Below, piece by piece: positions 1-64,000 of a stretch of DNA of 64,000 nt. Position numbers and translations under genes: made by a program. How positions within the stretch are numbered: the first letter of the stretch is position 1; the number at the start of each line of letters is the position of its first letter. Below the pieces are notes generated by a model. The model saw nothing but the letters and a program-made list of their open reading frames with translations. It searched no databases and was not told where the DNA came from. The stretch comes from Ginglymostoma cirratum (lineage: Eukaryota), in NCBI GenBank assembly GCA_024137785.1, contig JAHRHZ010000009.1:13869477-13933476 (forward strand), read 5' to 3'.

Positions 1-455
1 AGCAAAGCTCAGCACAAACTGGAAGAACAGCATCTGTATTTCCACTTGGGAACCCTGCAGCCTTCAGGACTCAATATTGAGTACAATAATGTTATGGCCT
101 GAGAACCTTCTTCAATGTCCTTTACCGACCCCACATCCCAGGTCCTGTCATCACATGGGGCTGCTTTCAGCACAGCCAACCCACTTTTATGGTCCCCGTT
201 ATCAGCTTTTCTTTCTCCCTGACTTATTATCATCATCCCTTCATCTGCCTAACTTTCTTTCTCTCCCTCTGGGCTCCATCTATCACATACTCCTTTATCC
301 TCTCACCCCCTGTCTTCAGCACATAAGCCACCTTTTCCTAGCCACTATTCATTCTGAAGAAGGGTCACTGGACCTGAAACATTAACTCTGCTTTCTCTCC
401 ACAGATGTGGTCAGGCCTGCTGAGTTTTTTTTTAGCAATTTCTGTTTCCGTGCCA
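1..455 (+). mobile_element. Penelope-like element 3' fragment with hammerhead-like motif
   Basis: Translates to QHKLEEQHLYFHLGTLQPSGLNIE, matching the C-terminus of the GIY-YIG ORF at 39717-40064. Followed by CTGAAGA-AGGGTC-actg-GACCT-GAAAC at 354-380. Confidence 0.8.
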
Positions 456-1198
456 GAATCCTTCCTTGTTTAATTAATAATGTATGCATCGTATGGTTTG
501 ATGGTTTAAAGGGGTCCTTTACCAAATGGCTTTACAAATGAAGCTGCTTGTTTATTTCTAAACAAACCTTTCTTCGATTTGTTATTTTATCTGTTCTTGT
601 GAGAAAGAATGATACTGTGGTGTGCTGCTGTAGAGCGGAGACAAGATCAAACCTTCCAACTGGTCACTAAAATTAAATCGACCACCCTGAACTTTCTGAC
701 TTACAGCCAGAGGGAGAACTTAGAACAGACAGGAGTCTGCAACCTATTGCAATCAACCTGGCTGGATATGAATCTTTAGATTTGTTCCTCATACAAAAGC
801 TAATCAGCATCTGCATGAATAGAAGATGGAAAAGGGATTTTCATAAAACCAGAACTAAAATGAGCAGGGATTGTGATGCAAATTCATAGCCCATGGGAAT
901 TGTTCTATATTAGACCAATGCCGTGTTTCCCTTCAGTGTGTCCTTTGATCTCTCTTCCTTCCATAACCGTTTTGTTAAAGCTGCCTGCTTCTGTAGGGAT
1001 CAGGTTTAGGACTTGGGTTAGGGCGATGACATAAATTTAAGGCAACCGGCAAAAAAACCTCGAGGAGGGATGAGAAGCGTTGTTTTAATGCAGAGTTGTT
1101 TTGAACTGGAACACACCGTCTGAGACCATGGTGGAAACAATATAGTGATTTTCAAAAGACAACTGGATAAATACTCGAAAAGAGGAAGCTTAGCAGAG

Positions 1199-1317
1199 AT
1201 GATGTGGAGGTGCTGGTGTCGGACTGGGGTGGACAAGGTCAAAAATCACACGACACCAGGTTATAGTCCAACAGGTTTATTTGAAATCGCAAGCTTTCGA
1301 AACTCAGCTCCTTTCTC
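1199..1317 (-). mobile_element. Penelope-type terminal fragment (family 2)
   Basis: gacaccaggttatagtccaacaggtttatttgaaatc is shared with the palindromic element at 54287-54501. Confidence 0.6.
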
Positions 1318-2660
1318 ATAGTGTGAGAGACAGGGTATAAGGCACAGAACTTACAAGTGTTTTTACATTTCTGCTTCTAAATTCCGTGACTTATACCAGA
1401 TCCAGGGCTGATGGACTCGAGACACACCCGGCATTGAGAAAATTAGAGAACCTGAATTCCTATAGAGCCTTTCGTCACTACAGAACATTCCAAAGTGTTT
1501 CACAGCTGGTGCAGTACTGATTTGAAATCTGGGCACTCGTAAATTAGGATACTCATCATCCAACATGTGCACAGCAAGACCCCATAAACATTAACAAGAT
1601 AATGGACAGTTATTTGCTTTTTTTTAAAATGATGTTTGTTGAGGAATAAATATTTGGCGGAAGTCTGGGACTAATGTCCTCCTGTTTGTTTCCAAAACAT
1701 GTGTTGGGAGGTCTGTTGGGATTTTGGTTTAACATGGAGTCTCGCACATAGAGGATCTCTACTCGTCCCCATGCTTGAAACATAAAATAAAGTCCAATCC
1801 TGTATTAGGACAGGAATAAAGCCAACGCGGTGATAGTGTTCAATAAAATACGAGGCTGAGGATGTGCAATGATTGTGCTCTTCCTGGTAGCTCATCCAGT
1901 TCCACATTCTGTGTGATAAATATTTTGCCTGGAGTGTGTAAGAGTGTTGCCAACTCGGGCTGGACAGATTCCTAGAGTTTTAACCACATGACCTTCCACC
2001 TCCTTTGGTCCCACTACTGGCCACCTAACATAGTCACCGTCACAGCCCCCGTCCCTCTGTCATCCCATCGGAAACAAGCAGACTCGTCTTTACCCGGTTA
2101 AATGGTTGTTAACAGCTTTTTAAAGCTCTCGCATTCCTGGATCCAGATCCAGTCACCCTGAGCAGATTGCAGACAGCAGACAGAACATCAAAACCTTAAA
2201 GCTGAAACTTTATCAGCACAACAAAAAGAACAGGGAGAAAGCTAGCTACAGGAGCTTGAGAACACTCTTACTGCTAAGTACTTGGTTTCAGACTCTGGTA
2301 AAAGCACAAGCCCTTCATAAGTTGTTTCACATGCTTACGGTGAGATGGAGAAGCCAGTTACAGCTGCAGCTTCAATTGCCAAGTAAGAAAATTGTGGTTT
2401 GTATTGACTTAGAAACCAGAGTTATACTAATTCCCAGGTACAGTAGGCATAGGGCATCTACAACTACTTTCTGAAGGGCAACAAGTGGTGTGCAATATGT
2501 GTCAACCTTGCCACTGATACCCACACTCTGAGAATGAATTAAAAAAGGAACTGGAACATAAAGCAGAGGCCAGCTGTCTTTTGGTGTTGATCTAAATGAT
2601 GGTGATTGGAAGAAATAAGGATTATTCTTTTTTCCCTCTCTGGTCCTTTTCTCGGTACTG

Positions 2661-2995
2661 TAGAATCCCTACAGTGTGGAAGCAGGCCATTCAGCCCATC
2701 AAGTCCACACCAACCCTCTGAACAGCATCCCACCCAGACCCATGCACCCCTAACTTATCCCTGTAACTCTGCTAATCCATCTAGCCTGCACATCCCTGGA
2801 CACTATGGGCAATTTAGCAGAGCCTATCCACCTAGCCTGCACATCTTTGTGACAAAACCAGAGGACCCAGAAAACCCATGCAGACACAGGGAGAATGTGC
2901 AAACTCCACACAGACAGTCACCCAAGGCTGAAATCGAACCCACATCACTGGAGCTGTGAGGCAGCAATGTTAACCACTGAGCCACTGTGTTGCCC
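2661..2995 (-). mobile_element. HE1-like tRNA-derived V-SINE
   Basis: Minus strand has a tRNA-like head (gtggctcagtggtta...gggttcgatttc), V-domain-like gtctgtgtggagtttgcacattctccc and a CR1-type tail; multiple copies in the window. Confidence 0.85.
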
Positions 2996-4249
2996 CTATG
3001 CTGTAGCATGTCATACCATCACATAGTTTTGTATGGCCTCGAGGTGAAAAATGTACCCAGAGTAACTTTATTGGTGAGTAGGCATAAGAAGACATATTAA
3101 CACAGCACACGTACACACAGAATAAGAAGTGAGTCCAAAAAAAAGGTAAAAGTTAAAAAATCTATGAAGGTCAGTCTCTGAGTCATTCATGAAGCGAGAT
3201 TAGAGAATTAGAATTCGCTGTTACAGTGCATGTTATCATTTTTGGTATTGGTGGTTGGACAGTTAATTCTGAGATCTATGGCTTTGTAGGTTGATTTAAA
3301 TTCCCTCGTCCTCTTACCTTTGACTGACTTGCTGGCTTCAAGCATTCAGAGTGTGAGTGCCCTTTTCCTGCAGTCCAGGTGTGACTAGTGGGTGGTGCTT
3401 GCACAGTGACCATCACAGCACATTAGTTGTTGAATCATACCCACTTCCATTAGCACACACAAATCTGGGTTGAACTGGCTTGTATTAGGGCCTTTCTTCA
3501 GGATTCTTGAAACGGGTAGAAACTAAGTAGGTCTTTCGCCACATCGGCTGCATTTTCCCCTGTCATGGTCACTGTCTGAGGTAATTCTGAGGAGATTACA
3601 GTTCAGTTTGTAATCATTTCTTCCATCTAACACCATCTCTTTGAAGCTTCCTTGACACTTTATCAGTTGTGATATTCCAGGTTGTCTCTCTCCACCCAGG
3701 CATCGTATTTACATTCATATTCAGTTTGGCTGTGTCGGGCCTCTTTTAAAAAAACACACATGTTGGAATTAAAATTTGATATGTTCGGAGGTAATTCAGG
3801 ATTACGAACCCTATTCATTAAAATATTAGTGCTGCAACCCAGGTAATTAAAACAGTGACCACCAGTCATCCCCTTACTATTTATGGGAGCATCCTGGGCA
3901 CAAATTTCCAGGAAATTCAACCTAATTTATGCCGGTCTTAATCTTAGGAATATATTGGAAGCCATTGTGTTACAAACTATTTAGTGTTATCCTCCTCAGG
4001 GTGTAGATATGGTGTTTGTGACTTCTTAGACATGATTAAGTGGGGAGACAGTGAAAGACACTAAGAATGAACAGAGTTTTTCCATTAATTCATATTTTGA
4101 ATAGCTGAAGCTCTTGACAATGATTGGTTTCACAGTAGAGCAGTCAATGCAGTTCCTCCGCTGTGAGCTGTGCATGCTGGGTTGTGTTCAGGGCAGTGGT
4201 TTAGAAATATTCATGCATCTGCTGCCCTCTAGAGTAGATCCCAAGTATG

Positions 4250-4445
4250 TACAAAGGAAACAAAAGGAACTGGGCAAACATTTATCCCTAACCCAATTAA
4301 AGATCATCGCTTCATTATCTCATTACTGTTTGTGGGAGGTGGCTGTGTGTAGGCTGGCTGAAGTATTTCCTATGTTACAAACTGATAACACTTCAAAAGT
4401 GGTTCATTGGTTGGGAATGGTGCTAAAGAAATGTAAGTTCTACTT
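4250..4445 (+). mobile_element. DeuSINE/SacSINE1-like fragment
   Basis: cattactgtttgtgggagg...tttcctatgttacaa...cacttcaaaag resembles the recalled SacSINE1 3' half; related minus-strand copies near 1490, 22600 and 55260. Confidence 0.5.
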
Positions 4446-5894
4446 GTCTTTTTCTCCGCCTTTAGCCATTCGTTAAGACTCACCCCTGTTTGTCTCAGAA
4501 ATTGGCTTAGAGTCCATTTTTGTGTTCAACACTTGGCTGAAGCATTTTGCAATACTTTTCCTTTATTAAAGAGGCTTTATAAATTTTTGGTATTTTTGGA
4601 ATGTCTCTGAGGCACTTGCACTGAGACTGGTACTGGAGCCTGACTTGAGGATAAACATATTGAAAGGAGAAGAACGAGGAGGTTGATGGGGACTTGCAAC
4701 AGGAACATTGCATACAGATCATAACCCAGTCATTTGTTCACATGTGCTCTGGCAGAAAGCTTTGTTTGCTGATGCTTCATCCAGAGGTGTCTCTGTCACT
4801 GGTGGTTTACCGTTGCTTTCTACACATGGGCAGGTTGAGGAGGCAAGTCCCAAAGTCAAAGTGAGCTGGAGCAGGAATTGGAAGTATGTTGTTGGTGTTA
4901 TCATGGCCCACACACTGGCCGACTGTGCTAACCTGTAACAAGATAAACCTGAGCACATTGGATGCCAATGAAGCAAAAGTCAGCAATCTTTAATAGTAAC
5001 AATGTGGATCGTGTGTGTTGCTGTCATACTGAGAAAGATGGGAGACACTTCACTGATGGTGCAGGAGGAGTCCATTCAGCCCTGTGCTGGCCCTTTGAAA
5101 CAGCTATTGATTTCATCTCCAAGGTGACCAGTTTAAAGATGCTTCAAGTGTTTGCAAGTATTACACAATAATGAGATTCTCTACCAATCCTGTCATAGTG
5201 CAGTGAATTTTTCGGATGAACCTGAACACCTGTTTTGGTTCTGTGATTCAATATTTTCACCTTCCTCCTCCTCCTTCACATCCCAGTTCTGGTCCTCTTT
5301 CTCACTGTTCCCCTTTCCTTACACCCCTCTGTGCTGAATTACCCTTCTTCATTTTCATCTCATTCCAATCCTTTATCCATCTCCCATTTCTTTGCTTTAA
5401 GTTTCCATGCCTCTTCCTCAAAGCAACTCCTTCCCTTTCCTCTCCAGTTTTCCCTCTCGATTCTCTTTCTCCCACTTCCGTAACTTATGCCTCCTTCGCT
5501 GACTTGTCATTGACACACGTGGTAAGCATGAGCAGTGAAAATGATGGTTTTAAACGGGGTGGGGGGGGAGATTGCGCGACAGTCTCCATCGGTGCCCTGG
5601 TGAATTTATAGTTGGAAGGTAACTTCCCCACCCCAGTGGTGAGTTTAGAGATGTCTGGTGTGAGTTTGGCTCCAAATGTGTTGTTTTACCTGATGTGGTG
5701 ATGCTTACATTGTCTCCCAAGTCATAAGAAGGTGAGCATGAATGTTGTGACATTGAAGAACCCAACTGGCATTCATCATAATGTATCCTCTCCAGGGAGT
5801 AGAGTTGCACATGGCGTCTCTAGGAATTAAGATCAATCTCCTAGACACTGATGTGCGCAATCCTGGCTAGCCAGCAGGAAGGAAAGTATGCATA

Positions 5895-7130
5895 TGTGGG
5901 TCACTTTCTGGTTGGCAAGGTGGAATGAGTGGTGTGCCACAGGGAACAGTGCTGGGGCCTAAACATTTTACCGTTTACATAAGGGGCTGTTTCCATGCTG
6001 TATGACTCTATGACTCTATGTAAATGATCTGGACGAAGGGGCTAAATGTATTGTTGCGAAATTTGCAGATAATATGAAGATCAATAGGAAAGTAAAAAAA
6101 ATGAACAGGACATGAGGATACGACAGAGGGAGCACATTGTAGATGACTGAGATGCAGAGGGATCTGGGTGATCTATTGGATGAATTGTAAAAGGTGAGTG
6201 TTGCAAGTGCAACAAATCATAAATGAAGCTGGTAGAATGTTAGCATTTATTGTGAGGAGAATTCAATGCAAGAGTAGGGAGATTATGCTTCAGTTATACA
6301 CAGCATTGGTGAGAGCACATTTGTAGTGCTAGACTCCTTACTTAAGGTAGGATGTAAACGTATTGGAAGTATTCGGAGAATGTATCTTCAACTAGTACCT
6401 GGAATAATTGTTTTTTAATTAAGGTGAGAGGTTGGATAGGCTGGTTTGTATCAATTGGAGTTCAGAAGAATCCACACAGTGTGGAAAAAGGCAATTCAGC
6501 CCAACAACTCTGTAAAGAGCACCCTGACCAGACTCACCCCACTACCCTGTATCCCCCAAAGTTAATCCACCCTTTCTAGGCATTCCTGGACAATAGGAGA
6601 AATCTAGCATGGCCAATCCACCTAACCTACACATCTTTGGGCTGTGGGAGGTAACCAGAGCACCCACACACAGACACAGGGAGAATGTGCAAACTCTACA
6701 CAGATAGTTGCCTGAGGCTAGGATTGAACCTGGGTCCTAGGTGTTGTCAGGCAGCAGTGCTAACCACTGTGCCAAGGTATTTTGATTGAACCAAGTGAGA
6801 GGATCCTGAGGGATGGGTATGAAAAGGAAGTTTCTCCCTGTGGGAGAATCTAGAACAAGGTATTACTGTTTAAATTAAGAGTAAAAAATTGTTTAAAATT
6901 GAGATGAGCAGAAATTGCTTATATCAGAGGATTGTGAATCTTTGGACCTCTCTTCCTCAAAAGGCAGTGGAAAGAGTTCTTGAATATTTTTGAGACAGAG
7001 GTGGACAGATTCTCGTTCAGCAAGAGGGTGAAAGTTTGTTGGAGCCAGGCAGTAATGTGGTGTAATCAGATCAACCGTGATCTTTTGAATGGTAGAACAG
7101 TTGGAGAGGCCTTTGCGTCTGATTCATATG
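5895..7130 (+). mobile_element. degraded CR1 LINE (RT/3' end) interrupted by an HE1-like SINE
   Basis: agtggtgtgccacagggaacagtgctggggcc (SGVPQGTVLGP) and aaatttgcagataatatgaag (KFADxxK) RT motifs; SINE inserted at 6468-6773. Confidence 0.8.
6468..6773 (-). mobile_element. HE1-like SINE
   Basis: Same family as 2661-2995. Confidence 0.8.
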
Positions 7131-8749
7131 TTTGTCATTTGGTCATTTTATTTGAGCATTTCTCTTTGCCAGATATAAACATCCTGAAAATAGCAGGAAA
7201 CGATGGGTTGACATTGAAGCATATCCAATTGGGTGATGGGGCCTTTTGCTTTCTAATTGGTATAGAAAGGCAGTGTCTCATGGGGATTAATGCATCAGCC
7301 AACTAATGGTGTCGAAGCAGGTCTTGTGATAAAACCTACAGGAATACATTTAATTGCTGGTCTGCAAAGGCAGGTTCTCACTTTAGGTCTGAGAGTGAGG
7401 CTATGAGCCTCCCAGTTATTCAGTTTGGACGGAGGCTTCCTGACTCTGGAGAAACCTGGTAGCTAATCCCAGACGTGGATTGTAAGGGTCTCTTTGCCTC
7501 TCACCTGTGAACCTGCATGTGTAACCTGCTCTGTCAGGCCCCTGACTCCCACTTCAATCCTTCCTATTCATGCCAACACATTGACCCTTTCCATGGGGCC
7601 TCCAACATAGGGCATGAGAGAACCCAAATGTCCAGATAACCTCCTCCCTCCATTGAAACCCCTGACGTTGCCTATGTCCTCCTCATTCCCTGTGATCCAG
7701 GTATATCAATAAATACTTCATAGTACGGAATATAAACCATTTTAAAGTAGACAAGGTGTTGAAGATTTCACTTTGCACATTATCAGAACTAGCATGACAG
7801 AAACAGACTTGTACAGACTTTTCTACAGGATAAGATGAGGCTGTTTGTTAATTGAGTTGTCATAAAAGGTGCCATGGAGACAGCCAATCCCAGCTGTGTC
7901 CCATGGCAGCACCATGACCAATCAGAATGTACCTACCTACCCTATGAATTAAAGATTGACAGTTAAATGTTCATGCTGCACTTCCATGCCATTGATGGCC
8001 CAACCAATCAGTGCTCTCTAATGTACAAAACAGTGTCTCTTTGTTCAAATCTGTACCTTGAGTCCTAGTTCTGATAAGTTTAGGATGAAAAGCTTCAAAC
8101 TCTTGTCTCCTTTTAGCACCAGTTAAGTCCCTGTGATCTTCTCTCCTCTTGTCCCGTCAGGACAGCAAGTTAAAATCTAGCCCCGTGTGACTGTAGAGTA
8201 CACAGGCTGACTGTGACAGGGGATGTTGAATTAGGGAACATTCTGTCAAAGAAAGAGGTCATTTGGCCCTTTGAGCCTGTATCTCCACAACAAAGTCTAA
8301 TCTTGCCTGGTCCCCATTTGCTGGCCATAATCCTTCACATACTTATCACTTTCTAAATACATTGTTTGAAGTTCTCCTTCAAATGTTGTCTTAAAGTTGT
8401 CCTCTCTCCTACAGTCTTACTGATGCTCTCAGCCCGTCTCTCTCTTTCCTTTCCAGACACTCCTCAGAACCTAACTTTTTGATTAAGCTTTTGATCATAT
8501 ATCCTACAATGTCTATATGTGGTTCTCTACTGAACTTCATATTGCTTTGTGAATTATCTTGCGGTATTGTATAATGTCAAAAGCTCCTTAATACACACAT
8601 GTTGATGCTGTTGGAGCAAGTATTTCAGACTGCGATTAGTTATTGAGTAGAGATTTCATAGCCTCCTTTCCCATACATATCAGCGATTGTTGCAAAATTA
8701 TGCTCCGCCAACCCATGATCTTCAATCTATAAACTTTAACAGATGAACA

Positions 8750-9024
8750 TACTCCCACCGCGGTAGAATTTGAATCCAATGAAATTCTGGATTATACAGT
8801 CAAACGATGACTGTAAAACCATTGTTGATTTTTGGGTAAAACCCATCTGGTTTCACTAATGTCCTTTAGGGAAGGAAACTGTCATCTTCACCTGGTCTGG
8901 CCTACATGTGACTCCCGACCCACAGCAATGTGGCTGACTCTTTACTTGCACCCTGGGCAATTAGGGACAGGCAATAAATGCTGACCTAGCCAGTGATATC
9001 ATCATCCCATGAATGAAGAAAAAA
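8750..9024 (+). mobile_element. tRNA-derived SINE family 2 (5'-truncated)
   Basis: agggaaggaaa...cctggtctggcctacatgtgactcc..gacccacagcaatgtgg core and ggcaataaatgct tail shared with 20715-21075. Confidence 0.75.
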
Positions 9025-9685
9025 GAGTCTGAGTGTACACTATCTCTGTGATACGGGCCCCCTGTATTACAGAGAGAGCTGTGCAACATGACTGTAGTCC
9101 CCAAATGTTTGCAGGTTAATCCAGCAACATTTTCTTTTAAAATCGACCTATTCAGACGTATAATGATAAAACTCCAGAGGAAGGTGGGACTCAAACATGG
9201 ACGTTTTAACTCTGCAATGGTGATAAAACCATCGCACCACAACAGTAGCTTTCTTCAAGTTTCTGTTTTTCCTTCTGGAGTTGCATGTTTGAGTAACAGA
9301 AGATTGACTGTTGAGAAAATCGAGGTTCAATGGGATGGATTTTGGTTTGAATTGAATGAGGAACAAAGATATTTATGACATTGATTCACATCTTCTAAGG
9401 GCTTGCTTTGCAGGGGATTGTGTTGTAGTTTTCCTGTTTGTGAAACAATGTTATCTTTGATTCATTCTTAAGTTTTTTTTTAATGGCCCTGTGCTGCTCT
9501 CACATATATTTGCCAAAATGAGAACAGTAGAGATATTAACAGAAAACTTTGGAAAAAGCACTTGTGGTTTTCAAATGTTTAGTTCTATTCCTGTGTGAAT
9601 CAGCTGAGAGAGCGTGAGAAGGACATGGTGGGATGCTTCATCTAATAGCTTTCTGGGAGACTCATTTTAGCCATCAATCTGCAGA

Positions 9686-10020
9686 TTTTTTTTTTATATA
9701 TGTGCGCACGGGATGTGAGTATCGTTGGCTGTGCCAGTATTTATTACCCGTCCCAAGTTGCCTTTGAGAAGTTGGTGCTGAACTGTTTTCTTGAACAGTC
9801 CCCATATTAAAGATCCACAGTGACATTAGGGAGGGAGTTCTAGAATTTTGACCCAGCATCAGTGAAGGAAATGCAATATATTTCCAAGTCAGGTTGGTGA
9901 GTGGTTTGGAGAGGAAGTTACAGGTGGTGTTCTGCTGTATCTGGTGCCTTTGTCCTTCTAGGTAGAAGTGGTCATGGGTTTGGAAGGTGCCGTTGGAGGA
10001 CACCTGGTGAGTTTTTGCAG
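9686..10020 (-). mobile_element. LINE 3' fragment (L2/CR1 clade)
   Basis: gggatgtgag...ccagtatttattacccgtccc tail is the reverse complement of the SINE family 2 tail; similar copies at 17435, 49040 and 55420. Confidence 0.65.
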
Positions 10021-10464
10021 TGCATTAAACTCAATGCCAGGGCATTTCAAAAGTGCCAGGATAATGGTGATGGCTTGCTGTAAATTGGGTGCGAGTGTCC
10101 ATGGTTAGTAAAACTTGGATAGGATGAGTTTCTGCTGAAATTATAATTTTATGGCTTGATATTAATACTCTAGGAAACATAGGATCCAAACATGGCAATT
10201 TGAGTATCTGAATAAGGGTTTTTTTTTGAGAAAAAGCCCTTGAAATTAAGAAATGCAAACAGTCCCAGCAATCCAGTTTATCCTGGATAACCATCTTTAG
10301 TGAACAAAGAACAGATCTCTTCAACAAAAACAATGACAAAGGTGCAGTTTAAACTGGATTAAATTCACTCCAATTTTGGGATTTCAAGGAGAGTACACAT
10401 AATGTTAGAGAAGGATGTCAAATCTCCCAACATAGCCTTCACTCGCTCGCCACAAAGAAGCACT

Positions 10465-11235
10465 TACACACACACACACCCAGAAACACACACACACTCT
10501 CACACGCACACACACCCATCCACACCCCCACGCACACATGCCCNNNNNNNNNNNNNNNNNNNNNNNNNNNNNNNNNNNNNNNNNNNNNNNNNNNNNNNNN
10601 NNNNNNNNNNNNNNNNNNNNNNNNNNNNNNNNNNNNNNNNNNNNNNNNNNNNNNNNNNNNNNNNNNNNNNNNNNNNNNNNNNNNNNNNNNNNNNNNNNNN
10701 NNNNNNNNNNNNNNNNNNNNNNNNNNNNNNNNNNNNNNNNNNNNNNNNNNNNNNNNNNNNNNNNNNNNCACAGCCCCACGCACACATGCCCACCCACACA
10801 CACAAACACACATCCCCACACACACACACACTCACACAACCACACCCACTCCCACCCACACACACACACCCACACACACNNNNNNNNNNNNNNNNNNNNN
10901 NNNNNNNNNNNNNNNNNNNNNNNNNNNNNNNNNNNNNNNNNNNNNNNNNNNNNNNNNNNNNNNNNNNNNNNNNNNNNNNACCCACAGCCCCACGCACACA
11001 TGCCCACCCACACACACAAACACACATCCCCACACACACACACTCACACNNNNNNNNNNNNNNNNNNNNNNNNNNNNNNNNNNNNNNNNNNNNNNNNNNN
11101 NNNNNNNNNNNNNNNNNNNNNNNNNNNNNNNNNNNNNNNNNNNNNNNNNNNNNNNNNNNNNNNNNNNNNNNNNNNNNNNNNNNNNNNNNNNNNNNNNNNN
11201 NNNNNNNNNNNNNNNNNNNNNNNNNNNNNNNNNNN
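10465..11235. repeat. (CA)n-rich compound microsatellite with assembly gaps
   Basis: cacacacaccc-type repeats flanking N runs. Confidence 0.9.
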
Positions 11236-12453
11236 TCTGCCCTCTTTGTGACTCCAGTCACACATTGAGTCACTCATTAACAGAATGGAAGCAGATTTAT
11301 GTAAATTATTAATGAATGGTAAAGCCTTTGATTTAGAGCCAGTAAGTTCCTGCTGAATGGCAGGGCTGTGCATACAGATTGATCCTGGCTGTATTCAGGA
11401 CTGTGGTGCACTCTGAAGTCAAACATCACAGTGACTTCAAGACTGACAGCATAAGGAGGTGGTGACTCTGCTGGGGCCCCTGGAAATGCCAATCCAAAGG
11501 AAAGTCAACGAGGCAGGAAATTAAAATCCACCAGAAATGCGTGCGAATCACCTCATGTTGTACCTTTTCTGTCTCCAACAGGCATGCCATGGTTGTACAT
11601 CAACTTCCAAATGCGATTGCAGTGGTGTGAAAGGAGAAAAGGTCAGTTCTATAAACTCTTAACCATGAACAAACTGGTTTACTCTTGCTTCAGTGCGGAA
11701 ACAGTAAATTGGTGCTCTTGTTAATGACTGTGACTTTCCCCATCCAAATCTTTGCGGATGAGTCCCATCAGCTGCTCCCCCAGCGTGGAGCACTCCAAAA
11801 GATGCTAAGGGTCCACCTCAAGATCACTGTAAAACTGCAGTGCGGTCACTTCTCCAATCCCAAACCCCAGAGGTTGTGAACTGAGACTGGCACATGTTGG
11901 CAACCCTGCCCAGGCTCCACAATCTTTCTGGGCCTGGCTGTCATCGTGGGGCACAGACGTCGGTGCAGGGCTCGAGGGGAGAGCTGCCTGACAGCAGATA
12001 TGTCACAAGCCCTACCTGTCATGTAGCCTCCTGTCACACTCCGCCTGTCATACTCCCACCTGGGGGTCACTCTTCACCTGTCACACACTGTCCTGGGCAT
12101 CATGTTCCAGTCTGTCACACTCTTGCCTGTCACCCACCCACCTGTCAGTCACAATTGCACCAGGACTCTCCTGCCACATGGCCCCCTGCAGCATTCAGCT
12201 TTGTGGGGTCTCAGTCTACTTCCCTTAATCCCATCTGGGCACCACAACCCCACATAGGAGGGAGGTAGGGGTGTCCATCCTAGCTGTTGTATACCCGCTT
12301 GTCACTCTCATGCCTGTCAAAACCCACCAGGGTAGTTGGGGGGAGGTCACACCCTTCACCTGCCCCCCCAAAAGAGTTGATATTCAGAGTGGAAAGTGAA
12401 CCAAATCAACATTGGTGATGGCCCTACCCCAAACTCCAACCTACTTCCCCAAT

Positions 12454-13002
12454 CCTCCACTGCGCCATCCTCCACTGCCCCATCTCCCACTGTTCCATGC
12501 CCATCTGCCCCATCCTCCACTGCCCCATCCTCCACTGCCCCATCCTCCACTGCCCAAACTCCCACTGCCCCATCTCCCACTACCCCATCTCCCACTGCCC
12601 CATGCCCGTCTGCCCCATCTCCCACTGCCCCATCTCCNNNNNNNNNNTCTGCCCCATCTCCCACTGCCCCATCTCCCACTGCCCTATCCTCCACTGATCC
12701 ACCTCCTGCTGCCCCATCTTCCACTGCCCCATCCTCCACTGCCCCATCTCCCACTGCCCCATGCCCGCCTGTCCCATCTCCCACTGCCCTATCTCCCACT
12801 GCCTCATCCTCCACTGCCCCATCTCCCACTGCCCCATCTCCCACTGCCCCANNNNNNNNNNTCCACTGCCCCATCTCCCACTGCCCCATCTCCCACTGCC
12901 CCATGCCCATCTGCCCCATGTCCACCTGATCTCCCACTGCCCCATTTCCCACTGCCCCATTGCTGCATTTTCCCCCACTGCCTCATTTTCCCCCACTGCC
13001 TC
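12454..13002. repeat. 15-bp minisatellite (ccactgccccatctc variants)
   Basis: Direct tandem repeats; explains the TAPSP/GDGAV ORFs. Confidence 0.95.
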
Positions 13003-14004
13003 AATCTTCGCTGCTCCATACCTGACATTCCTTCTCCCACCGTCTGGGATTTCAAAAGCCTCATTCCATTTCCCAGGGTCTGAGGAGGAGGAGGAGAAGN
13101 NNNNNNNNNNNNNNNNNNNNNNNNNNNNNNNNNNNNNNNNNNNNNNNNNNNNNNNNNNNNNNNNNNNNNNNNNNNNNNNNNNNNNNNNNNNNNNNNNNNN
13201 NNNNNNNNNNNNNNNNNNNNNNNNNNNNNNNNNNNNNNNNNNNNTCAGTCAGATACTGACCTCAAAGCATTGACCCTTTGAGCAACCCTAAGGCTACTGC
13301 AGCTTTTCAACACTGAGTGTTACTAAAGGGGACTGTGTTCAACATAAAGGTTTGATTACAGCACGCCTATAGTGTAAGGCTAACATCACAATGAAACAGC
13401 TCACACTCTAACACTACAAGCTCACAATGGGTTGTGGGAAGTGAACTGTTCCTTTCTCAGATGTCTTTTTTGATGTGAACACAAAGTGACAAGGTCTGGA
13501 GCAGTGAATGAAAGTGTGGAAATGGAGGATTTTCTTTTTAACCAGCAGCGGTCAGCCTGGTTCACTGAGCTGATTCCAGACATCTGGAAATGCTTTTTTT
13601 TTTGTTGAGAAATCAGATTGTCTGACATCCACTGAGTATTTGTAGCATTTCCGTGCAAACAAACTCACGGGATTCAGTGGTGGAGTGAATGTCAAACTGA
13701 CCAACAGACTGGCAGTAACGTTCCTTTGCCAATGTCAACTCCCACAACATTGCCCATAACTTGATTCCACTGTGGGCTTTCTGTTTCCCAGTATGGATGT
13801 TAAGCAGAGAATACTCCACATAAGAGAAAGGTTAGCAGGTGGGTTTCACTCTTTAATGGGCAATAACTTCATAAGAACCTGTCTGTCATAATATTTCCCA
13901 TTGGATTCCAATGAGGAAACTGACACTTCAGCAGCAAGATACATAAATGTGCCCCTTAAATGTGATCTGATGGGATGATTAGCAGCTGTCTTCTTAAATA
14001 AGGG

Positions 14005-14689
14005 TCACAGAGCTGTACAACATGGAAACAGACCCTTCAGTCCAACTCATCCATGCTGACCAGATATCCTAAATCAATCTAGTCCCATTTGCCAGCATTT
14101 GGCCCATATCCCTTTAAACCCTTCCTATTTATTTACCCATCCAGATGCCTTTTAAATGTTGTAATTGTACCAGTCTCCACCACCTCCTCTGGCAGCTCAT
14201 TCCATACACGTGCACCACCCTCTGTGTGAAAAAGTTGCCCCTTAGGTCCCTTTTAAATCCTTCCCCTCTCAGCACAAACCTATGCCCTCTAGTTTTGGAT
14301 TCCCTTAGCCCAGGGAAAGGACCTTGTCTATTTACCCTATCCGTGCCCCTCTTGATTTTGTAAACCTCTATAAGGTCACCCCACAGCCTCTGACACTCCA
14401 GCGAAAATAGCCCTAGCCTATTCAGCCTCTCCATAACTCAAACACTCCAACCCCGGCAACATTCTTATAAATCTTTTCTGAATCCTTTCAACTTTGACAG
14501 CATCCTTCCTATAGCAGGGAGACCAGAATTGCACACAGTGTTCCAAAAGTGACCTAACCAATGTCCCGTACAGCCAAAACGTAACCTCCAAACTCCTATG
14601 CTCAATGCATTGACCAATAAAGGCAAGCGTACCAAATGCCTTCTTCACTACCCTGTCTACCTGAGACTTCACTTTCAAGAAACTATGAA
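14005..14689 (-). mobile_element. CR1/HER1-like LINE 3' fragment
   Basis: ORFs LVRSLLEHCVQFWSP...LNRLGLFSLE...NFFTQRVV are typical of the CR1 ORF2 C-terminus. Confidence 0.9.
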
Positions 14690-15564
14690 TAGAGAGGGAA
14701 TTTTTGACTCTTTTATGCAAATAATTTGAAACATTTCCCTTTAGTGTGATGGAGATATCGCCTGTGATTTGCAATTGTCCCTAGAAAAGGTTTTTTAATA
14801 GGAACCCACTAGAGCTTCCCAATTCTATCATAACACACCTTTTGTTCAATGATGCATATGACATTAGTGACCACTCAGGGTTTATCTATTCCAGTAAAGT
14901 GTTGGGCTGGAGCTCACCTCTATCGACTAGCAGCCTGGAACTGGGCATAGTGATTGGAAAGGCTCCAAGTTTCTTTCCAACATATGGCTGGTGTGGATCA
15001 GAGGTATTTGTAGGTTGGTATTCACCTGTCTGGCTGTGTTGTGAATACACCTTCCAAGCCAGAACACTACCAACTGTACCATAACATCTCCTTGTATGAT
15101 AATGAAGTGTTCCTTTCATCTTTTTATTCTGATTCTGCAGTAAATGCAATCCTTGGCATTGCTGTGCTTCTCATGTCATTTTTATCGTTTATTAGTTTTC
15201 CTGGGAATCAGTAAGCATTATGCGATTACTAAACAGAAGGTTATTGGACCTGAAATAATTCAGTTCAAACTATACAGCAATTAACTGTGTATTTTGTTTT
15301 TCATAATGCTGGTATAAATTCCTATGTCAACATCTAGTGTTCAGGAATGTCACCATTCCTGACGCTGTAGTCAGGAAGCTATGTAAACATGTCATGTTAT
15401 GCTTCAGTGCCTCTGTTGGACAGGGGATGCCATTACACTGAAATGTTACCTACATGGAGCACATTGGTGAAATTTACTCTCAGATTTCTATGATTTGTTG
15501 CTTGTCTCTGAACTCATCAATGGTAATTATTAATTAATGTCTGAACCCATTTCTTGTTTTTCAG

Positions 15565-15654
15565 GGAGCAATAGGTTTACCTGGTTTTGCGGGGCCCATA
15601 GGAATGCCTGGATTCCCAGGAGTTGAAGGTCCCGCTGGCCCGTTGGGATCGAAG
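15565..15654 (+). CDS. collagen IV alpha chain exon 3 (7S domain)
   Basis: ttttcag|...|gtgatc; 90 nt; GAIGLPGFAGPIGMPGFPGVEGPAGPLGSK. Confidence 0.95.
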
Positions 15655-15738
15655 GTGATCGTATTTAGATTATCCAGAAGTTTATTTCCAAACACTGTTA
15701 GGCTGGATTTGTAACAAAACACCTCTTTTATGTTTCAG

Positions 15739-15783
15739 GGTGACACTGGAGAGCCGGGTCTAACAGGAAAGAAAGGAATTCGG
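15739..15783 (+). CDS. collagen IV alpha chain exon 4
   Basis: tttcag|...|gtatgt; 45 nt; GDTGEPGLTGKKGIR. Confidence 0.95.
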
Positions 15784-15867
15784 GTATGTATCCCCGACTT
15801 TCGGTGCTGGATCATCACAATGATTCCAGGCTTCATTATACATCTCAAATGGAATAGAAGAAACTCT

Positions 15868-16136
15868 CATAGAATCCCTACAGTGTGAAAACAGGCCCTT
15901 TTTGGCCCAACAAGTCCACACCAACCCATGTAACCCACCTAATCTACACATCCCTGAACACTACAGGGTAATTTAGCATTGCCAATCCACCTAACCTGCA
16001 GATTCCTGGACAGCAGGAGGAAACCCACGCAGAGAACATGCAAACTCCACACAGACAGTTGCCCGAGGGTGGAATCAAACCCAGGTCCCTGGCCCTGTGA
16101 GGCAGCAGTGCTAACCACTGAGCCGTCATGCCACCC
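15868..16136 (-). mobile_element. HE1-like SINE
   Basis: tRNA-like head ggtggcatgacggctcagtggttagcactgctgcctcacag on the minus strand. Confidence 0.85.
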
Positions 16137-16639
16137 TGTACTATTCAGTATCATATAGTAAAGCTTTATTGTTTGTCAAGATTGACTCTATCTTCTGTCA
16201 TAGACTTTGTCTTCCTTCCCCACATGGTATCAGTAACTTATGCCCCTAATACCTATAAATACTAATAGTAGTGGGAAAGATTGACGGCAGTGAAACTAAT
16301 TAAACCTTCTCAGATAATTCCAATGGACATTACTACACCATGATGCTGTAAACAGAACAGGCAGAATGCTTTGGGTGAATACAATTAGTCAGGGCAGGGA
16401 GAAATTACATTGCTCATCAAGGAACAAACAGTATGGGAAGCTCACATGCATACAAATGTACACACGCAAAAACCACAAAGAAAATTGATGCAAAAACACA
16501 CTTATGAATAAATGCCCGCTCCCACACATACAGACATACATACACTTCATGTGCAATTTCAAGCAGACACAAACACATGCAAACATAGTCACGTTATCAT
16601 AGCTTTCCACCCATACCCACCTCACCTTATGTAGCCCTT

Positions 16640-16935
16640 GAATGTGTGGGGTGAAATCCAAATCATTTTATAGATGTCTTTCTGATTACTGATCATCCTG
16701 TTACTGGAAATTGTTTCCCCTAATTTACTCAAGTAAAACCTCGCAGAATCTTGAGCATCTCTACTCTACATCGCTTAACCTTCCCTGCCCTAAGGAGGAC
16801 AATCCTAGTTTCTCCAATGTCCCCATTGAACTGAAATCCCTCATCCCTGGTACCATTCTGGTAAGCATCCTCTGCATCCACTCCAACCCCTTTGCCATCC
16901 TTCTTAAAATGTGCGACCCAGAAGTGGACAGCAGT
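16640..16935 (-). mobile_element. old CR1 LINE fragment
   Basis: Minus-strand VHFWVAHFKKD and catccctggtaccattct are CR1-like. Confidence 0.6.
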
Positions 16936-17088
16936 TATCGGCGATTTATAAATTGCATCAGATTTCTCCAAAATGTTTAACAATTTCACAGCAAGTTCCC
17001 ACGACTATAAAAGAAAAAAAAATTGGAAATTGTTCTTGTTTAGAGTACTTTCTTAATCAGTTATTTTATGCTAATGTTAATGACACAG

Positions 17089-17133
17089 GGTCCAGCTGGT
17101 TCGCCAGGATTCCCAGGAACTCCAGGACTGCCT
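17089..17133 (+). CDS. collagen IV alpha chain exon 5
   Basis: cacag|...|gtaagt; 45 nt; GPAGSPGFPGTPGLP. Confidence 0.95.
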
Positions 17134-17232
17134 GTAAGTATAATATCCACAATGCCTCACTTCCAATCACATTTAAAACACTGAACTGATCCAAACAGAA
17201 GGCAACTCTCTGACAAATCTCCTCACTCATAG

Positions 17233-17331
<99 letters not shown>

Positions 17332-17434
17332 TGATGCAGATTTTATAGAATGTTCCGGAACAGAACTAAACTATTTGATGCAGCAAACCTGAGCAAGCCA
17401 TTTGGTTCACTTGCTGACTCTGTGCATCTCTTTT

Positions 17435-17985
17435 TTCATAATTCTTTCACGGGATGTAAGCATCACCAGGAAGGACGATGTTGGTTACCTACCCCTAGTC
17501 ACTCTGAGAAGATAGTGCTGAGCTACCTTTTTGAATCACTATGATCCATGTGCACCCACAGTGCTATTTGGAAGGGTGCTTGAGGATTTTTTTTTCGGTG
17601 ACACTGAAGGAACAAAGTTATATATTTCCAAGTTAGGATGGTAAGTGACTCCCTGGGGAACTTGCAGGTGCTGGTGTTTCCATGCATCTGCTGCCCTGGT
17701 CCTTCTAGGTGGTAGAGACCTGGGTTTGAAAGGTACTGTTAAGGAGCCTTAGTATGTTGCTGCAATACGTCTCGTATATATTACCCATTGCTGCCACTGT
17801 GTGTCAGTGGTGGGAAGAGTGAATGCTTAAGGAGGTGGATGGGGTGCTGATCAAACAGGTAGCTTTGTCAACTTCTTGAGTGTTGTTGGAACTGCACTCA
17901 TCCAGGCAAGTGGACAGATTTCCATCACAATCTTGACTTGTAAATGGTGATCCTGCTTTGGGGAGTTGAGAAAGGAGTTGTACCT
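17435..17985 (-). mobile_element. LINE 3' fragment (L2/CR1 clade)
   Basis: Similar to 9686-10020 and 55420-56520. Confidence 0.65.
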
Positions 17986-17989
17986 TGGA

Positions 17990-18600
17990 ATATCCCACTC
18001 ACCTATTCAATCACCACATCCATTAATATAACACCCAGTCTAATCCCACTCTCCCCCTCACTCCTCACACTCTTTAGTATGCCATCCTGTCTGATCCCAC
18101 TCTGTCCCTCACCCTCTGCATTCAATAATAGACCAAATCCCACTGGCCCCTTTGCTACGCACACCCTTTAATATGCCATCATATAATCCTTCCCTCTCTT
18201 CACTCCCTGCACCCTTAATTATATATCCAGTCTAATCCCACTCTCTCCTTCACGGCCTGCATTGTTTATTACCCCCAATCTAATCCTACTGTGCCTTTCA
18301 CTCTGCACACCCTTTAGTACGCCACCATCTAACCCCACTCTCCCTGTAGTCCCCAAACCTAATCCTACTCACACCAGTTCTCCCCGCACCCTTTATAATC
18401 CCAATGTTTAAATCTACTGCCACCCTCACTGTCATTTAACATGCCACTATCCAATCCAACACTTCCTTTCATACCTCACACCTTTTATGATCCCACATCC
18501 GATCCCACCCACTCACTGACTCACCAAAATCTTTAATTATTCACCCTTTCTAATCACAGTTTCCCCTCACTTCTCAGACCCTCAATATCTCACCCAGTCA
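17990..18600. repeat. degenerate C/T-rich tandem repeat (about 45-50 bp period, aatcccactc motif)
   Basis: Recurring ctaatcccactctcc...ctttagta. Confidence 0.6.
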
Positions 18601-18604
18601 CAGT

Positions 18605-19000
18605 CACAGTCACAGAATCATAGAGTCATACAGCACAGAAACAGACCCTTTGGTCCAACCGATCCATATACCAATCATAATCTCAAACTAAACTAGTCCC
18701 ACCTGCCTGCGCTTGGCCCATATCCCTCCAAGCAGTTTTTATTCACAAACGTATCTAAATGTCTTTTAAACGTTGTAACTGTACCCTCATTCATCACTTT
18801 GTCTGGAAGTACATTCCACACATGATCCACTGAGTAAAAAATTTGCCCCTCATGTCTTTTATAAATCTTCCTCCGCTCACCTTAAAAATATGTCCCTTAG
18901 TCTCGAAATCTCCCATCCTAGAGAAAACACACCTGACATTCACCTTATCTATACCCCGCATGATTTTATAAACCCCTATAAGGTCACCTTCAAGCTCCTA
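18605..19000 (-). mobile_element. CR1/HER1-like LINE 3' fragment
   Basis: catagagtcatacagcacagaaacagaccctttggtccaac tail, similar to 14005-14689. Confidence 0.8.
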
Positions 19001-19134
19001 CGCTATGACCCTTCTTTCCTGTTCAACCAAATCAAGTAACTTCTCGGGAGAGCTACTCAAGGTTGATGCTTGCTGGGGAGAATAGTTACTGACACGGGCA
19101 AAGGTGAAGACTGATCTGTTCCATTTAAACACAG

Positions 19135-19188
19135 GGTGATCGTGGACCATTGGGACCCCCAGGATTACCAGGTCTCCAAGGATCTCTG
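19135..19188 (+). CDS. collagen IV alpha chain exon 7
   Basis: cacag|...|gtaagt; 54 nt; GDRGPLGPPGLPGLQGSL. Confidence 0.95.
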
Positions 19189-19293
19189 GTAAGTATCTGA
19201 CAATTTGATTGACTGTTATTTTAGATTTGTTGAGAGGGGGTGGTGACGGCAAGTGTTTCAACGTTATTTTTACACTGTTGTTATGTTTTTCAG

Positions 19294-19320
19294 GGTCGTC
19301 CAGGCACTCCAGGTGCAAAG
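19294..19320 (+). CDS. collagen IV alpha chain exon 8
   Basis: ttttcag|...|gtaaat; 27 nt; GRPGTPGAK. Confidence 0.93.
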
Positions 19321-20714
19321 GTAAATAACAAATCGACTTTTCAACATTCATTAAAGATTCAAGAAAATATGAAGCAGCATTCAGGAATACTTTGTGTTGT
19401 CACTGTGTCCCTGATTCTCTCATCTGTCTTCTCATCAACTGCAGGTTCCCCACAGGGAGACTAGCAACCCGAAATCTACAGAGACAGATGAGACCATTGA
19501 ACCCATTAATTCTGTACTACTGTCCAACAATGCCCTTGCCTGCCTCACTAATAGTCACACTCTCTTGGCCCTGACCACTGATCATATCAGAAGAGTCTTT
19601 CCTAAAGGATGTTACCACTTCCTGGAACAAAGTAACCACCTCCCCCCCGCCAACCATTGAAGTATATGCAATTCAGCATCAATCTCAATATCTCTGAGCC
19701 AAAGCTCCTCAAGTTGCAGACACTTGCTACAGACATGGTTCTGCTACACCATTTAGCGTCCAGGAGTTCCCACATTCTACAGTTACATCACGTCACCTGT
19801 CCTATAATCTTTATTATTTGTTAATTAATTAATCAATTTTCTTTCATTAATTTATAATGAATAAACCCAATTAATCCCAATATGCTTTACTACTGCTGGT
19901 AAACCTGACTAGAACTGTTAAAGCCTTACAACTGTTAACAAATTAAATGGGATTTGAAAGACAGCTAAGCAAAATCTTCACCAATGAATCATATACCTGC
20001 TTCCCTGTGTATCATGGTATGATTTTTTTTCAGAATGTGACCAGTCCACAGACTGGAGACCTCTTACACATTATCCACAACTCTCCATATTTTCTTAAAC
20101 TCAATGTTAAGGTGGCTACTTAAGTGTCCAGCGCCCCCGCTCTCAAAATTCCCTTGATCACTAAATTTCCAACCTTACACTTAATGCATACTTGCTGATG
20201 CATTGCTCAACTCATTCTTGCTTTCGCATGGCCCTGCTAAGCTCAGGTACCCTAAAAAACGTGCAATTCTAGCCCAATTATACGTGATGGAAGGTGTGCT
20301 TCAACTTCCAGCAATAAAACCCTGTAATTATCATGATCAAGGGGAGGTCATATAGTCTTACAGCACTGAAGGAGGTCATTTGTCCCCTCTTGCTGTTCTG
20401 GCTCTTTGGGAGAGCTATCCAATTCCACCTGTTCCACTTGCTGTCTCTCTCTGTAGCCATGTAGATGTTCTCAACTTGAAGTATTGATCCAATTTTCTTT
20501 TGAAAATTATTATTGAATCTGCTTACATCATCTTTTCAGGCATACTATTCCAGATCACTTGCTGTATGTAAAAACATGTCCCTCATTTACACTCTGATTC
20601 TCTTGATAATTATTTTAAATCTCTGCCCCTATGATTATCAACCACCCTGCCTCTGAAAACAACCTCTCTTTACTTACTCTACCAAGCTTCTCCTGATGCC
20701 TTTCTGCTCAAAGG

Positions 20715-21075
20715 AGAGGCAATGGCCTAGTGGTGTTATTGCTGGCCTGTTAATACAGAGACCCAAGTAATATCCTGAGGACCTGGGTTCAAATCTTGCT
20801 GCAGTAGGTGGTGGAATTTGAATTTAATAAGAATCTGGAATTAAGAGTCTAATGATAACCATAATTCCATTGTTGAATTTTGGGGAAAACAATCAACTAG
20901 TTCACCAATATTCTTTAGGGAAGGAAATCCGCCATTCTTACCTGGTCTGGCCTACATGTGACTCCAGACCCACAGCAATGTGGTTGACTCTCAATTGCCC
21001 TGTAGGATAGTAGGGATGGGCAATAAATGCTTGTCTAACCAGCAACGCCCTCATCCCTTAAGTGAATGAAGAAAA
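20715..21075 (+). mobile_element. tRNA-derived SINE family 2 (near full length), nested in an old CR1
   Basis: A-box-like tggcctagtgg, B-box gggttcaaatc, conserved core and ggcaataaatgct tail. Confidence 0.8.
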
Positions 21076-21251
21076 GCACTTGCCATTTTTCCATTCTCTC
21101 CATGGAACTGATGTTTCTCGTTCCTGGAACCACTCTGTGTCCTCTCTTAGGCTTTGACATCCTTCGGATTTATGTTTTATGTTTGTGTTGAAGAAAGATA
21201 TAAAGACTCATACCAGTAAACTAATAGTTTCATGACTTTGCTTTAAAACAG

Positions 21252-21326
21252 GGAGACCCAGGAGAGGTTTATGGTGTTTCAGTTTCGAAGGGGGAGCCAG
21301 GGCTCCCCGGACCACCAGGAAAACAG
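21252..21326 (+). CDS. collagen IV alpha chain exon 9
   Basis: aacag|...|gtgaga; 75 nt; GDPGEVYGVSVSKGEPGLPGPPGKQ (first interruption). Confidence 0.93.
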
Positions 21327-21437
21327 GTGAGATTCAGTCTCCAAGGTTTCTTTTGGAACATCCACTCTATACAACAATGTCTGAGGATCTCCTCCTATTC
21401 CCTTAGTCCTAAATCATCTCATCTCTTTTGAATACAG

Positions 21438-21500
21438 GGTGAACCAGGCGTTCCTGGATTGCGAGGACAAACTGGCCCACCAGGTTATTTTGGACCTGCA
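21438..21500 (+). CDS. collagen IV alpha chain exon 10
   Basis: tacag|...|gtaagt; 63 nt; GEPGVPGLRGQTGPPGYFGPA. Confidence 0.95.
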
Positions 21501-22194
21501 GTAAGTCTGTTTATTCACTCTTCCTTCTCCAAAACAAAAAGGCTTCCGGTTAAAATGGTGTTTTTAGTTATAAGTGGAGCACACTTTAGAATGAATCCAT
21601 CATGGGACAGTTGAACTTTGTGTTTGAGAGACAGAGAGAGTTGAGAGAGAAATTGGAGATTGCAAAACCCGCATCTCTGATTCCAGATCCTGACATGACC
21701 TGTTTGTTAGGTTACCTGTGATGGGGTTGATTGAGTGATATGGCACTGTCAGTGAGAAGCCACACCAGGCAGGCACATGGTTCAGAAATACAGTTTGAAA
21801 ATTAATATTGACAAATTAACAGTGATAACATGCTCATTGTTATCAACACAGGATCCAAAATATGACATCTCATGCAGCGACTACCTTCAAACATTAGGTC
21901 TCTGTTCCATCTTCCAAATGCAGTTTGCATTTTTTTTTTGCCCAATTATGTTGCTAACAAAAGTCCCTGGGACCTGTGCTCTCGAACAGCAGCACCAGTC
22001 TAAATGTGCAACCGGTCTATTTCACTTTCAGTAAATGTGATGGGAGTTTTCACTGAGAAAGGGGATGCATCTGCAAACAGAAAATATAGATCTTCAATCA
22101 GATGCTTATTTCTCCTTTTGCTCTTCAGTTGTTGTGCCATTGACCCACCATGCAGGTAACGCACCATGCAGATCAGGATGTTGGTAGATACAGG

Positions 22195-22315
22195 AACATA
22201 GAACATAGAACATAGAACATTACAGTGCAGTACAGGCCCTTCGGCCCTCGATGTTGCGCCGACCTGTGAAACCAATCTGAAGCCCATCTAACCTACATTA
22301 TTCCATTATCATCCA
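22195..22315 (-). mobile_element. young CR1 extreme 3' end with (gaacata)n tail
   Basis: Four gaacata-type units then caggcccttcggccctcg; CpGs retained. Confidence 0.7.
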
Positions 22316-22396
22316 GGAAGGAGCACACTATCCGACTTCATCTAGCTTTCCTTCCTGGTTAAAGAAGAATACAACGTTCTGCATTCAGCGTCTACT

Positions 22397-22528
22397 TCTG
22401 AAGAAGGGTCACCGGACCCAAAACGTTAACTCTGATTCTTTTCTTCACAGATGCTGCCAGACCTGCTGAGCCTTTCCAGCAACTTCTGTTTTTGTTCCTG
22501 ACTTACAGCATCTGCAGTTCTTTCAGTT
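22397..22528 (+). mobile_element. short Penelope-terminus element with hammerhead-like motif
   Basis: CTGAAGA-A-GGGTC-accg-GACCC-aAAAC-GTT; same family as 61218-61352; imperfect TSD tcagNNtctact. Confidence 0.7.
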
Positions 22529-23428
22529 TCTACTCAAAGCAACATGCTTAAGATAAGGAACACATCATGTAGAAAGTTGTGCTGTGAATCTTCGTCAAAA
22601 TTTTCATCTCCCAAGTAGTTATAAGTCTGACAAGAAAACATGACAGCGCACAGCAAGATCCCACTAACAGAACTACCAGTTTACTTGTAGCTTTAAGTGA
22701 TGCTGGTTGAGGGTTAAATATTAACCAGGATATCAGAGTTTTGCAGATTGATCGGGTCTTTTGTCATCACTGACCGTCCGATGTGTGATATGCTGCAATT
22801 GCTAGGGTCAATCACTCAATTCATTTCCTTAATGCTTTATGTAGTAACCAGCATTCCCTGTTATCACTTCGTATTATCCAAACAAACATAAAGCAACTAC
22901 ACTGTCAGATTTTTATGTGCTCTGGCTCCTATATTTTGACTCACTACATTGTTCCTGTACTATAAATTTTCTTCCTCAGGCGTAAATTGGTTTGAGTTAA
23001 GAAATAAGGACGTGGTAAGAATATTTCAATGCTGATGAAGAACTACATTGAAGTATCTTTAGACCACGTTGGGTAGATCTGGTACACGTTGGTGGGTGAT
23101 GCCCTATACTGACGCTAAAACCTTGTAACGGTTGTTCTCATGCTCCAGCAATGAAGTGGAGGAGTCAGTAATGATTTCTTCACTTCAGCATAGGCAGCCA
23201 TGAGCCTGAAATTCAGTAGCCCCCTCTGTCAATATCTCCCAAATTCTCTCCACCTTCATGATGCCCTGTAATAATATGCCTTTGACCTATTTCTATGATC
23301 ATCTTGTGCAGTGTCATGTTTTCTTTAATAACATTCCTACGAAGCAACTTGCAATGATTTGCTACATGAAAAGTGCTAAACAACTCCAATAGCTTTTGTT
23401 AATAGTCTCTTTTGATTTATTGTTCCAG

Positions 23429-23464
23429 GGTCCCCCAGGTATCCCTGGCCCTCCAGGACCAAAG
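23429..23464 (+). CDS. collagen IV alpha chain exon 11
   Basis: ttccag|...|gtaaat; 36 nt; [12 protein letters not shown]. Confidence 0.95.
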
Positions 23465-24351
23465 GTAAATGATTCTATTCAGACACAGGATTGATATTAT
23501 CAATAATACAGAGATTGTTAATGTTTGATATTACTGTCAGCGGCAGCATTTTCCACAAGGTCATGAATAACCAACAAATCCACTTCCCATTATGCACTTT
23601 GGTTGATGGGGTGAGAGGTAGATTCTGCCACAGTGGCCACATGTGTCAATATCAGTTGCCATTTTGGAAATTGACATGCATTACCAAGTTGCTGTAGCCA
23701 TCTGTCATCTTGGTGGTACACATTGGCCAATCATTTCCCTCCTGTGTCAACTAGTGTCTCTCGGGCACAGGAATCAATGTTGAAAGACTTCATGCCATGC
23801 TTGCCGGGGATGACCTACCAGGCTGGCCTCAACAACTTCGGGAGTTGAAACTCCCCAGTTACACTTCTGTATCGTGCTGCAAATTTACCCAAGCCAGTAA
23901 AGTCACCTCTGATTGGCAAATGCTCCCATAGTTGGGGACTTGGCCTCAGAGAGGACTGCCACCCCTGGTATTTTGTGAGACGAGTTATCCAGAATGTAAT
24001 ACAAAGAGGGAAGGTAGAAGTTGGGGAACTTCGCTTCTTGATAGCTATGCTCAAAGCTGTGGAGCAAAGTGCTGAAGACTAAGTTTAATAAGAGTCAGTA
24101 AGAGTCAAAAGGATGTTTCTCAAGGCAGGTTTCATCAGAAGTCAATGATGATAGCTGCTTTCTCTCAAAACACAGCTTAGGCTGTCACCATGGAGCATTA
24201 ATAATGCTGATGTTGGTGACAATGATATTGACAATATCGATCTTACTATTGACATTATTAATTCTGATATGACTGATATCTCTGCAATCGCTGATATTAT
24301 TGATATTCCTGAGGCTGACTATCTCACATTGGTTGTTTCTTTTGTCAACAG

Positions 24352-24393
24352 GGGAACATGGGAGTACAGTTTTATGGACCAAAGGGTCAGAAG
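24352..24393 (+). CDS. collagen IV alpha chain exon 12
   Basis: caacag|...|gtaagg; 42 nt; GNMGVQFYGPKGQK. Confidence 0.95.
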
Positions 24394-24417
24394 GTAAGGA
24401 GTTATCACAAATGTATC

Positions 24418-24955
24418 AATATTCTTTGGAATATTGTGTTCAATTTTGCTTTCCCTGCTATAGGAAAGATCTGAAACTTGAAAGGGTTCAGAAAAGATGT
24501 ACAAGGTTTTTGCCAGGGTTAGAGGGTTTGAGCTATAGGGAGAGGCTGAATCGGCTGGGGCTATTTTTCCTGGAGTGTCAGAAGCTGAGGGGTGACCTTT
24601 ATAGAGGTTTATAAAATCATGAGGGGCATGGATAGGATAAATAGCCAAAGCCTCTTCCCCAGGGTGGGGGAGTCCAAAACAAGAAGGCATAGATTTAAAG
24701 TGAGAAGGGATGAAGGTGCAATTTTTTCATGCAGATGGTGGTGCGTGTGTGGAATGAGCTGCCAGAGGAGGTGGTGGAGGGTGGTACAATTACAACATTT
24801 AAAAGGCATCTGGATGGGTGTATGAATAAGAGGGTTTAAAGGGATATGGGCCAAACGCTGGCAAACGGGACTAGATTAATGTAGGATTCTGGTTGGTATG
24901 GGCAAGTTGGACCAAAGGGTCTGTTTCCATGCTGTACAGCTCTGTGACTGTATGA
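24418..24955 (+). mobile_element. CR1/HER1-like LINE 3' fragment
   Basis: LEYCVQFCFPCYRKD...LNRLGLFFLE; ends ctgtttccatgctgtacagctctgtgactgtatgac. Confidence 0.9.
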
Positions 24956-25351
24956 CACATGAGCTAATTTGTCCAGTAAGCACAAACTAATCAACATCAA
25001 TCAATTCAACAATTTTTCTATTAAGAAAAGACTTGTCCAACTTCCTCATCATTAACTTTTGTCATTTTGAGAAGTGGGGGAACAGATGGGATGGGAACAG
25101 AGGGGAGAGGATGAAGGTGAAGCAGGAGGGTTAGGGATTGGGGATAATGATGAGGGTTAAGCGATAAGAGCGGAATATGTGATGAGGGCAGGGTGGAGCT
25201 GAGGGGAGGACTATAAATGTGTTGAGAAGAAGCAGAAGCAAGGGCTGGAACTTTTTTTTAAGAGTTTCCGATCTGAGTTTCTGTTTCACAAGTAGGTTGT
25301 GCGCGGAAAGAATTAATTGTTCTGACATACATTTTATTTGTACTTTCAAAG

Positions 25352-25441
25352 GGTGAACAAGGAGTTCAGGGACCCCCAGGTCCACCTGGTAATACAGGGT
25401 CCCAAATAGGAACAACATCAAAAATCATCATAGGAGCAAAG
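25352..25441 (+). CDS. collagen IV alpha chain exon 13
   Basis: tcaaag|...|gtttgt; 90 nt; [30 protein letters not shown]. Confidence 0.88.
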
Positions 25442-25786
25442 GTTTGTTTGTTTAAACATGTTGATTGTTGGGTCATTTTACTATTTTCCTTTCCAGGATA
25501 ATTAAGTCCACATTAGAGCTTAGCTCGTGTCTGTGACGTTGTCAAAGCTAAAATAATACATTTACAATTCAGGCTGTTTACATGTAAAGCTTGAGGACCA
25601 CTTCCTGCTGAGGGTCTTCGTCCTATAGAGACCACGCACTCACTGAGAAAGTGGGCCAACGTTTAGTGAAACAATAATGGCCAGTTAACAGTGCCTCCTG
25701 TTATAAATGTGTAAATTGTCCAGTTAATTCATGTTAACTAGTTGTGAATATCCAGAATTTGCCCCTTGATTTATGCAATCCTGCAG

Positions 25787-26218
25787 TTTGTTTGATTTGA
25801 ATTGATTTGATTTATTATCGTCACATGTACCAAGATACAAGTGAAAAGTATTGTTTTGCATGCGATCCAGACAATTCACACCTTGCATAAATGCATCAGG
25901 GTAATAGAACAGAATGCAGAATATTGTGTTACAGCTACAGAGAAGATGCAGAGAAAGATCAGCTGTAATATATCTGAGGTCTGTTCATAAGTCTGATAAG
26001 AACAGGGAAGAAGCCGTTCTTAAATCTATTGGTATGTGTTTCCAAGTTTTTGTAGCCTCTGCCCAAAGGGAGAGGGTATAAGCAAGTATAACTGTGGTGG
26101 GAGGAGTCTTTGATGATGTTGGCTGCTTTCCCAAGGCAGTGGGAAGTGTAGATGGAGTCATTGGAAGGAAGGCTGGTTTTCGTGATGGACTGGATTATGT
26201 TCACAACTCTCTGTAATA
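25787..26218 (-). mobile_element. Rex1/Babar LINE 3' fragment
   Basis: ORF SITKTSLPSNDSIYTSHCLGKAANIIKDSSH...NRFKNGFFP resembles the Rex1 RT C-terminus; (aaatc)n tail. Confidence 0.75.
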
Positions 26219-27793
26219 ACAGTATCTCACCTCCTCAAACTCCCTATTATTTTTAAAAGCTTACCACATTTGCTCAGTAATTACCCATTTAAGCCACTGC
26301 AGAAACCTAGAGCTGGGCATAAATTACATAAATACTTCCCTGTTGGTGCAATAATTGTTCCTGCAATGTCCACTCAACATTGACTAGTCCCAAAAGAAAA
26401 ACAATTTATACAGGTTATAAGTTGTTCATTGCTATTGAAAAGAATTTAGCTTTATGAATTTATTATTTTCCTATGTGTCACTTTCTGTCTCATTAATCCA
26501 ATTTTTCATTCTCTTTATTTTTCTTTCTATCTCTGATCTGTCTCTGAACTCACTCAGTGCCCTTCTCCATTATCGCTCTGTTTTCTTTCTCAATCTTTAC
26601 ATCAGGTTGGTTAAGGGGGTGACTACTGGTACATTGACATCCCATGTGCACAATTGCCCTCACCCTGCTATTATCAGCTCATTATCCCAGTCCAGGGTAA
26701 AGCAAGTACAAATTGAAGTTTGAGGAATCGTCTAACCGCTAGGAACTCGGACCAATGTTTGCACAGATTAGTTTAGAAGCAATCCCTTGTATCAATTGGT
26801 TACCCTGGACCTGTTGGTCTGCATAAGGTCAAACAGCATAACCTGCTCAATATTATCATATCATCACCCTCCCCACATCCAGTCTCAACCTTCCCTTTCA
26901 CCAAGACATGTATAAAATGTAACCATTCCATTTATCTTGTCATTCCTTCTCTGTTGAGATGGAGAGAATATTTGAACTTTCTCAGCTGCTTACTTGTTGC
27001 CAATTCCTGATTGGGAGAATGTTCACTGTCTCTTCAGGCGAAGCTATGACAACGTAATTCACCAACAATTTCAGGAGAAAAGAGAAATAATTTCTTCCCA
27101 CACAGAGGGCTGGGATTATGAGCTGGCATTTTCCTCTAAGAGGCAGTAAATCTTGCCATCTGGATTATTATTTACAGTGAGTTCCATTTACCCAGCAGCT
27201 GCTACTCACACTGACCTATGTTGGCTTCTAGTCCAACAACACCTTCAATGTATATTGTCTCTTTTTTTTCAAATCTTTCAGCATCTTTGCAACCTTGCCC
27301 ATCCCTGCAACCCTCCAATTTAACCCTGCTTCTTCATTTCTGACCGCAAAAGCATCTTTGATGTTAACTGTTTCATTGTTGGCACTGTACCTTTTGCTGC
27401 CTGTGATCTGGAAATTCCTCTCCATCCCTCTCCACCCACTCTTCCTTTTTGTTTCTCTCTCACAGCCCCTTTAAGACACTACTTTCTTTGGTCAGCCTTT
27501 GTGGCCACCTAATACCAACGTATGCAATAGGCAGGTGGGGCTAGTTTAATTTGGGATTATGGTCAGCATGTACTGGTTGGACTGAAAGGTACTGGTTGGA
27601 CTGAAAGGTCTGTTTCCGTGTTGTGTGACTCTATGACTCAGTATCAAATTGTGTTTGAAAACACTCCCGTGAATCACTCTGGAATATTTTATTCTGTTTA
27701 AAGGTTTGGTATACAATAAATATGTAATAAAATATACATTTTAGAAGACACAAATCCTGATAATCTCCTTCTGATTGATTGATCCATTTTCAG

Positions 27794-27847
27794 GGTCAGA
27801 AAGGAGATCAAGGCCTCCCAGGACCTAGGGGTTTCCCCGGCAGCCCT
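27794..27847 (+). CDS. collagen IV alpha chain exon 14
   Basis: ttttcag|...|gtaagt; 54 nt; [18 protein letters not shown]. Confidence 0.95.
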
Positions 27848-28866
27848 GTAAGTATGAGGATAAATCTGCTTGATTAACCTATAATTAGACTGACACTTTT
27901 GTTTGTGTGCAACAAATGTTTCACTCTTGTTTTTTAGAATTTTTGATCACACTCCTCATATCAACATTAAGCATCATTTTAATCCAAAATTTCCACACAA
28001 ATGACAAAATTTCCACGCTGCTGCTGTCCAGTTTAGGATCAAGGAATTTCCTCCACGATTTTCCAGAATGGAAGAGTGGGTTAATGCATTTGCAAGTTGC
28101 GAGTTTGTTATCCAGAATGCTCAATTGCATACCCCTTGTCTCAAAAAAAATTGATCAATCACTTACTTTGAAACAATGCAAACTTTGTTTTAACTAGCAT
28201 CTTATGAACCAGCTCTCTCAGTAAACCAGGGAAAATTATATACCTCAAATACCACAAATTTACTGTATTTCTCTGTCCAGTTATCGTAGTTCTTTAATTT
28301 ATTTACCTCAATGCAAATATACTCATTGTTCAATCAAATGGCCGCACGAAACATCAAAGATGATTCAATTTTGAGTCAATTTCTCCTGATATACCATCTG
28401 CAGTGTTGGTGTAGTCCGTTGAGGGTGTGAGTGAAAAGGCTGTCTGCTGTTAGTTTTATTTCAGGGGAAGTTGCATTATTATTTAAGTGATTTATGCTGT
28501 AAATAAAATATAAGTAACATGTATATCCCTGCATTACATTTCTATTACTTAGTGTGTAGACCTCTTGATAGTCTGGACCACTCCTAGTCCACTAGGTGCC
28601 GGTTCATAAGAAGTTTCATCAACCTTCCAAAACTTCTGTGTCAAAATTTAAGTTTACCACAATACGCAATATTTCTTGTTGTGGGATGTGAATCCGACCA
28701 CTCAGCAACACACCACAGGCTGAATACTACAGAATATTTAAATTAATTCTTGAAACTAGAAGTCTGTGAAATGAAGCCCCCGAAAGATTAAGGTGCTCCT
28801 TGAGATTCCTGTTAGTGCAAGTTTAGGAATGTAACTAATTTCAAGCGGCTGTTTGTGTTTCAAAAG

Positions 28867-28926
28867 GGTCCTTCGGTTATTGGAATGAAGGGGAATAAAG
28901 GAGAGTTGGGAGAACCAGGGAAACGT
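28867..28926 (+). CDS. collagen IV alpha chain exon 15
   Basis: caaaag|...|gtaagt; 60 nt; GPSVIGMKGNKGELGEPGKR. Confidence 0.9.
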
Positions 28927-29517
28927 GTAAGTAGAAGCAATTGTACTTTTTGTAATTCATTCCTGGAAAGTGAGTGTAACTGCATGTCCAGCATTTAATG
29001 CCCATCCCTAATAATTTGGAGAAGGTGGTGGTGAACTGTTTTCTTGAATTTGATACCACTGAATGACTTGCCAGGTCAGAGGGCAGTGAACAGTCAAACT
29101 CATTGCCGTGAGGCTGGAGTCACATATAAACCCAGACTGAATAAGGATCTTACGATGCCTTTCATAAAGGTCTTCAATGAATGAGTTGGATATTTTGGTA
29201 CCCTCCAACAGTTTTGCGTTCTCTTTGGCTTGCTCCCTGTGAACTCTGCACCACATTGAGTTACAGAACCACACCATAGAGAAGCTGAGCGTAAAAGGGA
29301 TACATTTGTCATGTGGGCACAGGTAGAGGTTAAGCAGGTTTAGAAGGTGCTTCAGATTCTCAAACTTCCTTCCCGATCCTCCCTCTCTTTAATCTCTGCA
29401 GATTGTTGACAAGCTTGCAGAAAGCATTTGCTTCCCGAGAATTGGTGCAAACTGTTTGCTTTTGCCGAGCCTTGTGCAGTTTATACCTAACGCAATGTTG
29501 TTGAACTAATTTCACAG

Positions 29518-29562
29518 GGTAAACCTGGAAAAGATGGTGAACCGGGTCTCCCAGGACGCGAC
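29518..29562 (+). CDS. collagen IV alpha chain exon 16
   Basis: tcacag|...|gtaagt; 45 nt; GKPGKDGEPGLPGRD. Confidence 0.95.
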
Positions 29563-29831
29563 GTAAGTCCTGAACTTAGCCTTTCATTCGCCACCAGTCT
29601 TAGACTGACTGATAACACCTAGATACTGCACTTACTCTAACTGAAACCATTAACCTACACTTAATGACTTGAGCTTTTAAAAATCCTTGCGCCAAGGGAA
29701 ATTATTGTGCTGCCTGTAACTGATAGCATGGTCCTTCCAAGTGGCAGCACGCAGTGAGTCAAGAATTTAATATTCCTGTTGATTCAAGGACTCAGTGTGA
29801 ACCCCTCTCTCAACAGAAATTGGTGCAACAC

Positions 29832-29994
29832 AGTGTGAAGCTGGAGGAACACGGCAAATTCAGAAATTTCTGAAGAAGGGTCCCAACTCGAAACGTCAGC
29901 TTTCCTGCTCCTCTGATGCTGCCTGGCCTGCTGTGTTCCTCCAGCTCCACACTGTGTTATCTCTGACTCCACCATCTGCAGTTCTTACTATCTC
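29832..29994 (+). mobile_element. partly palindromic Penelope-terminus element
   Basis: CTGAAGA...CGAAACGTC at 29870-29897; short inverted 5' arm; TSD ttggtg(c/t)aacac at 29820-29831 and 29995-30006. Confidence 0.75.
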
Positions 29995-30290
29995 TTGGTG
30001 TAACACTACATTATTCTGAAGGATCTGGCCATTGTTGGTGGCTATTTAAGAGGGAGTTAACCAGGAGCTGTACAAGCCATCCACAGGAAGCTATGTAACA
30101 CGTTCTGAGAGGCACCCAGAGTGCTGCTGACACACTCCGACGGCAAGTGGTATCTGTGCTGACTGAATTCATCTGTCAAAAGTTAGAGTTCAAGAGAGAA
30201 TTAGACATAATGACAGGAGAATGGCCAGTTAGAGCAGGAAGGTTGCGAATGTTTGGAATTGTCTATCAGACAGCCAGCATAATCCTGTGA

Positions 30291-30491
30291 GATAGTAGGA
30301 ACTGCCGATGCTGGAGTCTGAGATAACAGCAGTGTGGAGCTGGAGGAACACAGCAGGCCAGGCAGCATCAAAGGAGCAGGAATGCTGATGTTTTGGGTCT
30401 GAAGAAGGATCCAGATCTGAAACGTCAGCTTTCCTGCTCCTCTGATGCTGCCTGGCCTGCTGTGTTCATCCAGCTCTACACCTCGTTATCT
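30291..30491. mobile_element. palindromic Penelope-terminus element
   Basis: Two inverted copies of the Penelope terminus; TSD cagca(t/c)aat(c/g)ctgtga at 30275-30290 and 30492-30507. Confidence 0.8.
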
Positions 30492-30630
30492 CAGCACAAT
30501 GCTGTGACCCCTTCAGATTGTATTTGAATGTCAACTGAGAGAAGACAATTTTAAAGATGTTTTTGGAGCTTTAAATACCAAGCGTTGGTGAAAACTGAGA
30601 AAATTACTCTTGTTTTGTTTTATTTTATAG

Positions 30631-30684
30631 GGTCAGCGAGGTGACCCAGGATATCCAGGTCTCCCAGGACAGGATGGTCCCAAG
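30631..30684 (+). CDS. collagen IV alpha chain exon 17
   Basis: ttatag|...|gtaaaa; 54 nt; [18 protein letters not shown]. Confidence 0.95.
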
Positions 30685-31149
30685 GTAAAAAGGTCTATTT
30701 CGTCGATTTGCCTGGATGGGTGGAAAGAGGGAATGGAAGGGTGTTGGAAGGTATGATGAAGGGAGGATTGGGGAAGGGAACTCAGGTCCGCTGGGTGGAG
30801 GAAAGAAAGGATATATAGGCTCTTTATAATGAGCATTCAGTGCTGTAGAACATAACAAAGAATTTCCACGTCAGTTTGACAAATTTTCGACCACAGCAAC
30901 CCTGGTCCTGCCGATCGCTCTCAACGTCAGGTCTTTCTTCTCGATATGACACCCCCTTCCTACCTTGTCACTTTCCCATTCATTGATGTGCCAGGGCTGA
31001 TGGCTCATAGTGTGAGCTACTGCTTTCTGATCCAGCCTTCCCTCTCCTCTCCTCTCCTCTTCTCTCGGTGATGATGTAGGTGGTTGATGGCGACCTCTTC
31101 TCCTGAGACCCCACAATTTGACCCGATATTTTCTCCCTGGATGCTGCAT

Positions 31150-31575
31150 GAGTGACTGTGACAGAGATGGGAGTGTCAGAGCGAGAATGACAGAGTAAGA
31201 GTACAGAGTGAGTGTGACAGAGTGATGGAGTGAGGGTGACAGAGTGACAGAGTGAGAGTGATGGAGTGACGGAGTGAGAGTGACAGAGTGAGCATGATGG
31301 AGTGACAGAGTGACAGTGACAGAGTGATGGAGTGAGAGTGACGGAGTGAGATTGACAGAGTGAAGGAGTGAGAGTGACAGAGTGAGAGTGACAGAGTGAT
31401 GGAGTGAGAGTGTCGGAGTGATGGAGTGAGAGTGACAGAGTGACAGTGACAGAGTGACGGAGTGAGAGTGACAGAGTGACAGAGTGAGCGTGATGGAGTG
31501 ACAGAGTGTCAGTGACATAATGAGATAACAGAGTGAGAGTGACGGAGTGAGAGTGATGGAGTGAAAGTGACAAGA
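31150..31575. repeat. compound GA/GT-rich simple repeat (gtgacagagtga/gatgga units)
   Basis: Direct repeats; source of the long His/Ser/Leu ORFs on the minus strand. Confidence 0.9.
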
Positions 31576-33034
31576 GATGATAGGGAGAGAGACTTCTAAG
31601 ACTGGACATGAAGCACATAAAAGCACATGCACACTTACCAACTTACATACTACACAATGTGGACACATGCCTTTTCCACCGAATCCTCCCTCTCAAAATT
31701 GATCCAGATGTTGTGCCAGAAGAAGAGGAACACTAGACTAAAAGCCCACTCACTTCTAATCCTTTTACCTTCATACCAATTCCACAGAGGTCAGTTTGGA
31801 ATTTGTGCCACCATAAAAATTGAACTGAACTCCTCTGCTTTGTCCCAGTTCCCTTCCTTTCCTGGTGACCAGGATTTAGGATATGGTCTGTCTCTTTATC
31901 TCTGCTTCTTAAGTGAAAATATGGAAAAAAAGAGATGTTTTATCAATTCTGCCGCTTGGCACTTTTTAAAGGTTGTTTTTTCGCATCAGTCAAAACATCA
32001 GTTTATTACTTTAACATTTATTTTTGTTTTTGCTTAGCAAGTTTTTTGTTCTCTCTGTTTTCTCCGCACCTTAATTTTCTCTTTTGAAATTAATGCTTAA
32101 TTTGAGCTGACCAGATCTCAGGCAGCTGATGATGGGGTTCTTGCTAAAGGAGAACGAGAGGCTCAAATGAAGTCTGATTCCTTTTCTGGAAGGCTGGGGA
32201 AAGGGGTAATGTTTGCTCCAGTAGAAATAGGAAGCTTTGGCAATGGTCAGTAAGTCTGGCAGGCTCACTGCAGAGAGAGGTAGAGGTTAGTAAATCATCA
32301 TCAGAACTAGTGCATATTGCAGAATTGAAGCATTTACCCTGTTTCCTAGTCAGAGATGCTGCCTGACAGAGTGAGTGCTTCCAATGTTTTCTTGTGATAT
32401 TTCTGATTTTCACTATCTGCGGTATCTCGCTGTTTTGTAATGCCCTCTATGCTGGGCATTTGTAAGGTTAATTAATTTAAATTTAAACGTGAAAATAGTT
32501 ACTACCCAATCCAAAATGTTAATTTTACGACTGAAAAAAAAAAGATCTTTGGACGTTGCTCTCTGGATATTGCATAAAGTCAAGTACAAAGAAATGGAGT
32601 AGGTTGCATAACATGAATGACCAAGTTGTGTGTGATTATCTGATAAAGCCATGGGTTGCAATTTGTATCAGACTGAAGTCGAAGATTTTATAAATCAAGG
32701 AATCAAGGCCAAGTTGATAAATTGTAAGTGTGTTTCTGAATTCTGGGCAGCTACAAGATGGAGGGGTAAAGTTGTGGTCAGTTTGTAGGGAGGTGGTGAA
32801 GAAGGGGGATGGAAATAGTAGAAACACCAGGGACTATCATTTCTCTCCCTGGCCCTAGGTGCAGGAGAGGAGAGATTCTAACATTGATCATTCACAGAAA
32901 ATTACCATTTCAAGCATCTGGATCTTAAAATCAACATCTAAATGTCCACCCTATCAATGAATTAACTTCCATTCTTTTGTCTGGATTTGTGCAACTTTGA
33001 AAATGACAGATATGTGTGTTTGTCTTTCCTCTAG

Positions 33035-33076
33035 GGAGAGAAAGGCAATCGTGGCATTGAGGGTCCTCCAGGTGTT
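33035..33076 (+). CDS. collagen IV alpha chain exon 18
   Basis: ctctag|...|gtaagt; 42 nt; GEKGNRGIEGPPGV. Confidence 0.95.
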
Positions 33077-34031
33077 GTAAGTATCTGAAAAGGACATAAT
33101 GAAATGCTGTATATTAACACAGTGCATTGGAACTTGTTCTTTAAAATTGTGCAGATTTCTAATTGCAAAAATATAAAAGGGGAATTTTAACCACAAGTGG
33201 GGGGGGGGGGGGGTTGTGGGGGGAGGTGGCAGGAGAGGGTGGAAGGGGCTAAAATGCTAAAGAGAACAGAATCCAGATGCAAACACATCCTGTTCTAGTT
33301 TGAACAAAGGTGGGTTAGTGGCCAGGCAACCAATAAACACCCAGGAGGCAGGTTATCACCTTAAATGGGTTACTGAGATTGTGAAACACACAGTTATTCA
33401 GATTGCTGAAACTGGACGGGAATTCCCAGACCGGGAGAAAGCCAACAGCTAAACCCAGATGAGCACTGGGTGATACATGAGGTTATTGTCTTTTCATTTG
33501 CCTCCTATGAACTGACCTGAGAGATTTCTTGATCAGGACACCCCTCTCCCCACTGCTGGGGACCCTACTCATCTTGATTCCTCCCCTCACCACACCTCAA
33601 CTCACTGGATGGAGTCTCAGAGCCAATTCACCACTTGAGGCCTCTGCAANNNNNNNNNNNNNNNNNNNNNNNNNNNNNNNNNNNNNNNNNNNNNNNNNNN
33701 NNNNNNNNNNNNNNNNNNNNNNNNNNNNNNNNNNNNNNNNNNNNNNNNNNNNNNNNNNNNNNNNNNNNNNNNNNNNNNNNNNNNNNNNNNNNNNNNNNNN
33801 NNNNNNNNNNNNNNNNNNNNNNNNNNNNNNNNNNNNNNNNNNNNNNNNNNNNNNNNNNNNNNNNNNNNCGTACACAAACACACACAGACACAGACACACA
33901 CACACAAACACACAAAAAAAACCCATGGTAAAACTGAATAACTTCAGCAAAGACAGTCTGCCTAGTACACTGACTCCACCATCCACACTGACAGGAATTA
34001 CTATTCGCTAACCATTGCTTTTCTATCCCAG

Positions 34032-34125
34032 ATTATAGATGCAGCTGGAAACGTTATTTATGGGACCAGAGGAAATCCTGGTGACCCAGGTCCACCCGGG
34101 ATACAAGGTGAACGAGGTCCTCCAG
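34032..34125 (+). CDS. collagen IV alpha chain exon 19
   Basis: tcccag|...|gtatgg; 94 nt, ends phase 1; IIDAAGNVIYGTRGNPGDPGPPGIQGERGPP(G). Confidence 0.92.
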
Positions 34126-34233
34126 GTATGGCACCTTATTAACTATAATTGGCTACACTCAATAGGACTCAATTGAGAATTCATTGAAAAATTATCAACG
34201 CGATTAAAACATTTGCATCTTTCCATCCTCCAG

Positions 34234-34269
34234 GCCCCCCAGGACTTGCTGGAGAACCAGGCCCTCCAG
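34234..34269 (+). CDS. collagen IV alpha chain exon 20
   Basis: ctccag|...|gtaaag; 36 nt; (G)PPGLAGEPGPP(G). Confidence 0.93.
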
Positions 34270-34437
34270 GTAAAGGAGTGTGAAGCTTTGAGGTAGAACA
34301 GTGATGCTACAGGCCTAGATCCAAATAGGCTGATTATAAAATCAATTTAGCTGAGAGGCTTTGCAGAGTCATCTTGAAGATTGAGACAAAGTGTAGATCT
34401 TCCGGTGCCACAGACCTGGTGACAAATCTCACAAATG

Positions 34438-34860
34438 GGGTACAGGTACACCTGAGATTATATACCTGCAATACAGGTACACCTGAGATTATACACNNNN
34501 NNNNNNCACCTGAGATTATACACAGGGGTACAGGTACACCTGAGATTATACACAGGAGTACAGGTACACCGAAAATTAATTACCAGGGGTACAGGTACAC
34601 CTGAGAATATACACCAGGGGTAAAGGTACACCTAAAATTAAATACCAGGAATACAGGTACACCTGAGATTATATACCTGCAATACAGGTACACCTGAGAT
34701 TATACACCAGGGGTACAGGTACACCTGAGATTGTACACAGGAGTACAGGTACACCTGAGATTATANNNNNNNNNNGTACACCTGAGATTGTACACAGGAG
34801 TACAGGTACACCTGAGATTATACACCAGGGGTACAGGTACACCTACAAGCATACACCTGG
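34438..34860. repeat. 30-31-bp minisatellite (gtacaggtacacctgagattatacacaggg)
   Basis: About 13 tandem units with small gaps. Confidence 0.95.
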
Positions 34861-35202
34861 AGTTGAGGTACAAGTGGGATAATACAAATCAGTTAGAGAT
34901 GGGTAACAAAAGCTTGCCTTATGAGTGATGCCTGCATCCCATCAAAGAATAAAAGAAAACTAAGGTCCAAATATGGTGAGGGTGCCATATTGAGTTAGAA
35001 CACAAATGTTTGACTTTTAGCCAATCCTAAAAGAGGCATTTGATTCTTTCTCATGTGCAAATAACGAAGCTAACGTGCCCTCAGGTTCCCTGTTTGCAAC
35101 TCTGACCAGTTTCTTGGCCTTTGTTTCAGGTTCTAGATGTTTTTCGATCCTCAAGTGGCCTTGCAATCAGATTAATTTGATTTGATTTTGCCCACCATCT
35201 AG

Positions 35203-35358
35203 GTCTTTCGCTGCAAGGTGAGAAAGGTCTCCCAGGGTTCACAGGTGAACGAGGTCAGAAAGGAGACAAGGGTGATCCTGGATTATCGCTGTCAGGTTTA
35301 CCAGGAAAGGATGGTTCAAGGGGTCCCCCTGGGCCCCCCGGACCCCCAGGACCTGCAG
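35203..35358 (+). CDS. collagen IV alpha chain exon 21
   Basis: atctag|...|gtatgt; 156 nt; (G)[51 protein letters not shown]. Confidence 0.92.
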
Positions 35359-35896
35359 GTATGTTGATGACTGGACTGGGGCTACTGAGTATCCCTGGAC
35401 TGAGCCCTGCATTGTACATTCAGGACAGTGAATGTATTCACACAAACCTTCTGGTACAGTTAACGTGAGAGAACAGTGACATACTCCTGTGTATGGGCAA
35501 ACTTTAATGTGTCCGAAATGAGATACGGCAAACAAATGAGCCGAACCAAACCCTCCCTCCATCTCGGAACCGCCCACTGAGCTTATTGACAATTTCATTC
35601 AGTGGCTTCCAATCACAGACTGCAATGATCCACAAAGAAGACCCACCACTTTCGCAAAGCACTCAGCACATGCAAGCATACATCAAGGTACACATTCTGT
35701 GAATAAATAATATAATCGCTTGCTGTCACACAGCACCCTTAATTTACACAGACAAATATCCTTGTCGAGTGTGAAACCGGACTTGTGAATCTCCTCACGC
35801 TGAATATTTAATTGGTAGAAAGACGTTGAAGTAGCGCACTCACGTCTGACCTGGACCACATTCTCATTGTGCTGTTATGTAATAAATCACACCAGG

Positions 35897-37113
35897 GGAG
35901 TACTGAGGGAGTGCTACACTGTCAGAGGGTCAGTACTGAGGGAGGGCTGCACTGTCAGAGGGTCAGTACTGAGGGAGGGCTGCACTGTCAGAGGGTCAGG
36001 ACTGAGGGAGCGCTGCACTGTCAGAGGGTCAGTGCTGAGGGAGGGCTGCACTGTCAGAGGGTCAGTACTGAGGGAGCGCTGCACTGTCAGAGGGTCAGTA
36101 CTGAGGGAGCATGGCACTGTCAGAGGGTCAGTACTGAGGGAGCGCTGCACTGTCAGACGGTCAGTGCTGAGGGAGCGCTGCACTGTCAGAGGGTGAGTAC
36201 TGAGGGAGCGCTGNNNNNNNNNNNNNNNNNNNNNNNNNNNNNNNNNNNNNNNNNNNNNNNNNNNNNNNNNNNNNNNNNNNNNNNNNNNNNNNNNNNNNNN
36301 NNNNNNNNNNNNNAGTGCTGAGGGAGCGCTGCACTGTCAGAGGGTCAGTACTGAGGGGGCACGGCACTGTCAGAGTGTCAGTACTGAGGGAGCGCTGCAC
36401 TGTCAGAGGGTCAGTACTGAGGGAGCGCTGCACTGACAGAGGGTCAGTACTGAGGGAGTGCTGCACTTCAGAGGGTCAGTGCTGAGGGAGCACGGCACTG
36501 TCAGAGGGTCAGTGCTGCGGGAGCGCTGCACTTCAGAGGGTCCGTGCTGAGGGAGCGCTGCACTGTCAGAGAGTCAGTACTGAGGGAGCACCGCACTGTC
36601 AGAGGGTCAGTACCGAGGGAGCACTGCACTGTCAGAGGGTCAGTACTGAGGGAACGCTGCACTGTCAGAGGGTCAGTACTGAGGAAACACAGCACTGTCA
36701 GAGGGTCAGTACTGAGGGAGCACAGCACTGTGAGAGGGTCAGTTCCAAGGGAGCACTGCACTGTCAGAGGGTCAGTACCGAGGGAGCGTTGCACTGTCAG
36801 AGAGTCAGTACTGAGGGAGTGCTGCACTGTCAGAGGGTCAGTACTGAGGGAGCACTGCACTGTCAAAGGGTCAGTACTGAGGGAGTGCTGCACTGCCAGA
36901 GGGTCAGTACTGAAGGAGCGCTGCACTGTCAGAGGGTCAGTACTGAGGGAGCGCTACACTGTCAGAGGGTCTGTACTGAGGGAATGCCGCACTGTCAGAG
37001 GGTCAGTACTGAGGGAGCGCTACACTGTCAGAGGGTCTGTACTGAGGGAATGCCGCACTGTCAGAGGGTCAGTACTGATGGAGTACGGCACTGTCAGAGG
37101 GTCAGTACTGAGG
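35897..37113. repeat. 33-bp minisatellite cagtactgagggagcgctgcactgtcagagggt
   Basis: More than 30 tandem units; gives the [11 protein letters not shown] ORFs. Confidence 0.97.
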
Positions 37114-37166
37114 TAATACTGGAGATTTTCAGCCATTTCTAATTGTCTACTCTCATGTTGTTTCAG

Positions 37167-37250
37167 TGTCTTTTGAGAATTGTCGAAGTTTTCCGGGGCT
37201 GCCTGGACCTGTTGGACCACCAGGTTTCCCAGGAGAGGCTGGACTGAAAG
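37167..37250 (+). CDS. collagen IV alpha chain exon 22
   Basis: tttcag|...|gtcagc; 84 nt; (V)SFENCRSFPGLPGPVGPPGFPGEAGLK(G). Confidence 0.9.
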
Positions 37251-38458
37251 GTCAGCTTACATTCGGAGATATTGATGATGCAGAATTGACCATTGGTATC
37301 GAGCATGCAGGAATGAATCTGCTCTGTTCCACAATTTCTCAGCAGATTCACCCTTTGCCAGCATACATAGAATCTTCTTAGCTTGACTGCTTCTTGCTAA
37401 AATCTACCCTGTAGAACCTTTCAGCACAGACAGCTGAGGCCTGAAAGCAGCCTGAGCTTTTCAATCTGCTGGGCCTCCTGCCTGTGTGGGCCTCCCACCG
37501 TCACTGGAGAAGTATTTGGGTGGCGGGGATGCGGAGAAGTGGGTGTGGGGGAGGGGCCTGTGGGAGCAGTGGTGGTTGGGGCATGGGGGTGATGGAGATG
37601 ACACCATTACCAGCTTGTTAAGGATTACAGTGTTGGGCTTCTCCCTTAAAATATCAGACAGGTTGAACGTAGATAGTCAGGGAGCAGGAAGGCCGCCCAT
37701 TGCATTTAACATGCCCCTCTGCCTTCAGACCCACTGGCAATGGGTGGGCTGGCCAAACCCAAACATTGGTAGAGGTTTGGAGCTCTCTCCTGCATATGTA
37801 GATTGATGCTGGGTCATTGGTTCATTTTAAATTGGAGATTGGTGAATTTTTTGTTTACCAAAGGGGATGTGGAGTTCCTCTAGGACATCGTTGACTGTCA
37901 GGTGAGATTTCACAGGCTGATTAGCCTCATCCTGTCCATTAGTTCCACGTCCCATTTTTCCACCAACTCGGGGAAAAAACTGTCCCCAGTCATGGATCAT
38001 CCTGCCACCGGCTCGACAGTTTCTCCCTGTTTGCTCCGTCAAAATCCGTCATAATTGCGAATGCCTCAGTTAAATCTTCTCCTTAGCCTTCTCTACTCAA
38101 AGAACAACAATGCCGGTTTCTCCAGTCTCCCTGTGCAATTGGGGTAGCTCGTTTCAAAGATTGTGAAGATTGAAGCTATAAAGAGCTGAGACTCTCTGAT
38201 AACAATGTTTTAAGATGCAGTGAGGAACTGGAAAAGAGCAGAACGATCTAGGGGCCCTTGTAGAAAATAAAACCTAGTGGACTGCAAAAAGAAAAAGAAA
38301 AAGAAAAGAAAATGTTAATGGAAAATTTGCCTTTAACTAAAAGTGGCTGGAATACAAAGCAGTAGAAGTTAAATTTGATTTAATTGGGGTTTTAGTTAGA
38401 CTCCACTTGAAGTAACGTGTTCAGCTCAGGATATCAACAAAGGTAAATTGGTCACAAA

Positions 38459-38752
38459 GGGTAGCATGATGGCTCAGTGGTTAGCACTGCTGCCTCCCAA
38501 CACTGGGGACCTGGGTTCAATTCCACCCTTGGGTGACTGTGTGTGTATGTTCTCCCTGTGTCTACATGATTTCCTCCCATAGTCCAAAGGTCTGCAGGTT
38601 AGGTGAATTGGCCATGCTAAATTGCCCCTAGCGTGCAGGCTAGGTGGATAAGCCTGGGAAAATGTAGGGTTGCAGGGGTGTCATTTGGGTGGGATGCTGT
38701 GTTGGTGTGGTCTCAGTGGGCCAAATGACAAGCTTCCAAATTGTAGGGATTT
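38459..38752 (+). mobile_element. HE1-like SINE
   Basis: tggctcagtggttagcactgctgcctc...gggttcaattcc A/B boxes. Confidence 0.85.
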
Positions 38753-39315
38753 TTCAAGTGCTTACCTCCAACAGAGTGTTTTTACCTGGTGGCAAAATTT
38801 ATATAATTTCTTGTGACCAACGAATCTGTGTGTGAATATTGTGGTATTGCAGAGTCCAGCAGATATTTATTACAAACAACTGTTACATCCAAAAATTACA
38901 TTCCTAAAGCACATAAGTGTCTGGGCTGGCATTCAGCTGTTATTTTTACAACAAGGAGGGTGTATTTCCAGTAGACTGTTGTGCTTCAAGGTGATCGAAG
39001 ATGTGGTGGACAATGAGACTTCTGTCCCCTCAGGCCACATGCTTAGATATGGTGGCGATATCATAAGCATGCCTCTTAAAGACACACTGACTGTGAGACA
39101 TAACACAATAAAGAATGATGCTGGGGCTGAAATTGTTAAAGGATGAAGACAGGATCCATAGCTGAGGCTTGTTCTCCTCTAGAAGTTTAAAGGATGAGGA
39201 GATTAAGATGATTAAAGAAATTGATGTGGGAGATAGAGAGAAATGGTTGGGGGTGGGGAAATACAGAAGAATGGGGCTGACCCTTAGAATTAAGAGCCAA
39301 AGCATTCAGGGTGAT

Positions 39316-40068
39316 AAGAGATAAAAGGTACTGCAGATGCTGGAGAATCCGAGATAACAAGCATGGGGCTGGATGAACACAGCAGGTCAAGCAGCATCAT
39401 AGGAGCAGGAAAACTTGACGTTTCAGGCCTAAACCCTTCATCAGAAATGGGGGAGGGGAAGACGGTTCTGAAATAAATAGGGAGAGAGGAGGAGGCGGAT
39501 AGAGGATGGATAGAGGAGAGGATAGGTGGAGAGGAGGCAGACAAGTCGAAGAGGCGGGGATGGAGCCAGTAAAGGTGAGTGTAGGTAGGGGGTTAGGGAG
39601 GAGATAGGTCAGTCCAGGGAGGACGGACAGGTCAAGGGGGCAGGATGATGTTGGTAGATAGGAGATGGGGGCGGGGCTTGAGGTGGGAGGAGGGGATAGG
39701 TGAGAGGAAAAACAGGTTAAGGAGGTGGAGGTGAGCTGGGCTGGTTTTGGGATGCGGTTGGGGGAGGGGAGATTTTGAAGCTTGTGAAATCCACATTGGT
39801 ACCATTGGGCTGCAGGGTTCCCAGGCTGAATATGATTTGCTGTTCCTGCAGCCTTTGGGTGGCATCACTGTGGCATTGCAGGAGGCCCAGGATGGACATG
39901 TCGTCTGAGGAATGGGAGGGGGAGTTGAAATGGTTCGCGACTGGGAGGTGCAGTTGTTTGTTGCGAACTGAGCGCAGGTGTTCTGCAAAGCGGTCCCCAA
40001 GCCTCCGCTTGGTTTCCCCGATGTAGAGGAAGCCACAACGGGTACAGCGGATGCAGCATACCACATTG
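39316..40068 (-). mobile_element. 5'-truncated Penelope-like retroelement (GIY-YIG endonuclease, 3' UTR, hammerhead motif)
   Basis: ORF VCCIRCTRCGFLYIGETKRRLGDRFAEH...HFN...LGTLQPNG is a GIY-YIG domain; 14-bp TSD gcattcagggtgat at 39302-39315 and 40069-40082. Confidence 0.92.
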
Positions 40069-40334
40069 GCATTCAGGGTGATGGTCTTTTAAGTACAAAG
40101 GAGAGTGGAACTACGTTCTCAGCTGCCGCAATAAAAATTTCAGAAATGAGGATGGTAGATTCTTGTCCGGGAGGGGAGTAAAAGGTGTGGAACCGAGACA
40201 AGTGGATAGAGTTAAGGTATAAACTAGTCTTGATCAAATTAGTAGTTGAATGTGACTTAATGAGGTTCATGGCCTCCTCCAGCAAGAGCCAAAATAACCT
40301 GCAAGGCCTTTTAACAGTCTGGATTTTCTTACAG

Positions 40335-40418
40335 GTGCCAAGGGTGATACCTGTTTCCACTGTAACTTCACCGCTCTACCCGGACCACAGGGACCTCCAG
40401 GACCTCCCGGAAGGACAG
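40335..40418 (+). CDS. collagen IV alpha chain exon 23 (CxxC interruption)
   Basis: ttacag|...|gtgagt; 84 nt; (G)[27 protein letters not shown](G). Confidence 0.95.
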
Positions 40419-40538
40419 GTGAGTGACTGGCAGGGCACAGCTTGAGTCGATAGCAATGCCTTTCTGAGAGGGTACAAACCTCCCAGCCCCAGAGACAAGA
40501 TCTCATTACCAAATCCCATCATTCCCTGTGTTTTACAG

Positions 40539-40609
40539 GTGAGCCCGGAATTCCAGGGCCTAAGGGAGACCATGGTCCGCCAGGAAAGGTGGGATTCCCA
40601 GGTCAACCT
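40539..40609 (+). CDS. collagen IV alpha chain exon 24
   Basis: ttacag|...|gtaagt; 71 nt, returns to phase 0; (G)[23 protein letters not shown]. Confidence 0.95.
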
Positions 40610-40811
40610 GTAAGTATTCTCAATGTCCAATCTACTGTTGCCAGCCTGGGTTCCTGGACGGTGTGTTCTCTGATACAGCCATTCTGCTGTGTCAGGGCAG
40701 AAAGCTACAGTAAATATTTGTGAATGATCTAGCGTTGAAAAGTTCTAAGTTTCAGAAAAGCTTGAAGTGTCTGAGTAGATATGGAGGAGGGGTGACCTTT
40801 ACAACGATGAA

Positions 40812-41118
40812 AGGGTTGGATTGAGGCATTGGGCAATTGTCTGTGTGGAGTTTGCACAGTCTCCCCGTGTCTGCATGGGTTTCCTCCGGGTGCTCCGGTT
40901 TCTTCCCATAGTCCAAAGATGCGCAGGTTAGGATGGATTGGCCATACTAAATTGTCCACAGTGTCTAGGGATGCGCAGGCTAGGTGTATTATCCGTGGGA
41001 AATGCCAGGTTACAGGGATAGGGCAGGGGGTGTGGGTCTGGGTGGGATGCTTTTTGGAGGGTCAGTATGCACTCAATGGGCCAAACAGCCTGCTTTCATG
41101 CTGCAGTGATTCTATGAT
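40812..41118 (+). mobile_element. HE1-like SINE (5'-truncated)
   Basis: gtctgtgtggagtttgcac...gggtttcctccgggtgctccggtttc V-domain. Confidence 0.85.
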
Positions 41119-42989
41119 CTGTCAGACCTAGAGGTCATAAATATAAGATAGTTACTAACTAATCAAATGGCAAATTCAGGAGAAAATTCTCTCTCCGGTG
41201 ACTGGTGGAAAGATGGAACTCTCTACCACAAGGACTGGTTGAGGAGAATAGTCAAAGGGAAACTGGATAAACACAAAGGAGAAAGGAATGGAAGGATGTG
41301 GTGAAAGGATGAGATGAATTCTGGAGACATGAGCCCTGTCGAGCGTAAACAGTTACACGGATAATTAGACCAAATACCAGTTGATTCAGTGTAAGTTTAG
41401 AGACAGTTACTTGGTACAGATCTTGAAAATGGCTGAAAAGAGAGAATTGTCAAAACTTTCTATCTAGTGCTGAGGACAAACACAGGAAATGTTCTGAGTT
41501 AAAGGAAGGAATGCATTGATAAACAGGGCCCACGACTCCAGTAGTCACACCATTAGTGTAAATGCATTGATTAATTCAATTACTTACAATGGAAATTACT
41601 GGTTTTGTGTACTGCTAACACGAAATAATCAATTTATTATAATAGCATCTTTTTCTTAAAACTGGGGAAAAAACAGCAGGTAATATCTAAGCTGTAATCC
41701 AGAATTAAAACTACATCCCCTGCTTTTTAGGCAACCATTAGCATTGAGACTCTGTAGCCTCTCCAAAGCCAAGTTTTTACCATCATTAAAGCTGTGAATC
41801 CCACCTCTTTATCTCCTTGAAATCTTTGCTTATACCTTTCTCTACAAAATCACTTCAGTTTCTCTAAACAGCAGGTTACCAATAGCAAACTGTTGACTTC
41901 ATTCCTCAGAAACCACATGGTAAACCCTTTTTAATCCAGGAAATGTTGAATGAGTTCCTTGCTCCCAATTGTTTTCTATAGTTCTTAAATATGAGTACGA
42001 ATAAATGCCAAACATCAAACATTCACAACAATTTAGGCCACAGGAGAAAAGCCAAATCTGGAGGTACAGCAAGTTCCTAAGATCCACACTCAAGCTTCAC
42101 CATAATTCAGAAAGGAAGGGTAAAAAAGACTTGGGAAGATCTATAGTGGGGTTGGGGGGAGCGGGGAGGTGGGGTGTAGTCACAAACTACTTTTTGGCTT
42201 CGGCTCCTTTACAGCACTGTAAGACTAAATACAACAATGCGTGGTATTCCCCAGATATACCAGGTTTTATCCTGGCTGTCACATTATTGAAAGACTATTC
42301 TATATACCCCATCTCGTGATGCTAGTCTACAGCCCGTACTTGTTTTTAACATTCACATGGCTAGACTTGAGACGTCTGCCTAGTTCTCCATACATTTCTT
42401 TCTTTTACTCAACCCTGCCCACACTGTGGTATTTATGCCCAATGAGAGGAGTGGCTCCAAGACATCATAATGTTTTGGCAGGATGCAAAAAGCCTTGCAT
42501 AAAACCCATCCTAGGCATTTCTCCCCTGTCACAAATGTTAATTAACATATGTACACAATTTCAAATGATTTACCAAGACTAATTTGTTTTTACCACATTT
42601 ACTGCCCATGTTTTTCTATTTCCCATCACTCCCGAGTCTTTAATTTTATTCTGTTGTGCCATTATGTGATCAGGAAGGTGTATGATAAGGTATAGAAATA
42701 CTTGAGATAAAGTTAGTAAGCTTTCTTTTTTCTCTCCTGGTTTCTGTTAGATCACCAGTCGTTGTGGAATGGTCTTGAGTTGATACAACTGCGGGAATAT
42801 GTGGGGATGTTGGGTTGTTTATCCTTCTCAGTCGTTAACATCTAGATAGGCTATGGTGTTAGTCCTTCAAGAAAAGGTATTGTTAATGATCTATAGGTCA
42901 TTGCTCACCCTATAAAAGTTTGTTACTGACAAGTTCTGTTGAAAAGCATGGTAATACATGTTGGAAATGGTACGCTAGGAAATGATATG

Positions 42990-43572
42990 GTTTGATGCCT
43001 GGTATGCTCTTTAGGTTGTAGCACATCTTCAAGAAATGACCTCTTTTCCAACAATAAATATGTATTGCATCAATACAATGGTGGCTGAACAGCTTTATCG
43101 TTACTGATGTAAGCTTTTGGAAGCATTTCTGTGACAATATATTGTAGTATTAGGTTGTTTAGGATTTTATGGTGTGTGATCACATATGGTATGTTGTTCA
43201 GTTGAGAGCTATGTTTGCTCTGGTTAAAGGTTCCTTGAGTTTTAAGTAGTGAACACTCTCTGCAAACTGTCCTTACTAAATGGAGCTTTTGCTGTGTAAC
43301 ATTTCATGAATAATTTTCTAGACTCTGTATCCACTTATTTTTGGAGTGCCCATTCTAGAGTTGGATCCTCTTTGGATCGAAGATATCCAGAAACTGATTT
43401 GTCTAAAAGACCAATGAGAATTCTGTCACAAATTAGCTCTTATTATAAGTTTCAATAGTTGTATAGTTCAGTCAGTACAGACAGGTTATTAATGAAGGTA
43501 TTTTCATACACTTCTGGGAGTTCTTACTTGCTTTTGAAGTGAGTCTGTGCCAGTGTCCTAATTGTTCTTCAC
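42990..43572 (-). pseudogene. Gypsy-type LTR retrotransposon gag relic
   Basis: Hand translation of the minus strand: FKSK*ELPEVYENTFINNLSVLTELYNY*NL**ELICDRILIGLLDKSVSGYLRSKEDPTLEWALQK, then a decayed zinc knuckle HIYCWKRGHFLKMC. Confidence 0.7.
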
Positions 43573-43574
43573 TG

Positions 43575-44830
43575 AGTCACAGAAATTGTAATAGTGCAAA
43601 TGGAGGCCATTCAGCCTACCATGCTTATACTGGTCCTCTCAGCATGTCGATTTAGTGTCAACCTCCTGCCTTTTCTTCATGTATGGTGTTTCTATTTAAA
43701 TAATCATTCAAATGCTTCAATTGAACCTGCCTGCACCACATTTCCAGGCAGTGTGTTCCACCCACACCTGTGTGAAAAAAGATGTTTTCTTAATTCAAAT
43801 TTGCTTCCTTTGAACAACACTTTGAAACTGTTCCCTCTGCTTCTCATTCCTTTTGGGCTAGAAAGAGTTTGTCCCTAATTACTCTGTCCAGACCTCTCAT
43901 GATTTTGCAAACTTTGATCAAATCTCCCCTCAGCCTTCTACTGCCCAAAGAAAATAGTTTCAACTTCCCCATCCTAGCCTTGAATTGGAAGTGTCATTTG
44001 TCATAAATGTCTTTTGCACTCTTTCCAATGCATTCACATCCTTTAAAAGTGTGCAATCCCAAGAGCTGTATACAACATACAGCTGTGGTCTAATCAGCGT
44101 TCTATTTCGGTTCAGCATACTCTTTCTGCTCTTGTATCCTCTGTCCATGTTAATGATCTAGAATACTGCAAACTTCATTAGCAGCTCTCTGCCTGTCTGC
44201 CACCTTTAATGATTTATGTACAAATACACCAAGGTCTTTCTGCTCCTGTTCACCCTTTAGAAAAGGACCTTTTTATTTTCTACTATCTCTCCATCTTCTT
44301 TTTACCAAGTGTATCACTTCACACATCATCTGCCACCTATCCACCCTTTCTGCCAACTTGCCAAGGTATTTTTAGATTTGCCACAGTGTCCTCACTTCAG
44401 TTTGTAACTCTTCCAAGTTTTGTGCCACTTTTGTGTCACATGGAAATTGCGGAAATTGTCCCCCACACACCAAGATCGAGACCAGTGAGATATCAGGAAC
44501 AGCGAGGATCCCAATACCCCCCTGGTGATCTCCAATACAAAGCTTCTGAATTAATCATCAGTCTGTGTTTCCTCTCCCTTTGTCAATGTGATATTCACAT
44601 CGCTACAGCCCCATTTATTACATGGCCTGTCACTTTCCTCACAATTGCGTTCTACGGCACCGTATCAAACATCTTTTGGACATCCATGTATGTCACTTTG
44701 ACAGCCATACCCTCAATCACTCTTTTGTTACGTCTTCAAAAAACATGCAGCAGATTATTTAAACATGAACATCTCTTCACAAATTCATGCTCACTCATGT
44801 TTTTCTTTTCCCCAAGCGACTATTAATTCT
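43575..44830 (-). mobile_element. old CR1 LINE fragment
   Basis: RTLIRPQL...KDVNALERVQK; gaggccattcagcc tail. Confidence 0.75.
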
Positions 44831-44903
44831 ATCCCTCACAACTATTGCTGGATGTTTCCACAACACCAAATTTAAATGAGCTGGTCTGCAATTCTTGCGG
44901 TGA

Positions 44904-45246
44904 AGTACTGAGGGAGCACTGTAGTCTCAGAGGGACAGTGTTGAGGGAGCACTGCACTGTCAGAGGGTCAGTACAGAGGGAGCACTGCACTGTCAGAGGG
45001 TCAGTACTGAGGGAGTGCTGCACTGTCAGAGGGTCAGTACTGAGGGAGCGCTGCACTGTCAGAGGGTCAGTACTGAGGAAGCACTGCACTGTCAGAGGGT
45101 CACTACTGAGGGCGTGCAGCACTGTCAGAGGGTCAGTACTGAGGGAGCACTGCATCGACAGAGGGTCAGTACTGTGCTGCACTGTCAGAGGGTCAGTTCT
45201 GAGGGAGTGCCGCACTGTCAGAGGGTCAGTACTGAGGGAGCGCTGC
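44904..45246. repeat. 33-bp minisatellite, second array of the 35897 family
   Basis: About 10 units, same unit and orientation. Confidence 0.95.
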
Positions 45247-45302
45247 CCTGTCTGATGTTGGAGAGTGACTGTGTCAAACTGACAGATTCTTGTTTCTTTC
45301 AG

Positions 45303-45494
45303 GGAGCTAATGGTGTCCCAGGGCCAATTGGCATTCCCGGTCCAAAAGGTGATCCAGGTGATATCCAAACGTTGCCCGGAGTGAAAGGGGATCGGGGTGA
45401 CCCTGGCTTTCCAGGGTCTCCAGGTGTGCCAGGTCTGGATGGGTTACCTGGGAAAGATGGAATTCAAGGACTACCAGGTCCCAAAGGCGAACCA
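45303..45494 (+). CDS. collagen IV alpha chain exon 25
   Basis: tttcag|...|gtaagt; 192 nt; [35 protein letters not shown]...GPKGEP. Confidence 0.96.
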
Positions 45495-46007
45495 GTAAGT
45501 ACAGTACAAAGGAACTGAACCCTGATTCAGGTTTGTAGCCAGCAGCTAGATATGAGGAGTGTCAAACCGAGTGGAAAGGCACAAAGGCAAAGAGTCACAT
45601 GGGCACAGAGTCAAAGGGGCACTTGGACATTGGGTCATAGGGGCACAGTCTCAAAGGAGCACAGTCTCACAGGAGCACAGAGACTCCAGGTCATGGATGC
45701 GCAGTTATAGGGAGTAACTCAGAGTCATAGACACATAGAGTGACACAGGGTCACTGTGAGCCACACAGCCTGACTGAGACACAGAAACATAGTCACAGAG
45801 GCACAGGGGCACTGCATTCATTGCCTTTAATCTCAAACCAGTTTCACAAATCAAACTATTTGACTGTATTACACTCTTGTGATTAGCTGTTTCAAAACAA
45901 TGATGTGTAAAACTTATTCCTTCAAAATTTTCATGCAAATCTTCACATCACAACCGCAAAACGTCAAACCTCTCAGAACGAAAAGAGACTGACCACCACA
46001 GGACAGT

Positions 46008-46138
46008 GAGACTGACCTTCCCTAACCCTGAGACTGACCCTCCCTAACCCTGAGACTGNNNNNNNNNNCTGACCTTCCCTAACCCTGAGACTGACCCTCC
46101 CTAACCCTGAGACTGACTGTCCTAACCCTGAGACTGAC
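46008..46138. repeat. 22-bp minisatellite gagactgacc(c/t)tccctaaccct
   Basis: About 6 tandem units. Confidence 0.9.
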
Positions 46139-46853
46139 GATCCCACCAATTTACGGTAAAACCCAACACAGCCCCACAGAGAGACACCCTGAGAGAGAAC
46201 GAGAGACAGGGGGAAAGAGAGTCTACCAACTGCAAAACCACCAGTGCTCCCACCCAGAGAGGTTGAACACCTGCATGCTCCCTCATTGAGAGGGAGAGAG
46301 ACTATCCCAGGAGAAAGATTGTCTCTCTGATAAAGAGAATGACCACCCTAAGGTGAGACTGACCCCTGCCTGTCAGAGAGAGACTGATCTCCCCGCAACA
46401 CAGACCAGTATAGGCAGGGAATCTCTCAAACACAGACATTGAGAGTTTCTCAATATTGCCTTGTATCCCTTCTCTGCCTCCAATATTGTGCTCCATGCTG
46501 AGGAATTATTTCTGATTCACAGACCAAGGCAGTGGGACAAATTGGAAAAATCTTTGCCACAGCTGGCTCCCTCAGTGTGGGGTATATTTATTTGTTGATT
46601 ATTTGAAGTGACAAGCTTTGGCTGCCAGCTCGGTTGAAAGGCCTGAACTGGGGGAAATTTTACAGCTCAGTCCGGTGCCCAGGGCTTGTGTTTCCAGAAA
46701 CGGTGTGAAACACTTCCTCAAGAACAAGATGAGCACTGAATGGAGCAGCACTGATCGTACTGATGGATGTTGGGATGAATGGTAGGTTGCTAGTGGGTAT
46801 ACATGAATACCTTGAGTTATTCAGCTTTTTAATTCTCATCTCAAACTGACTAG

Positions 46854-47022
46854 GGAAACATCGGCTTCAAAGGGGAGAAAGGTTTGCCAGGACCTCCCGG
46901 TTTAACTGGAACACCAGGAGATCAGGGTTCTCCTGGACTCCCAGGAGTTGGGCAGCCAGGCTTTCCAGGAGAAAAGGGTGAGCGTGGATTTCCCGGACGG
47001 CCAGGAATACCTGGTGCTCCAG
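46854..47022 (+). CDS. collagen IV alpha chain exon 26
   Basis: gactag|...|gtaagt; 169 nt; [16 protein letters not shown]...GIPGAP(G). Confidence 0.95.
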
Positions 47023-47812
47023 GTAAGTTCCAGTCCGATGCTTTTCTCCCTACACAGCTGCAGTACAATGCGGATTCACTGAGACATGCAAGAGTAGATT
47101 CTCCATGACCCTGCCCCCTTCATAAATGGGACATCCTGCAGGAATGGAATCCTCGATTCTCAATTTTCACCCCACTGTTAGACTGTTAATTGGCCATTGG
47201 CCAGTGGCTGCATTTAGTAACCTATCGTGTGAAGGGAAAATCACTGGATCAGTGGGGACATAAATATTCCCCTGACTCCGTCAATCAGTGACAAGAGATG
47301 GTCCCTGCAATCAATGGGAGAAGCGCAAAAACATTTAACCTGTTCAGTGGGAGCTCCATTTGAACACGAGTTTAGGGTCTTTAAAGTGGCCGACTCAGAA
47401 AGGTACCCCTGAGGTCTTTCTCACTCTCTCCCTCTGTCTGGAGATTGGGCTAGAAGGAGCAAGAGTGTTGAGGGGTGTGGCTGATGGTATGTGCAGCATT
47501 CATCAGATTAGTTTGACGTTCTGACTGGTCTCCTTCTCGTATCTTTTCACATTTTCACAAACAAGCAGGATAGAGATGAGTGGCTGCAAGCAGGAGAGTG
47601 GGGAGGACCAGACTGCTCCTTTGTAAAGGATTATCTCCATATTCCATTGGTTACACATTCTCGGCACAGCATCAGAATGTAACTATTGATCATCAGAACC
47701 CAGAAAATTAAGCCAGCACCAACATCTCAATTGATATTCATAAATAGATCTACTGGAGTATATTTTCCTTCCAAATCAGTACCACTCTCATTGTTCTGTT
47801 TTCTTGGAACAG

Positions 47813-47905
47813 GTCAGAAGGGTGAAGCAGGGAGTTCTGTCAGTAAACCAGGACCCCCGGGTCTCCCTGGGCCACAAGGATTAACGGGCGAGCCTGGGAG
47901 CAGAG
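47813..47905 (+). CDS. collagen IV alpha chain exon 27
   Basis: gaacag|...|gtatgt; 93 nt; (G)[30 protein letters not shown](G). Confidence 0.95.
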
Positions 47906-48041
47906 GTATGTTTGCCTATCTCCCCGCAAAGCACCAGAAATAACGATCTTGTTCGTCGATCAAATTCTGATATTGCTCCTTGTGAATTTTCACCGTGCAG
48001 AGATTTGATATGAGAATGTTTCATGTCTGTCTGTCCGACAG

Positions 48042-48146
48042 GTGACCCTGGCCTTCCAGGGATCCCGGGTTTACAAGGAGCTACAGGGCCAAAAGGTGAT
48101 CCCGGTCTCCCTGGCATCGGATTCCCAGGCCCTACTGGTGCAAAAG
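48042..48146 (+). CDS. collagen IV alpha chain exon 28
   Basis: cgacag|...|gtaaga; 105 nt; (G)[34 protein letters not shown](G). Confidence 0.95.
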
Positions 48147-48166
48147 GTAAGAGAACTCGCAGACAA

Positions 48167-48992
48167 CTGCACCATAACGGCACTCTCACACCGCTACATC
48201 ATTATTGCGCCGTAACTGCACTCACACACCACTATATCGTTACTGCACCATAACTGCACTCTCACACCACTACATCGTTACTGCGCCATAACTGCACTCA
48301 CAGACTGCTACATCGTTACTGCACCATAACTGCACTCTCACACCATTACATTGTCACTGTACCGTAACTGCGCTCACACATGGCTACATTGTCACTGCAC
48401 TGTAACTGCACTCACACACCACTACATCATTACTGCACCGTAACTGCATTTACAGACTGCTACATCGCTACTGCACCGTAACTGCACTCTCACACCGCTA
48501 CATCATTACTGCATCATAACTGCAGTCTCACATCGCTACATCATTACTGCACCATAACTGCACTCACGCATCGCGACATCGTTACTGCATCATAACTGCA
48601 CTCACACGGCTACATCATTACTGCATCGTAACTGCACCCATACATCGCTACCTCATTACTGCACCGTAAATGCACTCACACATCGCTACATCATCACTGT
48701 ACCGTAACCGCACTCACANNNNNNNNNNGTACCGTAACCGCACTCACACATCGCTACATCATCACTGTACCATAAGTGCACTCACACACGTCTACATTGT
48801 TACTGCATCGTAACTGCACTCTCACACCGCTACATCGTTACTGCACCGTAACCGCATCCTCACACTGCTACATCATTACTGCACAGTAACTGCACTCACA
48901 CTCCACCACATTGCTACTACACTGTAACTTTGCTCACACACTGCTACATCATTACTACATTGTTACTGCACCGTAACTGTACTCACACACTA
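48167..48992. repeat. 38-bp minisatellite actgcaccgtaactgcactcacacatcgctacatcgtt
   Basis: About 21 diverged tandem units. Confidence 0.92.
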
Positions 48993-49039
48993 CATGAACA
49001 GCAGTGTATACTGTGTACAGGATGTACTGTAGAAATTCG

Positions 49040-49350
49040 CCAAAAGATCTTAGACTGCTCCTTCCAAACCCCTGACCTTTCCACTAGAAGGAGAAGGGCA
49101 GCAGATATATGGGAACACCACCACCTACAAATTCCCTTCCAAGCGTTCACCATCCTGACTTGAAACATCACCATTCCTTCCCTGTCACTAGGTCAAAATC
49201 CTGGACTTTCCTCCCTCAGGGAATTGAGACTCAATCTATAGCATGTAGAATGCAGTGGTTCGAGAAGGCAGCTCACCACCACCTTCTCAAGGGCAACTGG
49301 GGACTGGTAATAAATGCTGGCCAATTGGCAATGGCCACATCCCAGGGCTA
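49040..49350 (+). mobile_element. LINE 3' fragment (L2/CR1 clade)
   Basis: ccactagaaggagaagggcagcagat...ctcaccaccaccttctcaagggcaact...aataaatgctggcc. Confidence 0.7.
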
Positions 49351-50037
49351 AATTTAAAAAAAGCTTTGGCAAAACCTCCCTCCAGCCATTACTAAAGAAA
49401 TTGCTTACAAAACAGTTATAAGCATAACTGACTATTTGATCCATCCAGTCTAAGTCAAAGTTTACCCTCCATCTCGCAAACATTGCTAATTATGTTTTCA
49501 TCCTGTTCGCACACCTCACCATACACCTATTCCTTCATACACCTCTATACTCCAGTTTAAATGTTGACTCCATTTCTGCCTCAACTCCTAACACTGGGAG
49601 AGAATTCTACACCTCGCTACTCTCACTGCAAAAGGACCCGTCACTTGCTCTCTCTTAAAAATATCTTATATTTAATCTTCTATCAATTTCTCTTCATTCA
49701 TGAATCCTACAATTGGGAACAGTCTACTTCTATTGACCCTTTCGCAACTTTTCATCGCTTTAAAAACTTTGTTCATAATGGGTTGTAATCCCTGTCAAAA
49801 AAACTCAACATTTTAGATCATTCTTGATGTCATATTTCTCACCCTAGCTAGTATCTCAGTGAATCTACATTTTTTCCATCTCTGAAACTCCATGATCTTT
49901 TCTGTCGCAAGAACCTGAATTTTCCACAATTGTTGCTGATCCAGCTACACTGCCTCACTCACTGAACACTGAATCAATAGCCTGAAGAACTTGAGAAAGG
50001 ATGTCAGTCATTCATGTCCAGCCTTTCTTTGTGGCAG

Positions 50038-50135
50038 GTGCACCCGGAATTCAAGGAATGCCAGGTCTTCCTGGAGCTTCAGGACAGCCAGGGAATGATG
50101 GCATCCCAGGCCAACCAGGACCCCCAGGATCAAAG
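50038..50135 (+). CDS. collagen IV alpha chain exon 29
   Basis: tggcag|...|gtcagt; 98 nt; (G)[32 protein letters not shown]. Confidence 0.95.
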
Positions 50136-50194
50136 GTCAGTGATGAAACCCTAGAATCTGTACTGGTTTTGTTTGATGATAGAATCATCAAATT

Positions 50195-51086
50195 ATAGAA
50201 TCCCTACAGAGTGGAAGCAGACCCATTAAGTCCACTCTGACCCTCCTAACTACATCCCACCAAGACCCACAACACCCCCCTACCCTATCCCTGTAATCCT
50301 GCATTTCCCATGGCTAATCCACCCGGCCTGCACATCCGTTGATATTATGGGCAATTTAGCATGGCCAATCCAGCTAACCTTCATGTCTTTGGACTATAAG
50401 ACCATAAGACATAGGAGCAGAAATTAGGCCATTCAGCCCATCAAGTCTGCTCTGCCATTCAATCATGGCTGATAAGTTCCTCAACCCCATTCTCCTGCTT
50501 TCTCCCCATAACCCTTGATCCCCTTGATAATCAAGAACCTATCTATCTCAGTCTTTAAATGTACTCCATGACCTGGCCTCCACAGCCTTCTGTGGCAGTG
50601 AATTCCGTAGATTCACCACTCTCTGGCTGAAGAAGTTTCTCCTTATCTCCAGTCTAAAGGGTCTTCCCTTTACTCTAAGGCTGTGCCCTCGGGTCCTAGT
50701 CTGTCCTACCAATGGAAGCATCTTCCCAACATCCACTCTGTCCAGGCCATTCAGTATTTTGAAAGTTTCAATTGGACCCCCCCTCATCCTTCTAAACTCC
50801 AATGAGTATAGTCCCAGGGTTCTCAAACTTTCCTCGTATGTCAAGCTTTCCATTCCTGGGACCATTCTCGTGAGCCTCTTCTGAACCTGCTCCAGGGCCC
50901 GTACATCCTTCCTGAGATAAGGGTCCCAAAGTTGCACACAGTACTCCAAATAGGGGGAAACCAAATGGGAGGAAACCAGCCGAAACCCACCCAGACACAG
51001 GGAGGGCATACAAACTCCACATAGACAGTCGCCCAGGCATGGAATCGAACCCATGTCCTTGGCGCTGTGAGCCACTGTGTTACCCA
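50195..51086 (-). mobile_element. HE1-like SINE split by a CR1 insertion
   Basis: SINE halves at 50195-50395 and 50966-51086 join at ggact|..tgggaggaaacc. Confidence 0.8.
50396..50965 (-). mobile_element. young CR1 LINE 3' fragment
   Basis: Open ORF PYLEYCVQLWDPYLRKD...LGLYSLEFRRMRG...RRNFFSQRVVN; ataagaccataagacatagg tail. Confidence 0.92.
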
Positions 51087-52234
51087 ATATTTATTAACGA
51101 CCTGAATTCAGAAATCCCAAGTTTTTAGATGACACTAAGCTCGAATATGTAGAAAATACTGGGGAGATAGCAATGGATTCTGAAACATCATAAATAATCT
51201 GTTGAAATGGGCAGGAACTTGTCAGCTAAAGTTTAACTCCGGGATGTTTATAGTGATCGTTTTTGTAGGAAGACTAGGAAAAGACATTGTTAATCAAATA
51301 AGCTGTTAATAAAGTAGGTACAGGAACCAAGATACCCCGGAGGTCACATATGCCAATCCTTGAAGATAGAGCGCAACTTGAGAAGATGGTTAAAAAATTG
51401 GTATTCTTAACTGAACAAAGAACAAAAGCAGAAGTTATGTCAAATTATTACAAAACATTAGGTTCAGTTCCAACTCCTGAGTGGTGGCCAATTCATCGGC
51501 CACCAGATTTCAGAAAGAATGTCAAAATCTTTAAAACAGTGTGGAGGAGATTTACTAAGATGGTGCCAAGGGTAGGAAGACAGCGATGTGGAGAGACAGG
51601 GATTGGACAGTGCATTTTCCCATATGAAAGTGGCAGCCACACAACAGCCCTGCTCCGCATGTCCCCCCAAAAAAATGGCAGCTCGACCATAGGAAACGTC
51701 CCACAGCTGCTGCCCACCCCTTGCCAACACGGGACTTGTGGCTTCTTATTCAGGATTTGTGGCTCATGCAATATATTTATGAGGCCTCACTCGCCAACCG
51801 TCCAGGTCTGTCACTCTCCTCAGACATAGCTTGAAGGGTGGCCAAGAGAGAAGCAGGTCACTGGTAGGGCTGAAGGTCCCCTGGACCTAAAACCTTCATG
51901 CAGGGATTAGGGTCAAAGGAGGGGATGCTCACAAACTCAGCTACTGTTTCTACAAGCTCAGTGGGAATCATGGTCCACAGTTAGGGAAGCAGACTTGTAC
52001 CTGAAATACCTCCCTCTTAAACATTAATGATTGTTATGTTATCACTTTCATTTTCAGTGGCAGGGTGACTGGGAACTGGAAGACACAGATTTATGGTGAT
52101 TGGCAAAAGAACAACAGGCAATGTGAGGAGAAATCTTTTGCATTGAGTCATTGTGACCTGGACTGTGCTGACTCAAAGGGCAGGTGGAGGTAGACTCATT
52201 AGCAACTTCCAAAAGAGAATTTGATGAACAATTG

Positions 52235-52660
52235 ATAAATGGCTAATACTGAGGATGGCAGGCCTGTCCCATAAGGAGTGTTGGTTTAACTGGGCCTGTA
52301 TTCACTAGAGGTCAGAGGGATCTGATTAAAATATATAAAATTCTGCTAGGGATGGACACACTAGATGCAAGGAGGATGTTTCTCCTGATTGCGGAGTCTG
52401 GAACAAAGCCTTACAATCTCAGGATATAGGGCAGGCTGTTTAGGACTAAGGTGAAGAAACAATTTTTCACTCAGAGAGTGGTCAACCTGTGGAATTCACT
52501 ACCCCAGAGGGTTGTGAAGGCTGGGTCACTGAGTATATTCAATAATAAGATTGATAAATGTTTAAATATTAAAGACATCAAAGACTGTGAAGAGAATATG
52601 GTGTGAAGATAGAGGATTAGCCACAATCATCTGGAATGGTGGAGCATACTTGAAGGACCT
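52235..52660 (+). mobile_element. CR1 LINE fragment
   Basis: ctgggcctgtattcactagag...tttttcactcagagagtggtcaacctgtggaattcact. Confidence 0.75.
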
Positions 52661-52853
52661 CTCAAGTTATGAATCTACTGTTGATCTCGTTTTTTGTATA
52701 CCGTTTTTGCAGCTGTAACTTTGTACGCCTTCCTCTGTTCAATCAGCCTATGATTGTTGTGTCTTTGTATGTTATGATCTGCTGTGCTGCATGCAAAACA
52801 AAACTTTTCACTGTACTTCAGTATATGTGCCAATAATATATCAAATCAAATCC

Positions 52854-53235
52854 AGGCAGCATCCAGAGGAAAGGAGCAGTCAATGTTTTGGGTATAACCC
52901 TTCTTCAGGACTATGGTAGTTCAGTGGTAGAATTCTTGCCTCCCACCTCCCAGGAAGCCTGGGTTCGATTTCGGGCCAGTGCATAGCTATCCTTTCTTTG
53001 TGTGAGTCCCTTCCTCACTGCCACCTCCCTCAGATGTGAACTTAGTGAGTCCCTTTCTCACTGCCACGCTGGAGCCCTGAAGAAGGGTAATACCCGAAAC
53101 GTTGGCTGCTCCTTTCCTCCAGATACTGTCAGGATTTGATTTGATTTGATATATTATTGTTACATATGCAATGTTCTTCCAGCTTCCTGTCTGTCTACCT
53201 TGGATTCCAGCATCCGCAGTTTTTTTGTCTCTAAC
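52854..53235 (+). mobile_element. composite element: inverted Penelope terminus + tRNA-Gly-derived head + linker + Penelope terminus with hammerhead
   Basis: TSD caaatcaaatcc at 52842-52853 and 53236-53247; see findings. Confidence 0.7.
52913..52983 (+). pseudogene. tRNA-Gly(CCC)-derived pseudogene / SINE head
   Basis: tggtagttcagtggtagaattcttgcctcccac...cctgggttcgatttcgggccagtgca matches recalled vertebrate tRNA-Gly (TGGTGGTTCAGTGGTAGAATTCTCGCCTCCCAC...CCCGGGTTCRATTCCCGGCCAATGCA); anticodon arm disrupted. Confidence 0.8.
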
Positions 53236-53384
53236 CAAATCAAATCCTGTTTCTCGTTGCTGTGCTTCAATGTTTCACTTGAGATGGAAAGTTTTTAGGA
53301 TAAAGTGTACACATGAAAGACCAAATGGGTTCCTCTGCTGTAAGAGGTTACCATTTTAACCAACCTATTGTTTGTCAAATTCAG

Positions 53385-53535
53385 GGACAACCAGGTGTGG
53401 GACTACCTGGCCCCCGGGGATTTCCAGGTGCCCCAGGACTACATGGAGTTCAAGGAGATAAAGGTGACCCAGGAATCCCTGGAATACCAGGACCACCAGG
53501 AAACCCTGGCTTACCTGGCCTCCCAGGTGATACAG
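53385..53535 (+). CDS. collagen IV alpha chain exon 30
   Basis: attcag|...|gtgagc; 151 nt; [15 protein letters not shown]...GLPGDT(G). Confidence 0.95.
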
Positions 53536-54286
53536 GTGAGCAATAGGCCCAATGAAAGGTGCACGAAATGAACTTCAGTTGTACCTATAAAGTGAGAGCT
53601 CGAAAGGAAATTAGGTTCTGTTTCTCAAGTTCTTTTAAAAATCACTTCGAAAGTCACTTCATGAATGTCAACGGGCTCCTTAAGTCATAATTTACGGTCA
53701 GTGCTGTAATGGAGGGAGCCATTACTCTCAGTTAATTAGCTAGTTAATTAATTGGTTAGTTAGCAATGTACAAATAGAGGACAAGATCTCGCCGACTACA
53801 TTTTCTGCACTACACCTTAATGGACAATTCCAATCAAGACATCTCCACTGGTTTCTCAATAGTCACCACAGATGTTAATGATACTATACGTCATCAAATC
53901 TCATTAAAACGTAACAGATTATAATTCTGCACTTTTGATGACAACGCTTTGAAACTGCCTCAAAAGCAGCTGTTCACATTCAAGTGTCTTTGCTCCCTTT
54001 CCTTTAATAGCACACCCCTGGTTACAGAAAGCTGCACTCTGCACTTATTCACAGGCATGGAGCTTCACCAAGCCAGCCATGGCCCTGGGTTTGTTGGCTG
54101 AGCTCTAATCTGGCACAGAAGCACAAATCAAAAACTGCTTGTGAGTCTCCTTCACCCCTGCTCACAGCTGAGCTGAGCTATTAATGGTTTCTTCCAAACT
54201 CCCACAGCCTCCACAAATTTTCCTGAGCCCTAACTCTAACATTAACAGTACCTACTGACTCCTAGACCACTTTTGAGTTTTGATTG

Positions 54287-54501
54287 TGTCAGAAGTCATA
54301 TGACACCAGGTTATAGTCCAACAGGTTTATTTGAAATCACAAGCTTCTGGAGTGCTGCTCCTTCGTCAGGACCCACTTCACCTGATGAAGGAGCAGAGCT
54401 CCTGAAGCTTGTGATTTCAAATAAACCTGGTGAGCTATAACCTGGTGTCACCTGACTTCTGACTTTGTCCGCCCCAGTACAACAAAGGCACTTCCACATC
54501 A
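54287..54501. mobile_element. palindromic Penelope-terminus element (family 2)
   Basis: Inverted arms; TCAC-CTGATGA-A-GGAGC-aga-GCTCC-tgAAG-CTT-GTGA at 54378-54414; TSD tgagtt(t/c)tgattg at 54274-54286 and 54502-54514. Confidence 0.8.
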
Positions 54502-55047
54502 TGAGTTCTGATTGAACAGAGCTATCCAACTGCTCTTAACTTCTCATGGATGCAAAATGTTACTGTTAGTTGTGCATCTGCCGACTTGTATCTGAGTTTG
54601 GGTTGTACAGAGCCAGATGTTCCAGGTCACCTCCTCAGCAGCACTGTTTAACAGCCCTCTTGATCTTGCCTCTGCCTCTATCTGTCTTCCAATTCCTGAT
54701 AACTCTGACCCTCGAGCAGCTCTTCAGTGACCCCAGAACTGTTTTGAGTGACCTACTGTAAACATTGCAAAAAGCCCCTGCCTCCCGGGCCAGGCAAAAT
54801 GGAACATAACTAATATTGTGGAACATACAAATGGAGCAATCCCATGGTGCTTTCTCTCCCCTGAATGCCGTCAAGTGCTTTGTTGAAACTGAATGATCTG
54901 AATGTTCACACGTGCCACCTGTGACCCAATGTTTCTGAGCAATGAGGTGATCAGAGTTTCTGTCATTGTGGTTAATGATTAGGAAGGTAGATTTTGGGCT
55001 TCACTGTCGCCAGTTTGAAGATTAACCATGGAGCTTTAACAACTTGA

Positions 55048-55257
<210 letters not shown>

Positions 55258-55419
55258 TGACCACAGAATGGCGCAGAGGGCTTCATAGCCAACGCAGTGC
55301 TTTTAAAATGCAGTCACTGTCGGAATGTAGGAAATGCAACAACCAATTTACGTACAGCAAGATCCCATAAACAACAGTGCAATAACAAGCAGGTAACATG
55401 CTTTTAGTGATTCTTTTCT

Positions 55420-56520
55420 TTAAAAAAAACATTCATGGATGTGGGCTGGATCAGCAATTGTTGTCCATCGCTGATGGCCCAGGAATGGCAATGGTAAGCT
55501 GCCTTCTTGAACAGCAGCAGTCCTTGTTGTGTAGGTACGTCCACAATGCTGTTAGGAAGATAATTACAGGATTTGGAGCATTACAGACATATATTTCTAA
55601 TCAGGGTGCGGTGTGGCCAGGAGGGGAATTTGCGGGATCATCACGTATCTGCTGTCCTTCACGTGCCAGGTGGCACAGGTCATAGTTTTGAATGGTGCTG
55701 CTGAAGGAGCCATACTGGGATGTATTTTGTAAATTGTGCTCATGGCTGCCACTGTTCATGAGTTCAGGAGGGAAGAGTAGTTGAAGGTGGTAGATGAGAT
55801 GAAATTAAGCAGGCTGCTTTGTTCTCGATGGCTTTGAGTGTCATTGGAGCTGCACCCATCCAGGCAAGTGGGGGGTATTCCATCACACTCCTGACGAGTC
55901 TTGTAGATGGTGGATAGGCTTTGGGGAGTCAGGTGTTAGTTACTCTCTGCGGTATTCCTAGCCTCTGTGATGCCCTCGTAGCCACTGTATTTATTTGGCT
56001 GGACCAATTCAGTTTCTGGTCAATGGTAAGCCCATGGTGCAGATAGTGGTATTCAGCAATAGTGATGCTATTGTATGTTGAGAAGAAATTGTTAGATTCT
56101 CCTTACCGGGAGATGGTCATTGATTGGCAGTTGTGTAATACAGACATTATTTTCCACTTATCAGCGCAAGTTTGGATATAGAATCGCCGCAGTGCGGAAA
56201 CAGGCCATTTGGCACATCTAGTCCACATCAACCCTCTGAAGACCATCCCACCCAGACCCACCCTCCACCCTATCCCTGCATTTCCCATGGCTAATCTACC
56301 TAACCTGCACACTGTGGACAATTTAGCATGGCCAATCCACCCTAACCTGCGCACCGTCGGACTGTGGGAGGAAACCGGAGGAAACCTACAAATGTGCAAA
56401 CTCCTCACAAACAGTTGTCCGAGAGTGGAATTGAACCCAGGTCTCTGGCTCTGTGAGGCAGCAGTGCTAACACTGAGCCACCATGCCACCCCAATATTGA
56501 CCAGGTCTTGCTGTGTGCAA
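55420..56520 (-). mobile_element. LINE fragment (L2/CR1 clade) containing an HE1 SINE
   Basis: attcatggatgtgggctgg tail; catccaggcaagtgggggtattccatcacactcctgac; similar to 17435-17985. Confidence 0.7.
56178..56492 (-). mobile_element. HE1-like SINE
   Basis: Head gggtggcatggtggctcagtgttagcactgctgcctcacag on the minus strand. Confidence 0.85.
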
Positions 56521-57010
56521 ACAAATGTTAGCTGATGAGTGAATATTGGCCTTAAGACACTTCTACTCTTCTGACATCCAACTGAGAGGCCAGTGGGGGC
56601 TTTGCCCAAACAATGGCACTTCGGGCAGTGCCATAGTCCCTTAAGTCCTGCACTAGGCACATCACTTCCCTGCTGTGGGTCTTGTGGAACCATGAATTTC
56701 TGACTCAGAAGCAGAAGTGCTCTTACTGAGCGACGTGTAAGGAGGGAAATCAAAGGGAAGGAATGAGAAAAAGAAACAGCAACATTAGAATTGTAAAGGA
56801 GCAACAACAAAGTTACCAAAAGGAAAGTAAATAATAGACAAGAATAGGGAGATGGAATATGTGTGAATAATTAGCTTCGGCATGCTACACTGGGCTGCAA
56901 GTTTTATTTTCTCTGTGACAAATTCTTTATTTATCTTTGTATCAAATGCCACAGAATGTCAATCAGCAATTAAGTGTTTAATTATGTGACAATTCTTTTT
57001 TATAATGCAG

Positions 57011-57178
57011 GATTCCAGGGATTAGCAGGCGTGAAGGGTGACCCTGGCTTTCCAGGTCTGGACATCCCAGGGCCACAGGGGGAAAAGGGGAATCAAGGAT
57101 TTAAAGGTCTTCCTGGACCACCAGGTCTTCCAGGGCAAATTGGTTTCCCAGGAAAAGATGGTCCTCCAGGATTTCAAG
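57011..57178 (+). CDS. collagen IV alpha chain exon 32
   Basis: atgcag|...|gtaagc; 168 nt; (G)[26 protein letters not shown]...GFQ(G). Confidence 0.95.
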
Positions 57179-58598
57179 GTAAGCTATCATTTACAGAACT
57201 ATTACCCTGGCCAAATTCTCAGACCTGCCTATGGAAAACTCTTAGGAAAGGCAGTTTGAAATCCAGAATCAAAATCCTAGAAAGAACCATTCAACCCATC
57301 GTTGCTATGCTGGAACTGTAAAGGAGTGATCTAATTAGACCCAGCCACCCTGTTTGTGTATATTTCAAATATTTATCCAATTTTTCTTTGAAAGTTACTG
57401 TTGAATCTACTTCCAGGCAGATGTTTCAGATCTTAACAACTCGCTACCTAGAACAAAAGTTTCTTCATCTTCCATCCCGATTCTTTAAACAATTTTCAAA
57501 ACCTGTAAACTGGTTAATTAGAAACAATTTCTCCCCATTTATCTTATATAACCATTGAACAGGGTTGAACCCTTGACCTTGAACTCCTCTTGTGAAATCA
57601 CTTCTCAACCTTTAACACTCTGCAAGGAAAACAATTCCCACTTCTCCGGCCTTTTCACGAACTGAGGTTCTATATGATTAGGTGGGTTACGAGGGATGGG
57701 TCTGGGTGGGACGCTCTGAGGGTCAGTGTGGACCTGTTGGGCCGAAGGCCCTGTTTCCACACTGTCGGAATCCTATATGCTTGGTTCCATTCCCTTAGCC
57801 CCTCTCCAAGATTTTGATAACCTTACAAAAGTGGTGGCCAGAATTGGATACAATACTTCATTTGAAGCATAACTACTGTTTTATAAAGTTTTTAGCATAA
57901 CTTCCTTGATTTTATACTCTATACTATTATTTATAAATGCTATGCTTTTCAATAGCCTTCACAACCTGTTCTGTGTATGTAAATTGTGGGTCATTGTTGC
58001 TGCAGCCTATTTTGTACCATTTAGTTCATGCTGCCTCTCTTTATTCTTCCTTCCAAAGTTACCAATTCTAATTAAATTTCCAGTTGAGTTATTAACCAAC
58101 AGCAATTTCTAACAACTGTTGAGTTCTGATAGTTATGAGGTAGAAGAACTCCATAAAGACAAGCTCAGGAATGAACAACAAATCAATCCCTTCCCTTTGA
58201 GACCAGACAAGTTGGATATTTTCAATAATTTATCATTAGTTATCATTGATAGTCGGAGTTACAGAAACAGGGTAAGTATAACTAGACTGCCATCTACCCA
58301 AGAAACGCAAGCTAGCAAAGTGAAACATTGCAAGATTTATTTTTCATGTGATGGATTCTCAGCTTCACAATGTTGCTGTGAATCTGAGATGATTCTGAAA
58401 CAAAGAAAAGTCTCAATCTATACCATTCTGGGTTCAGACTAGACTCCATTCCTGGATTGGTATGAAATTAGACTATTTTGTACTGACATTAAGTTTACAC
58501 CCAGCTATTGTGTGCCTACCACCTATTGTATAACCGTCAGTGTTGGATTTCATTCTGATTCCAAGCTCGAAAACTGTTTCCAATTTATGCCATTATAG

Positions 58599-58688
58599 GT
58601 CCCAAAGGAGAAATGGGGGTCATGGGTACGCCTGGAAGCCAAGGTTTACCTGGATCTCCAGGGAATGTGGGATTTTCTGGTCTGAAAG
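58599..58688 (+). CDS. collagen IV alpha chain exon 33
   Basis: ttatag|...|gtcagt; 90 nt; (G)PKGEMGVMGTPGSQGLPGSPGNVGFSGLK(G). Confidence 0.95.
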
Positions 58689-59578
58689 GTCAGTGTGTAC
58701 ATTCTTTTCCAAGCTTGTTTTGATTGATATCATGTCAACTGGAAGTACATTATATCTTGTGATATTTTGGGAGGTTGCGTTTGGCAATGCATGCTTGTGT
58801 CACAGGAAATAGTTGATTATTCAATATAAAAGAAAGAGCTTGCATTTAAATAGCATCTATTGCAAAATCGGGACATCCCAGAAACTTTATGGGGGTGGCA
58901 AGGGAGAGGAATGTTGTTGTAATATTTTCTGCATTGATAATAGACACATACGTTTTTGAAAACAAAATTGGCATTCCTTGTGACGAACGTTCTGTGGACC
59001 TGTGCACCCATCCTTTAATCTCTATCTTCTGTTTGGCAAAGCTGCATTGAATGCTCCATGTCAGAATGAAACCATTTTGTATGATACCATCTCAGTCTCA
59101 CTTAACATTCCCTCCAGCATTCTCAGCTCCTTGCTGTCCCCTCGTCATGCTTCATGTATGTCCACCCTCACCACGTCCCTGCTTCATTTTTCAAAGCTCA
59201 TTCTCAGGATATAGGTGTTATTGCCCATCATCTTTCACTGAACTACCTTCTTGAAACCCTGAAATCCATAGGGACAGCCACAGCTGTTCTAGGAGCCTCA
59301 CCCAATGACAGTCAAGAGATGACTATGTAATTTCAAATTAGGAGGGTGTGTGACTCAGAGGGTGGTGTCCCCATATGTCTGCTGCTCTTGGTGAGTGTCA
59401 CAAAGAATCTTTTGAACTGTGAAGTTAGCCAAAATGCTCTTTTTGACCATGTGTATTTCTGTGCTCAGAAATATATATTGTCAAATAAAGTTGCCATGTT
59501 TAATCAGGGATTGAGCTCCATGCGATGGTCTCAGATTAGAATAGAAGGTGATCATTAGGTTTCACTAAACTATTGCCT

Positions 59579-59652
59579 GTCTCTGTGGCGCAATAGGCTA
59601 GTGCATCTGGCCCTTAACCAGATGGTTGGTGGTTTGAGACCATCCAGAGACA
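59579..59652 (+). tRNA. tRNA-Asn-derived gene/pseudogene with CTT anticodon
   Basis: Full cloverleaf: acceptor GTCTCTG/CAGAGAC, D GCGC/GTGC, anticodon TCTGG/CCAGA with loop CCCTTAA, T GGTGG/CCATC with loop TTTGAGA; T5 run at 59665-59669. Confidence 0.6.
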
Positions 59653-59669
59653 AAGTGCATGCTCTTTTT

Positions 59670-59948
59670 GGGTGGCTCAATGGTTAGCACTGCTGCCTCA
59701 CAGCACCAGGGACCTGGGTTTGATTCCACCCTTGGGTGACTGTCTGTGTGGAGTTTGCACATTCTCCCTGTGTCTGAATGGGTTTCCTCTCAAAGTCCAA
59801 AGATGTGCAGGTGAGGTGGATTGGCCATAGGAAATTGCCCAGTGTTCAGGGAGGTGTAGATCCGGGGGATGGGTCTGGGTGGGATTCTCTGAGGGTCAGT
59901 GTGGGCTTGTTGGGCTGAAAGGCCTGTTCCCACACTGTCGGGATTCTA
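59670..59948 (+). mobile_element. HE1-like SINE
   Basis: ggtggctcaatggttagcactgctgcctcacagcaccagggacctggg head and V-domain. Confidence 0.85.
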
Positions 59949-60204
59949 ATGTCAAGGTAAAATAAATTAGCTGTAATTTTCCCTGTTGGGTGGTGCTGAC
60001 CAGGAGGCCACTTTGCAGATTTTGGTGCGAGCCAGATTTCCCTCCCTCTGTTCTCGTCAGGGAAACTGTTTGCTGCGACTCAGTTCTTCAGCTTGGTGAA
60101 GACTGTCTGTGTTTATCAGACACTCATGAGTCACCAACAGCACGGCCAGGAGTAAGTGCAAAGCTCAGAATAGAAACTAATAAATCTGGCCAGCATCTCT
60201 ATCT

Positions 60205-60672
60205 GAGGGTTGCTACTGTCCATCGACACAGCTAAGTGCGAGCTGGAGGGTCAGCACCTCATTTTCCTCTACAGCCTCCTGGACTCAATATCATGTTCAA
60301 CAATTTTAGGGCTTGAAACACCATCTCCCATGTCCTTATCCCAATCCCCACACACCAGGCCCTGTTATCACCCGGTATGCTGTTACACACAGCCCATCAT
60401 TAGACCCTAATCATCCACGAATAGCTATTCATTCTCCCAGGTTGATCATTATCCGCTCCTTTGTCTGTCCAACTGTTCTTCTGTCTGTCTGGGCTCTATC
60501 TCCACATATTGTTTACTCCTTACCCCTCTCCCCCACCCTATCTTCTGCATAAAACCCAGCTTTTACCATCAGTTCTGAGGAAGGGTGACTTAACTTGAAA
60601 CATTCACTCTGATTTCTCTCCACAGCTGCTGTCAGACCTGCTGAGCTTTCCCAGCAATTTCTGTTTTTGTTT
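60205..60672 (+). mobile_element. Penelope-like 3' fragment
   Basis: Translates KCELEGQHLIF (GIY-YIG C-terminus), then pyrimidine-rich UTR and a decayed ctgaggaagggt...tgaaac terminus. Confidence 0.75.
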
Positions 60673-60797
60673 GTGAGCAAATAAATCTCTCTGTTTCTCA
60701 TGACTTTGATGCACCTTATAAGACAGAGGCAGAAGGATTTGAGTGAGCTTTCCTAATTTGAAGAGTGTGTATCTCTCAATGTTTTTTTTCTCATCAG

Positions 60798-60950
60798 GTG
60801 ACAAAGGTTTGCCTGGTTTTCCGGGGCCCCCTGGGAAAGGAGGTGAGAAGGGGACCAAAGGAGAAGTTGGTCTTGTGGGAAAGCCTGGAGTCATAGACAA
60901 AAATGAGATGGAAAAAATGAAAGGACAGAAAGGAGATGCAGGAGATCCAG
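60798..60950 (+). CDS. collagen IV alpha chain exon 34
   Basis: catcag|...|gtcaat; 153 nt; (G)[50 protein letters not shown](G). Confidence 0.93.
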
Positions 60951-61104
60951 GTCAATGAATTCAGCTTTGATTTTTCATAACAACAGTGTATTCTATGCAT
61001 GTGCTGTGTTCTTGCGTATCTGCTTCTGTTTACATGTATGTAGTAGTGTGTATTGTGTGTGTGTGCATGTACGTAAGTGCGTGTGAGTGTGTGAGTGGTC
61101 TTTT

Positions 61105-61772
61105 GAAGGGAAGGCATCATTTCATTGGAGGCAGCTCAGAAAACATTCACTGGGATGATCCCTGGTCTGGAGGGACTGTCTTATGAGCAACGATTAAACA
61201 GGTTGAGACTCTACTCAGTTCTGAGGAAGGGCCACCGGACCCGAAACGTCAACTGTTTTTCCCTTCAGAGATGCTGCCAGACCTGCTCAGCTTTTCCAGC
61301 AACTTCTGTTTTTGTTCCTGATTTACAACATCCACAGTTCTTTTGTTTTTTATTGAGACTTTATTCATTTGAATTTAGAAGAATGTGAAGTGATCCCATT
61401 GAAATATATAGAATTTTTAAGGGGCTCGACAGGGTAAATGCTGAGGTGATCTTTCCCCTCATGAGAGGATAAAAGACCACAGGGTATAGACTAGGAATAA
61501 AGGGGAGCCAAGACTGAGATGAGGAGCAATTTCTTCTCTCAGAGGGTTGTGAGTCTTTGAAATTCCTTGTCACAGAGATCTGTGGGGATAGAGTCCTTGT
61601 GTATATTTCTGCTGAGACAGATTCTTGATCGGTCGAAGAATCATAGGTGATGGGGAAAGTGTATGTAGGAAAGTGACCATGAGGAATGTCAGAGCAACCA
61701 TGATCCTTTTGAATGGTAGAGCAGGCTGGAGGGGCTGAATGGCCTATTCCTGCTCCTATTTCTTATGGCCTT
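61105..61772 (+). mobile_element. CR1 LINE 3' fragment interrupted by a Penelope-terminus element
   Basis: EAAQKTFTGMIPGLEGLSYEQRLNRLRLYS|...|FEFRRM; ggcctattcctgctcctatttcttatg tail. Confidence 0.85.
61216..61255 (+). ncRNA. minimal type I hammerhead ribozyme motif (Penelope-type)
   Basis: Stem I CAGTT/AACTG; core CTGAGGA; stem II GGGcC-accg-GaCCC; GAAAC; cleavage triplet GTC; palindromic ACGT helix III. Confidence 0.65.
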
Positions 61773-61903
61773 AAATCTACAAACCTATATGTAGGGGCAC
61801 ATTTTCTGTCTGCTTCCTGTTACCATAACTCTCAATTTGCAATTACCTTTTGATGTTAATTTTTAATGTTGAACCAACTTATTCAATCTGAAATTGATTT
61901 TTG

Positions 61904-62424
61904 GAGATAATAGGAACTGCAGATGCTGGAGAATCTGAGATAACAAGGTGTAGAGCTGGATGAACACAGCAGGCCAAGCAGCATCAGAGGAGCAGGAAGG
62001 CTGACGTTTNNNNNNNNNNNNNNNNNNNNNNNNNNNNNNNNNNNNNNNNNNNNNNNNNNNNNNNNNNNNNNNNNNNNNNNNNNNNNNNNNNNNNNNNNNN
62101 NNNNNNNNNNNNNNNNNNNNNNNNNNNNNNNNNNNNNNNNNNNNNNNNNNNNNNNNNNNNNNNNNNNNNNNNNNNNNNNNNNNNNNNNNNNNNNNNNNNN
62201 NNNNNNNNNNNNNNNNNNNNNNNNNNNNNNNNNNNNNNNNNNNNNNNNNNNNNNNNNNNNNNNNNNNNNNNNNNNNNNNNNNNNNNNNNNNNNNNNNNNN
62301 NNNNNNNNNNNNNNNNNNNNNNNNNNNNNNNNNNNNNNNNNNNNNNNNNNNNNNNNNNNNNNNNNNNNNNNNNNNNNNNNNNNNNNNNNNNNNNNNNNNN
62401 NNNNNNNNNAGCTCTACACCTTAT
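61904..62424. mobile_element. palindromic Penelope-terminus element spanning an assembly gap
   Basis: Left arm as at 39316; right end agctctacacctt is its inverse; exact 18-bp TSD atctgaaattgatttttg at 61886-61903 and 62425-62442. Confidence 0.75.
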
Positions 62425-63089
62425 ATCTGAAATTGATTTTTGTTGGGAATGCAAAACTAGTGATAACAAATCAGGCCGTGCGTTCTCCAGCCAGCCAACT
62501 GGCTTTCTGATGAATAAATCAGTTAGGGAATCCTGACTGGGATGCCATGAGAAGTTGAGGATTTGAAGGGATTCAGTGCAGGTCACAGAGTTTGCAAGGG
62601 CCAGATATGTACCAACAAGGAGCCCGGAGAATTGGGAAAGCATGAGTTGGTGCTGCCCCCTTCAGGTCTTGAAGCTTTTCCAGTAATGGTCAGGACGCTA
62701 GGGCAGATAAGCAAGCCTCCAGCTGTGGTACTTCTTCCTTCACTATTTACTGGGCTAGGGCCATGCGAAGTGAGTTGGCTGTTCCCCTGGGAAGTTACAG
62801 TGTATTTCAAGAGTTGTTTGTCGACTTAGTGCCTCATGGTGAAGTGAGGGAAGATGAAATACCTAAATACCAAGCAGTCATTCAGCAGGCTTGGTTCCAA
62901 TTCGTTTTGGCAAATGCAACCACGGCCAAATGGTTGTTGTAAGAACATAAGAAATTGTTCCAAGAGAAGGCCATTCAGCCCCTCTCGTAGAGGTAGATCA
63001 GGAAAGATGGGAGGAGACTGTAGTGGACCATGGATGCAGACATAATCTGGTTGAGCTGAATAATCCTTTTCTGGGCTCTACATAAAGTA

Positions 63090-63520
63090 CAAGAAGGTTA
63101 TGTTGGAGTTAAATAATACACTAATTCAGGCTCAGCTTGAGTATTGCGACCAATTCTGGTCTCCAGACTTTCAGATTAATATGGAAGTGAATAGAGTGAA
63201 GAAAAGATTCACAAGAATTGTTTCAGGAATGAGGAATTTCAACAACAAAGATACATCAGAGTTGCTTGAAGAAGAGAAGGCTGAATGGAGATCTGATTGA
63301 AGCAATCAAAAGCTAACAGAGTGAATAGGAAGAAAATGCTCTCACTTGTGAGAGAATCGAGAACAGGACGGCATAAAGTAATCAGGGGAAGAAGCAAAAT
63401 AGCACTCAGAAAGTCTTTTACACACAACGAGTGGTTAGGATCTGGAGTGCACTATCCGAGAGTGTGGTGGAGACAGTTTCAGCATGGCACTCCAAAAGGA
63501 ATTAGGCAATTGCTTGAAGA
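63090..63520 (+). mobile_element. old CR1 LINE fragment
   Basis: TLIQAQLEYCDQFWSPDF...VKKRFTRIVSGM. Confidence 0.75.
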
Positions 63521-63669
63521 ATAATGAAAACAATGTCGGCAGCTTGAAAGCTCTTAACAAATGAGTCCCCCTCAATGTAACTTGTAACTATCACCTGTAC
63601 ATGCTGTAAAAAAAACACGACTCCTTCTCATGAAACCGTCTTTTTTAAAGTTCAAACTTTTCTCTGCAG

Positions 63670-63768
63670 GTAGGTCAGGCTTCCCAGGAGAAAAGGGCTA
63701 TCAAGGCATCCCGGGTGACCCAGGGATGCCAGGAAAAGATGGACAACCCGGATTACCAGGACAGCCAG
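63670..63768 (+). CDS. collagen IV alpha chain exon 35
   Basis: ctgcag|...|gtaagg; 99 nt; (G)[32 protein letters not shown](G). Confidence 0.95.
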
Positions 63769-64000
63769 GTAAGGGATAAAACAGAGGCAACAATGCAAGG
63801 TACAGAAATGAACTTAGTAAATGGATACTGGAAAAACAGCCAAAAATACTTTTCTAATTTCTTGCTTCCTGCTTCTCTCTCAACAAGACATCAGAAATTT
63901 TGTAGCCATTTGCTGTCCTTTAGAGTTTTTGTCATTGAAGTTTTGAATGAATAGTGTTGACTAAATTGTTATAAGTTATAGTTTTGGTGGGACAGAACTG

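Follow-up and report, generated by a model that had tools for sequence, protein, structure and literature searches.

Penelope-like elements commonly come with inverted arms, with tails and in non-autonomous forms (PMC8557442), and a minimal, loop-III-less hammerhead ribozyme is known from them, which is inactive as a monomer and which occurs in opposite-strand pairs 100–700 bp apart (PMC4209133). Monomeric minimal ribozymes have been described as inactive or protein-assisted (PMC4209133; PMC11167929), and Penelope-like elements have been proposed as the mobilisers of animal retrozymes (PMC7761336; bioRxiv 10.64898/2026.07.22.740005). In schistosomes the SINE-like element Sm-alpha, which derives from tRNA-Gln and is transcribed by Pol III, carries a hammerhead (PMC2770079; PMC4918200; PMC6765202; PMC8490949), so that the pairing of tRNA and hammerhead, which an earlier note on the present DNA did not know to be described, is already on record. 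Chimeras between tRNA and LINE-1 have been described (bioRxiv 10.1101/2025.02.02.635956), and in Adineta vaga unrelated sequence lies between pLTRs within a TSD (PMC3846280).

Here, we describe an old, decayed Penelope insertion within a collagen intron, in which a tRNA-Gly-like piece lies between mirror-image ribozyme-bearing ends. The analysis covers a stretch of 64,000 nucleotides, hereafter the window, and all positions are those of the window. The focal insertion is real, unusual, chimeric and decayed; neither a SINE with a recognisable Penelope terminus nor the focal unit itself was found in searches of the open-licence literature.

Structure of the insertion

The insertion sits in the intron between the exons near 50037–50135 and at 53385–53537, with its hammerhead strand sense to the collagen gene (Gly-X-Y exons, + strand). 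About 28 Gly-X-Y exons with interruptions, at 15565–63776 on the + strand, make up this one gene, whose pattern is presumably type IV-like. The target was the 3' end of a LINE-like repeat with an (AAATC)n tail, of which the window holds two copies, one being the target and the other lying at 25799–25960 (minus); they agree at 83% over 65 nt (25799–25863), and the alignment reaches further upstream. The coordinates of all features are given in Table 1.

Table 1. Features of the focal insertion, its target and the adjacent exon
Feature	Position	Strand	Basis or remark
Pre-existing target: dispersed LINE-like repeat 3' end, (AAATC)n terminus	52690..52853	+	Related copy at 25799–25863 minus
Left TSD	52842..52853	+	12/12 identical to 53236–53247
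Inverted Penelope terminus, 3'-shortened	52852..52912	-	51/61 against right arm; 2-nt TSD overlap
tRNA-Gly-derived head, nt 5 to discriminator	52914..52983	+	Rfam 20.9 bits; by-eye tRNA-Gly comparison
9-nt trailer and interrupted T tract (T3-C-T3)	52984..52999	+	Sequence, T-run list
Linker repeat copy 1	53002..53024	+	Small hairpin and GCC anticodon-loop word
Linker repeat copy 2 region	53031..53077	+	Copy 2 = 53045–53067, within longer hairpin
Minimal type I hammerhead	53073..53107	+	Motif scan, fold, covariation over 9 window copies
Penelope terminus past ribozyme, first part	53108..53133	+	Aligned to other window termini
Inverted copy of left flank 52823–52851 plus one extra 5-nt unit	53134..53167	-	27/29 identical
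Resumed Penelope terminus including optional ~35-nt tail	53165..53235	+	Alignment to intact tails
Right TSD	53236..53247	+	12/12 identical to 52842–52853
Collagen exon 3' of insertion	53385..53537	+	Pfam Collagen E 5.6e-9

The earlier note had described a 12-bp TSD enclosing four parts. The duplication itself is confirmed, its word being the (AAATC)n end of the upstream repeat; within the window the 12-mer occurs at two sites only on the + strand and once on the minus strand, inside the flank copy. We found six parts rather than four, and the inverted repeat extends 30 nt past the left TSD into the flank. That the TSD is a mere part of the inverted repeat can be ruled out, since its word recurs in direct orientation, on its own, after the tail at 53236. 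An inverted Penelope terminus, likewise claimed before, is borne out by the match of 52852/4–52912 to 53073–53133, and the whole inverted repeat (52823–52912 against 53073–53167, 82%) is longer than first described. Its inner 61 nt are Penelope-type, with 10 mismatches of which four are CpG-like sites and two form a compensatory helix I pair, and its outer 29 nt are left flank, with two mismatches and one extra 5-nt unit.

The Penelope end that forms the right arm is complete and holds the inverted flank copy, a local fold-back scar. The net insert in its tail amounts to 31 nt, and the same gap appears against the intact tails at 29870 and 61221, which belong to other families; alignments to 39444 and 30399 are less clean. 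After the flank copy the tail resumes to about 53232–53235 and includes the optional segment of ~35 nt that some window Penelope copies have and others do not. Since the flank copy includes the TSD together with the junction found at the left end, it was made after that junction existed; we infer that intrastrand fold-back of the top strand explains it. The divergence of the paired parts (0/12, 1/23, 2/29 and 10/61) marks an old insertion.

A glycine origin of the tRNA-derived head is supported by its comparison, made by eye, with printed vertebrate tRNA-Gly(GCC), which gives 55 identities in 64 aligned nt (30/33 over 52914–52946 and 25/31 over 52953–52983; PMC4529699, PMC11277137). The earlier assignment to tRNA-Gly(CCC) thus stands as to Gly, and as to CCC the signals are divided, since the anticodon loop (52940–52946) reads CCC and the variable loop is nearer to GCC. 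Rfam scores 52910–52983 as a tRNA at 20.9 bits (E 0.11), below the gathering cut-off of 29; ARAGORN and an Rfam scan at the gathering threshold made no tRNA call at the head, ARAGORN's only tRNA in the window being a tRNA-Lys at 59578, and the head folds no better than its shuffles (z 0.70). A 6-nt duplication (52947–52952) takes the place of the 3' anticodon stem, and the end of the left arm stands where tRNA nt 1–4 are absent. By the Pol III box consensus and tRNA numbering that we assumed for the head, the A box (52917–52927) conforms and is retained as had been reported, whereas the B box (52962–52972) is not fully so, with T at position 52971 (tRNA C61). The T3-C-T3 tract after the head looks like a broken Pol III terminator; for comparison, the tRNA-Lys of the window has a short trailer and then T5.

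The window also contains a common tRNA-derived SINE with at least seven heads (near 2900, 6770, 16100, 38470, 51050, 56480 and 59670), which we take to be V-SINE-like. Its heads have the T-arm region in common with the focal head and not the Gly D-arm; that the focal head is one of them was ruled out, as they have no Gly D-arm and acceptor matches. The segment at 59578–59800 consists of a tRNA-Lys(CTT) copy, which scores 53.5 bits in Rfam and has a short trailer and T5, and of a SINE head directly after it; it is possibly a tRNA retrocopy or a composite.

Between head and hammerhead, the linker holds the 23-bp direct repeat noted before, and its two copies (53002–53024 and 53045–53067) are identical at 22 of 23 positions, a level reached in 0 of 100 shuffles. 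A hairpin is predicted for each copy; the longer one (53031–53077) has z −2.5, with 1 of 200 shuffles as good, over a segment picked after the fold had been seen. Its 3' side (53061–53074), which is fused to the hammerhead, is a remnant of the anticodon loop, 3' stem and variable loop of tRNA-Gly(GCC), matching the printed tRNA by eye at 13 of 14 positions. In a post hoc test this match was equalled in 12 of 20000 shuffles of the window's own head and linker, and in a tRNA-Lys control over 1300 window tiles no tile reached 13 and two reached 14, presumably the tRNA-Lys itself. The head of the window aligned to the linker without significance (268/2000 shuffles); the remnant is detectable only against the published intact tRNA, because the anticodon arm of the head is rearranged. 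We read the linker as an apparently older, restructured tRNA-Gly unit, partly duplicated and ending at a short similarity to the Penelope start. Its best match elsewhere in the window (score 43) lies inside the shuffled range (3/30 at or above), and Rfam, at gathering and E-value thresholds, gave no family, matches to algC and snR40 being chance. The linker repeat had no exact match in prokaryotic genomes, which is uninformative on an animal repeat, and BLAST against phages and plasmids returned weak pieces only, three of five phage rows lying on tRNA D-arms.

The hammerhead and its relatives in the window

The hammerhead core, which the earlier note had called intact, is so by sequence. Helix I is formed by 53073–76 and 53104–07 and helix II by 53085–88 and 53092–95, and the core comprises 53077–83 and 53096–99; loop III is absent, the triplet is GUU, and the predicted cut lies after 53103. 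Rfam reported no hammerhead match for 53073–53107 at gathering or E-value thresholds; a core motif scan of the window gave 12 matches, 53077–53100 among them. Helices I and II are retained across nine aligned arms, with 88.9% of cells paired and four pairs showing two-sided change (levels equalled in 0–5 of 500 shuffles; slid controls did not exceed 47%). This alignment consisted of nine window copies and excluded three further hammerhead-bearing arms (family with the longer helix II). One compensatory pair in helix I distinguishes the two focal arms, and helix I spans the linker-to-hammerhead junction without a mismatch; the minimal hammerhead of the left arm is damaged, its GAAA box being changed in the arm alignment. 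The ribozyme alone folds no better than shuffles (z −1.55), and its helices then have predicted pairing probabilities of 0.5–0.66. Within a head-to-tail RNA these drop to <0.01, and they are 0 within the host pre-mRNA, where the arms are predicted to form a single long hairpin (z −12.7). We assign these ends to Penelope, as a putative label, on the ribozyme type and on an architecture like that described in PMC4209133 and PMC8557442.

The window has Penelope-type ends at 11 loci, four of them head-to-head. Among these four the focal locus alone has a long foreign centre, and the other three centres measure ~4–14 nt. The three are ordinary palindromes (30289–30494, with a tail on the left arm only; 54288–54463; 29827–29997). 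A solo mini-copy of ~138 bp (61217–61354; 61205–61366 with its TSDs) has a 12-bp TSD with 10/12 identity. Both focal arms and this mini-copy start 4 nt before the core, which suggests a recurrent 5' end, either an RNA start or an RT stop. A second Penelope-type family, at 1231–1322 (minus) and 54288–54470, has a longer helix II, a 2-nt palindromic helix III and decayed cores.

One-off chimera or SINE family

What kind of RNA gave rise to the two parts? The evidence supports one insertion, made by Penelope, that carries a segment with a tRNA-Gly head oriented like the hammerhead strand, and the earlier note had offered for it either a tRNA-headed element using Penelope machinery or a one-off template-switch chimera. 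The second fits better: our best explanation, which we hold with about even confidence, is that on one occasion, within the usual head-to-head structure, Penelope RT came to the end of a short Penelope RNA and went on along a Pol III RNA with a tRNA-Gly head. A single TSD encloses both the small-RNA part and the retroelement end. The first T4+ run after the head is a T7 at 53220–53226, 9 nt from the end of the element and before its last Penelope-homologous bases. A Pol III transcript alone would stop there and lack the copied end, and unless the T7 is younger than the insertion, that end came from an RNA not made by Pol III; an internal oligo-T has been used elsewhere as an argument against Pol III transcription (PMC4494074). 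Work on an Anolis element found RT to begin at two internal sites delimiting the tail, to extend both strands of the target and to require RNA beyond those sites (PMC11167929). This start rule would apply here by extrapolation from the lizard Poseidon element; together with the T7 it favours a Penelope RNA as template of the 3' part, and another RNA as template of the 5' part. That the segment begins at tRNA nt 5, lies in sense and has a broken T tract speaks for a Pol III read-through RNA as this second template. The head is in sense from tRNA nt 5, and the 160 nt from head to junction contain no terminator, weak evidence when taken alone, as 62% of 93-nt tiles have no T4 run anyway. The compensatory helix I difference between the arms would be expected of two different RNAs.

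Several features nonetheless count against the one-off chimera and for a Penelope-dependent SINE family, an unlikely though considerable possibility in which a Pol III-transcribed master (tRNA-Gly head, composite linker and Penelope hammerhead-tail) was copied in trans and the left arm and flank copy were local additions. Head, body and tail follow in sense, the 5' end lies at most 4 nt from tRNA +1, and the terminator-like tract is broken at the one base whose change removes every T4. The linker with its second tRNA-Gly remnant seems to have arisen in several steps (a diverged tRNA-Gly unit, a new hairpin and a duplication), which would match the evolution of a SINE master, and helix I, kept perfect at the junction, is what a replicating master would show. 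The T7 may postdate the insertion, one tail of the focal family having been seen, and Sm-alpha offers a precedent in its published descriptions. Were there such a family, the composite head could, on the same rather low expectation, consist of one young and two old tRNA-Gly units, and it is conceivable, though somewhat doubtful, that the tRNA remnant supplied the 5' strand of helix I, which selection then re-paired.

Against a family stand the T7 before the copied end and, following the Anolis work, internal RT initiation, by which copies lose the binding site. Kojima's test of a SINE against a repeated chimera also points away from it, because plain Penelope termini are abundant in the window. 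No second head-linker copy occurs within the 64-kb window, an absence that excludes very high copy numbers only, and all seven of the next-best window matches to the head that were inspected are heads of another SINE type without the focal linker. The weak predicted pairing of the hammerhead helices in head-to-tail RNA speaks in the same direction. As a SINE would, the locus has a head that derives from a gene transcribed by Pol III and has an A box and a B box (the latter altered at C61), and a TSD with a 3' end common to the partner retroelement that aligns with other window termini; a SINE would also be free of an internal Pol III terminator, and here the T7 is present. We did not file the insertion as a SINE because of this terminator and because the copy number covers the 64-kb window only.

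The one-off chimera could have formed as follows. An endonuclease would have cut the AT-rich microsatellite end with the 12-nt stagger that the TSD records, and RT, primed by the right end, would have begun on a Penelope RNA at its outer start site. It would then have copied the tail and the hammerhead to 4 nt before the core; the extent is visible in the insertion and the order is our reconstruction. At the short AG-CC similarity it may have switched template to a Pol III-type RNA, probably composed of the young tRNA-Gly head and the older, duplicated tRNA-Gly(GCC) remnant, and copied this almost to its first base. From the left end, a shorter second cDNA would have been made on a different Penelope RNA, and this would have produced the usual head-to-head arm. 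During completion or later the top strand presumably folded back on the left arm, copied the ~31 nt of flank now present as an insert, and returned.

Could the centre instead have been added later? A head-to-head Penelope palindrome might have come first and the tRNA-linker been patched into its centre, for example by repair of a cruciform break, since the arms end symmetrically there, leave a near-perfect palindrome when the insert is removed, and carry in the fold-back scar a mark of an unstable locus. We consider this order of events quite improbable: the head-linker is surrounded by no duplication and no poly(A) or simple-repeat tail, it starts at tRNA nt 5 and ends, in sense, at the short similarity to the Penelope start, and elsewhere in the window such centres are short and intact. 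The complete tRNA 3' end with short trailer and T-rich tract gives the segment the look of a gene with its flank, and such captures have been described (PMC3846280); a genomic tRNA-Gly locus (gene, trailer, terminator and neighbouring pseudogene) that lay beside a Penelope end and was mobilised when a different promoter read through it would also account for the sequence beyond the T7. This capture, analogous to the pLTR-framed host DNA of rotifers and predicting one or a few copies, leaves the 5' edge at tRNA nt 5 and the centrally broken T tract unexplained and seems highly improbable to us.

The focal copy is old and, by prediction, inert, with a decayed promoter and a dimer- or protein-dependent type of ribozyme buried in a pre-mRNA hairpin. 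If it arose only once, the steps of a Penelope integration can be read from it: two primed ends, a fixed run-off 4 nt before the ribozyme core, the switch to a Pol III RNA and the fold-back copying of flank. In that case it shows how a SINE with a Penelope tail could arise, and why a T run and an internal RT start would usually stop it. If it belongs to a family, SINE partnerships would extend from LINEs to Penelope with direct sequence evidence, where Sm-alpha merely suggests them; a vertebrate SINE with a Penelope-like partner would offer Penelope RT a substrate in trans that is both natural and minimal, and such trans-mobilisation is testable in the existing in vitro system.

Comparison with known systems

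The closest layout is that of truncated head-to-head Penelope-like insertions with minimal hammerheads (PMC4209133; PMC8557442; PMC3846280). The focal locus has in common with them the inverted 5' arm, the TSD, the microsatellite or AT-rich target, the optional tail of 30–40 nt on one arm and the opposite-strand minimal hammerheads 100–700 bp apart. A minimal hammerhead in a terminal repeat, an inverted truncated arm, an optional tail and a TSD, by which a Penelope insertion is recognised, are all present. It differs from these insertions in its tRNA-headed foreign centre and in the inverted flank copy within the right tail.

The schistosome non-LTR retrozymes Sm-alpha and Sj-alpha, as described, likewise combine a tRNA-derived Pol III head with a type I hammerhead; they are tRNA-Gln-derived, high-copy and often tandem, with an active canonical ribozyme, whereas the focal unit is one monomer in a decayed state, its ribozyme minimal and its Penelope terminus recognisable. 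The tandem units with complete hammerheads that define a retrozyme are absent, as there is one same-strand hammerhead and the opposite-strand one is damaged. Among the consensus sequences of the retrozyme preprint (bioRxiv 10.64898/2026.07.22.740005) is a cartilaginous fish, and the focal unit may be among them. In Adineta vaga, too, unrelated host sequence lies between Penelope terminal repeats inside a TSD; what its published description shows, however, are genes or long spacers between direct pLTRs, in contrast to 160 nt between inverted arms here.

Finally, the retrocopies that join small RNAs to LINE-1 by a template switch (U6/L1, tRNA/L1 and Alu/L1; PMC4494074; bioRxiv 10.1101/2025.02.02.635956) resemble the focal insertion in placing a small RNA 5' of a retroelement 3' end within one TSD, and those with U6 and Alu are in sense orientation, as here. 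The tRNA/L1 chimeras reported are mostly antisense halves (bioRxiv 10.1101/2025.02.02.635956), whereas the focal insertion holds a near-full tRNA and 90 nt of trailer in sense, and its partner is Penelope, not L1. In conclusion, the focal insertion probably works like a small-RNA/retroelement chimera with a SINE-like layout.
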